Shown piece by piece: positions 1 to 64,000 of a DNA stretch of 64,000 nt. The stretch covers positions 146,635-210,634 of the forward strand of contig JAZIGM010000057.1 in the NCBI GenBank assembly GCA_036679085.1, read 5' to 3'. Both the position numbers and the translations under genes were made by a program. Source of the DNA: Chloroflexota bacterium (GTDB lineage Bacteria > Chloroflexota > Anaerolineae > Aggregatilineales > UBA3940). The notes below the pieces were generated by a model, which was given only the letters and a program-made list of their open reading frames with translations, did not search any database and was not told the origin of the DNA. Numbering within the stretch: the first letter of the stretch is position 1; every line of letters begins with the position of its first letter.

Positions 1-612
1 TGCGCCACGTCATCCCCGTACAGATCAGCCAGCGTCGCGCGGACCACACCGCCGATGATGCTGTTGGCCTGCTCGGGCGTTGCCGCGCGGCCCGTACCGA
101 TCGCCCAGATCGGCTCGTAGGCGACGACCACGCCACGCGCCTGCTCCGCACTGATGCCGTCGAACGCCGCGCGCACCTGCCCGCTGACCCACGACTCCGT
201 CTCGCCCGCCTCGTTTTGCTCCAGGCTCTCACCGACCGCCACGATGGGCAGCAGGCCGTGCTTCAGCGCCGCCTTGAGCTTCTTGTTGACGGTTTCGTCC
301 GTCTCGCCGAAGTATTGCCGCCGCTCCGAGTGCCCGATGATCACCATGTCGGCAATGCCCTTGAGCATCACCGGGGAAACCTCGCCGGTGTACGCGCCTT
401 CGTCCTCCCAGAACATGTTCTGCGCGCCGACCTTGATGTTGGTGCCCCGGAGGCACCTCACGCACTGCCGGGATGGCGACGAAGGGCGGGCAGACGCCGC
501 TCGTCACGCTGTCGATCTCGCTGAGCGGCCCTTTAAGCTGCTCCACCAGCGCAACGGCCTCATCGATGGTTTTGTACATCTTCCAGTTGCCGGCCATGAA
601 CGGTTTACGCAT
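1..612 (-). CDS. tpiA: triosephosphate isomerase; 3' end runs off the window; frame broken by an apparent 1-nt insertion near 447-453
   Basis: ORF 229..612 starts [15 protein letters not shown]...[14 protein letters not shown], then loses TIM similarity. My translation of another minus frame below 446 gives [43 protein letters not shown]...[18 protein letters not shown]. Confidence 0.9.
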
Positions 613-795
613 CAGGAACTCCCTTCGTCCTGTGGGTGATTGTCAAAGCAGGAGAGTAGTGGAGCCGGGATTCCCCGGCTCCATTCCATTGTACCATAAG
701 GCGATGTACGGCCTGGGCAGGGCAACCCTTGCATGGAGCGGCCTGCCGCTCAAATGTTAAGGGGAGCCGCGAAGCGGCGGGCTTTGCTCCTTGCC

Positions 796-1995
796 CTACT
801 CCTTGTCGTCGAGCGCGGCGAGGCCCGGCAGCACCTTGCCCTCAAGCATCTCCAGGCTGGCGCCGCCGCCCGTGCTGACGTGCGTCACGCGGTCGGCGAG
901 GCCCGCCCGCTGGATGGCCGCCGCCGAATCGCCGCCGCCGATAATCACCGTCGCGCCCTGGTCGGCCAGATCGGCGACCGTCCGCGCGATGGCATTCGTG
1001 CCCTCAGCGAAGGGCGCCATCTCGAACACACCCATCGGGCCGTTCCACACGACGGTCTTCGCACCGGCCAGCTCACCGGCAAACGCCTTGACCGTCTCCG
1101 GGCCAACGTCCAGCGCGCGCCAGCCATCCGGCACGCCCCGCTCCCGGTCGATTGTGTCCCGCTGTGCGTTCTCGTCGAACGCGTCCGCAATCACGAGGTC
1201 CACCGGCAGCACGATCTTGCCGCCGGCCCGGCTCATCAGGTCCTTCGCAGTCTCGACGGAGCTTTCCTCGACGAGCGACTCACCCATCTTGACGCCTTCC
1301 GCCGCGAGGAAGGTGTTCGCCATGCCGCCACCGATCAGGATCTTGTCGGCCTTCTCCAGCAGGGACTCGATCACGCCGATCTTGTCGGAGATCTTCGCGC
1401 CGCCGAGGATGGCGACGAAGGGACGCGCCGGGTTGGCGATGGCGTTGCCCAGGAACTCGATCTCCTTCTCCATCAGCAGCCCGGCAACCGAGGGCAGATA
1501 CTCCGTCACGCCGACGGTGCTGGCATGAGCGCGGTGCGCGGAGCCAAACGCGTCGCTGACGAACACGTCGCCCAGCTCGGCAAGCTGCCGCGAGAATTCG
1601 GGGTCGTTCTTCTTCTCGCCATCGTAGAAGCGGGTGTTCTCCAGGATCAGCACGCCGCCTTCCGGCAGGTTCTCAAGCGCCTGCTTCACCTTGTCGCCGA
1701 CGGTGTCGTCCACGAACTGCACGTCGCGGCCCAGCTTCTCGGCGAGCACGGGCGCAGTCGGCGCCAGCGAGAACTCCGGCGCGGGCTGCCCGGCCTTGGG
1801 GCGGCCCAGGTGGGACATCAGCAAAACGGCGCGAGGGTTCTGGCTCAGCACGGCCTGAATGGTCGGCACTGCCGCCTCGATACGGGTGGCATCGGTCACG
1901 CGACCATTCTCAATCGGCACGTTGAAGTCGACGCGCATCAGGACCCGCTTGCCGGTGAGGTCGATGTCACGGATGGTCTTCTTATTCATCTGCAT
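796..1995 (-). CDS. pgk: phosphoglycerate kinase
   Basis: 399 aa; [12 protein letters not shown], full-length PGK-like sequence; lies between gap and tpiA. Confidence 0.97.
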
Positions 1996-2096
1996 CGGTT
2001 ATTCTCCCTGCAAATAGACGAAAGAGGGGGCGGAGTGGACCCGCCTAGCACGGTAAACACCCGCCCCCTGAGTATAGCCGAACGGAAGGATGCGAT

Positions 2097-3104
2097 TTAG
2101 AGGCGATCGGCAACCATCTTCGCGAGGTCGGCAGTGCGGGTCGAGTAACCCCACTCATTGTCGTACCACGCGATGACCTTCACCATGTCGCCGTTCATCA
2201 CGACGGTGAACTCCGCGTCGACGATGCTGGAGTACGGGCTGCCGATGATGTCGCTGGAGACGATCGGCTCGGTCTCGAACTTGAGGATGCCCTTCAGCGA
2301 GCCTTCCGCTGCCTCGGCAAACGCCGCATGCAGGTCCTCGGTCGTCGTCGGGCGCTCCAGCGTGGCGACGAAGTCAACCACCGACCCGGTCGGGACGGGG
2401 ACGCGCATCGCCATACCGTCGAACTTGCCCTCCAGTTCGGGGATGACCAGGCTGACGGCCTTGGCCGCACCCGTCGAGGTGGGGATGATGTTCTGGGCAC
2501 CGGCGCGAGCACGGCGCAGGTCCTTGTGCGGGCCGTCAATGATGTTCTGCGTGCTGGTGTAAGCGTGGACGGTCGTCAGCAGGCCCTTCACGATGCCGAA
2601 GCACTCGTGGACGACCTTCGCCGCCGGAGCAAGCGCGTTCGTCGTGCAGCTTGCGTTCGAAATGACGTGGTGCTTGTCGGGGTCGTAAGCGTCCGAGTTG
2701 ACGCCGAGCACAACGGTGAGGTCCGGGTCCTTGGACGGGGCGCTGATGATGACCTTCTTCGCACCCGCCTCAAGATGCTTGGCGGCCTGCGCCCGCTGCT
2801 TGAAGACGCCGGTCGACTCGATCACGATGTCAACGCCCAGGTCGCCCCAGGGCAGCTTGGCCGGGTCGCTCTCGGAGAACGCCTGCACGAAGTCGCCAGC
2901 GACGACCAGCCCATCCTCGCGCACCTCGACATCCTCGTAGCGGCCATAGACGGTGTCGTACTTGAACAGATGCGCCATCGTCTGCAGGTTGCCGAGGTCG
3001 TTGAAGGCCACGACATCGAGCTCGTTCGGGTAGCGCTCCTTAAGAATCTTGAGGACGTTGCGACCGATACGGCCAAACCCGTTGATGCCGACTTTAACAG
3101 CCAT
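2097..3104 (-). CDS. gap: type I glyceraldehyde-3-phosphate dehydrogenase
   Basis: 335 aa; [17 protein letters not shown], active site [21 protein letters not shown]. Confidence 0.97.
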
Positions 3105-3158
3105 CTTGTGTGTCTCCTTTGTTGACCGTTAACAAGAAAAGTTGCTGGCTGAGCTAAC

Positions 3159-4490
3159 TCAGCCCGTGGAGCGGACGCGCGCTGTTGTTGTGCTGTCGCT
3201 CGCCTCCGCCAGTAACTTCATTAAGGTTTCCGCCAGCCGGGCCGCGTCGTGTCGCCACGGACGCTGCTCGTCCACCAGCGGAGCCGTTACTATTTTAGCA
3301 CCGCTTCCAACAACACCATGGTTATTTTCAGCCAAAGCTACGTAGCTAAAGTTCATATCTTCACCGGCGTCGAGGAAGCGATCGTTGGCCAGCACGAGGT
3401 CAAACAGGCCGGGGCCGACGTGCCGCTCGATGGCGCGGACGTGGTCCTCCACGCTGTAGCCGTCTGTCTCGCCCGCCTGGGTGGCGACGTTGCACACGTA
3501 CACGCGCAGCGCCCGGCTGTGGCGAACCGCCTCGCCGATGCCCTGCACCAGCAGGTTAGGCAGGATGCTGGTGTAAAGGCTCCCCGGCCCGATGACGACC
3601 AGGTCGGCGGAGAGGATAGCACGCACGGCGTCGGGGTATGCGGGGACGTTGTCGGGCTTCAGGAAGACCCGCTCGATCACGCCGTGCACCTCCGGGATGG
3701 CGGACTCGCCCTCGACGCGCCGCACGTTGTTGGTCTGCACCTCGCGCAGATCGGCCATGAGCGTCACGTCGGAGAGCGTGGAGGGCAGCACTCGCCCGCG
3801 CACGGCGAGCACGCGGCTGCTCTCGATCAGCGCCTGCTCGAAGCTGCCCGTCACCCCGCTCAGCGCGGTAATGAACAGGTTGCCGAAGCTGTGCCCCTCC
3901 AGGCCGCCCTCACCGAAACGGTACTGGAAAAGCTGCGTCATCAGGTTCTCGTCGCGGGCGAGCGCGGCGAGGTTGTTGCGGATATCGCCGGGGGGCAGCA
4001 CGCCGAGGTCGCGGCGCAGGCGTCCCGAACTGCCGCCGTCGTCGGCGACGGTCACGATGGCGGTGATGTTCGAGGTGTGCGCCGTGAGGCCGCGCAGCAG
4101 CGTCGGCAGGCCGGTTCCCCCGCCGATGGCGACGACCTTCGGCCCGCGCCCGCGCTGGCGATACTCCATCATGGCGTCCACAATGTCACGGCTGCCGATG
4201 TCCAGCGGCGTGAAGATCGCCTGGCCGATACGGGTCAGCGCCAGCCCGACCATCACCGCGCCAATCACGCCGGCAATCAGCGCGCGTATCCAGGGCGGCG
4301 AGCCGCCGAGCGTGAGGATGAATTCGACGGGCGGTATCGGGTAAGATCGGAAAAGTTGCAGCAGCATCAGGGCAAACCCCAGCGCGAGGATCGTCACGCC
4401 GAGGAAGAGCAAGAGCAGCCAGCGCTTGACACCGAGGCCCGGCGTCAGCCACTTGCGAAGGGTGTGAGTCGGCTGCGTGCGAGGTTTCAC
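3159..4490 (-). CDS. YvcK/CofD-like (UPF0052) gluconeogenesis-factor family protein with N-terminal membrane anchor
   Basis: 443 aa; VVAIGGGTGLPTLLRGL, AIVTVADDGGSSGRLRRDLGVLPPGDIRN; hydrophobic N-terminus. Confidence 0.8.
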   Translation of the reverse strand: MKPRTQPTHTLRKWLTPGLGVKRWLLLLFLGVTILALGFALMLLQLFRSYPIPPVEFILTLGGSPPWIRALIAGVIGAVMVGLALTRIGQAIFTPLDIGSRDIVDAMMEYRQRGRGPKVVAIGGGTGLPTLLRGLTAHTSNITAIVTVADDGGSSGRLRRDLGVLPPGDIRNNLAALARDENLMTQLFQYRFGEGGLEGHSFGNLFITALSGVTGSFEQALIESSRVLAVRGRVLPSTLSDVTLMADLREVQTNNVRRVEGESAIPEVHGVIERVFLKPDNVPAYPDAVRAILSADLVVIGPGSLYTSILPNLLVQGIGEAVRHSRALRVYVCNVATQAGETDGYSVEDHVRAIERHVGPGLFDLVLANDRFLDAGEDMNFSYVALAENNHGVVGSGAKIVTAPLVDEQRPWRHDAARLAETLMKLLAEASDSTTTARVRSTG

Positions 4491-4894
4491 GGTTCGCTCT
4501 CTAGGCTGCCAGCATGCAGGAGGCGAGCCGCTCCGGGCATCCCGAAACGGCCTGCAAGGTGCTCGTCGGGGGCTTACGTGCGCAATTCATGATACCCAGA
4601 CGCGCGGGCAGTGTCAAAGAGGTGGGCCACCCCTCTATATCGGTGGTCGCCCTGCGACCCACCATCTCCCCCTGCTAGGGGGCGATCAGTCGAACGGCAA
4701 GATAAACTGCCCCTGATAGGGGGAAGTGGCAGCCCGCAGGGCCGTCGAAGGGGACCACCGCGCACTCCCTAGCCGGAAATCAACCGCCGAGGGCTGACAT
4801 TCAGCAGCGCATCACACGCAAAAGGCACCTTGAAACGGCAGTAGCTTCGGTGCTACAACTGGTGTGGTTACCGAGTTAGGCAAGGAGAACTCTA

Positions 4895-6124
4895 ATGGCA
4901 AATTTCGATCTCACCCGACTGCTGGCAAAAGATAACGGCGGTAAGATCATCCTCCTGGTGTTAGACGGTCTTGGCGGGCTGCCGATGGAACCCGGCGGGC
5001 CAACCGAGCTTGAGGCCGCATCAACCCCCAACATGGACCGGCTGGCGCAGGAAGGCACCACCGGCATGTCGATTCCCATCGCGCGGGGCGTCGAGCCCGG
5101 CAGCGGCCCCGGCCACCTCGCGCTGTTCGGCTATGACCCGCTGCGCTACAGTATCGGGCGCGGCGCGCTGGAAGCGGCGGGCATCGGGCTTGACCTGCGC
5201 CCCGGTGATGTCGCCGCACGCGGCAACTTTGCCACTATCGACGAGAACGGGCTGATCGTCGACCGACGCGCCGGGCGCATCTCGACCGAGAAGGGCGCGG
5301 AGGCCGTCGCCGACCTCAAGAAGATCGTGCTGCCGGGCGTGGAGACGATCGTCGAGGAGGTGAAGGAGCACCGCTTCGTGCTGCTCATGCGCGGCGAGGG
5401 GCTTGACCCGCGCGTCGAGGAAACCGACCCGCTGGAGGTCGGCAAGCCACCGCTCAAGTGCGAGCCCGAGCCGGCGGCAAAGGAGATCATCGCCGCCCAG
5501 CACACCGCGGACCTCGTCAACCAGTTCATCGCTGAGGCCGCCGAGCGGCTTAAGCCGCACTACCCCGCCAACTTCATCAACCTGCGCGGGTTCGCCAGCG
5601 ACCCGGCGCTGCCCAAGTTCAAGGATGTGTACAAGCTGAACGCCGCGTGTGTCGCGGTGTACCCGATGTACCAGGGTGTGAGCCGCCTGGTCGGGATGGA
5701 CGTCATCCCGACGAAGCCGATGGACTCGCCGGAAGACGAGTTCAACCTCGTGGCGCAGCACTGGGACAGCTACGACTTCTTCTTTGTGCACATCAAGTAC
5801 ACAGACAGCCGGGGCGAGGACGGCAACTTCGATGCGAAGGTGGATGTGATCGAGCAGGTGGACGCCGCGCTGCCCATTCTGCTCAACCTGAACCCCGACA
5901 CGCTGATCATCACCGGCGACCACTCGACGCCCGCCAAGATGAAGCAGCACTCCTTCCACGAGGTGCCGACGCTGTTCTGGGCCCCTGCGATCGTCCGGCC
6001 CGACGAGGTGACGGCGTTCGGCGAGCGGACCTGCGTGCGGGGCGGGCTGGGGTTCTTCCCCGCCACCGACATCATGATGTACGCGCTGGCCCACGCCGGT
6101 CGGCTGGGCCGCTACGGGGCATAG
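4895..6124 (+). CDS. apgM: cofactor-independent phosphoglycerate mutase, archaeal-type (ApgM family)
   Basis: 409 aa; KIILLVLDGLGGLP, ITGDHSTP; AAGGAG Shine-Dalgarno upstream; possible promoter TTGAAA(4830)-18-TACAAC(4854). Confidence 0.85.
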   Translation: MANFDLTRLLAKDNGGKIILLVLDGLGGLPMEPGGPTELEAASTPNMDRLAQEGTTGMSIPIARGVEPGSGPGHLALFGYDPLRYSIGRGALEAAGIGLDLRPGDVAARGNFATIDENGLIVDRRAGRISTEKGAEAVADLKKIVLPGVETIVEEVKEHRFVLLMRGEGLDPRVEETDPLEVGKPPLKCEPEPAAKEIIAAQHTADLVNQFIAEAAERLKPHYPANFINLRGFASDPALPKFKDVYKLNAACVAVYPMYQGVSRLVGMDVIPTKPMDSPEDEFNLVAQHWDSYDFFFVHIKYTDSRGEDGNFDAKVDVIEQVDAALPILLNLNPDTLIITGDHSTPAKMKQHSFHEVPTLFWAPAIVRPDEVTAFGERTCVRGGLGFFPATDIMMYALAHAGRLGRYGA

Positions 6125-6198
6125 GCCCTTACCCCCTTCCATCCTCTCCCGGTCGCGACTTGGCGCTGGGAGAGGGAAAGCTATGTCACAGAATCACG

Positions 6199-6285
6199 GT
6201 AGGGGCGGGTCTAATGATGCGGTCGATGCGAAGCATCGCGCATCACGACCCGCCCCTACGGATAGCCGCGAAGTTTATTCGCGGC
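6199..6285. repeat. nested hairpin element (GTAGGGGCGGGTC outer stem with 35-nt insert) followed by GCCGCGAAGTTTATTCGCGGC hairpin
   Basis: Outer arms 6199-6211 and 6247-6259. Related copies at 34570, 48606, 60549; second hairpin 6265-6285 recurs at 29363, 34657, 60633. Confidence 0.8.
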
Positions 6286-7018
6286 GGCGATTCGATCTAT
6301 CCCTCCGCCGGGCCCACCACGCCACCGCGCCGATGATCAGCGCCTCGACCAGCGCGCCGCCGAACATCAACGCGAAGGCGTCTATCCAGAAGCGGATGGG
6401 GAACAGGCGGATGAGCGTGTCGGACGTGAGGAAGATCCAGCTATCGCCCTCAAAGAACATCGCATGGAACTGCGTGAACAGCCAGTCGAACGAGGTCGCA
6501 ACGGCGACCAGTCCCAGCACGATCAGCGCGACGGTCAGGGCGCTCCCGGCGAGCAGCGACGACCACAGCACCCGCCGCCTCGGCGGGCTGAGCGTCAGTA
6601 GCACCACGCACACCCCGAAGAGTAACAGCAGCCCGTAACCGAACGTCTGAAGCTGCTGCGTCACGATCTTCACGTCGAGCATGTGCGAAAGCTCGCGCTC
6701 GTTGTAGAGCGGCGAGCCGTCCGGGAAGGTCTCGTCGCCGAGGAACTCGATCCCCGCGTCGTTGAACAGATAGGCCAGCGCGTGCTCGCCGTGCTCCAGC
6801 CGCTCCGCCTGCGTAAAGCCGTATGGGTCGGCGGGGAAATTCGGGCGGCTGTACTCCCAGCGCAGATACCAGGGGTTCATCAGGATGCGGGCGTTGAGCA
6901 GCACCAGCACGAGCGGCAGCGCCCCCACGATGACCACGCGGCAGATCGCCACGACCCAGCCGGGCAGGCGCAGGCCGCGGCCTGCAGGCGCGCCGGTAAT
7001 GGTCGGTTCAGAGTCCAT
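6275..7018 (-). CDS. TIGR01906/DUF1461-like integral membrane protein
   Basis: 247 aa with several hydrophobic segments; motif ERELSHMLDVK resembles the DUF1461 family. Family assignment is from memory only. Confidence 0.55.
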   Translation of the reverse strand: MDSEPTITGAPAGRGLRLPGWVVAICRVVIVGALPLVLVLLNARILMNPWYLRWEYSRPNFPADPYGFTQAERLEHGEHALAYLFNDAGIEFLGDETFPDGSPLYNERELSHMLDVKIVTQQLQTFGYGLLLLFGVCVVLLTLSPPRRRVLWSSLLAGSALTVALIVLGLVAVATSFDWLFTQFHAMFFEGDSWIFLTSDTLIRLFPIRFWIDAFALMFGGALVEALIIGAVAWWARRRDRSNRRRE

Positions 7019-7108
7019 GAGTCAGCCTCCGGATGGCAGATGGCCTATAGCTTATGGCGTATGGCTTGTTGAGCATTTACTAATTAACGGCTTAACCGTC
7101 AAATGGAT

Positions 7109-7173
7109 GGTAGGGGCCGGTCGTGATGCTTTGCACCATAGGCCCTGGGCGGCTCTGAGAGCCGCCCCTACCC
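7109..7173. repeat. degenerate member of the GTAGGGGC.. nested hairpin family
   Basis: ggtaggggccggtcgtgatgc...gggcggctctgagagccgcccctaccc. Confidence 0.6.
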
Positions 7174-7229
7174 ATGCAAGTTGACCTGTCCGTAAGCCAT
7201 AGAGCGAGCGCAGCGAGCGGCCATACGCC

Positions 7230-8867
7230 CTACTCACACGGCAGATCACCCGCGCCGCTCAGCACAAAGTTCACAAGGATCGCATCGGTCATCAACTCCG
7301 TCGGGGCGCGGTCGTCGGTAAAGACCACGCCGCCCTCCGGCGTCGGGTGGATCTGCTCGTAGGCGCTCGCCAGCACCTTCGGCAGCAGCGGATGTGTATC
7401 GGGCGGGAGCAGTTCCAGGTTGGCGAGCAGGTTCTCCGGCTCGGTCGGCTCGATCGTCGCCACGACGATGCTGTTGCACGTGTTCGGCACGTCGATGACG
7501 TGCACGGACGGGAACACCTCACCGAGCGTGGCGGAGAACGCCTCGATCAGCCGCCGGTCGTTCACGGTGCGCCCCACGTTGATCGCCACGACGCCGCGTG
7601 GGTTCAGGTGGCTGCGCACCTCCTCGAAAAACTCCCGCGTGGTCAGGTGCCAGGGGATATACGGCAGCTTGTACGCGTCGATGCCGACGACATCATACGA
7701 TTTCTCCGACGTGAGCAGCCCGAAGCGGCCATCCTGCACGATCACGTTCAGGTTAGGCTCGTTCATGTCGAAGTACTTGCGCCCCACCTCAACAATCGCC
7801 GGGTCGATCTCAAAGCCGTCGATCGGGATCGGCCCAAAGACCCGCGTGTACTGCTTGGGCGTCGTACCGGCGGCCAGCCCGACCATCGCCATGCTGCGCA
7901 CGTCGGCGGGCGTAAAGGGCGGATCGTTGAAGAACGGCGCGGCGAGATAGTAATCCCACGTGCCGCCCGTCTCGATGAAATCCGGGTAGTTGGGGTAGTA
8001 CATCGAGTGGATACCCTGCCCCTCGTTGAGCAGCAGCAGGTTGGCCTCACCCCAGCGCGCCACCTGGATGTAGTTGTAGGCCGACTCATCCTCGTAGATC
8101 GTCTCTGCGCCGAGCGGCGGCGGGCGCAGGCTGCCGCGCAGCGTCAGCGCCGCCAGCACAGCCAGCACGATCGGCATCCACAGGTAGACGACCACGCGCC
8201 GCCAGCCGAGCATCGCCAGCCCGGCGAAGGCGACGAGCATCAGCAGCCCGGCGAACAGCAGGAAGGTAAAGCTCGTGCCGATGGTCGGGATGAGCAGCAG
8301 CACAGGCAGGAACGTCCCGACGATGCTACCGACGGTCGAGATGGCATACATCCGCCCGGAGACGCGCCCGGCGCTGGCTGTGTCCTCGATGGCCAGGCGG
8401 ATAGCAAACGGCGAGACGGTCCCCAGCAGCGTGACCGGCACTGCGAACAGGATCAGCGTCACGGCGAACGACCCGGCCATCGCCGCCGCGTTAACGCTCA
8501 GCACGGCGCGGGCCGCAAGCTGCAAAACAGGCCGCGCCACGACCGGCACCAGCCCCGCCGTAAACGCACCCCACAGGATGAGCCGGTAGAACGTGCTCAG
8601 GTACGGCGAGCGGTCGGCGATGCGCCCGCCGAGGAAGTAGCCCGCCGTCAGGTAGATGAGGATCAGGCCGATGATGTTGGCCCAGACGAGGTTGCTCGTG
8701 CCAAAGACCGTCCCCAGCAGGCGCGAGGCGCTCATCTCGATGCCCAGCGTACACAGCCCGCCCATAAAGACGACGAGGTACAGGTAGCGGCGCTGCGTTC
8801 CAGTCAGCCGGGCCGGAGCCGCCGCGCGGATGGTGTCGGTTGCGGTCAAAGGATCTCCTCCGTTCAT
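7230..8867 (-). CDS. fused polytopic membrane domain / spermidine synthase-like protein
   Basis: 545 aa; N-terminal half has multiple TM segments; C-terminal half is spermidine-synthase-like (VGLAAGTTPKQY, YDVVGIDAYKLPYIPWHLTTREFF). Confidence 0.8.
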   Translation of the reverse strand: MNGGDPLTATDTIRAAAPARLTGTQRRYLYLVVFMGGLCTLGIEMSASRLLGTVFGTSNLVWANIIGLILIYLTAGYFLGGRIADRSPYLSTFYRLILWGAFTAGLVPVVARPVLQLAARAVLSVNAAAMAGSFAVTLILFAVPVTLLGTVSPFAIRLAIEDTASAGRVSGRMYAISTVGSIVGTFLPVLLLIPTIGTSFTFLLFAGLLMLVAFAGLAMLGWRRVVVYLWMPIVLAVLAALTLRGSLRPPPLGAETIYEDESAYNYIQVARWGEANLLLLNEGQGIHSMYYPNYPDFIETGGTWDYYLAAPFFNDPPFTPADVRSMAMVGLAAGTTPKQYTRVFGPIPIDGFEIDPAIVEVGRKYFDMNEPNLNVIVQDGRFGLLTSEKSYDVVGIDAYKLPYIPWHLTTREFFEEVRSHLNPRGVVAINVGRTVNDRRLIEAFSATLGEVFPSVHVIDVPNTCNSIVVATIEPTEPENLLANLELLPPDTHPLLPKVLASAYEQIHPTPEGGVVFTDDRAPTELMTDAILVNFVLSGAGDLPCE

Positions 8868-9108
8868 TACGTGAGGGAGATTATAGCTTACGCAGGGCGA
8901 GGTGACACGGTGGGCTTCACCTGCCGAACCCCCTCCGCCGGTGCTTGCTTGCGAGCTACCACCTCCCCTTGCAAGGCGGAGGTCAGTCGAGCGGCGCCCT
9001 GGGCACAGCGGGGCTGGGTGGGGGTTCCAGTGAGAGCCAACTCAGGAGCGAGAAGGCGCAGCATGCTGTGCCCCCTACCGCATGTTACTCGTGTTATTCA
9101 AATATCCA

Positions 9109-9138
9109 ATCTGTGATATCTGTGTCATCTGTGGACTT
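9109..9138 (+). repeat. three tandem 9-mers ATCTGTGNN ending in GTGGACTT (module K)
   Basis: atctgtgat atctgtgtc atctgtgga ctt. Related copies at 10321, 10359, 57490(-), 60681, 60710. Confidence 0.75.
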
Positions 9139-9224
9139 CCCTCCCCGTTAGGCCAACCTCCCCGACCTGCGCTATAATCACCGCAGCGACTCATCGAACA
9201 TCTAATCTATTCAAAGGGCTCATC

Positions 9225-10256
9225 ATGGCAGACGACGATCGTCTCGTCTCGGGCAGCCGGAAACTCGACGAAACCGAGAACCTCGACGCGGCGCTGCGCC
9301 CCCGTTCGCTCGACGACATCTACGGGCAGGACAGCCTCATCGAGCGGCTTCGCATCCTGATCGAAGCCGCGAAGGCGCGCGGCGAAGCGCTCGACCACAT
9401 CCTCTTCTACGGGCCGCCGGGCCTCGGCAAGACCTCGCTCAGCCATGTGATGGCGCACGAGATGGGCGTAAACATCCGCATCACTGCCGGGCCGGCCATC
9501 GAGCGCGCCGGCGACCTCGCCGCCATCCTGAGCACGCTGCGCAAGGGCGACATCCTGTTCATCGACGAGGTGCACCGGCTGGGCCGCGCGGTCGAGGAGG
9601 TGCTGTACCCGGCGATGGAGGACTTCGCGCTGGATATCGTGATCGGCAAGGGGCCGAGCGCGCGCAACGTCCGCCTGAAACTGCCGCGCTTCACCGTCAT
9701 CGGCGCGACGACGCGGCTGGCCCTGATGACCGCCCCGCTCCGCGCGCGCTTCGGCGCGGTGTACCGCCTGGACTTCTACAGCGTCGATGCGCTGGTGCAT
9801 ATCATCGAGCGCGCCGCCCGCATGCTCGACGTGCCCATCGACCGCGCCGGTTCGGAGGAGATCGCCCGGCGGGCGCGCGGCACGCCGCGTGTGGCGCTGC
9901 GCCTGCTGCGCCGCGTGCGGGACTACGCGCAGGTCCGCGCCGACGGCATCATCACCAAAGAGGTGGCGCAGCGATCGATGGACCTGATGGAGATCGACGA
10001 GCTGGGGCTGGACGACATCGACCGGCGCGTGCTGCACGCCATCATCGAGAAGTTTGGCGGCGGCCCCGTCGGGCTGGACACCATCGCCGCGTCGATCAGC
10101 GAGGAAGCGGACACCATCATGGACGTGTACGAGCCCTTCCTGCTCCAGCTTGGCTTCATCGAGCGAACGCCGCGCGGGCGTGTCGCTACGCCCCGCGCCT
10201 ACGAGCACCTCGGCATCGAGTACAATCAGACAGAGGAGCAACAGCGCCTGTTTTAG
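9225..10256 (+). CDS. ruvB: Holliday junction branch migration DNA helicase RuvB
   Basis: 343 aa; [15 protein letters not shown] Walker [11 protein letters not shown], full-length RuvB pattern. Confidence 0.96.
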
Positions 10257-10264
10257 GGTGGGTT

Positions 10265-10379
10265 GTCCACAGATGGGAAGAAAATATGATCCACTAATGA
10301 CACTAATGAAAATTTCAAAACATTCGTGTCATTCGTGTCATTCGTGGACACTACTTTTGTCTGTGTCATCTGCGGACTC
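10265..10379. repeat. module-K cluster with inverted and direct copies of 9-bp-period repeats (CATTCGTGN x3)
   Basis: gtccacagatggg (rev), ccactaatgacactaatg (rev-like), loop aaaatttcaaaa, cattcgtgt cattcgtgt cattcgtgg ac, gtctgtgtcatctgcggactc. Confidence 0.75.
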
Positions 10380-10403
10380 ATTTCCCGGCTGGAGGAGAGG
10401 CTA

Positions 10404-11165
10404 TTGGAAACCCTGACCGTCATCACCGCGACGCAGGACCCTGAGCGCTACGACGACTTCGGCAGGGCCACGCTCGACGTGTGGCCCGAGTTTATGCTCC
10501 ATTCTGCCGTCTCGCTGAGGCTGTGGCAGCACCTCACCCTGGACTTCCCCGACTACCAGTTCCTGCTGCTCAACGCCAAGGGGCAGCCCGTCGCGATGGG
10601 CAACAGCATCCCGTTCCGCTACGAAGGCGGGATTGCGGACCTGCCCGACGAGGGTTGGGAGTGGATCTTGCAGAAAGGGGTTGACGACCTCGCCGCCGGG
10701 CGCGAGCCGAACATGGTATCTGCGCTCCAGATCAAGGTGGCAACGTCGTTTCAGGGGCAGGGGATCAGCCACGAGGCCGTGCGGGCGATGCGCCAGGTTG
10801 CGGCGGCGCACGGCTTTGACACACTGGTCGCGCCGGTGCGTCCCTCGCTCAAACCGAACTACCCGCTCATCCCGATAGAGCGCTATGCCTTCTGGACGCG
10901 TGCGGACGGCCTGCCCTTCGACCCGTGGCTGCGTGTTCATGCCCGACTGGGCGGGGAGATCGTCAGGGCATGCCCGAAGTCGATGCGCATCACCGGGACC
11001 GTCGAGGAGTGGGAGGCCTGGACGGGGATGGCCTTTCCGGAGAGCGGCACGTACACAGTTCCCGGCGCGCTGGAGCCGGTCGAGATCGACCGCGAGCGGG
11101 ATGTAGGCGTGTACGTGGAGCCAAACGTGTGGGTATGCCACCAGTTGAGCCCGCGGGAGGACTGA
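10404..11165 (+). CDS. GNAT-like acetyltransferase family protein (start uncertain)
   Basis: The track ORF starts at 10326 inside the repeat cluster. TTG at 10404 follows GGAGGAGAGG. The sequence VSALQIKVATSFQGQGISHEAVRAMRQVAAAHGFDTLVAPVRP looks GNAT-like. Confidence 0.55.
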   Translation: METLTVITATQDPERYDDFGRATLDVWPEFMLHSAVSLRLWQHLTLDFPDYQFLLLNAKGQPVAMGNSIPFRYEGGIADLPDEGWEWILQKGVDDLAAGREPNMVSALQIKVATSFQGQGISHEAVRAMRQVAAAHGFDTLVAPVRPSLKPNYPLIPIERYAFWTRADGLPFDPWLRVHARLGGEIVRACPKSMRITGTVEEWEAWTGMAFPESGTYTVPGALEPVEIDRERDVGVYVEPNVWVCHQLSPRED

Positions 11166-11169
11166 CACC

Positions 11170-11418
11170 GTGTTTGAACTCGATTCGCTGGCAAAATGGC
11201 TGATCGCGCTCGGCCTGGGCGTCGCCGCCTTTGGCCTGCTGCTGTTCCTGCTGGGGCAGATCCCCGGCACCGACCGGCTGGGGCGGCTCCCCGGCGATCT
11301 ACGCTTTGAGCTGGCGGACGGGCGCATCTCGTGCTTCGTACCGATTGTGAGTTCGATCCTTCTGAGCATTATCCTGACTATCGTGCTGAACGTGATTATC
11401 CGGCTGTTTAACCGGTAG
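11170..11418 (+). CDS. DUF2905-like small membrane protein
   Basis: 82 aa; two TM segments; GRLPGDLRFE...FVPIVSSILLSIILTIVLN. Confidence 0.7.
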   Translation: MFELDSLAKWLIALGLGVAAFGLLLFLLGQIPGTDRLGRLPGDLRFELADGRISCFVPIVSSILLSIILTIVLNVIIRLFNR

Positions 11419-11484
11419 AGGCCGGGGCCGCTCGCCCCTGCCGCTTTTTGAACCCGGCATCTTCTCAGCCAGAGAGAACGGCTC

Positions 11485-12387
11485 ATGACACGACCATCCG
11501 CAAAGATGTGGGCACTGTGGGCGCTCGGCGGGGTGCTCGTCGCGGCGGCGCTGGCCTGCAACGCCGCCGGGCTGCGCAGCGATGAAGGCACGCAGGCGAC
11601 GGTCGCCGCCGTCTATGCCACGATCACCGCGCAGGCCATGACGGCAAGCCCCGACGATCCCGACGCTATCGCAACCGCCACTGTTGAACCCGGCAGCGAG
11701 GACGACGAGGAAGGCGGACTCACGCCCGCCGCCCCGAACGCGCGCCCTGGCAACGGCCAGGCGCTCAGCGTGCCGCGCTGTACGGGCAGCATCACGATTG
11801 ACGGGCTGCTCGGCGATGCCACCTCCACCACCTCGGTGACGCTCGCCGACAACACCTTTGGCCGGGGGCAGTGGACCGGCGTGGGCGACCTCTCCGGCGA
11901 GGCGCAGCTCTGCTGGACGGATACCGCGTTGTACGTCGCTGTAGACGTGACCGACGACGTGCGCGTGCAGACGCAGGAGGGCAGCACCATGTGGCGCGGC
12001 GACGAGGTTGAACTGTTCCTCGATGGTGATCTGCGTGGTGATTTCTACTCCAACATACCCAGCAGCGACGACGTACAGCTCGGGCTTTCGCCGGGCAACT
12101 TCGAGAACCTGTCACCGTCGGCGGTGCAGTACCGCCCCGACGTGCGCAGCGCCGATGTGACCATCGCCGCGCAGCGAACGGACAGCGGCTACACACTCGA
12201 AGCCGCCGTGCCCTGGTCGCTGCTGCGCGTCCAACCGGCGGCGGGGCAGGTCTACGGCTTCTGCCTGGCACTGAGCGACAATGATCAGGTGGGCCAGGCC
12301 AGCCAGGACTCGATGGTGAGCCACTGCCCCAACCTGATCACGAACGACCCGACGACGTGGTCCACCATCGAACTGCTCGGCGGCTAG
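11485..12387 (+). CDS. secreted carbohydrate-binding (CBM9-like) domain protein
   Basis: 300 aa; signal-like N-terminus; LCWTDTALYVAVDVTDD, GDEVELFLD, YTLEAAVPWSLL. Confidence 0.55.
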   Translation: MTRPSAKMWALWALGGVLVAAALACNAAGLRSDEGTQATVAAVYATITAQAMTASPDDPDAIATATVEPGSEDDEEGGLTPAAPNARPGNGQALSVPRCTGSITIDGLLGDATSTTSVTLADNTFGRGQWTGVGDLSGEAQLCWTDTALYVAVDVTDDVRVQTQEGSTMWRGDEVELFLDGDLRGDFYSNIPSSDDVQLGLSPGNFENLSPSAVQYRPDVRSADVTIAAQRTDSGYTLEAAVPWSLLRVQPAAGQVYGFCLALSDNDQVGQASQDSMVSHCPNLITNDPTTWSTIELLGG

Positions 12388-12467
12388 CGGCAACTTGCGG
12401 GAACCATCCGCCATCCCGGCACGTTACATAGCTGACAAAGAAAACCAGCCTGCCCGGCATCACGCGG

Positions 12468-13385
12468 GTGGGCGGTGAGAAAGGGATGGACATGAACCGC
12501 ACTTTCACACCCATCGTACTGATACTGCTTGTTGTGCCACTGCTCGTGGCCTGCGCCGCCGCAGGCCCGGATGTAGAACTGCCCGAAGACGAGGGCGGCG
12601 CGGAGGGCGAGGCCCCTCTGCAGGGCGCGAACGGCGATGCGGCTGAAGAAGATGCCGCCGAGGAAGAGTCCGCCGAGATGAACAGCGACGCGCTGGAGCT
12701 TGCCGGTACATCGTGGCTGCTGCTGACCCTGAACGGCGAGCCGCTCATTGAGGACACCGAGATCACGCTGGAGTTTACCGAGACGGATGCCGCCGGTAAC
12801 GCGGGCTGCAACCACTACTCCGGCGCGTACACGCTGGACGGGGACGCGCTCACCGTCGAGGAGATCATCTCCACGATGATGGCCTGCCTGGAGCCTGAAG
12901 GCGTGATGGAGCAGGAGACCGCCTACCACACCGCGCTGCAGAGCGTCGCGAGCGCTCGCATTGTAGACGGCCAGCTTGAACTGCTCGACGCGGACGGGAA
13001 CGTCGTGCTGACCTACGCGGAGCAGCAGCCGCCCGCCGACGCCGAGCTTGAGGGCACGCAGTGGGTGCTGGAGTCGTTCATCAGTGGCGACGCCGTTTCC
13101 TCAACCCTCGTGGGCACGACGCTCACCGCCGTGTTCGAGGACGGCACGATCACCGGTGAGGCAGGCTGCAACGGCTACGGCGGCACCTACACCGTCGAGG
13201 GCAACAGCCTGACCATCACCGAGGTCGTCTCGACGATGATGGCCTGCCTGGAGCCTGAAGGCATCATGGATCAGGAGGCGCAGTTCCTGGCGCTGCTGAA
13301 CAGCGCCGAGAGCTACGAGATCGAGGGCAGCACGCTCACGATCATGAGCGGCGACGGTCAGGGGCTGGTCTTCCGGGCGGAGTAA
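12468..13385 (+). CDS. lipoprotein with two tandem META (HslJ-like) domains
   Basis: 305 aa; lipobox LLVAC; duplicated GCN.Y.G.YT..G..LT..E..STMMACLEPEG block 120 codons apart. Confidence 0.8.
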   Translation: MGGEKGMDMNRTFTPIVLILLVVPLLVACAAAGPDVELPEDEGGAEGEAPLQGANGDAAEEDAAEEESAEMNSDALELAGTSWLLLTLNGEPLIEDTEITLEFTETDAAGNAGCNHYSGAYTLDGDALTVEEIISTMMACLEPEGVMEQETAYHTALQSVASARIVDGQLELLDADGNVVLTYAEQQPPADAELEGTQWVLESFISGDAVSSTLVGTTLTAVFEDGTITGEAGCNGYGGTYTVEGNSLTITEVVSTMMACLEPEGIMDQEAQFLALLNSAESYEIEGSTLTIMSGDGQGLVFRAE

Positions 13386-13527
13386 CCTCTCACCCCGCGC
13401 GAGCCCGTCTGTGATGGCTCGCTTTGCCCCTCTCCCGAGGCGCAGCAAGCGCCGGTTGTGGGAGAGGGGCTTTTGGTTCGTCCGCAATGCCCCGACGCTG
13501 AGCGTCGGGGCGGGGGTCAGGGGTTTC

Positions 13528-16500
13528 TTAGAACCCCTCCAACCGGCTCAGGTCCACGATGCCGGAGGCCAGCGCGACGATGTGCTGCAGCAGCGCCAGC
13601 CGGTTCTGCCGGATGGCCGGATCCTCGTGCATCACCAGCACGCCGCCCTCGTCCGCCGGGGCGAAGAAGGTAGAGATAGCGGGCACCATCGGCGCGAACA
13701 CCGTCAGGAACCCGTCCACGTCCGCATCCGGACCGATGTTCCTGGCCGCCGACTGGTACGCCTTGACGAGCGCCTTCTCCGCAGGCTCGGCAAACTGCTT
13801 CGGCGCGAGTTCGTACGTCTCCTCCAGGTTGCGCGTGATGCGGGCGCAGCGTGCGTATGCGTCGAGGATGGCGGGCCAGTCCTCGCGGCGCGTCCACTCA
13901 GCGAGCTGCCCCGCGTAGCGGTAGGCCTGGTAGGGGTTGTGCCCCTGCTCGGCGATAACCGCCTCGACGACATCATGAGGGAACTCCTCGCGCAGCACGC
14001 CCGCCAACCGCCCTGCGATGAACGTCAGGACGGTTTCGCGGTGCTCCGGCGTGATGAACGTCTCGCCAAGCTCGCGCATGTAGCCCTGCGCGGCCCACTC
14101 GACCGCCTGCCGCAGGTCGAGGTCGATCCCCCGCTCGATGAGGATCTGCACGACGCCGAGCGCCGCCCGCCGCAGCCCGTACGGGTCGGCAGAGCCGGTT
14201 GGCTGGAGGCCCACCGCGAACAGCCCGACGAGGCTGTCCAGCCGGTCGGCGAGCGCGACGACCACCCCGGCAGGCGACTCCGGCAGCGCGCCGCCCGCCG
14301 AGCGCGGCATGTAGTGCTCGGCGATGGCCTGCGCCACCTCCTCCGGCTCTCCCGAACTGGCGGCGTACTCCCGCCCGACAAGCCCCTGCAGTGATGTCAT
14401 CTCGACAACGAGCGAGGTGGCGAGGTCGGCCTTTGCCAGCCGCGCCGCGCGGATCACGTGCTCCAGATCGCGGTCGGACTCGATGCCCAGCCGCGCCGCC
14501 AGCCGCGCCGCCAGCCCTTCGAGGCGCACGGCCTTGTCGTAGTACGAGCCAAGATCCTCCTGGAAGATCAGCGATTGCAGTTCGGGCAGGTAATCGGCCA
14601 GAGGCCGCTTGCGATCCTCGTTGAAGAAGTAGCGTGCATCCGCGAACCGGGCGCGGATCACGTGCTCGTTGCCCGCCCGCACCACGTCAAGGTGCTCGGC
14701 GTCGCCGTTGCGCACCGCGATGAAGTACGGCAGCAGGCGGCCATCCCCATCCACAACGGCGAAGTAGCGCTGATGCTTCTTCATGACAGTCGTCAGCACG
14801 ACATCGGGCAGCTCAAGATACTCCTCGGAGAACGAGCCGATGAGCGCCGTCGGCTGCTCGACGAGGTTGGTGACCTCCTCCAGCAGTTCGGGGTCGTCCA
14901 GCACGTAGCCGCCCACGCTCGTCGCAAGCGCCTCGACCTGCTCGCGGATCGCCTCGCGCCGCGCCTCCCGGTCGACGATCACGCCCATGGCTTCAAGGCG
15001 ACTGAAGTAGTCATCCGGGCTGCTGATCTCCACCTCCGGCGAGCGGAGCGGGCGCGGACCGCGCGTCACCCGGCCCGAGGCCACACCCGCGTACTGGAAG
15101 GGCACGACCTCGCCGCCGAGCAGCGCCACGTACCAGCGGATCGGGCGCGAGAAGGCGACGCCGGTCGCGTTCCAGCGCATCGAGCGGTCGAAGTGCAGGC
15201 CCGCCACCAGCCGGGGCAGCAGCCCGGCAAGCACCTCGGCGGCGGGGCGGCCTTCCTCGCGCACAATCGCCACCACGTACTCGCCGCCGTTGATCTCACG
15301 ACGCTCCAGGTCCTCTACGGCGATGCCCAGCCCCCGCGCGAAGCCCTCCGCCGCGCGGGTCGGGTTGCCGTCGGCGTCGTACGCGGCCTTGACGGGCGGG
15401 CCGCGACGCACGATCTCCTCGGCACGCTGGCTCGGCGCCAGCCCATCGACCAGCACAACCAGCCGGCGCGGCGTGCCCGTCACGCGGATCGACTCATAGG
15501 CCAGCCGGGCCTCGTCCAGCAGCGCCGGGACGCTCTGCTCAAGCTGCGCGATAGCCGCGTCGAGGTCGGCGGCGGGCAACTCCTCCGTGCCGATCTCCAG
15601 CAGGAAGGGCGCAGGCTCCGTCGGGTACGCGCCCACTGCGGGCGGCGGCAGTTCCGGCTGCGGGACGCTGACCGTGCCCGTCTCCGGGTCTACCTGCCAG
15701 CCATCGGGCAGCCAGGGGTACTCCATGCGCGCGCGCTGTTCGACATACGCCCCCGCCACCTGCGAGGCGAGGCGCTGCATCCGCCGGAAGTACTCGGCAC
15801 GCTCCACCACGCCGATCGCGCCGCGCGTGTCGAGCACGTTGAACAGGTGCGAGCACTTGAGCAGGTAGTCATGCGCGGGGAGCACCAGTGGCGGATCCTG
15901 TGCCAGCGCGCGCTGCGCCTCGCGCTCGTAGGTGTTGTAGACCTCGCGCAGACGGTCTACGTCCGCCACCTCAAAGTAGTAGCGGCAGTGCTCGATCTCG
16001 GACTGAAGCAGCAGGTCGCCATACCGCCAGCCCTCGCCCCACCGGATGTCCCACACCGCATCGACGCCCTGCAGCGCCAGCACGATACGCTCCAGCCCGT
16101 AGGTGATCTCGACGGAGATGGGCATCAGCGTTTGGCCGCCGGCCTGCTGGAAGTACGTGAACTGCGTGATCTCCTGCCCGTCGAGCCAGACCTCCCAGCC
16201 GAGGCCCCACGCGCCGAGCGCGGGCGACTCCCAGTTGTCCTCGACAAAGCGGATGTCGTGCTCGCGCCGGTCGATGCCCAGTGCCTCCAGCGATTGCAGG
16301 TACAGCTCCTGCGGGTTGCCGGGGTCGGGCTTGAGGATGACCTGAAACTGGTAATGCTGCTGCATGCGGTTGGGGTTGTCGCCGTAGCGCCCATCATCCG
16401 GGCGGATGGACGGCTCAACATAGGCCACGCGCCACGGCTCCGGGCCGAGCACGCGCAACGCGGTGGCGGGGTTCAGCGTGCCCGCGCCGACCTGCACGTT

Positions 16501-16587
16501 GTAGGGCTGCCAGATCACGCAGCCCTGCGCAGACCAGAACTGCTGCAACCGCATGATGACTTCTTGCAGAGATAGAGGCTCGCTCAC
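13528..16587 (-). CDS. glyQS: glycine--tRNA ligase, fused alpha and beta subunits
   Basis: Alpha-subunit N-terminus ([29 protein letters not shown]) continues into beta-subunit sequence in one ORF. I prefer GTG at 16587, preceded by GGAGGTGA, over the track start 16653. Confidence 0.93.
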
Positions 16588-16717
16588 TATCAAATCACCT
16601 CCGACGGGCGATGGATCAGATTTCGTTGTCCGGGGGCAGACGCCTCCCGGCACGCAGCCGGGCGCGCCCGTATCGTCGCCTTCGAGTTTAACGCGGAAAT
16701 TCTAACATGGCAGGGAA

Positions 16718-17140
16718 GCCGGGCAATAAATTGCCCGGCTATAAGGCGGCTGCGCCGCCGCGAAGTCCCCTATCGGGGACTTGTTTATGTTCGGAGCATC
16801 GCCTCAGAGGGCAAGAGTCCCGCAGGGACCTGGCGGGATAGCAAAGCCATCCCTTTTAGCCGGGGAATCAATTCCCCGGCTACCCTCACCCCGGGTGAGC
16901 CACCTGCGGCGCCTCGCCCTGCCCCTCTCCCGGGCGGCCACTATCGTGGCCTGGGAGAGGGGGCCAGGGGTGAGGGTTGTAACCCGCCACGGATGCAGGG
17001 ATAACGTATGTAGGGGCGGGTCTGAGACCCGCCCCTACCAAAGACGGTCCATAGCGTGAGGATAGCCGAGCATAAATCGTCCGGCGACGTGATAGCCTCG
17101 CTATCCGGGCGGCTGCGCCGCTCGCTTAATCGCCCTGCTA
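16718..17140. repeat. array of GC-rich hairpin modules (left flank of the transposase homolog; reverse orientation of the composite unit)
   Basis: gccgggcaataaattgcccggc, ggcggctgcgccgcc, gtcccctatcggggac, gggatagcaaagccatccc, ccggggaatcaattccccgg, cccctctcccgggc..tgggagagggg, gtaggggcgggtctgagacccgcccctac. Confidence 0.85.
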
Positions 17141-17159
17141 GGGCTTTGGGTACACTACT

Positions 17160-17678
17160 ATGCTAATTCCGGACAAGCCTTTAATTGCCGGGCGGGTAAT
17201 GATTACCGGGCAACCACAAAGGCGATACACCTTGGCATACTGGCGCCAATTCTTCCACATTGTGTGGGCGACGTATCGACGGCAGCCTCTTCTATCACCG
17301 GAAATCGAACCTCGCGTGCATCGAGTAATAACCGCGCTCTGCAGCGAACAGGGTGGTCAGGCATACGCTGTGAATGGAATGCCGGACCACATACATATGG
17401 TGACTACCATCCCGCCGACACTTTCCACTGCAACCTTTGTCAAGAAGCTAAAAGGGGCTTCGTCCCACTTTATCACCCACGAACTCGGTTGTCCTTTCCG
17501 CTGGGAGGCAGGGTACGGAGTCCTGACGATCAGCCAGCGGAACTTGCGACAGGCTATCGACTATGTGAATGGCCAGAAGCAGCATCATGAAGCAGGGCAA
17601 GTCTTCAAGGCTTATGAACTCTCGAGCACCAAGAATGATGGCCCGAAATCATTGAGGCTGAAACCAGCCAGCAGGTAG
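17160..17678 (+). CDS. IS200/IS605-family Y1 (HUH) transposase homolog, RAYT-like
   Basis: 172 aa; FFHIVWATYRRQPLL, HUH motif PDHIHMV, tyrosine helix AIDYVNGQKQHH; no tnpB partner. Alternative start ATG 17199, because the first ~55 nt contain hairpin-like sequence. Confidence 0.85.
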   Translation: MLIPDKPLIAGRVMITGQPQRRYTLAYWRQFFHIVWATYRRQPLLSPEIEPRVHRVITALCSEQGGQAYAVNGMPDHIHMVTTIPPTLSTATFVKKLKGASSHFITHELGCPFRWEAGYGVLTISQRNLRQAIDYVNGQKQHHEAGQVFKAYELSSTKNDGPKSLRLKPASR

Positions 17679-17689
17679 CCTTGTCAGGT

Positions 17690-17954
17690 GGAGTCCGCTT
17701 GCGGACTTCGCGGCGGCAAAGCCGCCTTGTAGCCCGGCAATTGATTGCCGGGCGGGATCTGGCAACCAAGCCACCAAGCCACCGCCCAGGAATAGAATTC
17801 CCGGGCTACAAGGGATAGCTTCGCTATCCCGCAAAGTGCCCTGACGGGCACTCCCAGCCCAAAGGGCCGGCGTCTCCCTGCGGGAGACGGAGTCCGCCTG
17901 CGGCGGACTTCGCGGCGGCGCAGCCGCCTTTTAGCCCGGCAATTGATTGCCGGC
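17690..17954. repeat. array of GC-rich hairpin modules (right flank of the transposase homolog; forward orientation)
   Basis: ggagtccgcttgcggacttc, gcggcggcaaagccgcc, gcccggcaattgattgccgggc, gggatagcttcgctatccc, gtgccctgacgggcac, gtctccctgcgggagac, ggagtccgcctgcggcggactt, gcggcggcgcagccgcc. Confidence 0.85.
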
Positions 17955-17986
17955 GCCAAATCCCCACCCACATCGCAAAATTCATG

Positions 17987-18015
17987 TTGACGCCTTACAC
18001 CACCCTTGCTATAAT
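17987..18015 (+). promoter_or_regulatory. sigma70-type promoter for tRNA-Asn: TTGACG-17-TATAAT
   Basis: TTGACG 17987-17992, 17-nt spacer, TATAAT 18010-18015; the tRNA starts 13 nt downstream. Confidence 0.6.
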
Positions 18016-18028
18016 TCCCCACGGTCGT

Positions 18029-18100
18029 TCCACCGTAGCTCAACGGCAGAGCATCCGGCTGTTAACCGGAGGGTTGCTGGTTCGAATCCAGCCGGTGGAG
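18029..18100 (+). tRNA. tRNA-Asn (anticodon GTT)
   Basis: Hand-folded cloverleaf: acceptor tccaccg/cggtgga, anticodon arm tccgg-ctGTTaa-ccgga, T arm gctgg-ttcgaat-ccagc; CCA not encoded. Confidence 0.9.
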
Positions 18101-18104
18101 CTAG

Positions 18105-18137
18105 GAAGCCCGGCTCGTGAAGCCGGGCTTCTTCTTG
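18105..18137 (+). terminator. hairpin with T-rich tail downstream of tRNA-Asn
   Basis: gaagcccggct-cgtga-agccgggcttc followed by ttcttg. Confidence 0.55.
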
Positions 18138-18176
18138 ATTGCCCGCACCTTCACAGCCTGTTATAATTGCCTCGTC

Positions 18177-18647
18177 ATGATGGATGAGCACGAGCGCTGG
18201 ATGCGAGAAGCCCTCGCCGAAGCCGAAAAGGCGGCGGCGCTGGGGGATGTGCCCATCGGCGCGGTGATCGTCCATGATGGCCGGGTCATCGGGCGCGGAT
18301 ACAACCGCAAGGAGCACGACAAAGACCCGACTGCGCACGCCGAGATCATCGCGTTGCGGCAAGCGGCGGCGACGCTCGGTGGGTGGCGGCTCGTCCCCGG
18401 CACGACGCTCTACTGCACACTGGAGCCGTGCGTGATGTGCGCCGGGGCGATGATCCAGGCGCGGCTGCCCAGGCTCGTCTGGGCGGCGGATGACCCGAAG
18501 GCCGGGGCGGGCGGCTCGGTGATGGACCTGCTACACCATCCGCAACTCAACCACCAGGTTGAAGTCATCAGCGGGGTGCTGGCCGAGGAAGCCGCCGAGC
18601 AGATCCGCGAGTTCTTCCGGGGGCTGCGCGCGCAGGGCAAGAAGTAG
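18177..18647 (+). CDS. tadA: tRNA adenosine(34) deaminase TadA
   Basis: MMDEHERWMREALAEAEKAAALGDVPIGAVIV, HAEIIALR, TLEPCVMCAGA zinc motif. Start moved to ATG 18177, in frame with track ORF 18117. Confidence 0.92.
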   Translation: MMDEHERWMREALAEAEKAAALGDVPIGAVIVHDGRVIGRGYNRKEHDKDPTAHAEIIALRQAAATLGGWRLVPGTTLYCTLEPCVMCAGAMIQARLPRLVWAADDPKAGAGGSVMDLLHHPQLNHQVEVISGVLAEEAAEQIREFFRGLRAQGKK

Positions 18648-18670
18648 TTAACAACCGCAGACGACCATAC

Positions 18671-18757
18671 GGAGGGGTGCCAGAGCGGACGAATGGGGCG
18701 GTCTCGAAAACCGTTGTAGCCTTCCGGCTACCGTGGGTTCGAATCCCACCCCCTCCG
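18671..18757 (+). tRNA. tRNA-Ser (anticodon CGA)
   Basis: Acceptor ggagggg/cccctcc, anticodon loop ctCGAaa, long variable arm gtagcc-ttcc-ggctac, T arm gtggg-ttcgaat-cccac. Confidence 0.9.
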
Positions 18758-18766
18758 CCTCAAAGC

Positions 18767-18796
18767 AAGAGCCACCTGAGGAATCAGGTGGCTCTT
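18767..18796. terminator. 13-bp perfect hairpin between tRNA-Ser (+) and the LysM gene (-)
   Basis: aagagccacctga-ggaa-tcaggtggctctt; convergent gene ends on both sides. Confidence 0.5.
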
Positions 18797-18827
18797 ATGA
18801 TTCGGATAAATGTTGCGCTGATCGCCG

Positions 18828-19598
18828 CTACCCGTAAATCCCCGCATCCGGGATGATCAGGACCTGCCCCGGGAAGATGAGGTTGGGGTTGCTGATCTTG
18901 TTGACCTGCGCAAGCAGCGATGTCGAGACACCGAACTTCCGCGCGATGAGGTTCAGGTAGTCACCGCGCTGCACGACGTAGGTGCGCGGCGTGCCTGTGC
19001 CGCCACCCGTCGGGATGATGAGCGTCTGCCCGGCGTAGATGGTCGTACCCGTCAGCCCGTTGGCCGCCTGGATGGCCGTCACCGTTGTGCCGAACCGCTG
19101 CGCGATACGGAACAGGTTATCGCCGCGCTGCACGACGTAGGTGTGGGGGCCGCCCGTGCTGCCCACTGGCACGAACACATGCTGGCCCGGGAAGATGAGT
19201 GAATGATTCGGCCCCCAGCCGTTCGCCGCGCGGATAGCCGACACGGTCGTGCCGTAGCGCTGTGCGATGCTGAAGAGTGTCTCACCTGCCGATACCCGGT
19301 GGACGATCACATTACCGGGTACGCCGCCGCCCGTCGGGATGACCAGCCGCTGCCCGACGTAAATAAGAGTGCCCGTCAGTCCGTTTGCCGCCTGAATAGC
19401 CTGTACGGTCGTGCCATATCGCTGCGCGATGCTGAAGAGTGTCTCGCCACGCTGAACCACATGGATGATGTTCTCAGCCTGCGTGTCAGCCGAGGGCGCA
19501 TCGGCGCTATGCGCGGATGCCGCCGCCGTGCTGAACAGTGCGACCGCAATCATGACCATTACAACGGCCAGCCTTATATAAACCTTCGCCCGCTTCAT
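18828..19598 (-). CDS. secreted protein with four LysM peptidoglycan-binding domains
   Basis: 256 aa; signal peptide; four repeats of V(V)QRG(E/D)(T/N)LF(S/R)IAQR(Y/F)GTTV.AI.AANGL. Confidence 0.9.
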   Translation of the reverse strand: MKRAKVYIRLAVVMVMIAVALFSTAAASAHSADAPSADTQAENIIHVVQRGETLFSIAQRYGTTVQAIQAANGLTGTLIYVGQRLVIPTGGGVPGNVIVHRVSAGETLFSIAQRYGTTVSAIRAANGWGPNHSLIFPGQHVFVPVGSTGGPHTYVVQRGDNLFRIAQRFGTTVTAIQAANGLTGTTIYAGQTLIIPTGGGTGTPRTYVVQRGDYLNLIARKFGVSTSLLAQVNKISNPNLIFPGQVLIIPDAGIYG

Positions 19599-19795
19599 GA
19601 TCGGTTCTCCCCCTGGATAACGTTGCTGCTTCTGCTATTCTCATTGTAATACAAGTCGCTCCTGCGCCATCCATCTTTTGTCGGAATGCCAGCACCACTT
19701 TCGACGGAAGTAGCGTCAAGAAACGCCTTTATATGTACAACGCGGGCCGCATGGCCCGCGTTCCATTTTTGGCAAAATTGGGAGAATCCGGGCGA

Positions 19796-20558
19796 TTACC
19801 AGGGCTCGCTGCCGAGCACCCGCTCGCCGGTGGGGTTGGGGCTTCCGCCCGCCGGTTCGACCGTCACGCCGAACCAGTTGTAATCGTGGAGCGGGCGCGG
19901 CGCGGTGATGTGCATCACTGCGTTGCCATACATCCCGGTTGAGAACACGCCACCGCTGTCCCGCTCGCCGTTCCGCACCAGCCATAACTGGTACTGCCGG
20001 CCCGCCTCAAGCTCAGGGAGGTGGTAGCTCACCAGCAGGGCGGTGTCGCTGCCCCGGTCAAAGATGACGTAGCCGACCGCCTCCGGCGCGGCGTCCGTGC
20101 CCCGCAGGTAGATCGAAACCGGCTCCCCTGACGGCATGGTGCTGCTCTCGCGCACCTGCTGCCACAGCAGCACATTGCTGCCCCCCAGCAGCATGATCAG
20201 CACCAGGCTGACGGGAACCCACACCGGCGCCAGCTTGCGGAAGAAGTCGTTAAGGCGCTGCCACAATCCGGGCCGGGTTTCCGCCGGGGCGAGGGCAGGC
20301 GCGGGCACGTCGGCTGTAGCTGTGCGCCCCAGAAAGGGGCGCTCGACGCGCGCCAGCAGCTCCTCACGCAGGCCGGGGGGCGGCTCTGCGCCCGGCACGG
20401 CCAGTGCGAGCTGGTCGGCCACATCCTCATACACGGCCAACTCGGCACGGCCAGGCCGTGCACTCCCGCAGATGGGCCTCGACCGCCTGCGCCTCGTCCT
20501 CCTCCAGCGCGCCGAGCGCGTAGACGGGTATCAGCTCGTAAACGTCAGCGTGTTCCAT
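19796..20558 (-). CDS. anti-sigma factor (zinc-finger N-terminus, RskA-like C-terminus); frame broken by an apparent 1-nt insertion near 20451
   Basis: ATG 20558 gives MEHADVYELIPVYALGALEEDEAQAVEAHLRECTA, then stops. Removing one base restores HLRECTACRAELAVYEDVADQLAL, which joins ORF 19796..20440 (C-terminal YQLWLVRNGERDSGGVF). Confidence 0.75.
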
Positions 20559-20631
20559 CGTTCGCAGCCAGGATCAATTTGTGCCTAATTTGTGCCTTCA
20601 TAAACAATACGCACAGCCGGTCAGCGTAGAT

Positions 20632-21204
20632 CTAATCTTTGAGCAGATCTTCGAGCGCGCGGCGCAGCTTCTGCAAGCCCAGCCGGATGCGCGTCTTGGC
20701 CGTGCCCAGCGGCAGGCCGAGTTTCTCGGCAATCTGCTGGTGCGTCAGCCCGGCGAAGTAGGCCAGCTCCAGCACAGTGCGCTGATCGTCGGGCAGGCTG
20801 GCCAGCGCCTCGCGGACCCGTTGCTGCCGGATGGCGCTCGCCGCGACCCGCTCCGGGCCGGGGTTAGAGGCGTGCAGCTCATAATCGACCAGTTCCAGAC
20901 GGACGCTGTGCCCTTCCGGGCGGGCCTTCTCGCGGCGCAGCACGTCGATGGCGCGGTAGCGTGCGAGGCTGGTGATCCACGTGTTGACCTTGGCGCGGTC
21001 GGCCCGGTAGGTGCTCGCCTTCTCCCAGATACGGGTGAACACATCCAGCGTGATCTCCTCCGCCTTCGCCGCGTCGCCGGTGATGTGCAGGGCGAGGCTG
21101 AACACCATGCGGCTGTAGCGGTCGTACAGCACACCGAGCGCTTCGGTCTGCCCGCCGATGATGTGTTCGATAAGATTCTCGTCTTCGAGAGATGAGAAAT
21201 CCAC
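20632..21204 (-). CDS. ECF-type RNA polymerase sigma-70 family factor
   Basis: LIEHIIGGQTEALGVLYDRYSRMVFSLAL (region 2), LAYFAGLTHQQIAEKLGLPLGTAKTRIRLGLQKLR (region 4). GTG start 21204 is preceded by GGGGAGA; the upstream part of the track ORF is not sigma-like. Confidence 0.9.
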   Translation of the reverse strand: MDFSSLEDENLIEHIIGGQTEALGVLYDRYSRMVFSLALHITGDAAKAEEITLDVFTRIWEKASTYRADRAKVNTWITSLARYRAIDVLRREKARPEGHSVRLELVDYELHASNPGPERVAASAIRQQRVREALASLPDDQRTVLELAYFAGLTHQQIAEKLGLPLGTAKTRIRLGLQKLRRALEDLLKD

Positions 21205-21456
21205 GCTGGCTGTCTCCCCATACCTGGGCCTAGCTTCTATGATAGCGCACCAGAGATGCCAGGGGAAACAGGCCGCAATTCCCAGGCAGCAATATAGGAG
21301 CGGCAGCAGGAGAAAACCCGCCGCGACTAAACGTTGCGGCTCCCTATGTGTGCTCAGCGATACCCCCTCCCCACCGCCGGCTGAGGGGGTGGGGTTCCCC
21401 CAACAAAAAGCGCCCCTGCCGGCTGGCAAGGGCGCTGATCGCTGCGTGGTTGGACG

Positions 21457-22416
21457 TTACTCCGCCACCCCACCGGGGATCGGGCGCAGGTAGTTGAGCT
21501 TCGAGAGCTGGCGGACCTGCTCGGCGGCGCGGTACGAGCTGCGGACCAGCGGGCCGCTCTCCACCCACTTGAAGCCAAGCTCCTCCAGGCCGATGCGCTT
21601 CAACTCCTCGAACTCCTGCGGCGTGTAGAAGCGGTCGATGGGCAGGTGCTTCTTGCTCGGCTGGAGGTACTGGCCGATGGTCAGAATATCCACCTGCTGC
21701 TCGGCAAGGTCGCGCATCACCTCGACCACCTCGTCGAACGTCTCGCCCAGCCCGACCATGATGCCGCTCTTGGTCAGCACGAGCGGGTCCATCTCCTTGG
21801 CATTGCGGAGCGTGGTCATTGCCCACTCGTAGCGGTCCTGCGGCTGCACCTTGCGGAACAGGCGCGGAACCGTCTCGACGTTGTGGTTGAGGATCTCCGG
21901 CTGCGCGTCCATCACGATCTTCAGCGCGTCCCGGTTGCCCTTGAAGTCGGGGATGAGCACCTCGATGGAGCAGCCGGGATGGACCTGCCGGATGCGCCGG
22001 ATGACCATCGCGAAGATCGGCGCGCCGCCGTCCTTGCGCTCGTCGCGGTTCACCGAGGTGATAACGACGTGCTGCAGGTTCATCGCCTTGACGGACTCGG
22101 CGACGCGGTCCGGCTCGTGCCAGTCTATCGGCGACGGGCGACCGGTCTTAATGTCGCAGAAGCCGCAGGAGCGGGTGCAGGTGTCGCCCAGCATGAGGAA
22201 CGTCGCGGTCCCCTTGCCCCAGCACTCGCCGAGGTTGGGGCACATGGCCTCCTCGCAGACGGTATGCAGTTCCTTACTGCGCATCAGGCCGCGCAGCCAC
22301 TCGTACGTTTCACCACCGGGCGCGCGGACGCGAATCCACTCCGGGCGGCGGCGGGGGCGCGGCGACGGATTGTCGCCGGAAGGGGTTTGGATATCGTCGA
22401 GGTTGATGACTGTCAT
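21457..22416 (-). CDS. lipA: lipoyl synthase
   Basis: [13 protein letters not shown] and radical-SAM CTRSCGFC motifs. Start ATG 22416 (MTVINLDD); the track ORF's N-terminal extension is rejected. Confidence 0.95.
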
Positions 22417-22650
22417 CAGGTTAAACCTGTCTGAATCTAGAGACACGGAAAAGACCGCCCTATCGGGCGAGCGTGCCCAGATTATAACGGCGGGGGTGAG
22501 GGGTAACAAGGCGAGGCCTCCCTCATCCCGGTCGTGGCCATCAACAACGCCGCGACTCAACGTCGCGGATCCCGCCTCATCGCTTGGCCCAGCCGCAGCG
22601 ATCAAAAGTCCGCCCGGTGTGACACGGGGATGAGGGGGCATCGCGTCCCC

Positions 22651-23283
22651 TCACCGTTCCGCACGCACCTCTGCGGCCATCTGCTCGTAGAACATCTCCA
22701 TGAAGCGGTGCCGCCCCTCGGCGATCTGCCGCCCGCTCTCCGTGTAGAGCCGGTCTTTGATCGTCTTGAGCTTGAAGTGAAACTCGTGGTGCGGGGTGTG
22801 CGCCTCATCCGATTGGCCGGGGATGTAGCCCTCCGAAACCTCACCCCACAGCGGCTGGCCGAGCAGCGCGCCGTAGGCGAAGGCGCGCGCCACGCCCACC
22901 GCGCCAATCGCGTCAAGCTTGTCGGCATCGAAGAGCACTTTGGCTTCGATGGTCTGCGGTTCGATGCTATTGCGGAAGCGGTGCGCCTCGATGGCGTGCG
23001 CGACGGCGTCGATAAAGGCCGGGTCGGCGCCGTCAAGGATGCGACGCGCCTCCCGCGCGGCGATCAGCGCGTGGTCGGTTTCTTCCTCCGCCTCGGCCCC
23101 GGCTTCCTCGTCCTCAGAGCGGGAAATGTCGTGCAGCAGCGCCGCCGTCCGCACGATCTCCAGGTCCGCGCCCTCCATCCGGGCGAGCTTCTCGGCAAGC
23201 CGCAGCACCCGCAGCACATGGGCGAAGTCGTGAACGGAGTCGCTCCCCTCATACAGCGCGCGCGCCTGTTCGATGGTGATCAT
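22651..23283 (-). CDS. HD domain phosphohydrolase-family protein
   Basis: HDFAHVLRVLRLAEKLA...AALLHDISR; start ATG 23283 preceded by GAGGAGG. Confidence 0.75.
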   Translation of the reverse strand: MITIEQARALYEGSDSVHDFAHVLRVLRLAEKLARMEGADLEIVRTAALLHDISRSEDEEAGAEAEEETDHALIAAREARRILDGADPAFIDAVAHAIEAHRFRNSIEPQTIEAKVLFDADKLDAIGAVGVARAFAYGALLGQPLWGEVSEGYIPGQSDEAHTPHHEFHFKLKTIKDRLYTESGRQIAEGRHRFMEMFYEQMAAEVRAER

Positions 23284-23679
23284 GCCGCCTCCTCGTGTAA
23301 GTTGTGGCATTGGGTTACCAGTTAAGCCTGCAGAAAACCTCACCCCGGCGGCCTGCGACGCGCTGGGGGTGAAGTTTGGGTCATAGTAGGGATAATTCGT
23401 ATTCAGCCCCGGTGCAGGGATTTCTGGTCTTGATTCCGCTAGTTCATTACTGTACCATAGTATCAATTGTCGGGGTGCTTTCACTTTCCAACACCACAAC
23501 TTCTACGCCTCACCTACGGGAATCAAACGTACGACCTGCTTCGTATTGACGGCATGGCTGCAGCAGTCTTACAATGCGAACGGTTGGTTTCATCTCCTGT
23601 GATCCCCGCAGCGGCAGCCGCTCTGGCAGATGCCCCGTACGGCTTTAACACCCAGCACGACTATTGCATGGGGGTTTAA

Positions 23680-24024
23680 ATGTACACGAATAACGAGCTC
23701 TTATTCCCAAATTACGTTATCCCTGTCCTGAGGGATATGCGCGGCCCTGAATGGCGCGATTTGGTCGACCGCGTCATCCCGCTGGAAAACACCCACCCCG
23801 AAAAACTCGCCTTTGTGCTCATGATGATCCGGCTGAACGGATGCCTGGACTGCGAAACGGACAGCTACCGCGCGCTGCGCGGCTGCGCTATGTGTGCCAC
23901 GCAGACCCTTCGCCGCTTCAAAGGGTCGGACCGCGAGCTATTAGACGCTTACGCCAAAGCGCTTGAAGATGTCGAGGAGTTCCTTGCCGAGCAGGATGTC
24001 AACCAGTCGCGCCGGATCGCCTGA
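23680..24024 (+). CDS. hypothetical protein with CxxC...CxxC cluster
   Basis: 114 aa; NGCLDCETDSYRALRGCAMC; lower GC than its neighbours; no family recognised. Confidence 0.4.
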   Translation: MYTNNELLFPNYVIPVLRDMRGPEWRDLVDRVIPLENTHPEKLAFVLMMIRLNGCLDCETDSYRALRGCAMCATQTLRRFKGSDRELLDAYAKALEDVEEFLAEQDVNQSRRIA

Positions 24025-24085
24025 CGCAGCCTGCCCCGGTGGGAGCGGTCAACTTTATACCGCCTGATTTGCCAGACCAGCCCGG

Positions 24086-25915
24086 ATGCGCGACAATTCG
24101 GGCTGGTTTTGTTTCCTGCACGCGTCCGCCGCCATGACATCTCACAGACCGCATCGCTCGATACCGCTTGCCCTCGCGGCCTTTCTCGGGACGTTCCTGC
24201 TCGTTCCTCTGTGGGATGTCTACGCACTGGCAATTGCCGTCCGTGCCGAGGGGCAGGCCCGCCCCGCCACCGAGTCGCCGCTTCTCCGCGCGGCGCGCAC
24301 CCCGACCCTCCGCAAACTGATCGTGCTGGCCGCTGCCTATGCACTGGCATGGCTCGGCTTCGGCGCGCTCGGCAGGCTGATCGCACAGCCGGGGCCGTTC
24401 GGCGTGCTGGCAACCGGGCTGGCGAACCTGCCCGCTCTTGCCGCCGGGCCGTGCTGTGACGTCTCCACCGCTGTCGTGCCGGGGCAGCCCGCCGGGGCGC
24501 TCGTCGCGGCGCGCCTTCTGCCAACGCTCGCGCTGCTCGCCGTGGCAACCGTGCTGGCGGGCTTGCTGATCGCGCTGCTCACCGGGGCCGGGTTGGCGCT
24601 GCGCCGCCTGTCCGGGCGGCTCGGCGGAGTGCTCTCCCTGATGGGCTGGCTGGCGTCGAGCGTGCTGGCAGCACCCGCTGGCGCGGTGATGTTGCTCGTC
24701 GTGCTGGTCCTAGGCGTGCGCCTGGGGCTGATCCCGCCCGGCGGAGGGGCGGCCTGGGCCGGTCTGCTAGCCGCCGGGCTGGTCGTGGCGATGCTGCCCG
24801 CGCTGCTGGCGGCCCGCGCGGCGCTGCACACCCGCTCCGACGACCCGGCCCTGCTCGCGCTGACGGCGGGGCACGCCTTCTTCACGCAGGCCGGATGGCT
24901 GATCAGCAGCGCCATCGCGGTCGAGGTCGTCGCCGGGCGGGAGGGGCTTGGCGCGCTGCTCGTCGAGGCGCTGCGGCTGGGCGACGCCGCCGTCGCCATC
25001 CGCGCCGTGCAGATCCTCGCCCCGCTGCTGCTCGTGATGGGCATCCGCGCAGCGGCGAACGCAGGCGTGCGCGGCACGCTGGCAACTGTCCCCACACCCC
25101 GGCAAGACAAGCGTACACCCGCCCGGCTGCGCATCGGACTGGCCGCGCTGGTGATCCTCGCGCCGCTCGCCCTTGCCGCCCTCTGGCTGCCGCACCACGC
25201 CGATGCGCCCGACCCTGCCGCCATCTACGAGCGCCCCTCAGCCGCGCATCCGCTCGGCACCGACCATCTGGGGCGGGACGTGCGCGGGCAGGTCGGCGCG
25301 GCGGTAGTCAACTCGTGGGGCACGGCGCTGACCGCCGGGCTGGTCGCGCTCGGCTTCGGCGGGCTGTGGGGCGTGGCGAGCGCGGCGCTCGACCGGCGCG
25401 GGGCGACAGGCCCACTGCTCGCAGAGGTGCTGATGCTGCCCGCACGGGCGGCAACGCTGGCCCACGCGCCGCTCGTCGCCCTGCTGCTGCTTGCCGCCAC
25501 GGGGGAGGCAGGGGCGGACCCGGTGCTGTGGCTCGGCGCAGCGGTCGGGCTGGTGCTGGCTCCGCGTACGGCCCTCGCTGTCAGGGCGGCAGGGGAGCAG
25601 CACGGCACGGGAGGGCACGGCGCGGCACTCGCGCTGTTTGCTGTGGACAGCTTTGCGGCACTACATTATAGTCAAATCATCTTGACCCTGGCGCTCGGCG
25701 CGTCCGCAGCCGCCTCACTCGGCGGACTGCTCGCCCGCCACGCGGAGCTTATCGCCGGTGCGCAGGTTGTCATGGGGGGAGGGTATCTGCGGCTCGCCGC
25801 CACGCTGGCCATGCCGGGCATCGCCGTTGCCGCCGGCAGCTTTCTGCTTCAGGACGCACTCACAGCCCGGTTCGCGCCACGCCAAACCGCCGCGCTGATT
25901 CAGGTGTTAAACTAA
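24086..25915 (+). CDS. polytopic membrane protein resembling fused OppB/OppC-type ABC permease halves
   Basis: 609 aa, very Ala/Leu-rich. The second half begins with the permease hallmark HPLGTDHLGRDV. No ATPase or binding protein is adjacent. Alternative start 24134. Confidence 0.5.
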   Translation: MRDNSGWFCFLHASAAMTSHRPHRSIPLALAAFLGTFLLVPLWDVYALAIAVRAEGQARPATESPLLRAARTPTLRKLIVLAAAYALAWLGFGALGRLIAQPGPFGVLATGLANLPALAAGPCCDVSTAVVPGQPAGALVAARLLPTLALLAVATVLAGLLIALLTGAGLALRRLSGRLGGVLSLMGWLASSVLAAPAGAVMLLVVLVLGVRLGLIPPGGGAAWAGLLAAGLVVAMLPALLAARAALHTRSDDPALLALTAGHAFFTQAGWLISSAIAVEVVAGREGLGALLVEALRLGDAAVAIRAVQILAPLLLVMGIRAAANAGVRGTLATVPTPRQDKRTPARLRIGLAALVILAPLALAALWLPHHADAPDPAAIYERPSAAHPLGTDHLGRDVRGQVGAAVVNSWGTALTAGLVALGFGGLWGVASAALDRRGATGPLLAEVLMLPARAATLAHAPLVALLLLAATGEAGADPVLWLGAAVGLVLAPRTALAVRAAGEQHGTGGHGAALALFAVDSFAALHYSQIILTLALGASAAASLGGLLARHAELIAGAQVVMGGGYLRLAATLAMPGIAVAAGSFLLQDALTARFAPRQTAALIQVLN

Positions 25916-26101
25916 CACCATGTGGGTATACAGCCTGATCCGATTTTGCTACACTCAAACCCGTGCCCACGTATGGCGCTAATTGAAGCATATGATCGCG
26001 CGGTGATTTAATTGATGGCGGGCACCGCCCACCGGTATGAGCAACCACGCGCGCAGGCAAGACAGCGAGAGCAACGACAGTTTTTAGAAGGAACCCTTTA
26101 T

Positions 26102-29002
26102 ATGGCAACGGTGACCGAAGCGGAAACCACCCTAACCACTACGGATGAACCATCCGAACAATGGCACAGCCTGCCCGCCAGCGAGGTCCTTGAACGCCTT
26201 CAGGTTGACCCTGAGCGGGGTCTGAGTGCTGACGAGGTTCGTGAGCGCCTCGCAAAGTTTGGCCCCAACGAATTAAGAGAACAGCCCCGGCCCGGCTTCC
26301 TGCAGCGGCTTCTGCGTCAGTTCCAGGATATGACCGTACTGCTGCTCATCGGCGCGGCGATTGTCTCCGGCGCGCTGGGTGAGTGGTACGAGGCAGGCGC
26401 GATCCTGCTGATCGTCGTACTCAACGCCATCCTGGGCGTCGTGCAGGAGGGCCGCGCCGAGGAGGCACTCGCCGCCCTGCGCAAGATGGCCGCGCCCGAG
26501 GCGCATGTGCTGCGCGACGGGCATGTCATCGTCGTGCCCTCCGCCGAGGTCGTCCCCGGCGATATTGTGCTGATCGAAGCCGGGAACTACATCCCGGCGG
26601 ATTTGCGGCTCATCGAAGGCGCGAACCTCCAGATCGAAGAGGCCTCACTGACCGGCGAGTCCGTCCCCGTGAACAAAGACCCGGATGCCTACGTGCCGCT
26701 TGACGCGGGCATCGGCGACCGCCGCAATATGGCGTACAAGAGCACCATTGCCACTTACGGGCGCGGGGTCGGCGTTGTGATCGCGACCGGCATGGACACC
26801 GAGATCGGGCGCATCGCCGAGATGATCCAGACGGTGGAGGAGGAGGAGACACCGCTCCAGCGGCGTCTGGACCAGCTTGGGCGCTGGCTGGCGATCGGCG
26901 CGCTGTCGGTTTCGGGGCTTGTCTTCCTGATCGCCTTCGCAGGGGCCGCCTCGGAAGCAGCAGGTGCGCTGGGCATTCAGGGGCTTGCGGAGTTCTTCGC
27001 CGCACTGGAGAACCCGCTGCTGACCTCGCAGCTTGGCGAAGCGGCGCTGGCGGCCTTCCTGACGGCGGTCGCGCTGGCGGTCGCCGCCGTACCCGAGGGC
27101 CTGCCGGCCATCGTCACCATTAACCTGGCGCTCGGCATGCGCGAGATGGTGAAGCGCAACGCGCTCATCCGCCGCCTGCCCGCCGTCGAGACGCTCGGCA
27201 GCGCCTCGGCCATCTGCTCGGACAAGACCGGCACGCTCACCCAGAACGAGATGACGGCGGTTCGCCTCTCTGTGATGGGCAACGAGATCGAGGTGACCGG
27301 GCAGGGCTACACGCCCGTCGGCGAGTTCTATCTTAACGGCGAAAAGATCGGCCCGGACGAGATCCACGATGTGCGCCAGCTTCTGACCGCCGCCGCGCTC
27401 GCCAGCGACGCGCGGCTGGAGATAGACGAGGATGATGCGAACGGCGTGCGCATGGTCGGCGACCCGACTGAAGGCGCGCTCGTCGTCGCCGCCGCCAAGG
27501 CGGGCCTGATGCGCAACCAGCTTGAGCGCGACTTCCCGCGCGTGGACGAGATCCCGTTCGACGCCAGCCGCAAGCGCATGAGCACCCTGCACCGGGTGCC
27601 GGGCGTGCACGACGAGTACGACTACATGCTGTACGTGAAGGGCGCACCGGACTTCGTCCTCGACCTCTCGACGCATGTGTACCACGACGGCCAGGCCATC
27701 CCCATGACGCCCGAACTGCGTGAGCGCATCGAGCGGGCGAACAAACAGATGGCCTCCGCTGCGCTGCGTGTATTGGCCGTAGCGCAGCGCCATTTCGACG
27801 AGCCGCCGGAAGAACTGAACCCCGACGAGCACGAGCGGGACCTGACGTTCATCGGGCTGATCGGCATGATCGACCCGCCGCGCGCCGAGGTCGCCGACGC
27901 CATCCAGACCGCGCGCGCCGCGGGCATCCGCACGGTGATGGTCACCGGCGACTACGCAGAAACGGCGCGGGCCATCGGCGAGCAGATCGGCCTGATGCGG
28001 CCCGGCGGGCAGGTGATCACCGGGCAGGAACTGTCGCAGATGAGCGACGAGGAGCTTATCCGCCGGGTGGACGACGTGGATGTATTCGCCCGCGTCTCGC
28101 CGGAGCATAAGGTCCGCATTGTGGACGCCTTCCGCAAGCGCGATTACGTGGTCGCCATGACGGGTGACGGTGTGAACGACGCCCCGGCGCTGAAGCGTGC
28201 CAGCATCGGCGTGGCGATGGGTATCACCGGCACCGACGTGACCAAAGAAACAGCGGACATGGTGCTCACCGATGACAACTACGTGAGCATCGTCAACGCG
28301 GTCGAGCAGGGCCGCATCATCTACGACAACATCCGTAAGTTCGTCTACTTCCTGCTGAGCTGTAACCTGGCGGAGATCACCGTCATCTTCATCGCGACGC
28401 TGCTGGGCTACCCGCAGATCCTGACGCCCATCCAACTGCTGTGGCTCAACCTGCTGACGGACGGCGCCCCGGCGCTCGCGCTCGGCGTGGAGCGGGGCGA
28501 CCCGAACGTAATGGACCGCCCGCCGCGCGCCCCGAACGAACCGATCATCGACGGCATCATGCGCGGTGGCATGGTCGTACAGACGATCTTCATCAGCGCC
28601 GTGACGCTGGGCGGCTTCTTCATCGGGCTGAACCAGGCGGAGATGGTGGGGATGGACCCGGTAACGGCAGAGGCTTACGCCGGGAGCATCGCCTTCACGG
28701 TGCTGGCCTTCTCAGAGTTGATCCGTGCCTACACGTCGCGCTCGGAGATCTACTCGATCTTCCAGATCGGGGTGTTCAGCAACAAGTACATGCAGTACGC
28801 GGTCTTTGCCTCTATCGCGCTGCTGCTGGCGGTTGTCTACATCCCGTTCTTGCAGCCGGTGTTTGACACGGTGCCGCTCTCGCTGCTCGACTGGGCGGAG
28901 ATCATCCCGCTGATGCTCGTGCCGTCCATCGCCGCCGAGCTGTATAAGCTGTACCTGCGCAGCCGCCTCGTCAGGGCGAAGGCGGAGCCGCAGGCGGCCT
29001 AA
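26102..29002 (+). CDS. cation-transporting P-type ATPase (Ca2+-ATPase-like, P2 type)
   Basis: [36 protein letters not shown], ten TM-like segments; start ATG 26102. Confidence 0.93.
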
Positions 29003-29016
29003 TGTATTAGAACCCC

Positions 29017-29050
29017 CTCCACCTCCCCCTTGCAAAAGGGGGAGGTGGAG
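29017..29050 (+). terminator. 13-bp perfect hairpin just after the ATPase stop (member of a repeat family)
   Basis: ctccacctccccc-ttgcaaaa-gggggaggtggag. Degenerate relatives at 8959-8983 and 54716-54744; no T-tract. Confidence 0.4.
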
Positions 29051-29107
29051 AAATCGCGCTGCGACCAGGAGGGGTTGGCGTTAGGCAACCACAGCCCCGG
29101 AGACGCC

Positions 29108-29317
29108 ATGCCGATCGACCTCAAGCTCGACGACGTTCTGACGCTCAAAAAACCGCACGCCTGCGGCGCGAACGCCTGGCGCGTGTACCGGCTGGGCGCG
29201 GACATCGGCCTGAAATGTGATGCGTGCGGGCGTATGGTGCTGCTGCCGCGCAGCAAGCTGGAGCGGCGCATCCGCGAGATTCGGCGGGGCGAGGAGACGT
29301 TCAAACCGAGGCGGTGA
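29108..29317 (+). CDS. DUF951-like small protein
   Basis: MPIDLKLDDVLTLKKPHACGANAWRVYRLGADIGLKCDACGRMVLLPRSKLERRI; start moved to ATG 29108. Confidence 0.7.
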   Translation: MPIDLKLDDVLTLKKPHACGANAWRVYRLGADIGLKCDACGRMVLLPRSKLERRIREIRRGEETFKPRR

Positions 29318-29362
29318 GGGCCGAAGGCGGCTCGTCAGGGGTGGGGTTTTGAACGTGGATCG

Positions 29363-29392
29363 GGAGCCGCGAAGTTTATTCGCGGCGTTTTT
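29363..29392 (+). terminator. repeat-borne intrinsic-terminator-like hairpin GGAGCCGCGAAGTTTATTCGCGGC + TTTTT
   Basis: Hairpin 29363-29386, then g-ttttt; the same element with a T-run is at 34657-34688. Confidence 0.55.
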
Positions 29393-29449
29393 CATCTCCG
29401 CACCACGTCTGACCGAATGTGTCGTAGGGGTGGGTCTGAGACCCACCCC

Positions 29450-32400
29450 TTATTCCTCATCTGTATACGTCCAGTCGGAGCGATCGGGCGGTGGAGCGCC
29501 CCGGCGGCGACGCCACACAAACACCCCCAGCCCGACCGCCAGCAGCGCACCCGCGCCCAGCAGGAACGGCACCATCGGGTTCTGGCGCACGCGCTCCACG
29601 AGGGCGGGCGGCGCGGGCGGGAAGCTGTCCGGATAGTCGGCGGCGACGGTCGTGAAGCGCCATACCGGCCCCTGGATCGTATCGCCCTGGCGGTCCGTTA
29701 CCTCCACCCGCCAGCGATAGGTGCGCATCGGGTCGAGGTCGGCAACGCGCAACGTCGGCTCGCCCTGCACCACGCCCAGGAATGGCGGGTCGCTGGTGAC
29801 GCCAAAATACACCTTGTACGTCAGCGTATCGCACTCGTGAGGCGGCGGCCCCCAGCTCAGGTTCAGCTCAAGCGGCGCGCCGTCGCGCCCATCGAACGGC
29901 TCCGGGAACTGCGGGATAGGCGGCAGCACGGGCGGCGCGTTGGGGTCGTAGCGCAGCGTCAGGAGCTGGTTGGCCTCGGCGAGGTACACATGCCCGCCGC
30001 CGCTCAACACCACATCGCTGGCGTAGCTGCTGCGCCAGTAGCCCCGCTCCTGCGGGGATGCCGGGTTGGAGACATCCACCACGCGCAGCCCGCAGATGCC
30101 GTCCGCCACGTAGAGATCATTGCCGTCGAGCGCCGCCTGCAATGCATCGCCCGGCGTATCGACAAAGCCGATAACCTCCGGCTGCACGGCGTCGGCCAGG
30201 CTGAGCAGCACGACGCCCCCCTCGCCCAGCGCCGCTGCTGCCCGCGCCCCGTCAGGCGCAAGCGTCAGGCCCAGCACCGGCGAGTCGCCTACCGGAAGCG
30301 TGTTCACAAGGCGCGGCGTCGGCTCGATCTGGCTCACGTCGAGCGCCTCGATGCCGCCCTCCCAGCTAACGAGCAGCGTCCCCTCGTCGAGCGGCAGCAG
30401 GTCGTTCACAAACTGCCCCGCCGCCGATGTGTAGCTGTACAGCCGGACCGGGTTGGCCGGGTCGGTCAGGTCCACAACGAGCAGCCCGCCCTGATGCATC
30501 GCCAGAAAAGCCCGGTCGCCCATCTGCACGCCCCGGTCCACCTCGCCGGCGGCGCTGAGCTGGCCGACCTGGGTGAAGCGCCCGTTCTCCCAGTTGACAA
30601 GCACAAAGCCGTTCGCCAGGCTGACGAGCAGGCCCGCCGGGGCGGGGTCCACGTGGCGGCCCGGTGCAGCGAGGGGCATCTCCGCCAGCAGCGTCGGCCT
30701 GACCCGGTCGGACACATCCCACGCCGTCAGCGACTCCCCGGCGGCAAAGAGGATGTTCCCGTCCAGGTAGACGGACCGAACCGGCTGCTCGTAGAAGACG
30801 ATCTCCGCCTCGGGCACGGTCACGTCGAGTAGAGCCAGCCCGTCCTCGCCAAGCGCGAGGTAGGTGATGTTCTGGCGCATGGCGAACTCCAGCGCCCGCG
30901 TCGTGATGCTCTGCCGGTGCACAGGCTGCTCATCGGGAAGCGGCGACGCGTCATAGACGTGCAGCGCCGAGCCGGGCTGGAGCGTCCACAGCCAGCCGTC
31001 GCCAAACGCCCCGCGCGAGGTGTAGGCACGCAGGTTACTGAAGCCAAAGGACATCAGGTCGTCAACCGGGTCGACGCGCAGCCGCATCAGCCGGTCGTCT
31101 TCGAGGGCATAGATGGTCTCGCCGTCCGGCCCGTAGAACAGGTCGGTGGGGCGGCGCGTCTGGAGGATGCTGTGCACGCGCAGCCCGCCGGTCGGGTCGG
31201 CAAGGTCCACCACCGCGAGCTGCCCATCCTCCAGCGGGAAATACGCCAGATGGTCCTTGCGAACAATGTCGGTTGGCGGGGCGGGCAGCGCCACCCGTGT
31301 TACCGGCTGGAGATAGCGGTTATCGTAGATGGACAGCCCGTCGGCGTCAGCAACGTAGACGAAGCGCTCGTCAAGCGCGATGCCGGTCGCGCTGCCCCGC
31401 GCCTCGCGCTGTGTGATCAGCACGGGCTGCCCCGTCTGCCCGCCGCCCAGATTGTAGAGCGCCACCCCCGACTCGCCCGCCGCCACGCCGATCATCTCGC
31501 CGTTCGTGGCTACCCCGCGCACGGGCAGAGGGTCGGGAGCGAGGGCCAGCACCTCTGGCAGGCGCTCGCCGTTAAGGCCAAGCAGCGCCCAGCCGCCGCG
31601 CCCCCCGGCGAGCAGCCAGTCCGCGCCCGCCGTGATCTGCCCGACCTCGCCGCTGATGCTGTACTGCCCCTGCACTTCCAGCAAGCCGCTCGCCGACAGC
31701 CGGTAGCGGCTTAAGCCCTCGTAGCCGCGCGCCAGCCACACGCCATCAGCATCCGGCCAGGGCCGATGCGCCGCGCCGAGCGCGGGCAGGCTGTCAAGCT
31801 CGGCAGGGCGGTCGGGCAGGGACAGGTCGAGCGCGACGAGCACCGGGCCATCCCCCGCCCCGGCGAGATAGGCGCGGGTTCCGTCCGTGGCAATGCGGCT
31901 GACGCGCCCCAGCCCGTAATAGGCCCGCATAAACACCGGCTCGGATGTGGCGCGGGCGTCGAACACCGTGATCCGGTCACCGTGCAGGACGTAGAGGTAC
32001 ACGCCGCGTGAGGCGACGTGCGTCGCAGGTACCGGCACGAGCGTCAGGCGCCCCATTGAGTCGGCAAAGGAGACATCGACAACCGCCATGCGGTCGCCCT
32101 CGCCGAGATACGCCCGCTTGCCGGTGATCATTACGCTGTCCACCGACCGCCCATCCGACGGAGCCAGCACCCCCGCCAGCGACATCACGCCGGGGAAGCT
32201 GATGTCCACGGCAATCAGCCCGGTTTCACCCCCGGCGACGAACAGCGCATTGCCGCGCCGGGCGATGTCGAGCGCCGGGCCGGGCAGCGCAAACGGCTCG
32301 CGGACCGTGCCCCCGCCCAGCGGGTTGAGGTCGATGGCAACCAGCCCCGCTTCCCCGGCGGCGACGTATAACACCCGCTCGTTGAACGCCGCCCGCTCCA

Positions 32401-33592
32401 GAAACAGCACATCATGCGCGACGCCCTCGACCTCATACGTGCGGAGCAGGCTCGGCGCTGCCGGGTTGAATATGTCGATCTCTGCCGCACCTGCACTGCC
32501 GAGCGCCACATACAGCCGGTCGAAGCCAAGCGCGAGGCCCTGCGGCTCGCCGGGCAGGCGCATGTGCACCATCTCGCGGGGCCGGGCATCGTCGGAGACA
32601 TCCAGCACGCGCAGGCCGTCCGGCCCGGCGAGGTACAGCGTATCGCCGTCGAGCAGCAGGTCGAGCACCGGTCGGCCCGTCTCCCCGTAGACCTGAACCG
32701 GGTGCTCGGTCGAGACGAGGCGCAGCACCTTCAGCCCGTCAACGGCGTCGGCCACGTACAGATAATCGCCGTTTGCCACGATGCGCCGCCCCGCGCGGAG
32801 CGGGCTGTACACACCCAGCACGGCGTTGGACCCGCCCACCGGGTCGGCGATCAGCGCGCGCTCCCCGCTGCCGACCACCAGCAGCGAGCCTGCCGTACCG
32901 ATGGCATCCGCCGGGGTAAGCTGCGGCAGCGTGCCGCGCAGCAAAGGCGAGGCGGGGTCGGACAGGTCCACGAGGTGCGCACCGTTGCCACCGGCGGCCA
33001 CGTAGGCCATCCTGCCGCCGGGCGCGAGCGCAACATCGACCGCGCTGCCGGGCACGCTGAGCACCGCCGCCGACTCGACCTGCCCATCCGGGCCGATCTG
33101 CAGCACGCGCAGCCCGGCCTCCCGCGCAGCAATCACCACAAGCCCGCCCGCCGCGTCGATGGCCTGCCCGCTGCCCGGCACGAAGCTCAACTCCTGCGGC
33201 AGGCCATCCGCCACCGCCCGCAGCACCGCGACGCCCTCCTCGGTAAGCGCATAGATGAACGACTCGTCGCGGGTCATATCAAGGATGATGCCGTGATCCA
33301 GATCGGCCTGGCTGAGCACGCGCGACTCGCCGTCTGTGAGGCGAATGCGGACGAGCGACGAGCCTTCCGCCATGAGCGCCGTGTCGTCCCCCAGCGGGAT
33401 GCCCGCCGAAACCAGCCCGCCGACGCGCCCCAGCAGATCAACGCGCTGGGACTCCACACGCGGCAGCCACGCGGGGCGGGGGTCCGGGCTGCTGCGGGCA
33501 ACCAGCCCCGGCAGCAGCAGCGCCCCGAATAGCAGGAGGGGGATCAAACCCCGGCGAAGCCAGGTCATCAGGGATGGGCTTGCAGGCGGCAT
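29450..33592 (-). CDS. giant cell-surface protein with many LVIVD-type beta-propeller repeats, an FN3-like domain and a C-terminal TM anchor
   Basis: About 1380 aa; N-terminal signal/anchor LIPLLLFGALLLPGLVA. About 16-20 repeats by eye of ..YVA.G..GL.V.D(V/L)S.P..P. C-terminus has YKVYFG...YRWRVEV, then LLGAGALLAVGLGVFVWRRRR. The track start 33673 (TTG) is an alternative. Confidence 0.7.
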   Translation of the reverse strand: MPPASPSLMTWLRRGLIPLLLFGALLLPGLVARSSPDPRPAWLPRVESQRVDLLGRVGGLVSAGIPLGDDTALMAEGSSLVRIRLTDGESRVLSQADLDHGIILDMTRDESFIYALTEEGVAVLRAVADGLPQELSFVPGSGQAIDAAGGLVVIAAREAGLRVLQIGPDGQVESAAVLSVPGSAVDVALAPGGRMAYVAAGGNGAHLVDLSDPASPLLRGTLPQLTPADAIGTAGSLLVVGSGERALIADPVGGSNAVLGVYSPLRAGRRIVANGDYLYVADAVDGLKVLRLVSTEHPVQVYGETGRPVLDLLLDGDTLYLAGPDGLRVLDVSDDARPREMVHMRLPGEPQGLALGFDRLYVALGSAGAAEIDIFNPAAPSLLRTYEVEGVAHDVLFLERAAFNERVLYVAAGEAGLVAIDLNPLGGGTVREPFALPGPALDIARRGNALFVAGGETGLIAVDISFPGVMSLAGVLAPSDGRSVDSVMITGKRAYLGEGDRMAVVDVSFADSMGRLTLVPVPATHVASRGVYLYVLHGDRITVFDARATSEPVFMRAYYGLGRVSRIATDGTRAYLAGAGDGPVLVALDLSLPDRPAELDSLPALGAAHRPWPDADGVWLARGYEGLSRYRLSASGLLEVQGQYSISGEVGQITAGADWLLAGGRGGWALLGLNGERLPEVLALAPDPLPVRGVATNGEMIGVAAGESGVALYNLGGGQTGQPVLITQREARGSATGIALDERFVYVADADGLSIYDNRYLQPVTRVALPAPPTDIVRKDHLAYFPLEDGQLAVVDLADPTGGLRVHSILQTRRPTDLFYGPDGETIYALEDDRLMRLRVDPVDDLMSFGFSNLRAYTSRGAFGDGWLWTLQPGSALHVYDASPLPDEQPVHRQSITTRALEFAMRQNITYLALGEDGLALLDVTVPEAEIVFYEQPVRSVYLDGNILFAAGESLTAWDVSDRVRPTLLAEMPLAAPGRHVDPAPAGLLVSLANGFVLVNWENGRFTQVGQLSAAGEVDRGVQMGDRAFLAMHQGGLLVVDLTDPANPVRLYSYTSAAGQFVNDLLPLDEGTLLVSWEGGIEALDVSQIEPTPRLVNTLPVGDSPVLGLTLAPDGARAAAALGEGGVVLLSLADAVQPEVIGFVDTPGDALQAALDGNDLYVADGICGLRVVDVSNPASPQERGYWRSSYASDVVLSGGGHVYLAEANQLLTLRYDPNAPPVLPPIPQFPEPFDGRDGAPLELNLSWGPPPHECDTLTYKVYFGVTSDPPFLGVVQGEPTLRVADLDPMRTYRWRVEVTDRQGDTIQGPVWRFTTVAADYPDSFPPAPPALVERVRQNPMVPFLLGAGALLAVGLGVFVWRRRRGAPPPDRSDWTYTDEE

Positions 33593-33730
33593 AGCACGAT
33601 CTCGCCGTGTAGCTGGGGATATGGTTCTGAAAAACGCCTTCCCTATTGTCACCGATACCTGACTTTTGGACAAAATCGCTTATAATGGGAGGCGTCGCAG
33701 CACACCTAGCCAGTCGACAGGAGGATCAGC

Positions 33731-34357
33731 GTGCCGGACAGCCTGGAACAGATAGCAGCAGAGGTCGCCGTCTGCACCCGGTGCCCGCTCCATCGGGGGC
33801 GGACGAAAGCCGTGCCGGGTGAGGGCTCACCCAATGCCGACATCATGTTCATCGGTGAGGGGCCGGGCTATCACGAAGACCGGCAGGGGCGGCCATTCGT
33901 CGGCGCCTCAGGCAGCTTTCTCACCGAGATGCTGGAGGGCATCGGTCTGCGGCGCGAGGATGTATTCATTGCCAATGTCGTGAAGTGCCGCCCGCCCGGC
34001 AACCGAGACCCGGAGCCGCACGAGATCCAGGCGTGCAGCGTCTATCTCGACCGGCAGATCGCGTTGATCGACCCGAAGGTGATCGTCACGCTCGGGCGCT
34101 TCAGCATGGCCAAGTGGTTCCCGACGGCGCGCATCTCGCGGATACACGGGCAGGCGCGCAAGGTCAACGGGCGGCTGATCGTGCCGTTCTTCCACCCTGC
34201 GGCGGCGCTGCACCAGCCGACTCTGCGGCAGGCCGTCGAGGAGGACTTCCGCAAGCTGCCGGGCTACGTAGCGCAGGCACTGGCGGAACGCGAGCCCGAC
34301 ACCACCGAGGAGGACGACTCGCCCGGCGAGACTTTTGAGCAGTTGAGCCTGTTCTAA
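33731..34357 (+). CDS. uracil-DNA glycosylase, family 4
   Basis: CTRCPLHRGRTKAVPGEG, IMFIGEGPGYHEDRQGRPFVGASG, ANVVKCRPPGNRDP; AGGAGG before GTG 33731. Confidence 0.9.
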   Translation: MPDSLEQIAAEVAVCTRCPLHRGRTKAVPGEGSPNADIMFIGEGPGYHEDRQGRPFVGASGSFLTEMLEGIGLRREDVFIANVVKCRPPGNRDPEPHEIQACSVYLDRQIALIDPKVIVTLGRFSMAKWFPTARISRIHGQARKVNGRLIVPFFHPAAALHQPTLRQAVEEDFRKLPGYVAQALAEREPDTTEEDDSPGETFEQLSLF

Positions 34358-34379
34358 TCGCAGTGGGAGGCGCGGGCAG

Positions 34380-34541
34380 ATGGACGACGAGAACCTTGCG
34401 GCACGGGTGATCCACGCCCCGGTCGAGGATACCGCCACACCGCTCGGTATCAAGGTGCTGGTCGCCGCCATGCTGCTCGTGCTGCTCGGCGAGCTTGCCC
34501 TGCTGGCGCAGGCGCTCGTTCAGGCGGGGATGATGGGGTAA
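34380..34541 (+). CDS. possible 53-aa single-TM small protein (below the track's size cut-off)
   Basis: My translation: MDDENLAARVIHAPVEDTATPLGIKVLVAAMLLVLLGELALLAQALVQAGMMG; GGGAGG lies 8 nt upstream. Confidence 0.3.
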   Translation: MDDENLAARVIHAPVEDTATPLGIKVLVAAMLLVLLGELALLAQALVQAGMMG

Positions 34542-34569
34542 GGGGCCACCCTTGCCTTCCGAAAATGAC

Positions 34570-34688
34570 GGCAGGGGCAGGTGTGATGCGCAATGCTCCG
34601 CACCGACCGCATCATGAGACCTGCCCCTGCCTTGCCGATTTGCTGTGCTTACCCTCGGAGCCGCGAAGTTTATTCGCGGCGTTTTTTA
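34570..34688. repeat. nested hairpin element plus terminator-like GGAGCCGCGAAGTTTATTCGCGGC-TTTTTT hairpin
   Basis: ggcaggggcaggt-[gtgatgcgcaatgctccgcaccgaccgcatcatgag]-acctgcccctgcc (34570-34631); hairpin 34657-34680 with T-run 34682-34687. Confidence 0.8.
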
Positions 34689-34708
34689 TCTTTCGGGGTA
34701 GAGAGCCC

Positions 34709-35158
34709 CTACCAGTCCACCTCTTCCGCGCTGCTGTCGACGATCTCCTCGTCGCCTGCGTCGTAGGCGTTAAAATCGCCCGCCTCGTATGGCTCAAAGC
34801 GGAGCCCGCGCATCTCCCGCAGGTGTTCGCGGACGATGTCCGGCGGCGCAGCCTGGATGAACAGGTTGAGCACCAGCATGATTACCCCGATATCGTCCAG
34901 CGCGATCAGCGGGCCGAGCACCCCGACAAGCAGCTCCGGTAGCAGGTCCACCGGCGAGACAATGTAAGCCAGCCCCAGCACCGGAATGAGCTTCGGCAAC
35001 CAGCCGACGCGCCGGTCCCACAGCAGCTTCCATGTCAGCGATGCCCGCTCAACCAGGCTGCGAAGCATCCCAACCTGCTCGTCCGGAGAACGGTTGGCCC
35101 GCCGGACGCGCCGTTCTTGCCGCCTGCTCACATCTAACTGCCTGTCGTTGTCCTCCAT
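34709..35158 (-). CDS. DUF1232 (YkvA-like) membrane protein
   Basis: 149 aa; LIPVLGLAYIVSPVDLLPELLVGVLGPLIALDDIGVI. Confidence 0.75.
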   Translation of the reverse strand: MEDNDRQLDVSRRQERRVRRANRSPDEQVGMLRSLVERASLTWKLLWDRRVGWLPKLIPVLGLAYIVSPVDLLPELLVGVLGPLIALDDIGVIMLVLNLFIQAAPPDIVREHLREMRGLRFEPYEAGDFNAYDAGDEEIVDSSAEEVDW

Positions 35159-35262
35159 GCTGATCCCTCGCTGGGTAAGGGGTGCCCCCGTTGCCTCTTT
35201 CTGACTATATATACGCGGCGGAACCGGGGCAAGTTGTCGCTTGCGGCCCGCCGCGACGAATA

Positions 35263-35291
35263 TTGACTATATTAGTCTGAATTGATATGAT
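35263..35291 (+). promoter_or_regulatory. promoter TTGACT-17-TATGAT, implying a leaderless transcript for the Rrf2 gene; overlaps inverted repeat GACTA-N3-TAGTC
   Basis: TTGACT 35263-35268, TATGAT 35286-35291, ATG at 35298 only 6 nt after the -10; inverted repeat 35265-35277. Confidence 0.55.
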
Positions 35292-35297
35292 AATTTC

Positions 35298-35711
35298 ATG
35301 CTTCGAATAAGTCGCCGCGCTGATTATGCTCTCAGGACGATGGTCGCTATCGCTCAGGCAGCGTCCGACGAGTATATATCAACACCCGACATCGGGGAGA
35401 GGATGCTGATCCCGCAGCCTTTTCTGGTGAAGGTGATCGGCGATTTGAAGCGCAGCGGGCTCATCCGCACGGCGGTGGGCCGCAAGGGCGGCGTGGCGCT
35501 GGCCCGCCCGCCGGGAAAGATCACCCTGCGGCACATTGTCGAAGCAGTCGAAGGGCCGGTTGTCATCACCGAATGCCTGATCGAGCCGGGCCAGTGCCCG
35601 CGCGGCGCGGTATGCCCGGCCCATGAACACTGGATGCGCATCCAGCAGACGCTGCGTGACGAACTGGACGCAGTCAGCCTGGAGGCTATCGCCGGGCAGC
35701 GCGACGGCTGA
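35298..35711 (+). CDS. Rrf2 family transcriptional regulator
   Basis: 137 aa; MLRISRRADYALRTMVAIA, winged-helix region; Cys residues CLIEPGQCPRGAVCP typical of cluster-binding Rrf2 members. Confidence 0.9.
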   Translation: MLRISRRADYALRTMVAIAQAASDEYISTPDIGERMLIPQPFLVKVIGDLKRSGLIRTAVGRKGGVALARPPGKITLRHIVEAVEGPVVITECLIEPGQCPRGAVCPAHEHWMRIQQTLRDELDAVSLEAIAGQRDG

Positions 35712-35840
35712 TTCGCGGTCGACAGGCCCGGCAGGTTATCGCTATACTGTGATGAGCGCTCCGGGGGCCGGCTGTCTTCGGGTAGTCGGGGAGGCGCCAA
35801 TTGGACAAGCAGGAAGACGTAGCAGAGGAACACAGGTAAT

Positions 35841-36769
35841 ATGGGGCTCGACTCACAGGTCGTCTCGGCAACCCGCGACCGGCTATCCCTCCAGGAATTA
35901 TTCCGCACGATTGTTTCCCTGTTTAAACTGCGTATTGTGATGCTGCTGCTCGCGGCGGCGCTCGGCGGGGCGTTTCTGGGCGCGCAGGGCGTGCCCTCGC
36001 TGCGCACGCTGATCGGCATCATCGTGACGGGCACACTGGCGGCGGGCGGTGCGTCCGCCATCAACCAGTACATCGAGCGGGAGAGGGATGCGCTGATGCG
36101 CCGCACGCAGCGCCGCCCCCTGCCCGCCGGCGAGATTCAGCGCCCGGCAGCCATCCTGTGGATCGCCATCGGCATGATCGTGCTGTCGGTGGCGCTGACG
36201 CTGCCCACCAACCCGCTGATGGCGCTGTACCTGGCACTCGGCGCGGCGATCTACGTCGGCGTGTACACGCTCTGGCTCAAGCCGCGCAGCGTGCTGAACA
36301 TTGTGATCGGCGGCGCGGCAGGCAGCATGGCGGTGATGACCGGCGGCGCGGCGGTCAGGGCAGCTTCCGACCCCGGTGTGATCGTGCTGGCGCTGCTGCT
36401 GTTCCTGTGGACGCCGGTCCATTTCTGGGCGCTGGCGCTGTTCTACAACCGGACGACTACGCGACCGCCTCCGTGCCGATGCTGCCCGTGCTGGAGACGG
36501 ACGAGCGCACCGCCTGGTGGATCTTCCTCCACGCGGCGAGCACGGGCTTTGCCGCCCTCGTCCTCGCGGTGCATCCGGCGCTTGGCTGGCTCTACCTGCT
36601 GCCGACCGCCGCCATCACCGGGATGATGATGGTGCACAGCGTGCGGCTGCTACGCCAGCCGGATCGCCCGCACGCGATCAAGCTGTTCGTGACGACCAAC
36701 ATCTTCCTGCTGCTGGTGCTCATCGCCATCGTCGCCGCGACCTCGGCCCGCCAGGTGCTCGGCTTCTAG
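35841..36769 (+). CDS. ctaB: protoheme IX farnesyltransferase (heme O synthase); frame broken by an apparent 1-nt deletion near 36449-36453
   Basis: ORF 35841.. reads correctly to ...LFLWTPVHFWALALFYN. The continuation DDYATASVPMLPVLETDERTAWWIF...VTTNIFLLLVLIAIV is in the frame of ORF 36158..36769. Confidence 0.9.
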
Positions 36770-36790
36770 CCGGCTGACGCTGTTCGTTCC

Positions 36791-36820
36791 GGGGCCGCCC
36801 GCAGGGGTGGCCCTTTTTTG
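36791..36820 (+). terminator. rho-independent terminator after ctaB
   Basis: gggccgccc-gcag-gggtggccc (9-bp stem with one G-T pair) followed by TTTTTT 36814-36819. Confidence 0.8.
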
Positions 36821-36899
36821 TCTCTTGCGCCGGGCCAGCGGATAGCCCATCACAAACGGTGTACAATAGGGGTGGTTTTGCCCGCTGCGGATTGGAGAA

Positions 36900-37559
36900 G
36901 TGCCTGTGCCCCACGCATGGGCAGATCTCGGCTACAACATCCTGCACGACAGAGATGCCTGGGGGCAGACGAATCACCATCTGGACGTTACCATCGAGGA
37001 ATGCCCCACAGAACAGCATTATGATCCCCAAACGCTGAGCTTAACGGTTGTGTCCCCCCGGGGCGACCACTCCTCCTCCCTGCTGGTGCACCACCCTCCT
37101 CTCTCCCGGAACAGCTCCTTCCGCGTTTGCCCCGGAGAGGTACGGCTCGAAGATCGCAAGCGCAAGATAGTCGGCTTCTTCACCTACGGCGGGGAGCTTT
37201 TCATATACACCGAGGACGAGCGAACCCGCTGCAGGCTCACCTCCACCGCGCCGATCATCATCAGGCGCTCCGGCATACCCGGCATACTGGCCGAGATGAG
37301 TCTTCTGCTCATGGCGGAGCGGCGCGCGGCGCACTCCCGCCAGCGCACGAACTACGAGGAGCGGTTGTGCCAGGTGGACCCCTTCGTGCTGTATGCCGCC
37401 ATCCTGCAGGAGCTGTGCCACCGCTTTGAAAAAATCCCCTACGAGCGGCGATGGGCAAAAACCGAGCAGTTCATCGACTACCTGCTCAGGGCCATCCGCC
37501 AGGCAGAGCGCGAACCGAACTGGCCCCGGCCCGTCCCGGCGCTCGCCGACGTGCTCTGA
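36900..37559 (+). CDS. hypothetical protein
   Basis: 219 aa; no recognisable motif; TACAAT at 36861; GTG starts at 36900 or 36906. Confidence 0.45.
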   Translation: MPVPHAWADLGYNILHDRDAWGQTNHHLDVTIEECPTEQHYDPQTLSLTVVSPRGDHSSSLLVHHPPLSRNSSFRVCPGEVRLEDRKRKIVGFFTYGGELFIYTEDERTRCRLTSTAPIIIRRSGIPGILAEMSLLLMAERRAAHSRQRTNYEERLCQVDPFVLYAAILQELCHRFEKIPYERRWAKTEQFIDYLLRAIRQAEREPNWPRPVPALADVL

Positions 37560-37643
37560 CCCGCCCCTGCCAGTTGCTTACAGACCGGCACTGACTTACA
37601 CTTGCAGTGTCTGAAGTAGCTGTTCGCGCGGAAGGGTGCCTCG

Positions 37644-39062
37644 ATGGTTGACGATCTGCCGGAAGACCGCAAGCCTGACGATAACGACGAGAGCACGCCG
37701 GGGAAGGGCAGGCCCGCCAAGGGCCAGCGCATCGTGCGCGTGTATTTCGCGCGGCCCGCCGAACCGGGCACAGTGCGCGGGCCGGCCCCTCGCGACGACA
37801 CCGGGGACACACCGCCACGCCAGCCCGTATACCGCCCCGGCTTCGACCCCGAGCCGATTGAGGGGGAGATCATCGCCGAGCACCACATCCCGCGAAGCCC
37901 CGAGCCCCCCGAGATCGAACTGCACCCGGCGGACGAGGAGGAGGAGGAGGTCGCGCCGCCCAAGCGCAAAAAACGCCGCCGACGTTCGCCGTTTGCCGTC
38001 CTGCTGATCGCGCTGGGCGTGATCCTGCTGTTCGGGCTGGCGGGTGTCGCCGCTGCGCTGGCGTTCGACCTCATCCCGCCGGAGGTGCTCGACCGCGTGC
38101 CGTTCCTGCCGCTCTTGAGGGAGCGCCCCGCCGGTGAGGAAGTGTCGCCGGGGACCGGCCTGGTTGAGCTGGACGCGGACGCCGACCCGGTGGCGACGGA
38201 ACGCGCTGCGGCAGCCATCGCCACGATGGCCGCCGCCAACGCCCCGCCAACTACCGCCCCGGCTGAACTGGAGACAGTGATCGACCAGCGCGGCACAGAG
38301 ATGGTGCTCGTGCCGGGGGGGACGTTCCTGATGGGCGGCGGGCCTGCCGAACCGGCGCACGAGGTCACGCTCGACGCTTTCTACATCGATCGTTACGAGG
38401 TGTCTCAGGAGCAGTGGCAGCAGTGTGTGGTGGAGGGCGCCTGCCTGCCGCCATCCCCGACTGGCGACGAGCCCGGCGAGGACACCTATGGCCTGGCGGA
38501 GTTCGCCCGCCATCCCGTTACCAACATCAACTGGCAGAACGCCAATGCCTACTGCCGCTGGCGCGGCGGCGCGCTGCCCACGGAGGCCCAGTGGGAGATG
38601 GCCGCTCGCTGGAACCCCGTCACCGGGGCGGTGAGCATCTACCCCTGGGGGGATGAGTGGGATGCAGCCCGGCTGAACACCTGCGATGCAAGCTGCCCGC
38701 TTGAGGAGGCCAACCTCGATACCGACGACGGCTGGCGGCAGACCGCGCCCGTGGACAGCTTCCCCGAGGGGGCCAGCCCGGTCGGCGCGTTCAACATGGT
38801 GGGGAACGTCGCCGAGTGGATCGCGGACTGGTACGCAGAAGACTATTATGAGAACGCCCCCGCCAAGAACCCCACCGGGCCGGAGAGCGGGACCGAGCGA
38901 GTCGTGCGGGGCGGTGCGTGGAACATCGCCGACCCGGCGCTGTTCGATGCACGCGCCCGCTCGTCGTTCGACCCGACAAACGGCTCACCCGGCATCGGGG
39001 TGCGGTGCATTATCCCCGCGGACATGGTATCATCACAGGAGCGAAATGAGCCGCAAGGTTAA
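37644..39062 (+). CDS. formylglycine-generating enzyme (SUMF1/FGE-sulfatase) domain protein with disordered N-terminus and TM anchor
   Basis: MVLVPGGTFLMGG, FYIDRYEVSQEQW, HPVTNINWQNANAYCRWRGGALPTEAQWE, RVVRGGAW. Confidence 0.85.
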   Translation: MVDDLPEDRKPDDNDESTPGKGRPAKGQRIVRVYFARPAEPGTVRGPAPRDDTGDTPPRQPVYRPGFDPEPIEGEIIAEHHIPRSPEPPEIELHPADEEEEEVAPPKRKKRRRRSPFAVLLIALGVILLFGLAGVAAALAFDLIPPEVLDRVPFLPLLRERPAGEEVSPGTGLVELDADADPVATERAAAAIATMAAANAPPTTAPAELETVIDQRGTEMVLVPGGTFLMGGGPAEPAHEVTLDAFYIDRYEVSQEQWQQCVVEGACLPPSPTGDEPGEDTYGLAEFARHPVTNINWQNANAYCRWRGGALPTEAQWEMAARWNPVTGAVSIYPWGDEWDAARLNTCDASCPLEEANLDTDDGWRQTAPVDSFPEGASPVGAFNMVGNVAEWIADWYAEDYYENAPAKNPTGPESGTERVVRGGAWNIADPALFDARARSSFDPTNGSPGIGVRCIIPADMVSSQERNEPQG

Positions 39063-39537
39063 AAAGACGCTGGCGATGCGCGTGCTGGAGGGGCAGGGCA
39101 TCCCCTATGAGGTCATCGAGTTCCCCTCCGACATCCACGACGCAAGGGGCGTCGCCGAGTACGCCCGCGTGCCCGTCGACCACGTGTACAAGACGCTGGT
39201 CGCCGAGGCGGATGAGCCCGGCTTCAAGCCGATGCTCGTCATGATCGCCGCCGACCGCAGCCTCGACCTGAAAAAGCTGGCGAAGGTCGTCGGCGCGAAG
39301 AAAACCCGCATGGCCACCCATGCCGACGCCGAGCGCATGACACGCCTGCAAACGGGCGGCATCTCGGCGCTGGCGCTGCTCAACAGGGGTTTTAGCATCT
39401 ATATCGATGAGCCCGCCACCGAGCTCGACTTTATCGTCGTCAGCGCCGGGCAGCGCGGGTTAAATCTGCGCCTCGACCCCGCCGCGCTCATCCGTGTGAC
39501 GGGCGCCGAGGTCGTAGATGTGAGTGAGTCACCGTGA
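39046..39537 (+). CDS. ybaK: Cys-tRNA(Pro)/Cys-tRNA(Cys) deacylase YbaK
   Basis: MSRKVKKTLAMRVLEGQGIPYEVIEF...HVYKTLV...TGGISALAL; AGGAG before ATG 39046; overlaps the preceding gene by 17 nt. Confidence 0.85.
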   Translation: MSRKVKKTLAMRVLEGQGIPYEVIEFPSDIHDARGVAEYARVPVDHVYKTLVAEADEPGFKPMLVMIAADRSLDLKKLAKVVGAKKTRMATHADAERMTRLQTGGISALALLNRGFSIYIDEPATELDFIVVSAGQRGLNLRLDPAALIRVTGAEVVDVSESP

Positions 39538-39571
39538 CCGTATTGTAAAAGGTGAAGGAGAATTACACACC

Positions 39572-39988
39572 GTGGTCCTGACACGTACTTTCGAACTGCA
39601 CACCAACGCCAACTACGACACGCACGACATCACCGAGCAGGTCGCGCAGCACGTCCGCGAGTCCGGTCTGCAGAACGGCATCGTCACCGTCTTTACGCCG
39701 AGTTCGACGAGCGCCCTCACCACCATCGAGTACGAGCCGGGGGCCATCTCCGACTTTGAGCGGCTCTTTGACGAGATCGCCACGCCCGATCGCGAGTACC
39801 GTCACAACCTGCGCTGGAACGACGGCAACGGGCACAGCCACATCCGCGCCTCGCTGGTCGGCCCGAGCCTGACCATCCCGTTTGCCGAAAAGGAGCTGCT
39901 GCTCGGCGAATGGCAGCAGATCATGTACATCGACTTTGACGTGCGCCCGCGCACCCGGCGCGTCATCGTGCAGATCCTCGGAGAGTAA
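39572..39988 (+). CDS. yjbQ: YjbQ/UPF0047 family (secondary thiamine-phosphate synthase) protein
   Basis: GTG 39572 gives 138 aa, typical for the family; HDITEQV, GIVTVFTPSSTSALT, GHSHIRASLVGPS. The track start 39524 is an alternative. Confidence 0.85.
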   Translation: MVLTRTFELHTNANYDTHDITEQVAQHVRESGLQNGIVTVFTPSSTSALTTIEYEPGAISDFERLFDEIATPDREYRHNLRWNDGNGHSHIRASLVGPSLTIPFAEKELLLGEWQQIMYIDFDVRPRTRRVIVQILGE

Positions 39989-39994
39989 ACCCCG

Positions 39995-40477
39995 TTGTCC
40001 CGGCGTGCGTTCAGCCTGATCGGCATTCTGCTGTCCCTCGCGCTCCTCGTCGGCGCGCTGGGCCTGTTTTACAGCGCCTACCGCCGCGTCGAGACGCAGG
40101 TCCGGCTGATGGGCGACGCGTGGGCAACGCGCGGCGTCGTGCTGGAGAAGCTTGTCGAGGAGCGCGAGGACCGGCTGCTGCCATGGGACGTGACGACCTA
40201 CGTCGTGCGCTATGCCTACCCCAACGACAGGGGCCAGATGCGCACCGGCGAGCAGGTCGTCACCCGGCGATTCTTCGAGCAGACGCCCGAACAGGGCGAA
40301 CCGATCCCGGTGGTCATCCTGACCGATGATTCGGCTGTGACCGCCGTCAGCCCCGGCCTGACCTTCCCGGCAGGGGCGGGCTGGCGTGTCGGCCTGGCGC
40401 TGGTCGCCGTGCTCGGATCGATGGTGCTCTCGACGATCAGCCTGGCGCTCACCCGCCGCGACGAGGCAGAGGGGTAG
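39995..40477 (+). CDS. DUF3592-like membrane protein
   Basis: 160 aa; TM at each end flanking a soluble beta-rich middle; the family call is tentative. Confidence 0.5.
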   Translation: MSRRAFSLIGILLSLALLVGALGLFYSAYRRVETQVRLMGDAWATRGVVLEKLVEEREDRLLPWDVTTYVVRYAYPNDRGQMRTGEQVVTRRFFEQTPEQGEPIPVVILTDDSAVTAVSPGLTFPAGAGWRVGLALVAVLGSMVLSTISLALTRRDEAEG

Positions 40478-40503
40478 GGTTCTAACCCTCGCCTAACGAG
40501 GTT

Positions 40504-41655
40504 GTGATGCTCACATATCCGATCTACCTCGACTATAACGCCACCACACCCATTGACCGCGAGGCGGCGGATGCAATGCTGCCGTACCTGTACGTCCATT
40601 TCGGCAACCCGTCAAGTGCGCATCCCTACGGGCGCGCCGCGCGGAAAGCCGTAGACCGGGCGCGGGAGCAGGTCGCCGCGCTGCTCGGGGCCACGCCGGA
40701 CGAGATCATCTTCACAAGCGGCGGCACCGAGGCCAACAACACCGTGATCAAAGGTGTGGCGGAGGCCCGTGGGCGCGGGCACATCATCACCTCGGCGGTG
40801 GAGCACCCCGCCGTGCTGGAGCCGTGCCATGTGCTCGCCGCGCGGGGCTTTGACATCACCATCCTGCCGGTGGACGCACAGGGCCGCGTCAGCCCGGATG
40901 ACGTGCGCGCAGCTATCCGCGACGACACGATCCTCGTGAGCGTCATGCTGGCTAACAACGAGGTCGGCACGGTGCAGCCCATCGCGGAGATCGCCTCCAT
41001 CGCGCACGAGCACGGCGCGCTGATGCACACCGACGCGGCGCAGGCGGTCGGCAAGATGCCGGTGGACGTGCGCGTGCTGGGTGTGGACTTCCTGAGCGTG
41101 GCCGGGCACAAGCTCTACGCGCCGAAGGGCATCGGGGCGCTGTACGTGCGCCAGGGCATTGAGCTGCCCAAGTTCATGCACGGGGCATCGCACGAGCGCA
41201 ACCGCCGCGCAGGGACCGAGAACGTGCTGGAGATCGTCGGGCTGGGGGCCGCGGCGGAAGTCGCCCGGCGCGATATGGCAGCCAACATCGAGGCGATGCG
41301 CGCCAGCCGCGACCGGCTGCGGGAGGCGCTCACCGCACGGCTTGACGGCGTGCGCTGCAACGGCGACCCCGACCACAGCCTGCCGAACACACTGAGCATC
41401 AGCTTTCAGAACGTGCAGGCCAACGTGCTCGTCGAGCGCATCGCCGCGCGGGTCGCGGCCTCGGCAGGCGCAGCCTGCCACGCCGACCAGGTGACGGTCA
41501 GCGCGGTGCTGGCGGCGATGGATGTGCCCACCGACTACGCGATGGGCACGCTGCGCCTCTCGACCGGCAAGATGACCACGCTGGAGGAAGCGGATGAGGC
41601 GGCGCAGGTGATCGCCGCTGCTGTTGAAGAACTGCGGGGGCAGGACCCCAATTGA
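40504..41655 (+). CDS. cysteine desulfurase (NifS/IscS class V aminotransferase family)
   Basis: YLDYNATTP, FTSGGTEANN, SVAGHKLYAPKGIGALY, SAGAACHA active-site Cys region. Confidence 0.9.
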   Translation: MMLTYPIYLDYNATTPIDREAADAMLPYLYVHFGNPSSAHPYGRAARKAVDRAREQVAALLGATPDEIIFTSGGTEANNTVIKGVAEARGRGHIITSAVEHPAVLEPCHVLAARGFDITILPVDAQGRVSPDDVRAAIRDDTILVSVMLANNEVGTVQPIAEIASIAHEHGALMHTDAAQAVGKMPVDVRVLGVDFLSVAGHKLYAPKGIGALYVRQGIELPKFMHGASHERNRRAGTENVLEIVGLGAAAEVARRDMAANIEAMRASRDRLREALTARLDGVRCNGDPDHSLPNTLSISFQNVQANVLVERIAARVAASAGAACHADQVTVSAVLAAMDVPTDYAMGTLRLSTGKMTTLEEADEAAQVIAAAVEELRGQDPN

Positions 41656-41764
41656 CGATCCCCGGCACCAGAAGTACAATCGGAACAGTTTAATTGTTGT
41701 AAGAGGCCAACAGTTCTGCCTGCTGGCCGCGAAAACCCGTGCAAGCACAAGGTGGGAGCATCAC

Positions 41765-42382
41765 ATGTCGCAGGAAAACGAGTGGCTCAGCCTGGGCGAG
41801 GCTGCCGACATTCTCGGCGTCCACCCCTCGACTGTGCGCCACTGGGCTGACAGCGGCGACCTGCCCTCCCAGCGCACGCCCGGCGGGCACCGCCGCTTCC
41901 GCCGTGCCGACCTTCAGCAGTGGGCGCTCACGCGCAGCGGTTCCAACGCGCCCGCCGAAGCCCGCCTGATGCTGCAAAACGCCCTGGGCCGCGCCCGGCT
42001 GGAGATCGGCGAAGGCCGTCTGCGCGAGCAAAGCTGGTACAGAGCGATGAACGAGGACTCGCGCCGGACGCACCGCGTACTCGGGCGTCGCCTGCTGGAG
42101 CTTCTGGCCGGGTATCTGGCCGACCCGGAGCGCTCGGCGGACATCCGCGCCGAGGTTCGGGCTATCGGCAAGGAGTACGCCGACCTCTCTCACCGGGAAG
42201 GGCTAAGCCTGACCGACACGGTCCGCGCCTTCCTGTTCTTCCGCGATCTCGTGAATGACAGCATGATCCAGCTTGCCGAATTCCTGAGCCTGCGCACGCC
42301 GCTGGACTGGGGCGACCGGCTGCGTCAGGTCAACCTCATCACGGATGAACTGCTGCTCTCGCTGATCGAGACGTACGAGTAG
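41765..42382 (+). CDS. excisionase/MerR-type helix-turn-helix DNA-binding protein
   Basis: WLSLGEAADILGVHPSTVRHWADSGDLPSQRTPGGHRRFRRADL; C-terminal helical domain unassigned; start ATG 41765. Confidence 0.6.
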   Translation: MSQENEWLSLGEAADILGVHPSTVRHWADSGDLPSQRTPGGHRRFRRADLQQWALTRSGSNAPAEARLMLQNALGRARLEIGEGRLREQSWYRAMNEDSRRTHRVLGRRLLELLAGYLADPERSADIRAEVRAIGKEYADLSHREGLSLTDTVRAFLFFRDLVNDSMIQLAEFLSLRTPLDWGDRLRQVNLITDELLLSLIETYE

Positions 42383-42394
42383 AGCACCGCCGCC

Positions 42395-42937
42395 TTGCCC
42401 CGTACACGCTTCGATTGGATCGTCATCACTGTCGTCGTCGCGCTGGTCGGCTCGCTGTGGGTCGGCATGACGCGCGTGCGCGCCGGGGCGTCGGACCTCA
42501 GCGCCGGAGCGCCCCGGCCCGAAGTCGGCCATACCGCACCCGACTTCACCCTGCCCACGCCCGACGGCGGCGAGATACGCCTGAGCGACCTGCGCGGCAG
42601 GCCGGTCGTCGTCAACTTCTGGGCGACGTGGTGCCCGCCGTGCCGTTATGAGGTCCCCGCGCTGGAGCAGGCTCACCGCGAGCTGGGCGGCGACGCCATC
42701 ATCCTGGGTGTGGACGTGCAGGAGAGCGCGGCGACGGTGCAGAGCTTCGCTAGCGAGGTCGGCATGACCTACCCCGTCGTGCTGGACGCCCGCGCCGAGG
42801 TCGCCCGTGCCTACCGCGTGCGGGCCTACCCCACCACGTACTTTATCGACTCGCGCGGCATGATCACGCATGTGGTCACCGGGCCGCTGAACGAGCCGCT
42901 GCTGTACACACGGCTCGCCGAGCTGGTGGGGCGCTAG
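42395..42937 (+). CDS. TlpA/ResA-family thiol-disulfide oxidoreductase
   Basis: N-terminal TM; VVNFWATWCPPCRYEVPALE. Confidence 0.8.
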   Translation: MPRTRFDWIVITVVVALVGSLWVGMTRVRAGASDLSAGAPRPEVGHTAPDFTLPTPDGGEIRLSDLRGRPVVVNFWATWCPPCRYEVPALEQAHRELGGDAIILGVDVQESAATVQSFASEVGMTYPVVLDARAEVARAYRVRAYPTTYFIDSRGMITHVVTGPLNEPLLYTRLAELVGR

Positions 42938-42939
42938 CC

Positions 42940-43710
42940 ATGTTGCCGGTCCTGCAGGTTGGCCCGCTGAGCATCCGCATGCCCGGCCTGGTGCTGCTCG
43001 CCGCGCTATGGCTTGCGCTGGAGGTCGCCGCGCGGGCGGGGGTGCGGCGCGGGCTGAACCCCGACCGCCTGTACAACTTCGGCTTTCTGGTCGTGGTGGC
43101 GGGCATTGCCGGGGCGCGGCTGGCGTTCGTGCTGGCGCACCTCAACCTGTACACGCGCATCACCCCGGTGACGCGGGCGCTCGGCGCGGCCCTCTCGCTC
43201 TCCCCCGGCACGGAGATCGCCTGGGCGGGCGTACTGATCGCGGCGGCTGCCGCCGTACTGCTCGCCCGGCTGTGGCGTCTGCCGCCGCTCCCCCTCGCAG
43301 ACGCCTTCGCCCCGGCGCTCGCCGTCCTCACGCTGGGCGTGGGGCTGGCCGCCCTGCTGCGCGGCGACCTGCTTGGCATGCCCGCCGACCTGCCCTGGGC
43401 CATCGACCTCGCCGGGGCGAGACGCCACCCGACGCAGGCTTACATCATGCTGGTGGCCGCCGCCGCGCTGATCGTCGCGTGGCGGCTGGAGCGCACCCCG
43501 CCGGAGCGCCGCGCGCCGGGCACGCTGGCGCAGATCGTGGTGATGGTGCTCTGCGTGGGCGTGCTGCTCGTCGAGCCGCTCCGCGCCGACAGCGCCACCA
43601 TCGGGCCGGGCCTGCGGGTGATGGCCGTGGTCGCGCTCGCCGTGCTCGTCGCCGATCTCGCGCTGTTCGCCGCCCGCGCGCCGGTGCGGGTGGAAGAAGA
43701 CATGGCGTAG
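42940..43710 (+). CDS. prolipoprotein diacylglyceryl transferase-like membrane protein
   Basis: 256 aa polytopic; GIAGARLAFVL and RRHPTQAYI resemble Lgt motifs, but the central GG..HGG motif is not evident. Confidence 0.5.
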   Translation: MLPVLQVGPLSIRMPGLVLLAALWLALEVAARAGVRRGLNPDRLYNFGFLVVVAGIAGARLAFVLAHLNLYTRITPVTRALGAALSLSPGTEIAWAGVLIAAAAAVLLARLWRLPPLPLADAFAPALAVLTLGVGLAALLRGDLLGMPADLPWAIDLAGARRHPTQAYIMLVAAAALIVAWRLERTPPERRAPGTLAQIVVMVLCVGVLLVEPLRADSATIGPGLRVMAVVALAVLVADLALFAARAPVRVEEDMA

Positions 43711-43721
43711 GGGCGCCCCCT

Positions 43722-43946
43722 GCCCGGCAATGAATTGCCGGGCTATGTGTAATTGTCCGCTCCGCGGACAGAGGCGCCGGGCAATAAATTGCCCGACTAA
43801 AAAGGGATTGCACCGCAATCCCGCGAAGTGCCCTATCGGGCACTCCCGGCCCGAAGGGCCGGCGCCCCCACAGGGGGCGGAGTCCTCCTGCGGAGGACTT
43901 GGCGGTGGCGCAGCCACCTTGTAGCCCGGGAATTCCATTCCCGGGC
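43722..43946. repeat. multi-hairpin composite repeat (forward orientation)
   Basis: Same module order as 54794-54969: A gcccggcaatgaattgccgggc ... B gggattgcaccgcaatccc, C gtgccctatcgggcac, D, E gcccccacagggggc, F ggagtcctcctgcggaggactt, G ggcggtggcgcagccacc, A gcccgggaattccattcccgggc. Confidence 0.85.
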
Positions 43947-44037
43947 GGTGAGGGGCAACAATGCCAGCCTCCCCACGCCACGCTATAATTCAGATGTTCG
44001 CTCAGGAAACGGAAGCGTTGAAAAAGAGGTTCCGCGC

Positions 44038-44571
44038 ATGGAAAGACAGCTTGAGGGTTTACAGGCAGTGCTCGACGTGCCCTTTATCCGCCGCATCCGG
44101 CGCAATCATGGGTTAGAACACGCCACGATCCACCTGCTCTCGCGCCGGGTGCCGAACCTGCGCATGGTGGGCCGCTCCGACGCAGGCGGCTTCTGGCTGT
44201 ACGGCGAAGTGAACACCGAGCAGGTGCGCGAATCGGTCTACTCCGCGCTGGAGCGCATGCGCGCCGGGGAGCACAAGCTCGCCATCCACCCCAACTGCGG
44301 CACGAACCTCATCACGATGGCCATGCTCGGCACCGTAGCGACGTTCGCCACGCTGGCAGGCTCCGAGCGGGAGCGCTTCGGCAAGCTCTCGCGCCTGCCG
44401 CTCCTGATGATCGGGCTGCTGGCCTCGACGGTCTTCGGCCAGCCGCTCGGCATGCGGATTCAGAAGTACGTCACCACCCTGGGCGACCCCGGCGACCTGG
44501 AGATTGTTTCCATCGAGCGCCGCAACCGGGGAGCCGTTACCGCACACCGCGTCCTGACGCGTTCGTCATAG
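44038..44571 (+). CDS. conserved-looking hypothetical protein (RRNHGLEHAT / HPNCGTN motifs, two C-terminal hydrophobic segments)
   Basis: 177 aa from ATG 44038; the track ORF's upstream extension lies in the repeat array. Confidence 0.6.
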   Translation: MERQLEGLQAVLDVPFIRRIRRNHGLEHATIHLLSRRVPNLRMVGRSDAGGFWLYGEVNTEQVRESVYSALERMRAGEHKLAIHPNCGTNLITMAMLGTVATFATLAGSERERFGKLSRLPLLMIGLLASTVFGQPLGMRIQKYVTTLGDPGDLEIVSIERRNRGAVTAHRVLTRSS

Positions 44572-44586
44572 CCACAGGCAGCCATC

Positions 44587-45276
44587 ATGCAGAATCGAGA
44601 CGCATCCTCCCGGCTGGACCTTCCTTACGAGAATCTCGTGCTGACAGGCTTCCTCGGCGTCGGCAAGTCGACGATTGGCGGGTATATCGCGCAGCAGCTT
44701 GGCGCGGACATCCTCGACGTGGACGAGGAGATCGTCGCGCGCGAGCAGATGGGCATCGCCAAGTTGCGCGAGGTTTACGGCGACCAGCGGCTGCGCGCGC
44801 TGGAACACGACCTGTGCCGCACAGCGGCGCTGATGCGGCGCAGCGTTATCATCGTACCCGGTGCGGCGCTGCTCGATACGCGTAACTACCGCCTGCTCTC
44901 CGAGACGGGCAAGATCGTTGTGCTGACGTGCGAGCTGGGCGAGGCCCTGCGCCGGATGCACCTCTCCAGCGATCAGCGCTACCGCGACGAGACGATGCGC
45001 CGGCGCATGTTGAGCCGCCTGCGGCGCGAGTATGCCGTCGTCAACGACGAGCGGCTGCTCCAGCTTGACACCACCCACCTCACCATCGAGGAGGAGAGCA
45101 GCCTGCTGATCGACTACTGGTTTGAGGATAAGGTAGAGAGCGAGCTGTTCCGCTATGGGCCGCCCCCGCCGATCAAGCCGCCCCCCCGCCCCAAGTTCGG
45201 CGTGTCCAGCCGGTGGGTCGGCCAGCCGGAAACCCGGGGCGAGGGGTCAAAGCGCGGCTGGTGGCGACGCGGGTAG
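44587..45276 (+). CDS. shikimate kinase-like P-loop protein with Pro-rich C-terminal extension
   Basis: VLTGFLGVGKSTIGGYIAQQLGADILDVDEEI, GDQRLRALEHDL. Confidence 0.7.
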   Translation: MQNRDASSRLDLPYENLVLTGFLGVGKSTIGGYIAQQLGADILDVDEEIVAREQMGIAKLREVYGDQRLRALEHDLCRTAALMRRSVIIVPGAALLDTRNYRLLSETGKIVVLTCELGEALRRMHLSSDQRYRDETMRRRMLSRLRREYAVVNDERLLQLDTTHLTIEEESSLLIDYWFEDKVESELFRYGPPPPIKPPPRPKFGVSSRWVGQPETRGEGSKRGWWRRG

Positions 45277-45307
45277 GCGGCGCAGGTAGGCGGCGCGGAT
45301 AGGCGAG

Positions 45308-45589
45308 CTAGGTTTTGACCTCCGCCTCGATGCCGATAACTTCCTTCACGTCGGGGAAGAACTGGCGGACCGTGCCTTCGATCCAGCCGCGCAGCGTATT
45401 CGGTGAGAGCGGGCAGCCGACGCAGGCCCCGCCCATCTCCACGACGAGCGTTTCCCCGTCGTAGTCCACCAGCTTGACCCAGCCGCCGTGATACTGCTCG
45501 ATGTAGGCGCTCAAAAACTCGATCAGGCCCTGCATTCGCTGCTGATCGTCGTGCCTGTCGTCGGGCACGTACTCCGGTAGGTTGCTCAT
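45308..45589 (-). CDS. NifU-like C-terminal domain (Nfu-type Fe-S cluster protein)
   Basis: 93 aa from ATG 45589; VEMGGACVGCPLSPNTLRGWIE; the rest of track ORF 45308..46195 is rejected. Confidence 0.8.
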   Translation of the reverse strand: MSNLPEYVPDDRHDDQQRMQGLIEFLSAYIEQYHGGWVKLVDYDGETLVVEMGGACVGCPLSPNTLRGWIEGTVRQFFPDVKEVIGIEAEVKT

Positions 45590-45787
45590 GATACTTCCCT
45601 TTTCGGCTGTGTTGGACATACTTGATATGCCGCACCCCGGCAAGGTGAGGGCGCGGGCGGGGGATAATAAGAGGCCCGGCAGCCGGGCATACACCGCCCG
45701 TTCTGCCCATACGTGCCAGAGTGTGCGTTCATCCATCAGTATAATCGAATTGAAACAGAGCGACAGTTCAGGGGGAACAGACCAGCC

Positions 45788-46549
45788 ATGCAGTCCGTGC
45801 TCGTAATCGGCGCACATCCGGACGACGAAACGATGCTCGTCGGCGGAACCATCGCCCTGCTCACCAGCAGCGGGGTGCAGGTACACATCCTGTCCGCCAC
45901 ACGCGGCGAGGGCGGCGAAATGGGCGACCCGCCGCTGGGGCCGCGCAAGGCCCTTGGTGCGATCCGCGAGCAGGAACTGCGCTGCGCGGCCAGGGCGCTC
46001 GGCGCGAGCAGCGTGCAATTCCTCGGCTATGTGGACCCGGTCGTCGGGCCGGACGACGAACTGTACCCCTTCGAGGCGGACTTCGATGAGCTGGTCGCAC
46101 GGATCGCCGGCGCGATCCGCAGCGTGCAGGCGGATGTCGTGCTCAGCCACGGCAGCAGCGGCGAGTACGGGCACCCGGCGCACCGGCTTGTCCACCGGGC
46201 CGTTGCCGAGGCTATCGCCCGGATATCCGACCCGCCGATCTTCTACTCGTTCGCGGCGGAGTTACCCGGCGTCGAGGACCGCCTGTGGAACGAGAGCGAC
46301 CCCGCCCACCTTGCGCTGGACATCCGCCCCTGGCTGGATCAGAAAGAGGCCGCCGCCCGCTGCCACGTCACACAGCACCCGCTGTTCGTGCGCAACCACC
46401 CCAACGAGACGGTCCGCGAGGCGCTGCGCAAGACCGAGACCTTCCACCGGCATCACCCACCGGTGGAGTCGGGCGAGCCACTGCACGACCCCTTCGCTGA
46501 TCTGCTGCAGGCGGCAGGCGCGTGGATCCCGGAGCACTGGGGACGGTAG
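45788..46549 (+). CDS. PIG-L/LmbE family deacetylase
   Basis: MQSVLVIGAHPDDETMLVGGT, GEYGHPAHR. Confidence 0.85.
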   Translation: MQSVLVIGAHPDDETMLVGGTIALLTSSGVQVHILSATRGEGGEMGDPPLGPRKALGAIREQELRCAARALGASSVQFLGYVDPVVGPDDELYPFEADFDELVARIAGAIRSVQADVVLSHGSSGEYGHPAHRLVHRAVAEAIARISDPPIFYSFAAELPGVEDRLWNESDPAHLALDIRPWLDQKEAAARCHVTQHPLFVRNHPNETVREALRKTETFHRHHPPVESGEPLHDPFADLLQAAGAWIPEHWGR

Positions 46550-46666
46550 CCTCCTTCTGTTAGTGGTTGCCTTGCAACTCCATCGCCCCTTGTGTGGGCT
46601 GATGCGACTCGCACGGGGTGAGGGCGTCACTGGCACGCGCCCGGCGCGGTTTGTAAACTCAATTTC

Positions 46667-47401
46667 ATGGAAAATCGCACCGCTCTTTGGCCAATGCTGG
46701 CCCTGCTGCTGGCGCTCGCGGCGATGGCCGCCATCACCACACAGCACGCCGCCGCGCAGGGGCCAAACGACCCGCCGCCCCCGCCCGAGGAGCCGATCTT
46801 TGGCCTGCCCTTCGCCGAACCGCCCGGCCCGGACACCTGGAACGTCACACAGTGGTACGGAAACACCCGCTTCGCCTACCTGATGCGCCGCACCTTCTAC
46901 GGCAACGGGCAGGGGCTGCACTTCGGGCTGGACCTCGGCGCGCCGTGCGGCACGGAGGTTATTGCCATCGGCGACGGCATTGTGACCAAGATCGACGCGA
47001 TGGAGCACGGCTCCGGGCCGCACAACCTCATGATCGACCATCCCGAAGGCTACTCGTCGTTCTACGGGCACCTGCTTGAGCCGCCGCGCCTGTACATCGG
47101 GCAGGAGGTCCACCGCGGCGACGTGATCGCGCTGACCGGCGACCCGGACCTGACATGCGACTCACGCCCGCACCTGCACCTTGAGATCCGCAATCACTGG
47201 TATAACTACGCCTACAACCCGGTCGAGTTCATCGACGCCGATTGGGACTCGCTGGCGCTGTTTGGGCCGCGCAGTAGCTTCTCGCGGGACCTCGACAACC
47301 CGCGCCGCTGGGTCACGCCTTACGACCAGCCCATGACGGACTTTGGCGGCGAGCTGCTGAACAATTACCTCAACGCGTGGCCGCCGGACTACTCACGATG
47401 A
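46667..47401 (+). CDS. M23 family metallopeptidase
   Basis: Signal peptide; GLHFGLDLGAPCGTEVIAIGDG, PHLHLEIR. Confidence 0.85.
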   Translation: MENRTALWPMLALLLALAAMAAITTQHAAAQGPNDPPPPPEEPIFGLPFAEPPGPDTWNVTQWYGNTRFAYLMRRTFYGNGQGLHFGLDLGAPCGTEVIAIGDGIVTKIDAMEHGSGPHNLMIDHPEGYSSFYGHLLEPPRLYIGQEVHRGDVIALTGDPDLTCDSRPHLHLEIRNHWYNYAYNPVEFIDADWDSLALFGPRSSFSRDLDNPRRWVTPYDQPMTDFGGELLNNYLNAWPPDYSR

Positions 47402-48549
47402 TGAGACGCCTTGCCGCTCTCCTGCTGCTGCTTGTATTGACGGCGTGCGGCGTGCAGGCCGCCGGGAACGATCCGCCCGCCCCGCCCCCGGCGCAGCCTG
47501 CTGCCGAGGTAGCCGCCGCGCCGAGCATGGCCCCGGCACAGATCGCCACCGTGCCGGGCGCGACGCCGTCCCTCGCCACGGCAACCGCCACCGTCGAGCC
47601 TGCGCCTGTGCTCACCCGCCTCACCGAGCCGGGGTGCTGCGTGCAGCCCATGTGGTCGCCCGATGGGCGGATGGTGCTGTTCATCGACCGGCCCGACGCC
47701 ACCGCGCCGACCGGCATCTACGGCGTGAGTGTCGAGGGCGGCCCGGTGCAGCTTATCACCGAGCGGGTCGCTAAGACCAGCCCCGACGGGCGCTACATCG
47801 TGTATCTGAACGAGTCGGCGCAGGTCGTCGTCGAGGACCTGCAAACAGGCGAGGTCTGGCTTATCCCCAGCGACCGGCGAGAGCCGCACTTCTCCCCGAA
47901 CAGCCAGCGCCTCGTGTGGACGGCGGAGACGGGCAGCGGCGCGTTCAGCCAGCGCCCCAGCATCGTCAGCGTGTCGGAGGTGAACGGGCAGAACGCCCGC
48001 GAAGTGATCACTGTGTACGGGGGCGGCTTCGTCGGCTGGCTGGACGACGACCGGATGCTGGTGCAAGGGCGGATCGAGGAGAGCAACGGCGTGCTTGCCG
48101 AAGAAGCGCTCTACGCGATCGACCTGCTGAGCGGCGACATGGACCAGCTTGCAGTGAGCGACCGGCTGCGCTCCGTGCAGCCCGCGCCGGGCGGCGAGTG
48201 GGTCTTTTACGCGATTGCCTTCGACACGGACGACCCGACGCGCAACGGCATGTGGGTAGTCCGTGCAGATGGGAGCGAGCGGCATAAGCTGGATGTCGTG
48301 GGCGCGGCGCAATGGCAGGACGGCTCGCGCCTGCTGATCATTCCGATGGAGCCGGGCGCGCCGAGCCACCGCGTGCTGCGCTTCGACGCAGAGACGGGCG
48401 AGATGGAGGCCATCACCGACCCCGCGCAGACGCCGTTCCGCATCCTGAGCGGCGACTGGCAGGTTTCACCGACCGGTGAGCATATCGTGTTCGTCAGCGC
48501 GGAGGATCTGTCGCTGTGGGTGATGACGCTGCCGGGGGCGGATAGGTGA
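47398..48549 (+). CDS. lipoprotein with TolB-like PD40 beta-propeller repeats
   Basis: ATGA overlap with the M23 stop; lipobox LVLTAC; WSPDGRMVLF, SPDGRYIVY, FSPNSQRLVW, SPTGEHIVFVS. Confidence 0.65.
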   Translation: MMRRLAALLLLLVLTACGVQAAGNDPPAPPPAQPAAEVAAAPSMAPAQIATVPGATPSLATATATVEPAPVLTRLTEPGCCVQPMWSPDGRMVLFIDRPDATAPTGIYGVSVEGGPVQLITERVAKTSPDGRYIVYLNESAQVVVEDLQTGEVWLIPSDRREPHFSPNSQRLVWTAETGSGAFSQRPSIVSVSEVNGQNAREVITVYGGGFVGWLDDDRMLVQGRIEESNGVLAEEALYAIDLLSGDMDQLAVSDRLRSVQPAPGGEWVFYAIAFDTDDPTRNGMWVVRADGSERHKLDVVGAAQWQDGSRLLIIPMEPGAPSHRVLRFDAETGEMEAITDPAQTPFRILSGDWQVSPTGEHIVFVSAEDLSLWVMTLPGADR

Positions 48550-48605
48550 ACCGCGAAACTTCACCCCCGTCGCGTCTGCGAGGCGATGGAAGGGGCGAGG
48601 TCTTC

Positions 48606-48663
48606 ATAGGGGCAGGTCGTGCGCGATGCTTCGCATTGACCGCATCAACAGACCCGCCCTACC
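48606..48663. repeat. nested hairpin element copy
   Basis: ataggggcaggtc-[gtgcgcgatgcttcgcattgaccgcatcaacag]-acccgccctacc. Confidence 0.75.
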
Positions 48664-48719
48664 ATTCCGCGGCGTATCAGAAACGGCCCTAACCAGACCG
48701 CACCGGGCGTAATGCCCCC

Positions 48720-49631
48720 TCAAAACAACCTCGGCTGCACGGGCTCTTCTTCCACCGGCGGGCGGATCTCCACATCGGACAGCCGCGCGGCGAGGTCGTC
48801 CCAATCAATGCCGCCGGCGAGGACAGGCTCCGCGCCCTGCTCCAGCAACGCCTCGTTGCCCGCCGCAAGCCCGGATACGGCAAAGACCGCACGGCCCTGC
48901 TTCCACGCCCAGCGCGCGGTGTTGGCGCTGCCGCTGTCCGCCTGAGACTCCACGACAATCACCGCGCGGCACAGCCCGCTCGTGATGCGGTTCCGCGCGA
49001 TCAGCGTCTGCCGGCTGACGCCCGCCCCCGGCGGCTGCTCGGACAGGACCACCCCGCTTGCGGCAATCTGCGCGGCGAGCGCCACCCCGCGGCGCGGGTA
49101 CACGTTCTGCACGCCGGAGCCGAGCACGGCGAGCGTCCGCCCGCCCACCTCAAGTGCGCCCCGGTGCGCGGCCATATCGATGCCCAGCGCCAGCCCGCTC
49201 ACAATCACCCAGCCGCGCCGGGCCAGTTCCGCGGCCATCTGCCGGGCGAGCGCCTCGCTGCGGCGGTTGGGCTGGCGGGTGCCGACGATGGCTACAGCCC
49301 GGTCGTCTTCCGGGCGCAGATCGCCCCGGTAGAACAGCACCGGCGGGGCGTCGGGCGTGCGCAGCAGCACACGCGGATAGGCAGCATCCTCCCACGTGAC
49401 GCACCGGATACCGGCAGCCTCCCAGCCCGCAAGCTGCACCTCGACAGCCGGCAGGTCCACACAGGCGATAGCCTCAGCGGTCTGCGGGCCGACGCCGGGC
49501 ACGGCCTGCAGCGCGGCGGGCGTCGCGGCGAGCACTTCCTCAAGGCTGCCAAAACGCTGGAGCAGCCGGGTGATGGTCCGCCCACCGACGCCGGCAGCTG
49601 TTGCCAGTGCGACCCAGTACAGGCGGCTCAT
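48720..49631 (-). CDS. dprA: DNA-processing protein DprA
   Basis: 303 aa; VAIVGTRQPN, SGLALGIDMAAHRGAL, VIVVESQADSGSANTA. Confidence 0.9.
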   Translation of the reverse strand: MSRLYWVALATAAGVGGRTITRLLQRFGSLEEVLAATPAALQAVPGVGPQTAEAIACVDLPAVEVQLAGWEAAGIRCVTWEDAAYPRVLLRTPDAPPVLFYRGDLRPEDDRAVAIVGTRQPNRRSEALARQMAAELARRGWVIVSGLALGIDMAAHRGALEVGGRTLAVLGSGVQNVYPRRGVALAAQIAASGVVLSEQPPGAGVSRQTLIARNRITSGLCRAVIVVESQADSGSANTARWAWKQGRAVFAVSGLAAGNEALLEQGAEPVLAGGIDWDDLAARLSDVEIRPPVEEEPVQPRLF

Positions 49632-50104
49632 GCGCTTTGGCTCTGCTCGTTGTCAAACGTCATGACGAGGTAGATGACCGGCTCCGGACCGTCGCCGAGG
49701 TCGAGCATGACCTGCCGCCGGTCCTTAAAGCCGATGGAGCGGTAGAGGTTCAGCGCAACGGGGTTGGACACCGCCGCCCCGATCTCCACTTCGGGCAGAC
49801 CGGCCTCGCGTGCGATCTCGACAAGCCGCTCGACGAGCGCCCGCCCGATGCCGTTGCCGCGCAGCGCCTCACACACGATCACGTCGCTGATCTCACCGCC
49901 GTTCAACCAGCGCGCCACCTGCCCGTAGGCCACCGCCGCGCCATCCACCACCGCGACGACGCCCCAGGCGACCTCACGCTGCTGGCGTAGCAGCATATCC
50001 GCGACGCGCATCCGCACCGACCGCTCTGACCGCTCCGGCCAGCAGTTCCGCTGCAGATCGGCGGCATCGCCCTCCTGCACGAGACGCAGTTCAAAGTCCA
50101 TCAT
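49628..50104 (-). CDS. GNAT family N-acetyltransferase
   Basis: 158 aa; CEALRGNGIGRALVERLVEIAREAG, NPVALNLYRSIGF; 4-nt overlap with dprA. Confidence 0.85.
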   Translation of the reverse strand: MMDFELRLVQEGDAADLQRNCWPERSERSVRMRVADMLLRQQREVAWGVVAVVDGAAVAYGQVARWLNGGEISDVIVCEALRGNGIGRALVERLVEIAREAGLPEVEIGAAVSNPVALNLYRSIGFKDRRQVMLDLGDGPEPVIYLVMTFDNEQSQSA

Positions 50105-50114
50105 CAGCCAGCCA

Positions 50115-51191
50115 TTACAGGATCAACATCGCATCGCCGAACGAATAGAACCGGTAGCCCGCCTGCTGCGCCTCCTGGTAAGCCCGGAGTATCGTCTCGC
50201 GCCCGGCGAAGGCGCTCACCAGCATCAGCAGCGTGGAGCGCGGCAGGTGGAAGTTCGTAATCATAACATCAACCGCCATGAAGCGATAACCGGGCCGGAT
50301 GAACAGGTCGGTCGCCTCGTCGATGGCGATCACCGGGCGCCAGGGACAGCGGTCGCCGTCCGCCTCGTACGGATCGCCGGTGATGCCCGCGCTGCGCAAC
50401 GCCGCCGTCTCCAGCGTGCGCACCGAGGTCGTGCCCACAGCGATGATGCGCCCGCCGGCGAGCTTCGCCTCGTTGATGATGCGGGCGTCGTCGGCGGAGA
50501 GCACAGCGCGCTCGGTGTGCATACGGTGCTCGCGAGGGTCCTCGACGGTGACGGGCTGGAAGGTGTCCAGCCCGATGTGCAACGTACAGTAGGCCATCTT
50601 CACGCCCGCACGGCGGAGCTCAGCGAGCAGTTCCGGCGTGAAGTGCAGGCCGGCAGTCGGGGCCGCCGCGGAGCCCTCGATGCGGGCATAGACAGTCTGG
50701 TAGCGCTCGGCGTCGGCCAGCGGTTCGTGGATGTACGGGGGCAGGGGTATCTCGCCGATGACGCCAAGCAGCGGCCCCAGCGGCTGGTCAAACTGCACGA
50801 CACGCTCCGAACGCTCGCCCTCTTCGATGACGACGCCCTCGACGGTTGTGCCATTCTGCCCCTCGAACGTGAGGCGTGTCCCCTGACGCACGCCTCGCCC
50901 GCCGACGATACCGCGCCAGGTGCGGTCCTCGACGCGGCTCAGCAGCAGCAGTTCGACCTTGCCGCCAGTGTCGGTTTTGTGGCCGTGCAGCCGCGCCGGG
51001 ATGACCCGCGTCTGGTTGAAAACCAGCACATCGCCCGGCCTCAGGTATTCCCCGATATCGTAGAAGTGACGGTGCTCGATGTCGCCGGTATCGCGGTGCA
51101 GCACCAGCAAGCGCGAGGCGTCACGCGGCTCGATGGGTGTCTGGGCTATCTGCTCTTCGGGCAGATAGTAGTCAAAATCACTGGTTTTCAT
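50115..51191 (-). CDS. queA: tRNA preQ1(34) S-adenosylmethionine ribosyltransferase-isomerase
   Basis: 358 aa; MKTSDFDYYLPEEQIAQTPIEPRDASRLLVL, VGTTSVRTLE, RFYSFGDAMLI. Confidence 0.95.
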   Translation of the reverse strand: MKTSDFDYYLPEEQIAQTPIEPRDASRLLVLHRDTGDIEHRHFYDIGEYLRPGDVLVFNQTRVIPARLHGHKTDTGGKVELLLLSRVEDRTWRGIVGGRGVRQGTRLTFEGQNGTTVEGVVIEEGERSERVVQFDQPLGPLLGVIGEIPLPPYIHEPLADAERYQTVYARIEGSAAAPTAGLHFTPELLAELRRAGVKMAYCTLHIGLDTFQPVTVEDPREHRMHTERAVLSADDARIINEAKLAGGRIIAVGTTSVRTLETAALRSAGITGDPYEADGDRCPWRPVIAIDEATDLFIRPGYRFMAVDVMITNFHLPRSTLLMLVSAFAGRETILRAYQEAQQAGYRFYSFGDAMLIL

Positions 51192-51292
51192 GAAGGTCTC
51201 TGAACCGTTCTCGTCAACAACGACTCTCTAATATCAATAGATTCTCTATAGAGTGGATCAGTGTGTATTAATAGTAGTGGCTTTAGTAGGGC

Positions 51293-51652
51293 CTGTTCAA
51301 ACTGTTCAAAAGTGCGCTGGCAGGCCTGTTTGCCCCTATATATAGGCTTCTTTGCCACGAGCCGCCTATATATGGGGGGAGTCTATCAACATTGACGGCT
51401 CGCCGCCCGTCGAAACTTCTGATGATAACTTGTTGATAGTCTGCGCCGGTTTTAAACACTGTCGATAACCCGTCGATTCGGCCCAAAACTTTCGACAGCG
51501 GACAACGCCCGTGTTGAAAGATTCCAGCGAGTTCTTGACACGCTTTCAACAACGGCTGCGCATGGTTCCACAACAGATTGCACAGCCCTTTCGACACCAT
51601 TACGGGCGGTTTTCGACAGTGTTTGAACAATTCCGGGCGGGGTTTTGAACAA
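51293..51652. repeat. two-armed array of at least 12 copies of 9-mer TTT[CG][GA]ACA in a lower-GC non-coding region
   Basis: Minus-strand copies at 51293, 51302, 51407, 51459, 51470, 51511. Plus-strand copies at 51490, 51544, 51589, 51611, 51622, 51644. CCTATATATAGG palindrome at 51335-51346. Confidence 0.8.
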
Positions 51653-51743
51653 CGGCGGCCCCGGCGCAGGTCGCCGGAATCACGCAGGGGCGAGTTGCCC
51701 CGCCCCTGCCGGTAAGTCGATGCGGTTTGCGTCGCGGTGACGC

Positions 51744-54473
51744 TCAGGCCTGCTCCATCTCTGCGCGGAGCATGTCGCGCAGCACCGCGTGCAGGATGCC
51801 GCCGTTGCGGTAGTACTTCACCTCGACGGGTGAGTCGATACGGGCGATGGTGGTAAATACCTTCTCCTCATTCGTGCCGGGCACGCGAGCGCGCACCGTG
51901 ATCTCCTGCCGGGGCCGGATGTCGCGGCTGATGCCCTCCACGTCGTAGACCTCATAGCCGGTCAGCCCCAGTGTCTGGGCGTTCTCGCCCGGCTTGAACT
52001 GGAGCGGCAGCACGCCCATGCCGACCAGGTTGCTGCGGTGGATGCGCTCGTAGCTCTCGGCGATGACGGCCTTCACACCCAGCAGGAGCACGCCCTTGGC
52101 CGCCCAGTCACGCGAGCTGCCTGTGCCGTACTCCTTGCCGGCGATGACCAGGAGCGGCGTGCCCTCGTTCTTGTAGAGCATGGCCGCCTCGTAGATGCTC
52201 ATCTCCTGCCCGTCCTCCCGGCGGGCCGCGCCCTGCGGCAGGTAGACGGTCACACCGCCCTCGGTGCCGGGCACAAGCTGGTTGCGCAGGCGGATGTTGG
52301 CAAACGTCCCGCGCATCATGACCTCATGGTTGCCGCGCCGCGAACCGTACGAGTTGAAGTCGCGCCGCTCGACGCCGTGCTCAACGAGGTACTGCCCCGC
52401 CGGGCTGGTCAGCGGGATCGACCCGGCAGGCGAGATGTGGTCAGTCGTGACGGAGTCGCCAAGCAGCGCCAGCACCCGCGCGCCCCGGATGTCGCCGATC
52501 TCCGGTTCCTCCGGCGTGAGGTCCTTGAAGAACGGCGGCTCCTGAATGTACGTCGAGTTCGGGTCCCAGGTGTACAGTTCGCCCTTCGGCACGGCGATCT
52601 GGTTCCACATCTCGTTGCCGGTAAAGACGTTCGCGTACTCCTCCTCGAACATCTCCGGCTTGAGCGCGTTGTGGATGGTCTCGCGGATCTCCTCCTGAGA
52701 CGGCCAGATGTCGCGCAGGTACACGGGCTGGCCCGACGGCGTCGTACCGATTGGCTCGGTCTCAAAGTCGATGTCCACCGTGCCCGCCAGCGCATAGGCG
52801 ATGACGAGCGGCGGCGAGGCCAGGTAGTTGATCTTCGTCAGCGGGTGGATGCGCCCCTCAAAGTTGCGGTTGCCGCTCAGGACCGCGGCCACAACCAGGT
52901 CCTGCTCCTGCACCGCCTGGGCGACATCCTCCTGGAGCGGGCCGCTGTTGCCGATGCAGGTCGTGCAGCCGTAGCCAACAACGTGATAGCGCAGCGCCTC
53001 CAGGTAGGGCATCAGCCCGGCTTCGGTGAGGTAGCGGGTCACGACCTTCGAGCCGGGGGCGAGGCTGGTCTTGACGTGCGGCGGCACGCTCAGCCCCAGT
53101 TCGACGGCCTTTTTCGCCAGAAGCCCCGCGCCGACCATCACCGCCGGGTTGGAGGTGTTGGTGCAGCTTGTGATGGCCGCAATGACAACCGTACCGTCCG
53201 TCACAGCGCTCTTGCTGCCATTGGTGGCGGCTGCCTGCTCCCCGCGATGGCCGTTCTCCTTCAGTTCGCTCAGCACCTTGCGGAAGGCCTGCTGGCTGCG
53301 GGCCAGCGGGATGCGATCCTGCGGGCGCCGGGGGCCGGCGATGCTCGGCTCCACATCGCCGAGGTCCAACTCCAGCGTGGCGGAGTAGACCGGGTCGGGC
53401 GAGTCGTCGGTGCGGAACATCCCCTGCGCCTTGGTGTACCGCTCGACGAGGTCAACAAGCGCCTCGCTGCGACCCGTGCTGCGCAGGTAGTTGAGTGTCT
53501 CATCGTCGACCGGGAACAGGCCGATGGTCGCGCCGTACTCCGGCGACATGTTGGCAATCGTCGCGCGGTCGGCGAGGCTGAGCGTGCTGACGCCCGGCCC
53601 GAAGTACTCCACAAACTTGCCGACCACGCCGCGCTCGCGTAGCATCTGCGTGACGGTCAGCACGAGGTCGGTGGCGGTTGCGCCCTCGCGCAGCTCGCCC
53701 GTCATGCGGAAGCCGATCACCTCCGGCATGAGCATGTAGATCGGCTGCCCGAGCATGACCGCCTCGGCTTCGATGCCGCCCACACCCCAGCCGACGACGC
53801 CCAGCCCGTTGATCATCGTGGTATGCGAGTCGGTGCCGACCAGCGTGTCGGGGAAGGCGATGGTTTCGCCGTTGACCGTGCTCGTCTGCACGACCTTTGC
53901 GATGTACTCCAGGTTGACCTGGTGCACGATGCCGGTGGCGGGGGGCACAACCCGGAAGTTAGCGAAGGCGTCCTGCCCCCAGCGCAGGAACTCGTACCGC
54001 TCGCGGTTGCGCTCGAACTCGCGCTCGGCGTTGTACATCAGCGCAAAGGCCGAGCCAAACTGGTCCACCTGCACCGAGTGATCGATCACGAGGTCAACGG
54101 GCACGACCGGGTTAATGCGGGTAGGGTCGCCGCCCAGCCGCGCCATCGCCGAGCGCAGCGCGGCAAGGTCGACCACGCTGGGCACACCGGTGAAGTCCTG
54201 CAGGATCACACGGGCGGGCTTGTACGGGATCTCCTGCTCGCCGGGGCGGGCCCAGGTGGCAAGGTTCACGACGTCGTCGCGGGTGATCTCGAAATTGTCA
54301 AGCTGCCGGAGCGCGGCCTCCAGCATAATTTTCATCGAGTAAGGCAGGCGAGATACGTTGCCGATCCCCTCTTCCTCCAGCCGGGTGATGCGGTAGATGG
54401 TTACCGGCCCGTTGGGGGTTTCCAGCGTCTCGCGTGCGCCGAAGGGGTCTATGGGCTGGTCTTGGTTGCTCAT
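51744..54473 (-). CDS. acnA: aconitate hydratase AcnA
   Basis: 909 aa; full-length aconitase A pattern ([34 protein letters not shown]). Confidence 0.96.
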
Positions 54474-54793
54474 CTCTCCTCGCTATCCGTTCTGTGAGCA
54501 CTCATTCGCTCGAACAACTGTTTTAGGGTTAAACTATCAGATGCAGCTACACCGATGGCGTGACAATCTGCAGTGAGTTTTGAGGTTAAGGGGCCACAAT
54601 GATGGTCAGCGTGCCCGGGCTGCCCAAGGTTCTCTTAAAGTATAGCGAATTGGTCCAGATTCTTGTAGTTGAGAGGTGGTGGGGCTGGGGAACCCCTCCG
54701 AACGGCCCAAAGGGTCGTCCACCTCTTCTAAAAGGGGGCGTGGAGAACGGCGTTGTCCTTTGTCGTGTCACCTGATCGCCCCCTAACAGCCCC

Positions 54794-55138
54794 GCCGGGG
54801 AATGGAATTCCCCGGCTAAAAGGGATAGCGGAGCTATCCCGCGAAGTGCCCTGACGGGCACTCCCGTCCCCTCCGGGGACGGCGCCCCCATAGGGGGTGG
54901 GAGTCCGTCGCAGACGGACTTGGCGGCGGCGCCAGCCGCCTGCCCGGCAATTTATTGCCGGGCGTCCTCGCCGGGGAATGAAGTTCCCCGGCTAAAAGGG
55001 ATAGCGGAGCTATCCCGCGAAGTGCCCTGACGGGCACTCCCGTCCCCTCCGGGGACGGCGCCCCCAAGGGGGCGGGAGTCCGTCGCAGACGGACTTGGCG
55101 GCGGCGCCAGCCGCCTGCCCGGCAATTCATTGCCGGGC
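54794..55138. repeat. tandem duplication (about 97% identity) of a 176-bp unit made of eight different hairpins
   Basis: Unit 1 is 54794-54969; unit 2 is 54970-55138. They differ by only 4 substitutions and 1 indel by my alignment. Confidence 0.9.
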
Positions 55139-55179
55139 AGCAGGGGCAGAATTGATTACGACTCACCTGGAGCAACGCC

Positions 55180-57483
55180 GTGGACTGGCAGCTTCCCTCA
55201 ACAGACATCCGCATCGATGACGCGCTGCGCGAGGCGGTGGGCGGGCATCCGCTCGTCGCGGAGATCCTCGCGCGGCGCGGCCTGACGGACCCGGCCCGCG
55301 CGCTCGCCTTCCTCGACCCGGCCCGCTACCGGCCCGCCTCACCCGACGACCTGCCCGACCTCTGCGCGGCGGCGGAGCGCCTTCTGCACGCCGTGCGCAA
55401 CCGCGAGCAGGTGCTCGTCTGGGGCGACTTCGATGTGGACGGCCAGACGGCGACCGCGCTGCTCGTCGATGCGCTGCGCCGCCTCGGCGCGAACGTGCGC
55501 TACCATATCCCCCGCCGGCTGGAGCACGGGCACGGCGTACAGATCGACGTGCTGCGCGAGCACCTCTCACGCGGGGTGGATGTGCTGCTGACCTGCGACA
55601 CGGGTATCGCTGCGCATGAAGCGGTCGGTGCCGCCCGCGCTGCCGGCGTGGATGTGCTCGTCACCGACCACCACGCGCTGCCTCCCACCCTGCCCGACGC
55701 TCATGCCGTTGTTAACCCGCAGCGCCTGCCTGAGGGGCACCCGTTGCGCGACCTGCCCGGCGTTGGCGTGGCCTACAAGCTGGTCGAGAAGCTGTACGAC
55801 CTCGCAGGCCGCGCCGGGGAGGAGCAGGACCTGCTCGACCTTGTCGCGCTCGGCATCGTCGCGGATGTTGCCACGCTGCGCGGCGATACCCGCTATCTGC
55901 TCCAGCTTGGGCTTGACCGCCTGCGCGACCCCCGGCGAGTCGGCCTGCAGGCGCTGTTCGCGTCCGCGCAGGTCGTGCCGACCCACCTTTCCGCCGACAC
56001 GATCGGCTTCCAAGTCGGGCCGCGCCTCAACGCGCTGGGGCGGCTTGACGACGCCGCGCTGGCCGTCAAACTGCTCACCACCAGCGACCGCGAGACCGCC
56101 CAGCAGATCTCCGCACAGCTTGAAAGGCTCAACGACCTCCGCAAGCAGCTTCAGGACCAGATTGTCGGGGCGGCGCTGGCACAGGTCGAGAAGGACCCGG
56201 CCCTGCTCGACTTCGAGGCGCTGGTACTCGCCGGTGAGAACTGGCACGCGGGCGTGCTCGGCATCGTCGCCGCGCGGCTGGTCGAACTGTACAACCGCCC
56301 GGCGGTCGTGCTGACGTGCCCCCCCGGCGAACCGGCGCGCGGCTCGGCCCGCTCCGTGCCCGGCGTGGACATCGGCGCGGCGATTGCCGCCTGCGCGGAC
56401 CTGCTCGTGAGCCACGGCGGGCACCCCGGCGCGGCAGGCCTCGCCCTCGACCCGGACCTCATTCCGCAGTTCCGGCGGCGGCTGTCGAACGCCATTGCCA
56501 AAACGCGCGACCCATCCGTTCGCCCCGTGCAGCAGGTGGATGCCGTCGTCAGCCTGGCGGATGTGACGGACGCCTTCGCGGCGGAGTTGAACCGGCTTGC
56601 GCCCTTCGGGGAGGGCAACCCGCCGGTGCAGGTGATGGTCCCCCGGCTGGTGGTCAGGACGAGCACGACGTTCGGGTTGGAGCGGCAGCACCGGCGCGTC
56701 ACCGTCGTGGATGAGACGGGCCGCACGGCGGTCGTGACGTGGTGGCGCGGTGCGGACTCGCCGCTGCCGCAGACCCTGTTCGACCTGCTGTTCATCCCCC
56801 GCTTCAGCGATTACAAAGGCAGCCGCACGCTGGAACTGGAGTGGGTAGCGAGCCGCCCGACCCCCGGCGTTGTGATTGAGCCTGGCACGCGCCGTGAGGT
56901 GATCGATCTGCGCCGTGAACCATCCCCGCGCGGCCAGCTCCCGGCGGATGGGTTCGCAGTGTGGGCGGAGGCCGCGCCGCAGGACGCGCTGCCGTTCCCC
57001 ACCGAGCAGCTCGTGGACCGCCACAGCATACAGCCTGTCTCCGACCTCGTGATCTGGTCCACGCCGCCCGGCCCGCTTGAGCTTCAGGAGATGATCGAGG
57101 CCAGCCGCGCGCGGCGGTTCTATCTCGTCGGGGAGCACCGCCCGCCGAGCGATCCGGACGGCTTCGCCCGGCGGCTGGCAGGGCTGGCGAAGTACGCCAT
57201 CGAGCACTACCCGGACGGTGTCGGGCTGCGGCAGATCGCGGCGGCGATGGGCCAGCGTGAGATCACGGTGCGGCGCGGGCTGGAGTGGCTGGCCGCGAAG
57301 GGCATGTTCGGCGTGGAGTGGCTGCCCGACGACCAGGTGCGTATCACGCCCGGCGGCAACCCTGACCCCGAGGCGGCGGCGCGGCTGTGGGATTCCGTCA
57401 CGGCGCTGCTGCGCGAGGCGGCGGCCTTCCAGCAGTACTTCCTGCGCGCGGACCTGTCGGCGTTTTTCGAGGGTGAGGGGTGA
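55180..57483 (+). CDS. recJ: single-stranded-DNA-specific exonuclease RecJ
   Basis: 767 aa; VLVWGDFDVDGQTATALL, LLTCDTGIAAHE, VLVTDHH (DHH motifs), GGHPGAAG. Confidence 0.92.
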   Translation: MDWQLPSTDIRIDDALREAVGGHPLVAEILARRGLTDPARALAFLDPARYRPASPDDLPDLCAAAERLLHAVRNREQVLVWGDFDVDGQTATALLVDALRRLGANVRYHIPRRLEHGHGVQIDVLREHLSRGVDVLLTCDTGIAAHEAVGAARAAGVDVLVTDHHALPPTLPDAHAVVNPQRLPEGHPLRDLPGVGVAYKLVEKLYDLAGRAGEEQDLLDLVALGIVADVATLRGDTRYLLQLGLDRLRDPRRVGLQALFASAQVVPTHLSADTIGFQVGPRLNALGRLDDAALAVKLLTTSDRETAQQISAQLERLNDLRKQLQDQIVGAALAQVEKDPALLDFEALVLAGENWHAGVLGIVAARLVELYNRPAVVLTCPPGEPARGSARSVPGVDIGAAIAACADLLVSHGGHPGAAGLALDPDLIPQFRRRLSNAIAKTRDPSVRPVQQVDAVVSLADVTDAFAAELNRLAPFGEGNPPVQVMVPRLVVRTSTTFGLERQHRRVTVVDETGRTAVVTWWRGADSPLPQTLFDLLFIPRFSDYKGSRTLELEWVASRPTPGVVIEPGTRREVIDLRREPSPRGQLPADGFAVWAEAAPQDALPFPTEQLVDRHSIQPVSDLVIWSTPPGPLELQEMIEASRARRFYLVGEHRPPSDPDGFARRLAGLAKYAIEHYPDGVGLRQIAAAMGQREITVRRGLEWLAAKGMFGVEWLPDDQVRITPGGNPDPEAAARLWDSVTALLREAAAFQQYFLRADLSAFFEGEG

Positions 57484-57489
57484 GAGAGC

Positions 57490-57508
57490 CCACGAATGGC
57501 ACGAATGG
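57490..57508 (-). repeat. module K copy (reverse orientation)
   Basis: ccacgaatggcacgaatgg is the reverse complement of ccattcgtgccattcgtgg. Confidence 0.7.
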
Positions 57509-57606
57509 GATGAGGGGGAGCCAACCCGTTGCCGATTTCGCCCCGTTATGGCATGATGAAGAACAGACCTTACCACCCCATATCTCAACTCAAGGAAGTG
57601 CGAAAT

Positions 57607-58065
57607 ATGATCGATGCGCCCACGACTGTACGGCAACCTTCTGAACGTGATATGGAACTTCAGGAGATCGTGAACGAACGGTTGGAGAGCGATTCGGTCG
57701 TCCGCGAGCTGGACATCCCGCTTGAGACCGAGGTCCTCGACGGCGTGGTGACCGTCACCGGCGTCGCCCGCTCGCGGATGACGCGCGAGCGCATCCTGTA
57801 CCTGGTCGCCAGCACTCCCGGCGTGAAGAAAGTCATCGACAACCTCGTCACCGACCCGGAGATCGAAACCGAGATCGCCCGGCTCGTCGCCGCCGACCCG
57901 TCCATCCGCCCGCGCCTGTTCAAAGTGTCGAGCTACATGGCCCGCGTGACGCTCTACGGCGAGGTCGAGAGCGAGGAAGAGCGTCAGGCCATCCTGACGC
58001 TGGCGCGGTCGGTAGCGGGCGTGCGGGACATCCTTGATTATCTGACCGTCAGCCCCACGACGTAG
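57607..58065 (+). CDS. protein with two BON domains
   Basis: VLDGVVTVTGVARSRMTRERILYLVASTPGVKKVIDNL and ARVTLYGEVESEEERQAILTLARSVAGVRDILDYL; AAGGAAG before ATG 57607. Confidence 0.75.
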   Translation: MIDAPTTVRQPSERDMELQEIVNERLESDSVVRELDIPLETEVLDGVVTVTGVARSRMTRERILYLVASTPGVKKVIDNLVTDPEIETEIARLVAADPSIRPRLFKVSSYMARVTLYGEVESEEERQAILTLARSVAGVRDILDYLTVSPTT

Positions 58066-58093
58066 CCGGGCCTAGCAGGGGAGAACACCACGC

Positions 58094-59185
58094 ATGAACA
58101 TTGGCATTCCGGTTGAGCGCCAGCCCAACGAGTACCGCGTCGGGCTGACGCCGAAAGGCGTCGCGCTGCTTACTCAAGCGGGGCATCGCTGCTATGTGCA
58201 GCGCGGCGCAGGCGTAGGCGCGGGCTTTGAGGACGCCGCCTACGAGCGCGCAGGCGCACGCATCGCCTACGCAGCCGAAGAAGTGTACTCGCGGGCCGCC
58301 CTCGTGTTGAAGGTCGGCCCGCCGACTCTCGAGGAGATGGTCTTTGTGCGTGACGGGCAGACCATCTGCGCCTTCTGGCATCTGCTCGCCCGCCCGCGCG
58401 AGATGACGCACATCCTGCTGGAGCGGCGGGCGACCGCCGTCGCCTACGAGTTGATCCAGGAGGAGAACGGCCACCTGCCTGTGCTGCGCCCGCTCAGCGA
58501 GATTGCCGGGCGGATGGCCCCACAGATCGCCGCGCGCTGGCTGCAGAACGACGGCGGCGGCAGCGGGATCCTGCTCGGCGGACTGGCGGGCGTCCCGCCG
58601 ACCAACGTCGCCATCCTCGGCGCGGGGATCGTCGGGATGAACGCCGCCCGGACGTTCCTGGGGCTCGGGGCGCGGGTGTACGTGCTCGACAAGGACCTCT
58701 CGCGCCTCCAGTTGATTGACGAGCAGTACCGGGGCCAGATCGTCACGATGGTGTCGCACGACTTCAACGTGGCCCGGGTCTGCACGTTCGCCCGGGTGCT
58801 GGTCGGTGCGGTGCTGGAGCCGGGCGCGCGCGCGCCGGTGCTCGTCACGCGGGAGATGGTGCGCTCGATGCGCCCCCGCAGCGTCATCCTCGATATTTCC
58901 ATCGACCAGGGCGGCTGTGTCGAGACGAGCCGTCCGACGACGCACGACGACCCGGTCTACGTGGAAGAGAACGTTATCCACTACTGCGTCCCGAACATGC
59001 CGGGGGTGGTGGCTCGCACTGCGACCCACGCGTATCTCAACGCTGCCTGGCCCTACATCCAGCAGATTGCGAACACCGGCATCCGCGAGGCCATCGAGGC
59101 GAACCCCGCCCTGATGCGCGGGGTGGTTGTACACGATGGCCGGGTGACGAACAAGAAGCTTGCGCTGCTGCTAGAGGAGGCCTGA
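58094..59185 (+). CDS. ald: alanine dehydrogenase
   Basis: 363 aa; MNIGIPVERQPNEYRVGLTP, VAILGAGIVGMNAA, VILDISIDQGGC. Confidence 0.93.
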   Translation: MNIGIPVERQPNEYRVGLTPKGVALLTQAGHRCYVQRGAGVGAGFEDAAYERAGARIAYAAEEVYSRAALVLKVGPPTLEEMVFVRDGQTICAFWHLLARPREMTHILLERRATAVAYELIQEENGHLPVLRPLSEIAGRMAPQIAARWLQNDGGGSGILLGGLAGVPPTNVAILGAGIVGMNAARTFLGLGARVYVLDKDLSRLQLIDEQYRGQIVTMVSHDFNVARVCTFARVLVGAVLEPGARAPVLVTREMVRSMRPRSVILDISIDQGGCVETSRPTTHDDPVYVEENVIHYCVPNMPGVVARTATHAYLNAAWPYIQQIANTGIREAIEANPALMRGVVVHDGRVTNKKLALLLEEA

Positions 59186-59188
59186 CGC

Positions 59189-60520
59189 ATGGTACACTGG
59201 GCAAACATCTATCATGAGCGCCGCGTCACGGCGGAAGAGGCAGTGCGGGCGATCAAGTCCGGCGACCGGGTGTTTCTGACCGGCAACTGCTCGGTGCCGC
59301 AGGTGGTGCTCGCCGCGCTGGTGGAGTACGCGAAGGAAAACCTGCACGATGTCGAACTCACGCAGGTGCTGACCGTCGGCGAGGCGGCCTATGCCGAGCC
59401 GGAGATGGAAGGCCACATCCGCGTGAACACAATGTTCATCGGGCATGGTGTGCGCCGCGCTGTGCAGGAGGGCCGCGCGGACTTCACGCCGGTCTTTCTG
59501 TCAGAGGTTCCCCGGCTGTACCGCACCGAACTGCCCCTCGACGTGGCGCTGATCCACGTCTCCCCGCCGGATGAGCACGGCTTCTGCTCGTTCGGCGTTG
59601 AGGTCGGGGTGACGAAGACCGCGGCCAACGTCGCCAAGACGGTCATCGCGGAGGTCAACCCCCGCATGCCGCGCACCCTCGGTGACAGCTTCATCCACAT
59701 CAGCAAGATCGACCTGCTCGTCGAGGTGGACTACCCCCTGCCGGAGTTCCGCATGGGCGAGCCGTCCGAGGTGCAGCAGGCCATCGGGCAGCACATCGCC
59801 GGGCTGATTGAGGACGGTAGCACGATCCAGACGGGCATCGGCGGCATCCCCGATGCGGTGCTCCAGTACCTCGACAGCAAGAAGGACCTCGGCATCCACA
59901 CCGAGCTGTTTTCCGACGGCGTGATCGACCTGGTGAACCGGGGCATCATCAACAACGAGGCCAAGACGCTCCACCCCGGCAAGATCATCGCGGGCTTCCT
60001 GCTCGGCACACAGCGGCTGTACGACTTTGTGCATGACAACCCCATCGTCGAGCTTCACCCGACGGAGTACGTCAACGACCCGTTCCTCATCGCGCAGAAC
60101 GAGAAGATGGTTTCCATCAACTCGGCGATTGAGGTGGACCTGACCGGGCAGGTGTGCGCGGACAGCATCGGGCCGAGCCTGTACAGTGGCGTCGGTGGGC
60201 AGGTGGACTTCGTGCGCGGGGCGGCCCGCTCGAAGGGCGGCAAGCCGATCATCGCGCTGCCCTCGACGGCGAAGGACGACACCATCAGCCGCATCACGTG
60301 GCAGTTACGGCCCGGCGCAGGCGTGGTGACGACGCGCAACGACGTACACTACATCGTGACGGAGTACGGGGTCGCGTACCTGTACGGCAAGTCGATCCGC
60401 GAGCGGGCGCAGGCGCTGATCAACATCGCGCATCCCAACTTCCGCGAGGAGCTTGAGCGGAAGGCCCGCGAGCTGAACTACATCCCCCGGCAGTATGTGG
60501 GGGTCGGCACGGGAGAGTGA
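59189..60520 (+). CDS. acetyl-CoA hydrolase/transferase family protein (4-hydroxybutyrate CoA-transferase-like)
   Basis: 443 aa; GIGGIPDAVL, HTELFSDG, INSAIEVDLTGQV, SGVGGQVDF. Confidence 0.85.
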   Translation: MVHWANIYHERRVTAEEAVRAIKSGDRVFLTGNCSVPQVVLAALVEYAKENLHDVELTQVLTVGEAAYAEPEMEGHIRVNTMFIGHGVRRAVQEGRADFTPVFLSEVPRLYRTELPLDVALIHVSPPDEHGFCSFGVEVGVTKTAANVAKTVIAEVNPRMPRTLGDSFIHISKIDLLVEVDYPLPEFRMGEPSEVQQAIGQHIAGLIEDGSTIQTGIGGIPDAVLQYLDSKKDLGIHTELFSDGVIDLVNRGIINNEAKTLHPGKIIAGFLLGTQRLYDFVHDNPIVELHPTEYVNDPFLIAQNEKMVSINSAIEVDLTGQVCADSIGPSLYSGVGGQVDFVRGAARSKGGKPIIALPSTAKDDTISRITWQLRPGAGVVTTRNDVHYIVTEYGVAYLYGKSIRERAQALINIAHPNFREELERKARELNYIPRQYVGVGTGE

Positions 60521-60548
60521 GGGCGGCCAATCAGGCTCGATTCTCGTT

Positions 60549-60740
60549 GTAGGGGCGGGTCGTGATGCGCGATGCTCCGCATCGACCGCATCAATAGACC
60601 CGCTCCTACCAACCATGCTGTTCAAAGCTCAGGGAGCCGCGAATAAACTTCGCGGCTCCGGTGTAAGACCGAACATCTCCTATTCGTGCCATTCGTGGAC
60701 TCGATCACCTATCCGTGTCATCTGTGCCATCTGTGGACTC
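60549..60740. repeat. compound repeat cluster: nested hairpin element, inverted GGAGCCGCG..CGCGGCTCC hairpin, two module-K blocks
   Basis: Nested element 60549-60609; hairpin 60633-60659; tattcgtgc cattcgtgg actc (60681-60702); tatccgtgt catctgtgc catctgtgg actc (60710-60740). Confidence 0.85.
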
Positions 60741-60794
60741 ACACCCCTGCCGTGCTATACTCCCCACGTAGTTCTTCAGCCGAGAGGTGACATC

Positions 60795-61082
60795 ATGCCC
60801 CTGTCCATGGAAGAAGTCGAGCACATTGCCGAACTGGCGCGGCTGGCGCTCACCGGGGAGGAGAAGGAGCGGCTGCGCGAGGAGCTTTCCGAGATTCTCG
60901 ATATCGCGCAGCGCCTCCAGCGCATTGACACGAGCGACATCCCGCCCACCGCGACCGTCCTGCCGGTCAATACCGTGCTGCGCCCCGACGAGAGCCGCCC
61001 CGGCTCCCCGCGTGACAGGCTGCTCGAAAACGCCGCCGAGCACGAGGACGGGCAGTTCCGCGTTGATGTGATACTGGATTAG
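60795..61082 (+). CDS. gatC: Asp-tRNA(Asn)/Glu-tRNA(Gln) amidotransferase subunit C
   Basis: 95 aa from ATG 60795; [20 protein letters not shown]...; GAGAGGTGA upstream; directly precedes gatA. Confidence 0.9.
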
Positions 61083-61087
61083 CCGCC

Positions 61088-62551
61088 ATGACCGCACTCA
61101 CAGACCTGACCATTCGTGAAGCTGCTGACAGGCTCCGCGCGGGCGAGATCTCGTCCGTCGAGTTGACCCGCGCCTATCTCGACCGCATCGCCGCGCTGGA
61201 CGACACGCTGCAAGCCTACCTGACCGTCACCGGCGAGATAGCGCTGGAGCAGGCTCGCCGGGCCGACGAGCGCCGCGCGGCAGGTGAGGACGACCCGCTG
61301 CTGGGCGTGCCGCTCGCCTACAAGGATGTGCTTGCGACCGAGGGCGTGCAGACCACCTGCGCCTCGCGGATCCTCCAGGGTTATAAGCCGCCGTACACCG
61401 CAACGGCGATCCGGAAGCTGGAGGCTCGCGGCGCGGTGATGCTCGGCAAGACGAACATGGACGAGTTCGCGATGGGCTCCTCTACCGAGAACTCGGCCTA
61501 CGCCGTGACCCGCAACCCCTGGGACCTCGACCGGGTGCCCGGTGGCTCGTCGGGCGGCAGCGCGGTGGCGACCGCTGCGGGCATGGCGGCGGGAGCGCTC
61601 GGCACGGACACCGGCGGCAGCATCCGGCAGCCCGCGTCGCTGTGCGGCGTCGTTGGGCTGAAGCCGAGCTACGGGCGGGTGTCCCGCTACGGGCTGGTGG
61701 CGTTTGCCTCGTCGCTGGACTCGATTGGCCCGCTCACCCGTTCCGTCGAGGACGCGGCGATCCTGCTCGGTGCGATAGCCGGGCACGACCCTGCCGACTC
61801 CACGTCGGTCAACGCCCCCGTGCCGGACTACACGGCGGCGCTGCGCCCCGACATGAAGGGGATGCGCGTCGGCGTGCCGAAGGAATACTTCCTCGCCGAG
61901 GGGATGCAGCCGGAAGTTGTGGAGGCGGTGCGGGCGGCCATCGCGCAGCTAGAGGCGCTCGGTGCGGAGATCGTCGAGGTGAGCCTGCCCCACACCGAGG
62001 CGGGGCTGGCGGTGTACTACATCATCGCCCCGGCGGAGGCGTCCGCGAACCTTGCCCGCTTCGACGGTGTGCGCTACGGGCTGCGCGTGCCGGGCGGAGA
62101 ACTGATAGAGACCTACAAGCAAACGCGCGGCGCGGGCTTCGGCGCGGAGGTCAAGCGGCGCATCATGATCGGCACATATGCGCTCTCGGCGGGCTACTAT
62201 GACGCCTACTATCTGCAGGCGCAGAAGGTCCGCACGCTGCTCAAGCAGGACTTCGACGCGGCCTTCGAGCAGGTGGACGTGCTCGCCGCGCCGGTCTCCC
62301 CGACGACCGCTTTCCGCATCGGCGAGCGCACCGACGATCCGCTACAGATGTACGCCGCCGATACGCTCACGCTCGGCGCGAGCCTGGCAGGTGTGTGCGG
62401 TATCTCGGTGCCGTGCGGCTTCGACAGCGAGGGGCTGCCAATCGGCCTGCAATTGATCGGCCCGGCGTTTGAGGAGGCGCGGATTCTGCGCGCCGCCTAT
62501 GCCTACGAGCAGGCGACGGACTGGCAGCGCATGCCCGAGGTGCGGGTTTAG
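61088..62551 (+). CDS. gatA: Asp-tRNA(Asn)/Glu-tRNA(Gln) amidotransferase subunit A
   Basis: 487 aa; amidase signature [33 protein letters not shown]. Confidence 0.96.
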
Positions 62552-62608
62552 GGCCGACGGTGGCGAGTATTGATCCACGAATGTAGAGGTGCGTTCGGCT
62601 TTTGCCCC

Positions 62609-62696
62609 GCCGCGACTAAACGTCGCGGCTCCTGATCATGAATAGCACAAACGACACAATGCAAATGGTAGGGGCGGATCTCAGATCCGCCCCTAC
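62609..62696. repeat. two hairpin modules: GCCGCGACTAAACGTCGCGGC and short GTAGGGGCGGATC-tcA-GATCCGCCCCTAC
   Basis: The first recurs at 21320-21340. The second is the insert-free form of the nested element (also at 17010-17038 and 29424-29450). Confidence 0.8.
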
Positions 62697-62759
62697 ATGA
62701 TTCCGAGACTGTATGACCCGGTTTTGGCCGGATAATAACCTCGCTTTTGTAAAATACAC

Positions 62760-62788
62760 TTGACATTATGTAAAGCATGCTTTACAAT
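62760..62788 (+). promoter_or_regulatory. near-consensus promoter TTGACA-17-TACAAT overlapped by a perfect 18-bp palindrome TGTAAAGCATGCTTTACA (putative operator)
   Basis: TTGACA 62760-62765, TACAAT 62783-62788, palindrome 62769-62786; 47 nt upstream of ATG 62836. Confidence 0.65.
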
Positions 62789-62835
62789 CTGTTCATCACC
62801 AGTGGCCTGAAAAACATCAATGGGAGAATAGATCG

Positions 62836-63042
62836 ATGAGCAAGCAGAACACAGACAACGATGTCCAGAGCTACTTCGGGATGTGGATCGCACTGGGTGC
62901 GGGGATGGGCGTGGCGCTCGGTGCGGCGTTCGACAACATCGCGCTGGGGCTGGCGCTCGGCCTGGCGATCGGTACTGCCATTGGGCTGGGGCAGAGCAGC
63001 AGCCAGCGCGGCGGCGACGAGGCGAGCGAGGACGACAAATGA
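62836..63042 (+). CDS. small glycine-zipper membrane protein
   Basis: 68 aa; GMWIALGAGMGVALGAAFDNIALGLALGLAIGTAIGLG; GGGAGA Shine-Dalgarno; ATGA overlap with the next ORF. Confidence 0.55.
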   Translation: MSKQNTDNDVQSYFGMWIALGAGMGVALGAAFDNIALGLALGLAIGTAIGLGQSSSQRGGDEASEDDK

Positions 63043-63416
63043 GCGAGACGCGGCGGTATGTGATCCACTTCGGTTCAGCGATGGCGGCCTATGCCGTTGT
63101 GCTGACCATATCCATCCTGCTCATCCAGGCGTACGAGGACGCGTGGTGGCGCTATTTCGTCGCGGTGGCGCCGGTCGTGCCCATCATCTTTGCGGTGATG
63201 GCCGTCGTCAGGCGGGTGCGCACGCTAGACGAGCTTCAGCAACGCATCCAGCTTGAGGCGCTCGCCTTCGCCTTCTGCGCCACGGCGATCGTCACGTTCA
63301 CGTATGGCTTTCTCGAACTCGTCGGCCTGCCCCACCTGGACTGGCTGTGGGTGTTCCCGCTGATGTGCTCTCTGTGGGCTGTTGGCCTGGGGATTGCGAG
63401 CTGGAGGTACCGGTGA
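63039..63416 (+). CDS. four-TM membrane protein of unknown function
   Basis: 125 aa from ATG 63039, in frame with track ORF 62883..63416; GTGA overlap with the XRE gene. Confidence 0.6.
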   Translation: MSETRRYVIHFGSAMAAYAVVLTISILLIQAYEDAWWRYFVAVAPVVPIIFAVMAVVRRVRTLDELQQRIQLEALAFAFCATAIVTFTYGFLELVGLPHLDWLWVFPLMCSLWAVGLGIASWRYR

Positions 63417-63625
63417 AAAACCGCCTGAAGCTGCTACGGACCGAGCGCGGGCTGACGCAGGCGGAGGTGGCCGATCGGCTTGGCGTATCCCGCCAGACGG
63501 TGCACGCCATCGAGGTGGGAAAGTACGACCCGAGCCTGCCGCTCGCGTTCAAGATTGCGCGGCTGTTCGAGCGGCGCATCGAGGAGATCTTTGAGCCGGA
63601 CGAGCACGACCTGGCGCGGGGCTGA
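63413..63625 (+). CDS. XRE-family helix-turn-helix transcriptional regulator
   Basis: 70 aa from GTG 63413; LKLLRTERGLTQAEVADRLGVSRQTVHAIEVGKYDPSLPLAFKIARLF. Confidence 0.85.
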   Translation: MKNRLKLLRTERGLTQAEVADRLGVSRQTVHAIEVGKYDPSLPLAFKIARLFERRIEEIFEPDEHDLARG

Positions 63626-63631
63626 GGCTCG

Positions 63632-64000
63632 CTACCCCAGCCGCCGCACATGCTCGACGATGTCGGCGGCGAGGTCGTAGCGCCCGAACTGCGGCATGAT
63701 ATACAGGCCCGCCGCGCGCTCGCGCAGCGCCTCAGCCAGTTCCTGCGCGATACGCACACCCTCTGCCGGTGCGTCCGGCCCTGCCGCCTCGATGCGCTGG
63801 AGGATCGGTTCAGGGATGGTGATGCCGGGGACTTCGTTGTGCAGGAAGCGTGCATGGCGGATGCTGTAGAGCGGCATCACGCCGACAAGCACCGGGAGCG
63901 TCAGCGGCCCGTGCGCCGCCTCAAAGCGCTCCATGAAGCGGTCGAAGTCCGCGGCATCAAAGAGGGGCTGGGTGAGCACATAGTCCACCCCGCCCTCGAT
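63632..64000 (-). CDS. metF: methylenetetrahydrofolate reductase (C-terminal part; 5' end off window)
   Basis: VLTQPLFDAADFDRFMERF, PVLVGVMPLYSIRHARFLHNEVPGITIP; the reading frame stays open to the window edge. Confidence 0.8.
   Translation of the reverse strand: MEGGVDYVLTQPLFDAADFDRFMERFEAAHGPLTLPVLVGVMPLYSIRHARFLHNEVPGITIPEPILQRIEAAGPDAPAEGVRIAQELAEALRERAAGLYIMPQFGRYDLAADIVEHVRRLG

Follow-up and report, generated by a model that had tools for sequence, protein, structure and literature searches.

A textbook example of how a domesticated transposase maintains a population of miniature repeats is the RAYT enzyme with its palindromic REP sequences. To our knowledge, such systems have been described nearly exclusively for class-2 enzymes, in Proteobacteria and a small number of other groups. 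The tyrosine transposases of TnpAY1 subclass 1.2, which carry Y---Q--HH, DH[IV]H and WQ motifs, have a short core and measure ~148 aa, have been published mainly from Cyanobacteria and Bacteroidetes and were listed without REPs or IS200-type end structures (Quentin, Siguier, Chandler & Fichant 2018, BMC Genomics 19:475; PMC6006769). Here, we describe a locus within a 64-kb stretch of Chloroflexota DNA (the window) that looks like a RAYT/REP-style enzyme-plus-repeat system in this subfamily reported to be REP-less, where a catalytic link between enzyme and repeats is proposed by analogy.

The enzyme gene and its family

An open reading frame at 17160..17678 had been picked out for its IS200-type motifs, and these are present in the window sequence as quoted. 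Pfam PF01797 (Y1_Tnp) matches the protein with an E-value of 1.3e-22 (80.6 bits, cutoff 23), which places it in the superfamily. The real start is most likely the TTG at 17232, giving a protein of 148 aa, because NCBI annotates the identical protein with this start and M(A/P)YWRQ is the N-terminus of all homologs; codons 1-24 of the longer frame consist of hairpin modules. The HUH motif reads DHIH (residues 52-55) and the catalytic tyrosine motif YVNGQKQHH (residues 111-119). In the best PDB match, ISDra2 TnpA (2XM3, E = 8e-11), DHIH and Y111 align with the HUH motif and Y132. The NCBIfam IS200 equivalog NF033573 is also passed (74.3 bits, cutoff 55). A proteobacterial (class 2) RAYT identity was excluded by the score of the NCBIfam model REP_Tyr_transpos (NF047646; 26.2 bits, cutoff 80) and by the tyrosine motif, which is Y---Q--HH, as opposed to the Y---NP of class-2 RAYTs. 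E. coli TnpA-REP is absent from the enzyme's PDB matches at E<1.

By its DHIH, W-E/Q and YVNGQKQHH motifs and its short core, the enzyme is assigned to TnpAY1 subclass 1.2. Nearly all of the top 150 representatives feature Y---Q--HH (or --RH), while the W motif is WE in the window enzyme and WQ in at least 90% of 30 aligned homologs. Between the HUH and Tyr regions the core is shortened by a 7-residue gap relative to ISDra2 TnpA, and the C-terminal tail HH..G.....LE is conserved among the aligned homologs. The gene is intact and, with a dN/dS of 0.04-0.12 against relatives, under purifying selection, and the protein is, judged by its sequence, an active-looking Y1 HUH single-strand DNA transesterase. 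The subclass comprises >7,000 clusters (90% identity) at E<=1e-15, from Chloroflexota, Bacteroidota, Chlamydiota, Deltaproteobacteria and others.

The gene had been described as standing alone, with neither a tnpB partner nor a second copy in the window, and this was borne out: tblastn found no second copy in the 64 kb, none occurs in any fetched locus, and no tnpB adjoins the gene, whose neighbours are glyQS (minus strand) and a tRNA-Asn and a deaminase gene (plus strand). A shorter call of the same gene occurs on 43 contigs across many samples, a number that is uninformative on copies per genome. We infer that the gene is probably single copy genome-wide, where the basis for "one gene, many repeats" is the 64 kb together with scattered contigs. 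Overall, the data support a solitary IS200-like Y1 HUH gene that lacks the multicopy signature of IS200.

These observations bear on a rival reading, that the locus is an ordinary autonomous IS200-type insertion sequence in which the gene and its adjacent direct A-type hairpins (as LE and RE) are mobile, the 175-nt units are MITE/PATE derivatives and the single copy results from repeat collapse in MAGs. The passed IS200 equivalog and the nearest solved structures, which are IS transposases, fit such an element. It is nevertheless unlikely, given that two NCBI MAGs have an annotated protein identical to this one (148 aa) on contigs that both keep the window's right flank, that most homolog clusters occur on 1-4 contigs, that subclass 1.2 is characterised as low copy with low intragenomic identity (PMC6006769) and that strong purifying selection extends across 66-76% divergent copies.

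The repeat unit and its arrays

Dense trains of GC-rich hairpins were confirmed on both sides of the gene (Table 1). When folded as ssDNA, the left flank (16710-17232) reaches -152.8 kcal/mol (z -9.8) and the right flank (17684-17957) -91.4 kcal/mol (z -8.5), values that no shuffle equalled, and the arrays, which span ~1.16 kb, contain 33 of the 85 perfect hairpins (stem >=7 bp) of the window. The module order first read on the right, F-G-TTGTA-A followed by B-C-D-...-F-G-A, is correct, but two further hairpins, E and E2, lie between D and F. The far left end is inverted relative to the right, as had been noticed: 16718-16776 matches 17695-17753 (59 nt, 85%) and also 17905-17951 (47 nt, 94%) in reverse complement. 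Only the outermost 165 nt of the left flank (16718-16882) are inverted, and the remainder combines a long palindrome of another kind, a double-foot GTAG REP from a separate family and degenerate forward modules. The long palindrome type also occurs next to units in metagenome contigs L055/L052, while the double-foot family has at least seven copies in the window. A 15-nt imperfect inverted repeat that brackets the ORF (17198-17212 / 17639-17653) was set aside as within chance, with 40 such pairs in the region.

Table 1. Features of the enzyme locus and of the other unit sites in the window.
Feature	Position	Strand	Evidence
Full repeat unit, minus-strand reading B-C-(D/E-like)-F-G-A	16718..16882	-	nhmmer with unit profile, 83 bits (E 1.9e-24); paired with right array through inverted repeats I1 and I2
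Long imperfect palindrome accctcacccc...ggggtgagggt, inner stem cccctctccc/gggagagggg; accessory hairpin of another family	16882..16977	.	inverted repeats I16 and I17, fold
Double-foot GTAG palindrome GTAGGGGCGGGTC-TGA-GACCCGCCCCTAC; second REP-like family, outside the unit	17010..17038	.	repeat family D11
Degenerate forward modules: C-like 17088-17106, G-like 17108-17121, A right arm 17181-17193	17060..17193	+	repeats D4, D10
A-like small hairpin gggtaat-g-attaccggg, ~20 nt upstream of TTG start	17194..17212	+	sequence
Y1 HUH tyrosine enzyme gene, TnpAY1 subclass 1.2, TTG start, 148 aa	17232..17678	+	profile and structure matches
Half unit F'-G-TTGTAG-A, 7 nt past stop codon	17685..17755	+	nhmmer profile positions 105-178, 52 bits
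Spacer gggatctggcaaccaagccaccaagccaccg preceding the full unit	17756-17782		
Full unit B-C-D-E-E2-F-G-A	17783..17953	+	nhmmer 164 bits, hairpins
tRNA-Asn promoter, after right array	17987-18015		promoter scan
Lone A hairpin and F-like hairpin X, reverse half unit	43721..43771	-	comparison with L061/L062, L063
Full unit between lgt and next gene	43775..43948	+	nhmmer 159 bits
Tandem pair of full units, 54793-54965 and 54968-55139 (95% identity), in divergent intergenic region	54793..55139	+	repeat families D1, D10; nhmmer

The repeat unit measures 175-193 nt and features eight hairpins in the order B-C-D-E-E2-F-G-A. It is pseudo-palindromic, where the outer hairpins are inverted copies with a TAG foot, and, read in the opposite sense, B with its CTA corresponds to TAG with A, which makes the unit an inverted doublet of two opposed REPs. 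When the unit is divided into B-C-D-E and E2-F-G-A, the reverse complement of the first half aligns to the second with ~60% identity and a score of 63, compared with 30 +/- 6 for shuffles (z ~5.7). The unit therefore lends itself to being viewed as two inverted four-hairpin halves, a probable tail-to-tail REP dimer with a structured spacer that is tandemly repeated. The earlier note had seen an ordered train of 7-8 different hairpins; hairpin trains are indeed present, but they are better described as one pseudo-palindromic unit, nearer to a REPIN or BIME-2.

Hairpins of the A/B type have a GC-rich foot, an AAT-loop-ATT top and a TAG directly 5' of the stem (read as CTA from the opposite strand), and the foot of most of them is GTAG, TTAG, ATAG or CTAG. 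Stems are 90-97% Watson-Crick despite differing arm sequences, as determined from per-hairpin arm tables with arm-shuffle controls, which replaced a MAFFT column-based covariation analysis that was dropped because several hairpins were out of register. Orthologous copies differ by double compensatory changes (for example, cgccccc/gggggcg to catcccc/ggggatg), which are read qualitatively since some counts are inflated by stem-length shifts. G.T and A.C stem mismatches, compared as a test for RNA-level selection, displayed no strand bias. A search of Rfam at gathering thresholds returned two tRNAs only and an E-value search of the locus returned nothing near a gathering score, so the arrays do not appear to be explained by any known RNA family. 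A terminator model was also rejected, as the hairpins are not followed by T-runs and a single weak terminator-like site was found, in the left flank.

Away from the gene, the modules had been reported at 12 or more other intergenic sites, a count that did not survive. An nhmmer search of the window with the unit profile, together with mismatch-tolerant scans of modules A, B, C, D and F, revealed only two other sites, at 43.72-43.95 kb and 54.79-55.14 kb. Across the 64 kb, the profile matches five full units and a single half unit, and the other intergenic hairpins represent unrelated families. The full unit at the first of these sites is conserved at the orthologous site of L063, a relative of ~85% identity, with compensatory stem changes, while the adjacent half unit is present in the window and L061/L062 and absent from that site in L063. 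Such retention of units at orthologous sites across ~85% ANI indicates low mobility. Further copies with unrelated flanks are found in metagenome contigs L052/L055, L053 and L056, representing at least three other loci. In a genome collection that does not include the species of the window, the D-module pattern yielded only isolated chance matches and an unrelated Chthonomonas element. Short-read contigs L061, L062 and L064 end within units or at a unit edge, and contigs L058-L060 start at the A hairpin upstream of the gene. Across the MAGs, arrays coincide with synteny breaks and assembly breaks.

The units could instead be independent of the enzyme, either as elements with a structural or regulatory role in the host (stabilisers of mRNA 3' ends, sites for protein binding or supercoiling) or as recombination or slippage repeats, with the Y1 gene inserted or retained beside them. 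Intergenic units held at orthologous sites with compensatory stem evolution suggest a host-level function, and many ISs target REPs (PMC3733652). On the other hand, the lack of G.T versus A.C strand bias gives no sign of RNA-only selection, neither Rfam matches nor T-runs point to a host RNA element, and no separate IS ends lie between the units and the ORF, as the immediate flanks of the gene are unit modules.

Pairing of gene and repeats in relatives

The gene sits between inverted arrays in this genome, as the earlier note stated, but two strains with a 99-100% identical protein (L001/L002) have direct arrays, where the units on either side of the gene run forward, and a 76% relative (L003) combines forward units to the left with reverse units to the right. 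The inverted bracket is thus not conserved among relatives. Collinearity of the window with L001/L002 begins at 17181, and synteny between near-identical strains breaks exactly at the array, where the left flank differs. Two near-identical strains carry four tandem units versus one upstream of the gene, a difference that may stem from slippage or MAG assembly and not from transposition. Upstream of the gene, L001, L002, L003 and L058-L060 each have an A-type hairpin, and relatives at 66-76% identity retain A-type hairpins beside the gene, in one case (L003) at a different locus.

Flanking repeats that are direct in most relatives, like IS200/IS605 ends, and a gene that occupies different loci in the window, L003 and L058 would both be expected of an autonomous IS. 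However, in the window the two sequences that flank the L003 gene lie 40 kb from each other and in inverted orientation, so this difference reflects a rearrangement junction instead of a simple insertion. Neither the window nor the fetched loci contained further near-identical copies of the gene whose subterminal hairpins are fixed and that have a target tetra- or pentanucleotide. No target site, cleavage site or constant ends could be defined from the compared loci, which captured no excision or insertion junction either, and the orientation of units relative to the gene varies; the lack of a definable cleavage or target motif would also suit arrays that are independent of the enzyme, as would tandem copy numbers that vary as slippage would predict.

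Seven distant subclass 1.2 genes (34-56% identity, four phyla) each have their own flanking hairpin repeats. These comprise repeats of 150 nt at 95% (L065), 126 nt at 90% (L067) and 137 nt at 99% (L057, Chlamydiales), four-hairpin units of 119 nt that stand in tandem on either side of the gene (L071), a 55-nt inverted doublet at 96% (L066) and one hairpin per side (L070), with L072 as the seventh locus. A hairpin type CCGG..AAT-loop-ATT..CCGG-CT(A) is common to several of these loci, a visual and not a statistical likeness, and the A/B hairpin profile matches their hairpins weakly (E ~0.2).

A search of a plasmid collection mostly returned classical IS200 sequences with at most 35% identity, and a Persicobacter plasmid (CP012861) was alone informative. 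This closed 632-kb plasmid carries one copy of the gene, exactly central in a ~250-nt pseudo-palindromic element of three plus three hairpins, as well as seven full and two partial gene-less copies of the element. A gene within an element that has gene-less copies is the classic autonomous/non-autonomous pattern and favours an IS, while its single copy on a closed replicon argues against one. Six of the seven full gene-less copies lie no more than 8 kb from the gene and form part of larger segmental duplications, and therefore need not be independent insertions. For independent dispersal, only the copy at 475 kb was counted, and the 477/507-kb fragments were excluded.

The recurrence of this association with different, lineage-specific repeats in four phyla is predicted by coevolving enzyme/substrate pairs and not by insertion into pre-existing host repeats, and we consider arrays that are independent of the enzyme to be quite improbable. 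As judged from the compared loci, the recurrent pairing of enzyme lineage and flanking repeat offers the strongest available support for a cognate relation. The proposal that this gene is the cognate enzyme of the hairpin families therefore stands in part: hairpin repeats flank the gene in every relative examined, but the enzyme is not a proteobacterial RAYT and only two other sites occur in the window.

Proposed mechanism and relation to known systems

We favour, with moderate confidence, a REPtron-like locus built on an IS200-related enzyme and not a classical RAYT. By analogy with the TnpA proteins of IS608 and ISDra2 and with E. coli TnpA-REP, the dimeric enzyme would bind and cleave these hairpins when they are extruded in ssDNA, such as the lagging-strand template, and its presumed substrates are the A/B-type hairpins that close each end of the unit. 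It would cut near the TAG foot via a 5'-phosphotyrosine intermediate and then rejoin the ends, so that half units and whole units could be moved or copied. Insertion beside an existing hairpin, along with slippage or unequal exchange, could then produce tandem arrays, which may in turn serve as recombination substrates; this would explain the synteny breaks at arrays.

More tentatively, and with somewhat less than even confidence, subclass 1.2 as a whole could represent a second, so far overlooked line of REP-type enzymes that were domesticated directly from IS200 TnpA, independently of class-2 RAYTs. Each gene would be embedded in, and would maintain, lineage-specific multi-hairpin units with a conserved CCGG-AAT/ATT-CCGG hairpin that form tandem arrays and mark rearrangement breakpoints. 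If subclass 1.2 has this enzyme-plus-repeat organisation, it would represent a second, independent route from IS to REP-type system and add Chloroflexota and other little-studied phyla to the range of such systems. The TAG-footed A/B hairpin would then be a clear substrate prediction for thousands of uncharacterised "IS200/IS605 family transposase" annotations. The eight-hairpin unit, with its compensatory stem evolution, is a test case for selection on repeats at the level of DNA structure.

The enzyme agrees with published TnpAY1 subclass 1.2 members in its DH[IV]H motif, a W followed by Q/E, YVNGQKQHH, the 7-residue core deletion relative to ISDra2 TnpA, a length of ~148 aa, a ~30-aa conserved tail, the lack of tnpB and, probably, a low copy number (here, one in 64 kb). 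It differs in that repeated hairpin modules flank the gene here and in all seven other members examined, and some of these modules are found elsewhere too. The "no REPs" of subclass 1.2 is a descriptive trait of the 2018 sample and not a defining one. In comparison with IS200/IS605 elements and their PATEs and MITEs (Nezha), the closest relatives are the TnpA proteins of ISDra2 and IS608, the gene has hairpins to its left and right, and both ends are retained by gene-less derivatives in the Persicobacter example. In contrast to those elements, this locus has no multicopy identical gene, no tnpB and no defined LE/RE with a target tetranucleotide, and its flanks are whole repeat units and tandem arrays.

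With RAYT/TnpA-REP and the REP, REPIN and REPtron arrangements (Nunvar 2010; Bertels & Rainey 2011; Ton-Hoang 2012; Messing 2012), the locus shares a solitary Y1 HUH gene flanked by palindromic repeats that recur at some other intergenic sites, a (G/T/A)TAG foot 5' of a GC-rich hairpin, the inverted doublet and copies kept at orthologous sites. However, its enzyme is class 1 (IS200-like, Y---Q--HH) and failed the NCBIfam RAYT model, whereas RAYTs are class 2 (Y---NP), and the orientation of units beside the gene is variable and often direct. The unit, with 175-193 nt and eight distinct local hairpins, also contrasts with a 20-40-nt REP or a simple doublet, and the GTAG foot is degenerate, reduced to NTAG. 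E. coli BIME-2 (tandem Y-s-Z2-l REP pairs) is comparable in its head-to-tail units of two opposed REP-like hairpins, conserved spacer motifs and strain-variable copy number, but the spacers here are themselves six additional stable hairpins, and both the phylum and the enzyme class differ.

Assignment of the enzyme gene

The ORF at 17160..17678, the motifs of which the earlier note had quoted, is present in the window (66% GC; nearest database relatives, MAGs called Aggregatilineales bacterium, Chloroflexota) and, as also claimed there, occurs as one copy with no tnpB. It matched the Pfam Y1_Tnp domain (E 1.3e-22) and passed the NCBIfam cutoff of 55 for the IS200 equivalog (74 bits), and it fell below threshold for the NCBIfam REP-associated tyrosine transposase (RAYT) model (26 bits vs cutoff 80). 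The best solved-structure relatives of the protein were the insertion sequence (IS) transposases of ISDra2, IS608 and Sulfolobus, with whose catalytic residues its DHIH (HUH) and YVNGQ (tyrosine) motifs align, and E. coli TnpA-REP was not among the solved-structure matches at E<1. Two NCBI MAGs annotate the identical protein at 148 aa and every homolog begins with M(A/P)YWRQ, so that the true start is most likely the TTG at 17232; the 24 codons upstream of this consist of hairpin modules. Among the gene and its close relatives, dN/dS was 0.04-0.12, with synonymous sites near saturation. The left neighbour (13528-16653, minus strand), named from its translation, is apparently glyQS, a glycyl-tRNA synthetase of about 1000 aa in which alpha and beta are fused; its listed start is probably too far upstream, with the likely start near MRLQQFW.

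Quentin et al. 2018 (PMC6006769) recognised three classes of Y1 enzyme, 1 to 3. Class 2 holds the RAYTs (Y---NP), and class 1 comprises subclass 1.1 (IS200 transposases) and subclass 1.2, a new low-copy group mostly from Cyanobacteria and Bacteroidetes that is entered there as 'REP: no'. The defining traits of subclass 1.2 are the motifs Y---Q--HH, DH[IV]H and WQ, a shortened core and a median length of 148 aa, together with a conserved tail. The sequence hallmarks are all present in the window protein, and likewise in almost all of its 150 best representatives; by sequence, the enzyme belongs to TnpAY1 subclass 1.2 and not to the RAYT family. Both its family and the intactness of its catalytic motifs are established. 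A profile search returned >7,000 clusters at E<=1e-15, most of them on one to four contigs. Within the literature collection covered, a full-text search found no later paper on subclass 1.2. Many of the best matches (P0009, P0010, P0013, P0015, P0017 and others) are proteins of 270-300 aa with two tandem Y1_Tnp domains (two stretches in Pfam). In a subset that includes P0009 and P0010, the HUH motif survives in a single domain, pointing to pseudo-dimers formed by one chain, with one complete composite active site.

Anatomy and copies of the repeat unit

Perfect hairpins (stem >=7 bp) were ~34-fold enriched in four short regions, where 33 of the 85 fall within roughly 1.16 kb, and the folds of both gene flanks are much more stable than those of shuffled sequence (z -8.5 and -9.8). 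Aligned copies yielded one repeat unit of 175-193 nt featuring eight local hairpins in the fixed order B-C-D-E-E2-F-G-A. Hairpin A is GCCCGGCAAT-nn-ATTGCCGGGC, directly preceded by (G/T/A)TAG, while hairpin B is of the same kind, is followed by CTA and equals A in the opposite orientation. Given this inversion, and the ~60% identity of the left half (B-C-D-E), once reverse-complemented, to the right half (E2-F-G-A; score 63 vs shuffles 30 +/- 6), the unit is, by its layout, an inverted doublet of a four-hairpin module, or in REP terms a tail-to-tail dimer with a structured spacer. Stems are 90-97% Watson-Crick across 14 copies despite differing arms, and arm permutation gave 53-75% for D, E, E2 and F; maintenance of the stems by compensatory change is established. 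The stems had no strand bias of G.T vs A.C mismatches, and no Rfam family matched.

Copies of the unit across the window, located with a profile of the unit
Feature	Position	Strand	Basis
Full unit	16718-16882	minus	unit profile
Half unit F'-G-A	17685-17755	plus	unit profile
Full unit	17783-17953	plus	unit profile
Full unit	43775-43948	plus	unit profile
Full unit	54793-54965	plus	unit profile
Full unit	54968-55139	plus	unit profile
Solitary A hairpin with adjoining F-like hairpin X	43721-43771 together		profile match 43721-43750 (A hairpin); taken as reverse half unit

Scans allowing up to three mismatches found modules A, B, C, D and F nowhere else in the window. Their proposed recurrence at 12 or more other sites was therefore not confirmed, and the remaining intergenic hairpins fall into other families, one of double-foot GTAG palindromes and one of terminator-like hairpins.

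The double-foot palindrome, GTAGGGGCGGGTC...GACCCGCCCCTAC, makes up a second family of REP-like repeats (7143, 17010, 29424, 34575, 48607, 60551 and 62668), with a loop of 3 nt or a ~35-nt insert carrying an inner hairpin (gtgatgcgcgatgctccgcatcgaccgcatca). This REP type was tied to subclass 2.4 RAYTs by Quentin et al. (PMC6006769); the 64-kb window contains no subclass 2.4 RAYT gene. The hairpin ggagccgcgaa-GTTTA-ttcgcggc(tcc) is repeated at 6262, 21317, 22546, 29363, 34657, 60633 and 62606, adjoins the GTAG palindromes at 29.4, 34.6, 60.6 and 62.6 kb, and is followed by a terminator-like T-run at 29363 and 34657. Two further families, accctcacccc...ggggtgagggt and cccctctccc...gggagagggg, adjoin units (window 16882-16977; ~4165-4215 in metagenome contig L055), and the latter is dispersed in the unrelated L065 genome (7114, 8076, 12652, 13569 and 13664). 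The Chthonomonas sp. MAG LaPlata-b_bin-0775 (Armatimonadota; L010, L011, L021, L050 and L051) carries a composite element of its own, both dispersed and in tandem, whose ends pair at long range and whose inner hairpins are similar to unit modules D (gaagtgcccNNNNgggcactcc) and F (gagtcgccgaagggcgactt); no Y1 gene lies near it within the fetched flanks.

Units in close and distant relatives

L001 and L002, two MAG contigs with an identical copy of the protein, are collinear with the window rightwards from 17181 at 99.3-99.9% identity, and the synteny break lies inside the hairpin A beside the gene. Left of the gene, these contigs carry pyrD and then directly forward tandem units, four in L001 and one in L002, so the inverted bracket is peculiar to the window's genome: the 'inverted arrays' of the earlier note hold for the outermost left unit but not as a general trait. 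In L003 (76% protein identity, about 85% genome identity), the gene's neighbours come from two segments that meet at the gene with its units; in the window these segments are inverted and separated by 40 kb (11.4 kb and 51.66 kb). Units in L003 run forward on the left of the gene and reverse on its right. The arrays may be rearrangement hot spots. More diverged loci (L058-L060, 66% and 71% identity) feature an A-type hairpin shortly before the start, joined in L058/L059 by an F-like hairpin that follows the stop at about 70 nt.

More unit copies with unrelated flanks occur in metagenome contigs (L052/L055, L053 and L056). As expected for multicopy sequence, short-read contigs stop inside units or at a unit edge, or start at the A hairpin beside the gene. 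Units fragment assemblies of this lineage; the right-hand array of L001 contains a run of N (8902-9000) and several Logan contigs end in units. At the lgt locus, a unit occupies the orthologous position in L063, a ~85%-identity relative, where two adjacent E2 base pairs are changed on both sides and the F loop is flipped; the reverse half unit of the window is absent from L063. The unit's anatomy, its copies away from the gene and its polymorphism are established.

Every more distant subclass-1.2 member reachable was surveyed. Both sides of the gene carry 150-nt direct repeats (95% identical) of 86-nt hairpin modules in L065 (metagenome contig, 56% identity) and tandem 119-nt four-hairpin units in L071 (metagenome contig, 40%). 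Direct repeats are also found in L067 (Chloroflexi, 42%; 126 nt, 90%) and L057 (Chlamydiales, 40%; 137 nt, 99%, and 107 nt, 93%), the latter with 78-nt inverted repeats. L066 (metagenome contig, 51%) has an upstream 55-nt inverted doublet (96%), and L070 (Deltaproteobacteria, 38%) one similar hairpin per side. A hairpin type CCGG..AAT-loop-ATT..CCGG-CT(A) is common to several loci, with weak profile-level similarity. The closed 632-kb plasmid of Persicobacter sp. JZB09 (CP012861; L072, 34%) encodes one subclass-1.2 gene. The element of which it forms the exact centre is pseudo-palindromic, ~250 nt long, and has three hairpins in each half. Gene-less full copies lie <=8 kb from the gene (six) and at 475 kb (one), with partial copies at 477 and 507 kb; as the nearby copies are parts of larger segmental duplications, only the distant copy was counted as independent dispersal. 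The region holding the gene and six gene-less elements (CP012861.1 277-294 kb) is segmentally duplicated (repeats of as much as 1.1 kb that are 77-95% identical), and its flanks hint at repeated toxin-cassette-like (YD/Rhs-type) coding segments in an unannotated record.

Recurrence of the gene-repeat association across four phyla is established. An ordinary autonomous IS, with the units as MITE derivatives, would fit the direct flanking repeats and the Persicobacter pattern, yet it is unlikely in view of the strong purifying selection, the apparently low copy number and the synteny shared on the right flank. Slightly less probable again is that the hairpin arrays are unrelated to the enzyme: this would agree with unit conservation at orthologous sites, but not with the lack of separate IS ends or with recurrence alongside lineage-specific repeats.

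A proposed REPtron-like system and its relation to known systems

The locus is best read as a REPtron-like system whose enzyme is IS200-proximal. The substrates of this Y1 enzyme would be the TAG-footed A/B hairpins when single-stranded, and its action on them would move or copy half units and units. Arrays would grow by insertion beside existing hairpins and by slippage, and could then become substrates for recombination. We infer both the catalytic link between enzyme and hairpins and the genome-wide copy numbers of gene and unit.

By analogy, the locus would work like RAYT/REPIN and BIME-2 systems, although its enzyme lies outside the RAYT family. Associated repeats were reported absent from subclass 1.2 as published, whereas the window member has them. 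Chloroflexi were already on record as having GTAG-tagged palindromes, and REP dimers in tandem that carry flanking segments were already known (PMC3733652), and therefore the general phenomenon is not new. What is new is the enzyme subclass (1.2), the eight-hairpin pseudo-palindromic unit, and the variable, often direct, arrangement of units around the gene.

Follow-up and report, generated by a model that had tools for sequence, protein, structure and literature searches.

A probable DnaA-dependent replication origin in the queA-acnA spacer of an uncultured Anaerolineae lineage from anaerobic digesters

Introduction

The oriC of Escherichia coli, located between gidA and mioC, has a DUE at one end, then an array of boxes in the orientation of R1, and at the far side a helically phased array of the opposite orientation. 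For the Bacillus subtilis-type oriC, a basal unwinding system (BUS) was reportedly described by Richardson in 2016. A BUS is built from tandem DnaA boxes, a GC gap averaging ~4 bp, DnaA-trios (3'-GAT-5'), and AT-rich DNA (PMC8287927). In the B. subtilis type, these parts are represented by DnaA boxes 6 and 7, a GC cluster, the trios, and an AT-rich region, all located between dnaA and dnaN (Pelliciari 2021, PMC8287927). The rules for BUS prediction allow 0-16 bp between a box and the trios, the box usually being one of a tandem pair at most 3 bp apart, and call for a run of three or more NAN trios, with a preference for 3'-GAT-5' beside the box; the modal distance between the better box and the trios in predicted BUSs is 13 bp (PMC8287927).

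Here we analyzed a 64-kb stretch of DNA (hereafter the window) from a Chloroflexota bacterium, in which the spacer between queA and acnA may be compared with both systems (Table 1). As in the B. subtilis BUS, the two boxes nearest to the trios abut, the GC spacer is 4 nt long, the 3'-GAT-5' trios have the same strand and polarity, AT-rich DNA lies ~80 nt before a gene start, and the distance between box 1 and the trios equals the mode of 13 bp. Unlike the B. subtilis BUS, the spacer is flanked by acnA and queA rather than by dnaA and dnaN, its boxes are far from the consensus, and its run of trios is split 2 + 4. The likeness to E. coli oriC lies in a location that is not beside dnaA, a candidate DUE at one end with the nearest box in R1 orientation, two opposed box arrays with ~11-bp steps, and the directions of the flanking genes, as queA leaves the DUE side (like gidA) and acnA approaches the far side (like mioC). 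Unlike E. coli oriC, the spacer has neither 13-mer repeats nor clustered GATC, and no IHF or Fis sites were identified in it. In addition, the boxes resemble the variants of cyanobacterial and Deinococcus-like type (TTTTCCACA), in which T replaces A at position 3, and the exact TTTTCCACA is found in the sister species L092. The difference from these variants is that positions 5-6 are CG, CA, or GA instead of CC in nearly every box of the window species.

Table 1. Features in and around the queA-acnA spacer (positions in the window).
Feature	Position	Strand	Remarks
queA	50115-51191	-	NCBIfam NF001140, 439 bits; reads away from the DUE side of the candidate origin
AT-rich segment, candidate DUE	51205-51268		Between the trios and the queA start codon
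Putative DnaA-trio array	51269-51289	+	TAA TAG TAG TGG CTT TAG TAG
GC spacer GGCC, 4 nt	51290-51293		Between boxes and trios
Putative BUS DnaA box 2, GTTTGAACA	51294-51302	-	Adjoins the trio side, 4 bp from the first trio; abuts box 1
Putative BUS DnaA box 1, TTTTGAACA	51303-51311	-	13 bp from the first trio
Inverted pair CCCCTATATATAGGC / GCCTATATATGGGGG	51333-51378		15 nt, 93% complementary
Middle box field	51383-51520		Mixed orientation; offsets from the trios as in L091, with those of L092 similar
Middle-field exact box CTATCAACA	51383-91	+	
Middle-field exact box CTATCAACA	51431-39	-	
Middle-field exact box TTATCGACA	51460-68	-	
Middle-field exact box CTTTCGACA	51489-97	+	
Middle-field exact box CTTTCAACA	51512-20	-	
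Middle-field one-mismatch box	51408-16	-	
Middle-field one-mismatch box	51450-58	+	
Distal arm, seven co-oriented boxes	51543-51651	+	Starts at 51543, 51564, 51576, 51588, 51610, 51621, and 51643
GC-rich hairpin GCAGGGGCG...CGCCCCTGC	51684-51709	-	Downstream of acnA; read from the sequence
acnA	51744-54473	-	NCBIfam NF006757, 1420 bits; reads towards the distal arm

Genomic context of the spacer

The assignment of both flanking genes, queA and acnA, to the minus strand in the original prediction was confirmed by NCBIfam models. The spacer between them (51192-51743; 552 bp) has no credible ORF and a GC content of 40-54%, compared with ~66% in the window, in agreement with its earlier description as a non-coding island of lower GC. 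The genes near the spacer have housekeeping functions (GNAT acetyltransferase, dprA, recJ, alanine dehydrogenase, and gatCA), and the annotation of neighboring genes revealed no rep, par, integrase, or mobile-element genes flanking it. An Rfam scan produced no match in the spacer and only two tRNAs in the whole window, both located elsewhere. A scan of the spacer for promoter and terminator consensus sequences also returned nothing, including no T-run terminator, a result that is weakly informative for a Chloroflexota genome. As read from the sequence, the GC-rich hairpin downstream of acnA is probably the terminator of this gene and would mark the edge of the candidate origin.

Among the GTDB loci listed, the nearest relatives of the window QueA are found in Anaerolineae (Chloroflexota) MAGs, with at most 76% identity. 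In the index of the assembly collection, 130 blocks list an identical QueA protein, and the contigs shown with this protein include anaerobic-digester and biogas-fermenter metagenomes. The gene order and the 552-bp spacer are the same in every contig read with the identical QueA, indicating that the locus is genuine chromosomal DNA of an abundant, uncultured organism. Because the context is common to more than 10 independent assemblies, an assembly artefact is excluded.

A putative basal unwinding system

On the minus strand, positions 51311 to 51272 contain TTTTGAACA-GTTTGAACA-GGCC-CTACTAAAGCCACTACTA followed by AT-rich DNA, or, when divided into triplets, TTTTGAACA GTTTGAACA GGCC CTA CTA AAG CCA CTA CTA and then TTAATAC. 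Judged by its layout, the stretch 51272-51311, which had been overlooked in the original prediction, is the putative BUS of an oriC. The spacing of the two boxes and their distances to the first trio (Table 1) are within the ranges given for predicted BUSs. Read 3'-5' from the boxes, the trio array is GAT GAT, TTC GGT, GAT GAT AAT TAT, and a conserved 6-nt interruption, AAGCNA, divides the run into 2 + 4 trios. Since this interruption occurs after two trios, the rule of at least three trios fits only the second run. The distance of this run from box 2 is 16 bp, the largest that the rules allow. For the boxes themselves, the rule is that the better one has at most two mismatches to the (species-specific) consensus. 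When scored against TTATCCACA, which may not be the consensus of this host, TTTTGAACA has three mismatches and GTTTGAACA has four, both above this limit, and box 1 of L092 (GTTTCCACA) has two.

The trios are adjoined by the AT-rich stretch that had been reported for the left part of the spacer. With 35% GC, positions 51208-51287 have the second-lowest value among the 80-bp windows of the 64 kb, and the segment is AT-rich in all three species compared below. The ATG of queA is located 80 nt beyond the BUS block. The candidate DUE lies directly between the trios and the start of queA, so the queA promoter and 5' UTR must fall within it as well. Based on its composition and position, this segment (51205-51268) would be the DNA that is unwound.

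Clustering, orientation, and sequence of the boxes

The exact 9-mer TTT[C/G][G/A]ACA[A/G/C] has 12 matches in the window, nine of which are located at 51293-51652, compared with an expectation of ~1.8 per whole window and at most five in any shuffle. Of the original claim that the spacer contains at least 12 copies, the clustering holds with nine exact copies, and the sites at 51407-15, 51459-68, and 51470-78 are only near-matches. With a wider box definition, NT[A/T]T[C/G][A/C/G]ACA (NTWTSVACA), 12 exact boxes were found in the 552-bp spacer versus six in the other 63.4 kb, which corresponds to a more than 200-fold higher density in the spacer. In 2000 composition-matched shuffles of the spacer, the mean was 0.16 and the maximum was three. 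Three of the boxes had escaped the first reading, namely both copies of CTATCAACA in the middle field and GGTTCCACA at 51564-72 (+).

As described before, the left copies are mostly on the minus strand and the right copies on the plus strand, where seven copies form the distal arm. These seven boxes run opposite to the BUS boxes and have spacings of 21, 12, 12, 22, 11, and 22 bp, or ~11.1 bp per step. Their offsets are identical in L091, and the equivalent array of L092 advances by 11, 22, and 33 bp.

None of the spacer boxes matches TTATCCACA exactly. A single mismatch is found only in TTATCGACA, the same minus-strand site (51460-51468) that had been listed as one of the two closest matches to a DnaA box. 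The earlier remark that a central G departs from the consensus also applies widely, as nearly every copy has G or A at position 6. Boxes with a CC core account for 1/17 in the window species versus 5/18 in L092. Given that species-specific box variants are known, the mismatch to TTATCCACA lowers certainty while leaving it possible that the boxes belong to an oriC. Their proposed equivalence to DnaA boxes rests on the occurrence of TTTCCACA at the homologous sites of L091 and L092.

Between the box field and the BUS, the TATATA palindrome and near repeat of the original prediction are present as CCTATATATAGG (51335-46) and CCTATATATGG (51365-75), and these make up the inverted pair in Table 1, which may be a site for an accessory protein. 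A CCCC..ATATRT..GGGG pair is kept at this location in L091 and L092.

Conservation among and within species

A homologous spacer is found directly upstream of queA in L091 (89% QueA identity) and L092 (82%), and L118 is of the L092 type. The neighbors upstream of the spacer differ, with DUF2905 in L092, DUF2905 together with an IS200-type Y1 transposase and hairpin repeats in L091, and acnA in the window. In an alignment of the three species, the BUS block (51266-51310) is the most conserved 45-nt stretch, with 37/45 positions invariant; the invariant share is 45% for the spacer overall and 60-64% for the first 42-45 nt of queA. Within this block, BUS box 2 is identical in the three species, and the trio stretch is invariant or nearly so.

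The positions of the boxes are also conserved. The window and L091 share the same offsets from the trios (-362, -340, -329, -307, -295, -283, -262, -231, -208, -179, -102, -22, and -13), and L092 has an equivalent set. The sequences at these positions vary. The -22 box, which is BUS box 1, is TTTTGAACA in the window, TTTTCGACA in L091, and GTTTCCACA in L092, the -262 box is either CTTTCAACA or CTTTCCACA, and the -180 box is either TTATCGACA or TTTTCCACA. More generally, the sequence at a given site switches among TTTCCACA, TTTCAACA, TTTCGACA, and TTTGAACA, with position and orientation kept. This interchange at fixed sites suggests that a single protein, able to accept canonical DnaA boxes, probably reads all variants. 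Most simply, the protein reading these variants, including those with a TCCACA core, would be DnaA.

At the level of the species, 13 contigs were compared. Single-nucleotide polymorphisms in the spacer are located only in the candidate DUE or on the acnA side, with none in 51269-51652, and those in the DUE keep or raise its AT content.

The same layout at dnaA- and dnaN-flanked origins

As a positive control, the BUS block was abstracted to a 39-nt degenerate pattern, TTTCNACANTTTSNACANNNNCTACTANNNNNNCTACTA, and the metagenome collection was scanned; a C was fixed at one position to exclude the window species itself. The pattern matched 55 metagenome contigs (L094-L148). A DnaA homolog is encoded directly upstream in 47 contigs (49 have at least 700 bp of upstream sequence), and a DnaN homolog follows directly on the downstream side in 45 (downstream sequence of 500 bp or more is available in 46). 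The DnaA gene ends 94-580 bp upstream of the match, or 1210 bp in one contig, and the DnaN gene starts 31-650 bp downstream. Both assignments were confirmed by Pfam in a sample of these contigs. The control contigs, which span 22% to 63% GC, have TTTCCACA-type tandem boxes, a 4-nt GC-rich gap (GCCC, GCAC, or CCCC), CTA repeats, and very AT-rich DNA. The exceptions are L118, which is of the L092 type, and L119, a false positive match inside a CTA-rich repetitive coding region. The TTTCCACA tandem boxes are also found in L138 and L144, which we take to be Deinococcus-like from reading their sequences. In L117 (Armatimonadota), DnaA is encoded upstream, and the downstream gene is one other than dnaN.

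The polarity of the control contigs is the same as in the window, where queA occupies the usual position of dnaN. In particular, the polarity of the trios and their position relative to the boxes match those of 53 dnaA- and/or dnaN-flanked origins, such that the layout is identical to that of origins recognizable by their flanking genes. The S variant of the BUS pattern has one match in the window, at 51272-51310 on the minus strand, and none in shuffled sequences. In several of the dnaA/dnaN-flanked origins, the BUS boxes are TTTCAACA or TTTGCACA, which indicates that departures at positions 5-6 occur in genuine origins. The 39-nt pattern is highly specific for dnaA- and/or dnaN-flanked origins across phyla.

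Absence of dnaA nearby and GC skew

In line with the earlier observation that dnaA is not nearby, tblastn revealed no dnaA in the window, and gene calls for the 10 kb beyond its right end did not include one either. The stretch lacking this gene extends 51 kb to the left and 21 kb to the right of the spacer. Likewise, dnaN is absent from the gene calls of this 10-kb extension. None of the candidates considered for the DnaA of this lineage was retained. The neighbors of P0230, an abundant DnaA cluster, were read as a non-Chloroflexota gene context, and the highest-GC dnaA-linked matches are either Deinococcus-like (L138 and L144) or from Armatimonadota (L117).

Over 1-56 kb, the cumulative GC skew declines steadily from 0 to about -650; it has a plateau at 50-57 kb and rises thereafter, with a minimum at 56.5 kb versus 51.3 kb for the locus. 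The amplitude of ~0.02 is weak and refers to 72.5 kb, which is part of the replicon. In the 10-kb rightward extension, the curve is flat beyond 64 kb. After correction for gene strand, the skew is about -0.019 on the left and about +0.012 on the right, where the side available is short. Beyond recJ on the right, most genes are on the plus strand. These values agree weakly with an origin at the spacer. A comparison of GC3 skew among ruvB, queA, and dprA orthologs with and without the origin, aimed at a flip, was too noisy, with sister lineages ranging from -0.21 to +0.04. Among other Anaerolineae (42 loci with 6-kb flanks), no systematic skew switch was found at queA.

Probable insertion and inversion in the history of the site

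In L001, L093, L152, and L153, for which QueA identity is 76-79%, ruvB, DUF2905, and queA are contiguous, the gap before queA is 0-14 bp, and there are no boxes nearby. In L092, the order is ruvB (C-terminus), DUF2905, 481 bp, and queA, which places the candidate origin exactly between DUF2905 and queA. A box cluster at queA was found in none of the 80 other Anaerolineae queA loci scanned (0/80), indicating that the element is not a general queA operator. Its absence in relatives with 76-79% QueA identity indicates that this origin position is derived within a small clade. For the original proposal to examine conservation in relatives, the outcome is mixed, with the spacer and array kept in L091 and L092 and missing in those more distant relatives. 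We read this absence as pointing to a lineage-specific origin position or an extra origin, and not as evidence against an origin. From the gene orders compared, the element is a recent arrival at the site and could serve as a second or auxiliary origin.

The window differs further from the ruvB-X-DUF2905-ori-queA order of L091 and L092. Here, ruvB (9225-10256), an uncharacterized gene, and DUF2905 (11170-11418) are located 40 kb from queA on the opposite strand, which points to an inverted segment spanning about 11.45-51.7 kb, one end of which lies at the distal edge of the candidate origin. An 11-nt inverted match, CTCGCCCCTGC / GCAGGGGCGAG, is found at both junctions (11432-11442 and 51684-51694), and the hairpin downstream of acnA coincides with one junction of this 40-kb inversion. 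A tentative and rather doubtful scenario is that oriC in this genus-level clade is a discrete cassette of ~0.5 kb that entered an otherwise collinear gene cluster between DUF2905 and queA and, in the window species, later came to lie at the end of the 40-kb inversion. Under this scenario, the origin moved cleanly, or the clade passed through or is still in a two-origin state, with the boxes changing from TCCACA to TCGACA/TGAACA and possibly tracking the specificity of DnaA domain IV.

Several repeats and insertions were observed in the same region. A GC-rich hairpin module of ~176 bp with several short hairpins constitutes a dispersed repeat family. It is tandemly duplicated in the acnA-recJ spacer (54790-54965 and 54966-55138), where L150 has one copy and the window, L149, and L151 have two. 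Other copies are located at 17782-17953, 43775-47, and 16718-16880 (minus), and partial copies at 17702-17754 and 43699-43743. The family is also represented in L091 (1234-1296 and 1873-1970), where related sequence flanks the IS200-type Y1 transposase gene. This association suggests a system of the REP/RAYT-like or MITE-like kind. A gene-poor stretch of ~1.46 kb with lower GC (window 16654-18116) contains copies of the hairpin repeat and is followed by tRNA-Asn(GTT); tRNA-Ser(CGA) is located at 18671-18759, at the end of the adjoining interval 18029-18759. In a single strain, L082 (14613-16181), an IS605-type insertion carries a Y1 transposase and an OrfB/TnpB-like gene. Its site corresponds to ~46.6 kb in the window, between the M23 peptidase and PIG-L genes, and the insertion is missing in the window and the other contigs.

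Interpretation and alternative explanations

Based on the features above, we consider it likely, at a probability of roughly 0.8, that the spacer is the DnaA-dependent chromosomal replication origin (oriC) of this anaerobic-digester Anaerolineae. An origin with 9-mers resembling DnaA boxes was also the leading interpretation in the original prediction, and the conserved module, the presence of TTTCCACA in sister species, and the positive control all argue for it. An unlikely variant of this interpretation is that the module is a ~0.5-kb copy of oriC that was inserted between DUF2905 and queA and is secondary, auxiliary, or decaying, with the ancestral oriC located elsewhere, e.g., beside dnaA. 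The clean look of the insertion (481 bp in L092 versus 0-14 bp in L152, L153, L093, and L001), the drift of the window boxes from the consensus (CC-type in 1/17 compared with 5/18 in L092), and the weak skew switch would all be expected of such a copy. However, the strong conservation of the BUS block and box positions in three species is contrary to decay, the skew is negative to the left and positive to the right of the locus, and stable two-origin bacterial chromosomes are rare.

The remaining explanations do not involve initiation by DnaA at this site. A cluster of many DnaA-type boxes upstream of a gene, with dnaA absent nearby, could in principle be a titrating or reactivating locus (datA, DARS) or provide DnaA-dependent control of the queA promoter. 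We regard such roles as very unlikely, because neither titration nor regulation needs tandem boxes in register with a GC spacer, trios, and an AT-rich element, because the BUS module is the most conserved part and elsewhere marks dnaA/dnaN-flanked origins, and because other Anaerolineae express queA without the element. We give still less credence to an array of operators or iterons bound by some other protein than DnaA, be it a regulator, a plasmid-type Rep from foreign DNA, or a response regulator with TGTCGAA-like sites. The commonest core, TGTCGAA(A), is indeed not a canonical DnaA box, and the GC content of the spacer is below that of its surroundings, but the homologous positions in L092 and L091 are canonical TTTCCACA, no rep, par, or integrase genes are present among the housekeeping neighbors, and the element recurs stably in more than 10 assemblies and in three species. 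The original alternatives, an operator array for a regulator of queA, plasmid-type iterons, and a remnant of foreign DNA, found no support in view of these neighbors and the 0/80 result at queA loci. Three specific candidates were also set aside. The TGTCGAA core coincides with the Spo0A 0A-box consensus of Firmicutes, which was rejected on taxonomy given that Spo0A is, to our knowledge, confined to that group. The LexA/Cheo box was rejected on sequence alone, as the GAAC-N4-GTTC palindrome is absent. For a plasmid-type iteron origin, the repeats would be direct repeats of ~17-22 bp by a rep gene, and those found here are 9-mers in both orientations.

Proposed mechanism and implications

If the spacer is the oriC, we infer from its layout that DnaA would bind, unwind, and fire the origin as follows. 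DnaA may recognize ~17 boxes of the relaxed consensus TT[T/A]T[C/G][G/A/C]ACA, with the distal arm and the opposed proximal boxes nucleating two DnaA oligomers, similar to the left and right halves of E. coli oriC. The tandem boxes (51294-51311) would direct a DnaA-ATP filament across GGCC onto the trios, and this filament would open the adjacent AT-rich DNA, at about 51205-51268, for helicase loading. The forks would then proceed to the left through queA and to the right through acnA.

An origin module composed of DnaA boxes, trios, and AT-rich DNA is known; the features that appear unusual here are the off-consensus boxes and a lineage-specific site far from dnaA. Such a case suggests that an origin can look functional without a single consensus DnaA box. 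With three and four mismatches in TTTTGAACA and GTTTGAACA, finders keyed to the E. coli consensus (TTATCCACA with at most two mismatches) would miss this origin, and the geometry of boxes, GC spacer, and trios can still identify an origin where such finders fail. For this abundant uncultured Anaerolineae of anaerobic digesters, the spacer provides a likely origin position, which is needed for peak-to-trough growth estimates from metagenome coverage and replichore-aware analysis, and it is relevant to finding origins in uncultured Chloroflexota. Finally, the spacer is a possible case of recent origin relocation, and the presence or absence of the origin between the same flanking genes in close relatives would make this clade a tractable case for studying origin movement.

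Follow-up and report, generated by a model that had tools for sequence, protein, structure and literature searches.

Between the acnA and recJ genes of this Chloroflexota bacterium lie two nearly identical series of eight hairpins each, and the locus raises the question of what such a composite structure is, whether it moves as a single piece and what could have moved it. As argued below, each series, hereafter called a train, is probably a non-autonomous element resembling REPINs and BIMEs, which would be mobilised on single-stranded DNA by a resident Y1 transposase acting at the inverted hairpins (A1 and A2) found at its two ends. Throughout, the window designates the whole stretch of 64,000 nucleotides of DNA that was analysed.

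Two tandem eight-hairpin units in the acnA-recJ spacer

Inspection of the sequence and pairwise alignment placed two head-to-tail train units at positions 54794-55138 of the window, in the following context:

51744..54473 (-): acnA, left neighbour, transcribed away from the array (strong Pfam and NCBIfam matches)
54794..54963 (+): train unit 1 (sequence, DNA and RNA folds, perfect-stem scan)
54794-54816, hairpin A1 of unit 1; 54817-54822, tag CTAAAA; 54822-54840, hairpin B; 54845-54862, hairpin C
54864-54882, hairpin D of unit 1; 54883-54899, hairpin E; 54901-54921, hairpin F; 54925-54940, hairpin G; 54942-54963, hairpin A2
54964..54969 (+): inter-unit joint GTCCTC, 6 nt (sequence, alignment)
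54970..55138 (+): train unit 2, with the same eight hairpins (alignment, profile and covariance model, perfect-stem scan)
55180..57483 (+): recJ, right neighbour, co-oriented with the trains (strong Pfam and NCBIfam matches)

The original prediction described an eight-hairpin unit duplicated in tandem at close to 97% identity, lying in the divergent spacer between acnA and recJ and being something other than a simple terminator. Sequence, alignment and fold agree on the first point, and the gene calls on the second. Inside the trains, the two units (at least 96% identical) differ by four substitutions and one single-base indel in pairwise alignment; three of these differences fall in loops, and the remaining two alter only G.T wobbles in the A1 and E stems. 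The likeness between the units ends at the outer feet of A1 and A2, and the joint that separates them resembles neither the left flank (AGCCCC) nor the right flank (AGCAGG). Unit 1 was recovered by nhmmer with E = 2e-48 and by the covariance model with 170 bits, and a repeat search returned the array as two pairs of direct repeats (54790-54896 with 54966-55072, and 54886-54963 with 55061-55138) at spacings of 176 and 175 nt, each 95% identical over these extended intervals. The array is absent from the output of Tandem Repeats Finder, probably because just under two copies are present. Unit 2 ends 41 nt before the GTG start of recJ, which is preceded at 8 nt by a GGAG ribosome-binding site.

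Folded as single-stranded DNA, unit 1 adopts a minimum-energy structure of eight separate hairpins, all perfect or near-perfect, with a predicted energy of -70.8 kcal/mol against -41.8 +/- 3.1 in shuffled sequences (n = 200; z = -9.2), none of the 200 shuffles being as stable. Several familiar identities were ruled out: a CRISPR, because there are no spacers and no regularity of repeats; an integron attC array, because there are no cassettes; a retron, because no reverse transcriptase is nearby; and a simple terminator, because of the divergent spacer and the deletion of the T-run after hairpin G.

Dispersed trains and their fixed module order

Module searches, a profile HMM and a covariance model showed that four sites in the window hold five full trains and one half train. 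Outside the acnA-recJ spacer, these are, together with one isolated hairpin:

16718..16880 (-): diverged full train in opposite orientation, left of the Y1 gene (profile HMM, covariance model)
17690..17753 (+): half train (F-G-GTAG-A2), directly after the Y1 stop codon (profile HMM, perfect-stem scan)
17784..17955 (+): full train downstream of the Y1 gene, 74 nt upstream of tRNA-Asn (profile HMM, covariance model)
43722-43743: solo A hairpin, near the train at 43776-43946
43776..43946 (+): full train between lgt and a DUF6391 gene (profile HMM, covariance model, perfect-stem scan)

The train at 43776-43946 is 81% identical to unit 1 and carries a GTAG foot before its A2 hairpin, while the diverged train at 16718-16880 precedes the start of a 1041-aa ORF (13528-16653, minus strand) by about 65 nt; from its translation alone, we take this ORF to be glyS. 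A pattern scan of metagenome contigs, together with look-ups of related contigs, provided at least five further train sites in metagenome contigs and MAGs (L007, L008/L011, L009, L012, and the site downstream of pyrD found in L010 and L013/L014). The scan itself gave six loci and missed JGI contigs known to carry the pattern (L004 and L104-L107), and is thus unfit for counting copies.

The order A-B-C-D-E-F-G-A and the orientation of the modules are constant in every copy, at no fewer than nine unrelated genomic sites. Flanks are unrelated between sites, and the likeness among copies stops at the A1 and A2 feet. The only departures from this order are internal deletions (L009, L007 and L015, the last without B) and one module swap, in which a B-like hairpin replaces G (L012); other tandem arrangements of the train occur in L008/L011. 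Rather than modules assorted at random, the copies found thus display one conserved series, in keeping with the earlier proposal that the whole train is copied as one unit. At the sites themselves, neither a target-site duplication nor any shared flank could be recognised, apart from C tending to precede A1 and G to follow A2, and the loci examined included neither an empty orthologous site nor a recent near-identical dispersed copy, so that transposition itself is not documented.

The train family is lineage-specific. Neither a train nor any run of at least four adjacent perfect hairpins occurred in 1.24 Mb of RecJ-based loci from 80 related genomes, mostly Anaerolineae, and blast searches of plasmid and phage collections gave no train match. 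A scan of genome contigs with the C-hairpin pattern also returned no match, because the nearest species representative is only 61-65% identical in RecJ. The AcnA and RecJ proteins encoded in the window are identical to proteins of Aggregatilineales bacterium MAGs from biogas and anaerobic-digester metagenomes. GC skew is weakly negative over 1-56 kb, too weakly to be interpreted.

Hairpin anatomy and conservation of the stems

A1 and A2 are one REP-type palindrome of 22-23 nt present in inverted orientation, A1 being the hairpin GCCSGGSAAT-loop-ATTSCCSGGC followed by CTANAA, and A2 the same hairpin preceded by TTNTAG. All copies of this palindrome are intergenic, with 10 in the 64-kb window and 37 across the loci examined, which gives the A hairpin the length (20-40 nt) and the many intergenic copies that characterize a REP. 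The dinucleotide TA stands directly at one foot of 35 of the 37 A hairpins, one of them having TA at both feet, and faces inward in every full train examined; it is missing only from A2 of units 1 and 2 in the acnA-recJ spacer, where 4 nt have been deleted. When the first G of the stem is included, the foot reads TTAG in most hairpins, GTAG in about a quarter, and CTAG or ATAG otherwise. Canonical REPs have GT[AG]G at the foot of the hairpin (PMC6006769, PMC3733652); measured against that motif, the A foot is conserved, but it sits one base out of register and in most hairpins departs from GT[AG]G. Between A1 and A2, a spacer of about 125 nt consists of six further short GC-rich hairpins (B-G). 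Judged from its sequence, the A1/A2 architecture would correspond to a GTAG-type REP tail-to-tail dimer in the nomenclature of PMC3733652, and hence to a putative REPIN-like unit.

Covariation was counted in 15 distinct copies. A model-fitted alignment was used for this purpose because MAFFT misaligned some stems (E and G); paired cells reach 97.6% in this alignment, which leans towards structure. Both sides had changed in 17 of 65 pairs, against 5.9 +/- 1.5 in shuffles (0 of 500 reached 17) and 0-5 in slid controls, with at least one such pair in each of the eight helices. RNAalifold recovered the same eight hairpins from the same model-fitted alignment, and the eight stems originally drawn from a single locus are thereby all upheld by compensatory changes. 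Among nine copies from different sites, pairwise difference is lowest in stems (13.6%), rises to 24.8% in linkers and 55.2% in loops, and reaches 66.2% in the sequence immediately flanking the trains. The stems, and partly the linkers, are thus conserved in sequence as well as in pairing, and the near-equal divergence of loops and flanks indicates that most copies are old. That the internal stem sequences are conserved while the loops are near random argues that hairpins B-G may be under selection of their own, beyond serving as mere cargo. Stem mismatches are balanced, with G.T in nine columns and A.C in seven, and show no strand asymmetry.

Could the trains simply serve the host? The main rival explanation regards them as REP-like structural elements, acting as 3'-end stabilisers or weak terminators, or as platforms for nucleoid or topology proteins, with a link to the transposase that is only historical. 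Such a role is compatible with mobilisation by Y1 and does not exclude it; as an explanation in its place, we consider it unlikely. Stems conserved at 86% in sequence beside loops near saturation are what it would lead one to expect, and the trains are intergenic, often directly after a stop codon (L010/L013, L011, and those at 43776 and 17690). Terminator-like motifs are also present, G being followed by TTTTAG on the plus strand and B by TTTTAG on the minus strand, and E. coli REPs are reportedly active in 3'UTRs (10.64898/2026.03.23.713779). The orientation of the neighbouring gene is that of the train at seven of nine sites and opposite at two, a bias too weak to interpret that would nonetheless point the same way. 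However, the acnA-recJ and 16718-16880 trains occupy divergent spacers and immediately precede a gene start, a position in which neither a terminator nor a 3' stabiliser would serve any purpose. In addition, the T-run after G is deleted in both units of the array, the balance between G.T and A.C mismatches speaks against a role in transcripts, and internal deletions (L009, L007, and L015 without B) as well as copy numbers of one, two or four are tolerated.

Two observations of this kind were counted against mobilisation by Y1 as the best explanation: conservation of stem sequences would be explained just as well by a function for the host or by binding of a host protein to the stems, and co-orientation with the adjacent gene at seven of nine sites is compatible with a role at the transcript level.

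A Y1 transposase gene embedded among trains

Mobilisation by a Y1 enzyme, the reading that we favour, finds a candidate enzyme in the window itself:

17229..17678 (+): HUH/Y1 transposase gene, 149 codons, TTG start (MAYWRQFFHIVWAT...), the start being set from homologues

The encoded protein matches Pfam Y1_Tnp (1.3e-22) and NCBIfam IS200 (74 bits; cut-off 55), with DHIH as its HUH motif and YVNGQKQHH as its catalytic tyrosine motif. Its nearest solved structures in the PDB are the TnpA proteins of ISDra2, the closest, and of IS608, and the solved E. coli TnpA-REP was not among its PDB matches. A class-2 RAYT was ruled out, since the catalytic motif is Y---Q--HH and not Y---NP, and since NCBIfam REP_Tyr_transpos gave 26 bits for a cut-off of 80. 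The two motifs, the length of 149 aa and the occurrence on two contigs correspond instead to TnpA-Y1 subclass 1.2, an assignment made with the motifs of Table 1 in PMC6006769 and not with the HMM of that study. Subclass 1.2 was reported from Cyanobacteria and Bacteroidetes, without REPs and without IS200-type ends (PMC6006769). That the Y1 protein is not of class 2, and that its subclass was described without REPs, were both counted against the best explanation.

In the protein collection, the Y1 protein (99%-identical) was seen on only two contigs, with no second full-length copy of the gene; by this two-contig occurrence, as distinct from a closed genome, the gene is apparently single-copy. 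It is embedded among trains, with the diverged opposite train on its left and the half train followed by a full train on its right. Two NCBI MAGs (L013 and L014) have one or four trains directly upstream of Y1 and the same trains downstream. In L015, which belongs to a related species, the gene encodes a Y1 protein that is 76% identical and lies in another gene neighbourhood, again between a plus and a minus train. The arrangement that defines a REPtron, namely a low-copy Y1 gene flanked by dispersed REPs, was thus observed in the window and in L013, L014 and L015. No tnpB accompanies the Y1 gene.

The GC3 of the Y1 gene is 0.61, compared with 0.85-0.90 in host genes, and falls below that of its neighbours in every lineage examined except L113. 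A low value in nearly all lineages looks like a stable property of the family and not like evidence of recent transfer. The gap between Y1 and host GC3 was nevertheless counted against the best explanation, together with loops so close to saturation that most copies must be old.

Hairpins beside Y1 relatives in other lineages

Flanking hairpins accompany Y1 relatives in seven of eight other lineages, or eight of nine when this species is included. Six of the seven distant relatives (39-55% identity) are flanked by ...AAT-NN-ATT... or ...GAT-NN-ATC... hairpins; the seventh, in L102, had no such hairpins beside Y1. These hairpins form repeated units in five of those six lineages, and in four the units have several hairpins. 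In L016, an 86-nt multi-hairpin unit is present in two plus two copies; L100 (Cyanobacterium sp. HL-69) has about seven 125-nt units distributed on both sides of the gene, L115 a 110-nt three-hairpin unit on both sides, and L113 two copies of a three-hairpin unit. L110 has a single hairpin type in two copies, and L097 has such hairpins without a repeated unit. The core of the leading hairpin is GCAAT-TG-ATTGC in the lineage studied here, and TGAAT-GA-ATTCA, GTAAT-TC-ATTAC or TGAT-GA-ATCA elsewhere; in L016 and L100, the leading hairpin also has TA at a foot.

The leading hairpin beside each hairpin-bearing Y1 relative has the loop-proximal core of hairpin A, as one would predict were the A-type hairpin the cognate binding site for this Y1 clade, and this circumstantial evidence makes the hairpin a candidate binding site for the enzyme. 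At a more tentative level, subclass 1.2 may turn out to have repeats of its own, each a hairpin with an (A/G)AT-NN-AT(T/C) core, TA-footed in some lineages and typically part of a multi-hairpin cassette; here, the whole eight-hairpin cassette, with that hairpin in inverted orientation at its two ends, would have become a dispersed unit. If so, a new type of REPtron/REPIN would span Chloroflexota and Cyanobacteria, with a fixed set of sequence-conserved hairpins as its cargo.

The IS200-like character of the protein also suggests that the trains could be MITE- or PATE-type miniatures of an autonomous IS200-like IS with multi-hairpin ends, the Y1 gene and its flanks being the last full-length copy of that IS and not a domesticated REP-associated gene. 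By sequence, the protein is indeed nearest to the TnpA of IS200/IS605, with a score above the IS200 cut-off and ISDra2 and IS608 as its PDB matches. Furthermore, the units that flank Y1 are direct repeats in L013, L014, L016, L100 and L115, as are the one-strand ends of IS200, and a GC3 below that of the host is usual for mobile genes. We hold this origin to be rather improbable nonetheless, since the Y1 protein occurs on only two contigs across the collection and its relatives on very few each (several on 9-74), tnpB is lacking, and the gene neighbourhood of Y1 varies between species while the trains persist. Moreover, a full train is bounded by inverted and not by direct A hairpins, and the flanks of Y1 are likewise inverted in the window and in L015.

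A structured RNA was the alternative to copied DNA left in place by the original prediction, and the train could on that account be a multi-copy sRNA or an element of the recJ 5'UTR. Its predicted RNA fold is very stable (z = -7.9), all helices show compensatory changes, and at the acnA-recJ locus the train points the same way as recJ and stops 41 nt short of the start of that gene. A role as RNA is very unlikely all the same. The helices are all perfect palindromes, and the plus and minus strands accordingly fold equally well (z = -7.9 and -8.4, respectively), and the near-equal numbers of G.T and A.C columns (nine and seven) mean that the sense strand has no excess of G.U wobble. With Rfam 15, the window contains only two tRNAs, and the best match in the region of the array reached 26.5 bits for a gathering score of 160, all matches up to E = 10 being noise. 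Copies lie upstream, downstream and antisense of unrelated genes, with an orientation to those genes that is not strict; no promoter-like site was found in the spacer. A link to Y1 and amplification in tandem are features that typify DNA repeats.

Copy number at the acnA-recJ locus

The near-identity of the two units had been read as the mark of a recent duplication, with an assembly error as the obvious caveat. Dispersed trains are 66-89% identical to one another, against at least 96% for units 1 and 2, and the duplication is therefore local and recent, or else the units are kept uniform by conversion. It is also real. The 706-bp acnA-recJ spacer with two units recurs without a single difference in L104-L107, which are independent JGI assemblies, and the JGI assembly L004 has a two-unit spacer as well, giving six assemblies with this allele when the window is included. 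Five other assemblies (L001, L002, L003, L005 and L006) have one unit at the same place. These one-unit alleles are of three kinds, consisting entirely of unit 1, of a unit 1 start with the E and A2 hairpins of unit 2, or of a unit 1 start and E with the A2 of unit 2, and each can be derived from the two-unit allele by a single recombination at a different point. The junction of the L001-type allele (all unit 1) recurs at the end of an independent contig, L108, and both L108 and L109 end inside the array.

Although these five one-unit assemblies and two broken contigs are what an assembly artefact would produce, such an origin of the duplication can practically be dismissed, because the two-unit spacer is identical in the window, L004 and L104-L107, because the units differ at five positions and can be told apart in reads, and because the independent recurrence of the L001 junction in L108 indicates that both alleles appear to exist. 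The copy number of the train at acnA-recJ is thus polymorphic in nature, and assembler collapse may contribute in part. A second site also varies, with one train in one MAG and four identical tandem trains in another. As for the origin of the pair, the joint GTCCTC is unlike the left flank, so that insertion of a second copy beside the first would fit better than a plain duplication that included the flank, without amounting to proof.

A proposed mechanism

The favoured explanation, in which a train is a REPIN/BIME-like element moved by the resident Y1 enzyme, could operate as follows. The hairpins would extrude from DNA in its single-stranded form, such as that exposed at the replication fork. 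The enzyme encoded at 17229-17678 would then bind the A hairpins and cut beside their TAG foot, upon which the segment from A to A would be excised or copied whole and rejoined beside the foot of another hairpin. Movement of the A-bounded segment in one piece would explain the fixed order of its modules. Tandem arrays might form when a unit re-inserts beside a resident one, or through unequal recombination, and recombination between units would collapse them again.

Significance

Among the repeats that persist in bacteria by vertical inheritance, REP/REPIN systems form the main class. To our knowledge, nearly all known cases come from Proteobacteria and a few Cyanobacteria, and all involve class-2 Y1 enzymes. 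On the reading proposed here, the phenomenon would reach an uncultured lineage of Chloroflexota that is abundant in anaerobic digesters, and a Y1 subclass without a known DNA substrate would gain a candidate one. The mobilised unit, with its six internal hairpins, would also be far more elaborate than two REPs. On a practical level, trains break short-read assemblies, with contigs ending inside them and copy number varying between assemblies, and they coincide with a rearrangement breakpoint, which makes them relevant to MAG quality and strain typing.

Comparison with known systems

Composite intergenic repeats built from structured modules in a preferred order, and with a variable number of modules, include the pneumococcal BOX element (boxA-boxB-boxC), the NIMEs of Neisseria and the RIMEs of Rhizobium. 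We know of no established Y1 partner for any of them. The trains resemble these elements by description, and no sequence relationship was detected with Rfam or by blast against plasmids and phages.

Within the same phylum, the closest likeness is to the GTAG-23 REPs of Thermomicrobium roseum (Di Nocera et al. 2013, PMC3733652). These REPs have a GTAG foot, form large clusters and are accompanied by small palindromes of the form CCGSSCC(n3-4)GGSSCGG (PMC3733652), exactly the form that hairpin D takes in some copies of the train (CCGGCCCGAAGGGCCGG). By description, the T. roseum repeats differ in forming large blocks at few loci, with REPs inserted into small palindromes, and no dispersed eight-hairpin unit was described among them. 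The enzyme, for its part, resembles TnpA-Y1 subclass 1.2 (Quentin et al. 2018, PMC6006769) in its motifs (DH[IV]H, W[QE] and Y---Q--HH), its length of about 148 aa, its low copy number and its cyanobacterial relatives. In contrast to that subclass as reported ("REP: no", and without IS200-type terminal structures), hairpins stand beside the gene in eight of nine lineages and are mostly repeated. The literature searched held no description of the composite unit, nor of an association of Y1 subclass 1.2 with REPs.

The general design is that of REP/BIME repeats and their RAYT partner (TnpA-REP; REPtron) in E. coli and Pseudomonas (PMC2817692, PMC3333891, PMC8266576), with which the trains share short GC-rich palindromes with a tetranucleotide foot, intergenic dispersal, inverted clustering and a low-copy HUH/Y1 gene flanked by its own repeats. 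They depart from it in three respects: the foot is NTAG, with its G inside the stem, and mostly TTAG, in place of GT[AG]G; the unit has eight hairpins of seven kinds in a fixed order, where one or two REP types alternate in BIMEs; and the Y1 enzyme is IS200-like (Y---Q--HH), unlike the class-2 RAYTs (Y---NP). With REPINs (Bertels and Rainey 2011, PMC3116915; PMC3337134), the resemblance lies in the replicating unit itself. A REPIN forms one long hairpin in which the REPs pair across a short unstructured spacer, whereas each REP of the train is self-complementary, and both the minimum-energy and consensus folds consist of eight independent local hairpins in place of one long hairpin. In the trains as in REPINs, two inverted REPs and the spacer between them make up the unit, here with inward tags and a likeness that ends at the outer feet, and a single-copy transposase is presumed to act in trans.

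Repeat trains and assembly continuity

The eight-hairpin trains leave a visible mark on the assemblies in which they occur. Two metagenome contigs (L108, positions 1-127, and L109, positions 1-51) both terminate within the array of trains that immediately precedes recJ; short-read assemblies are thus broken by the repeat. Assemblies also disagree on the DNA left of the IS200-like Y1 transposase gene (window about 17180-17228 versus 3940-4000 in each of two NCBI MAGs, L013 and L014). On this side, the window carries an inverted train and a large ORF (13528-16653), called glyS from translation only, whereas both MAGs carry direct trains and three pyrimidine-synthesis genes, here called pyrB, pyrF, and pyrD, with OTCace, OMPdecase, and DHO_dh domains. 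The point of divergence falls within an A-type hairpin, suggesting that the DNA was rearranged, or misjoined in assembly, at the repeat.

The two MAGs were compared directly upstream of the Y1 gene, where L013 has four identical tandem trains (3212-3960) with a period of 193 nt, corresponding to the 170-nt train and a 23-nt linker, GGGATCTGGCAACCAAGCCACC. A single train occupies the corresponding place in L014 (3790-3960). The downstream train of the L013 contig contains a run of N.

Other palindromes and a promoter in the vicinity of the trains

At window 16884-16978, a long palindrome, ACCCTCACCCC...GGGGTGAGGGT, in which CCCCTCTCCC...GGGAGAGGGG is nested, adjoins the inverted train, and a similar motif, CCCTCACCCC...GGAGTGAGGG, flanks the right side of the train in L008 and L011 (one further train site); these palindromes may represent a third repeat family. 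Just upstream of unit 1, the first of the tandem trains between acnA and recJ, positions 54668-54745 hold a nested hairpin (GAGGTGG...CCACCTC) around two small hairpins and then CTAAAAGGGGGCGTGGAG, a sequence that resembles the A1-B junction (CTAAAAGGGATAGCGGAG) at 78%. This stretch may be an older, decayed train. A near-consensus sigma-70 promoter (TTGACG-17 nt-TATAAT, 17987-18015) is located between a train end (17955) and tRNA-Asn (18029).

The genome has a second palindromic repeat unrelated to the train, a "double-foot" GTAG hairpin, GTAGGGGCGGGTCTGAGACCCGCCCCTAC, present as solo copies. The copies and matches are as follows:

Copies of and matches to the double-foot GTAG hairpin
Window 17010-17038, hairpin
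Window 62668-62696, hairpin
Near window 29424-29450 and 7147-7172, further matches (blastn-short)
L007 4455-4484 and L010 20-50 (train-bearing loci), L015 4995-5027 (related species), and L097 5822-5849 (more distant Y1 relative), matches (blastn-short)

One copy lies 190 nt upstream of the window Y1 gene, and a similar hairpin is found downstream of the L097 Y1 relative, at a distance of ca. 320 nt.

Base composition of the Y1 gene

With L113 as the exception, the third-position GC of the Y1 gene was far below that of neighbouring host genes, both in the window and in L015, L016, L097, L100, L102, L110, and L115. In the window gene (17229-17678), the value was 0.61 versus 0.85-0.90 for its neighbours. 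This low third-position GC holds in both of the two species whose Y1 proteins are 76% identical, and in the cyanobacterium (Cyanobacterium sp. HL-69, L100) the Y1 gene reached 0.22 as compared with 0.40 in neighbouring genes.
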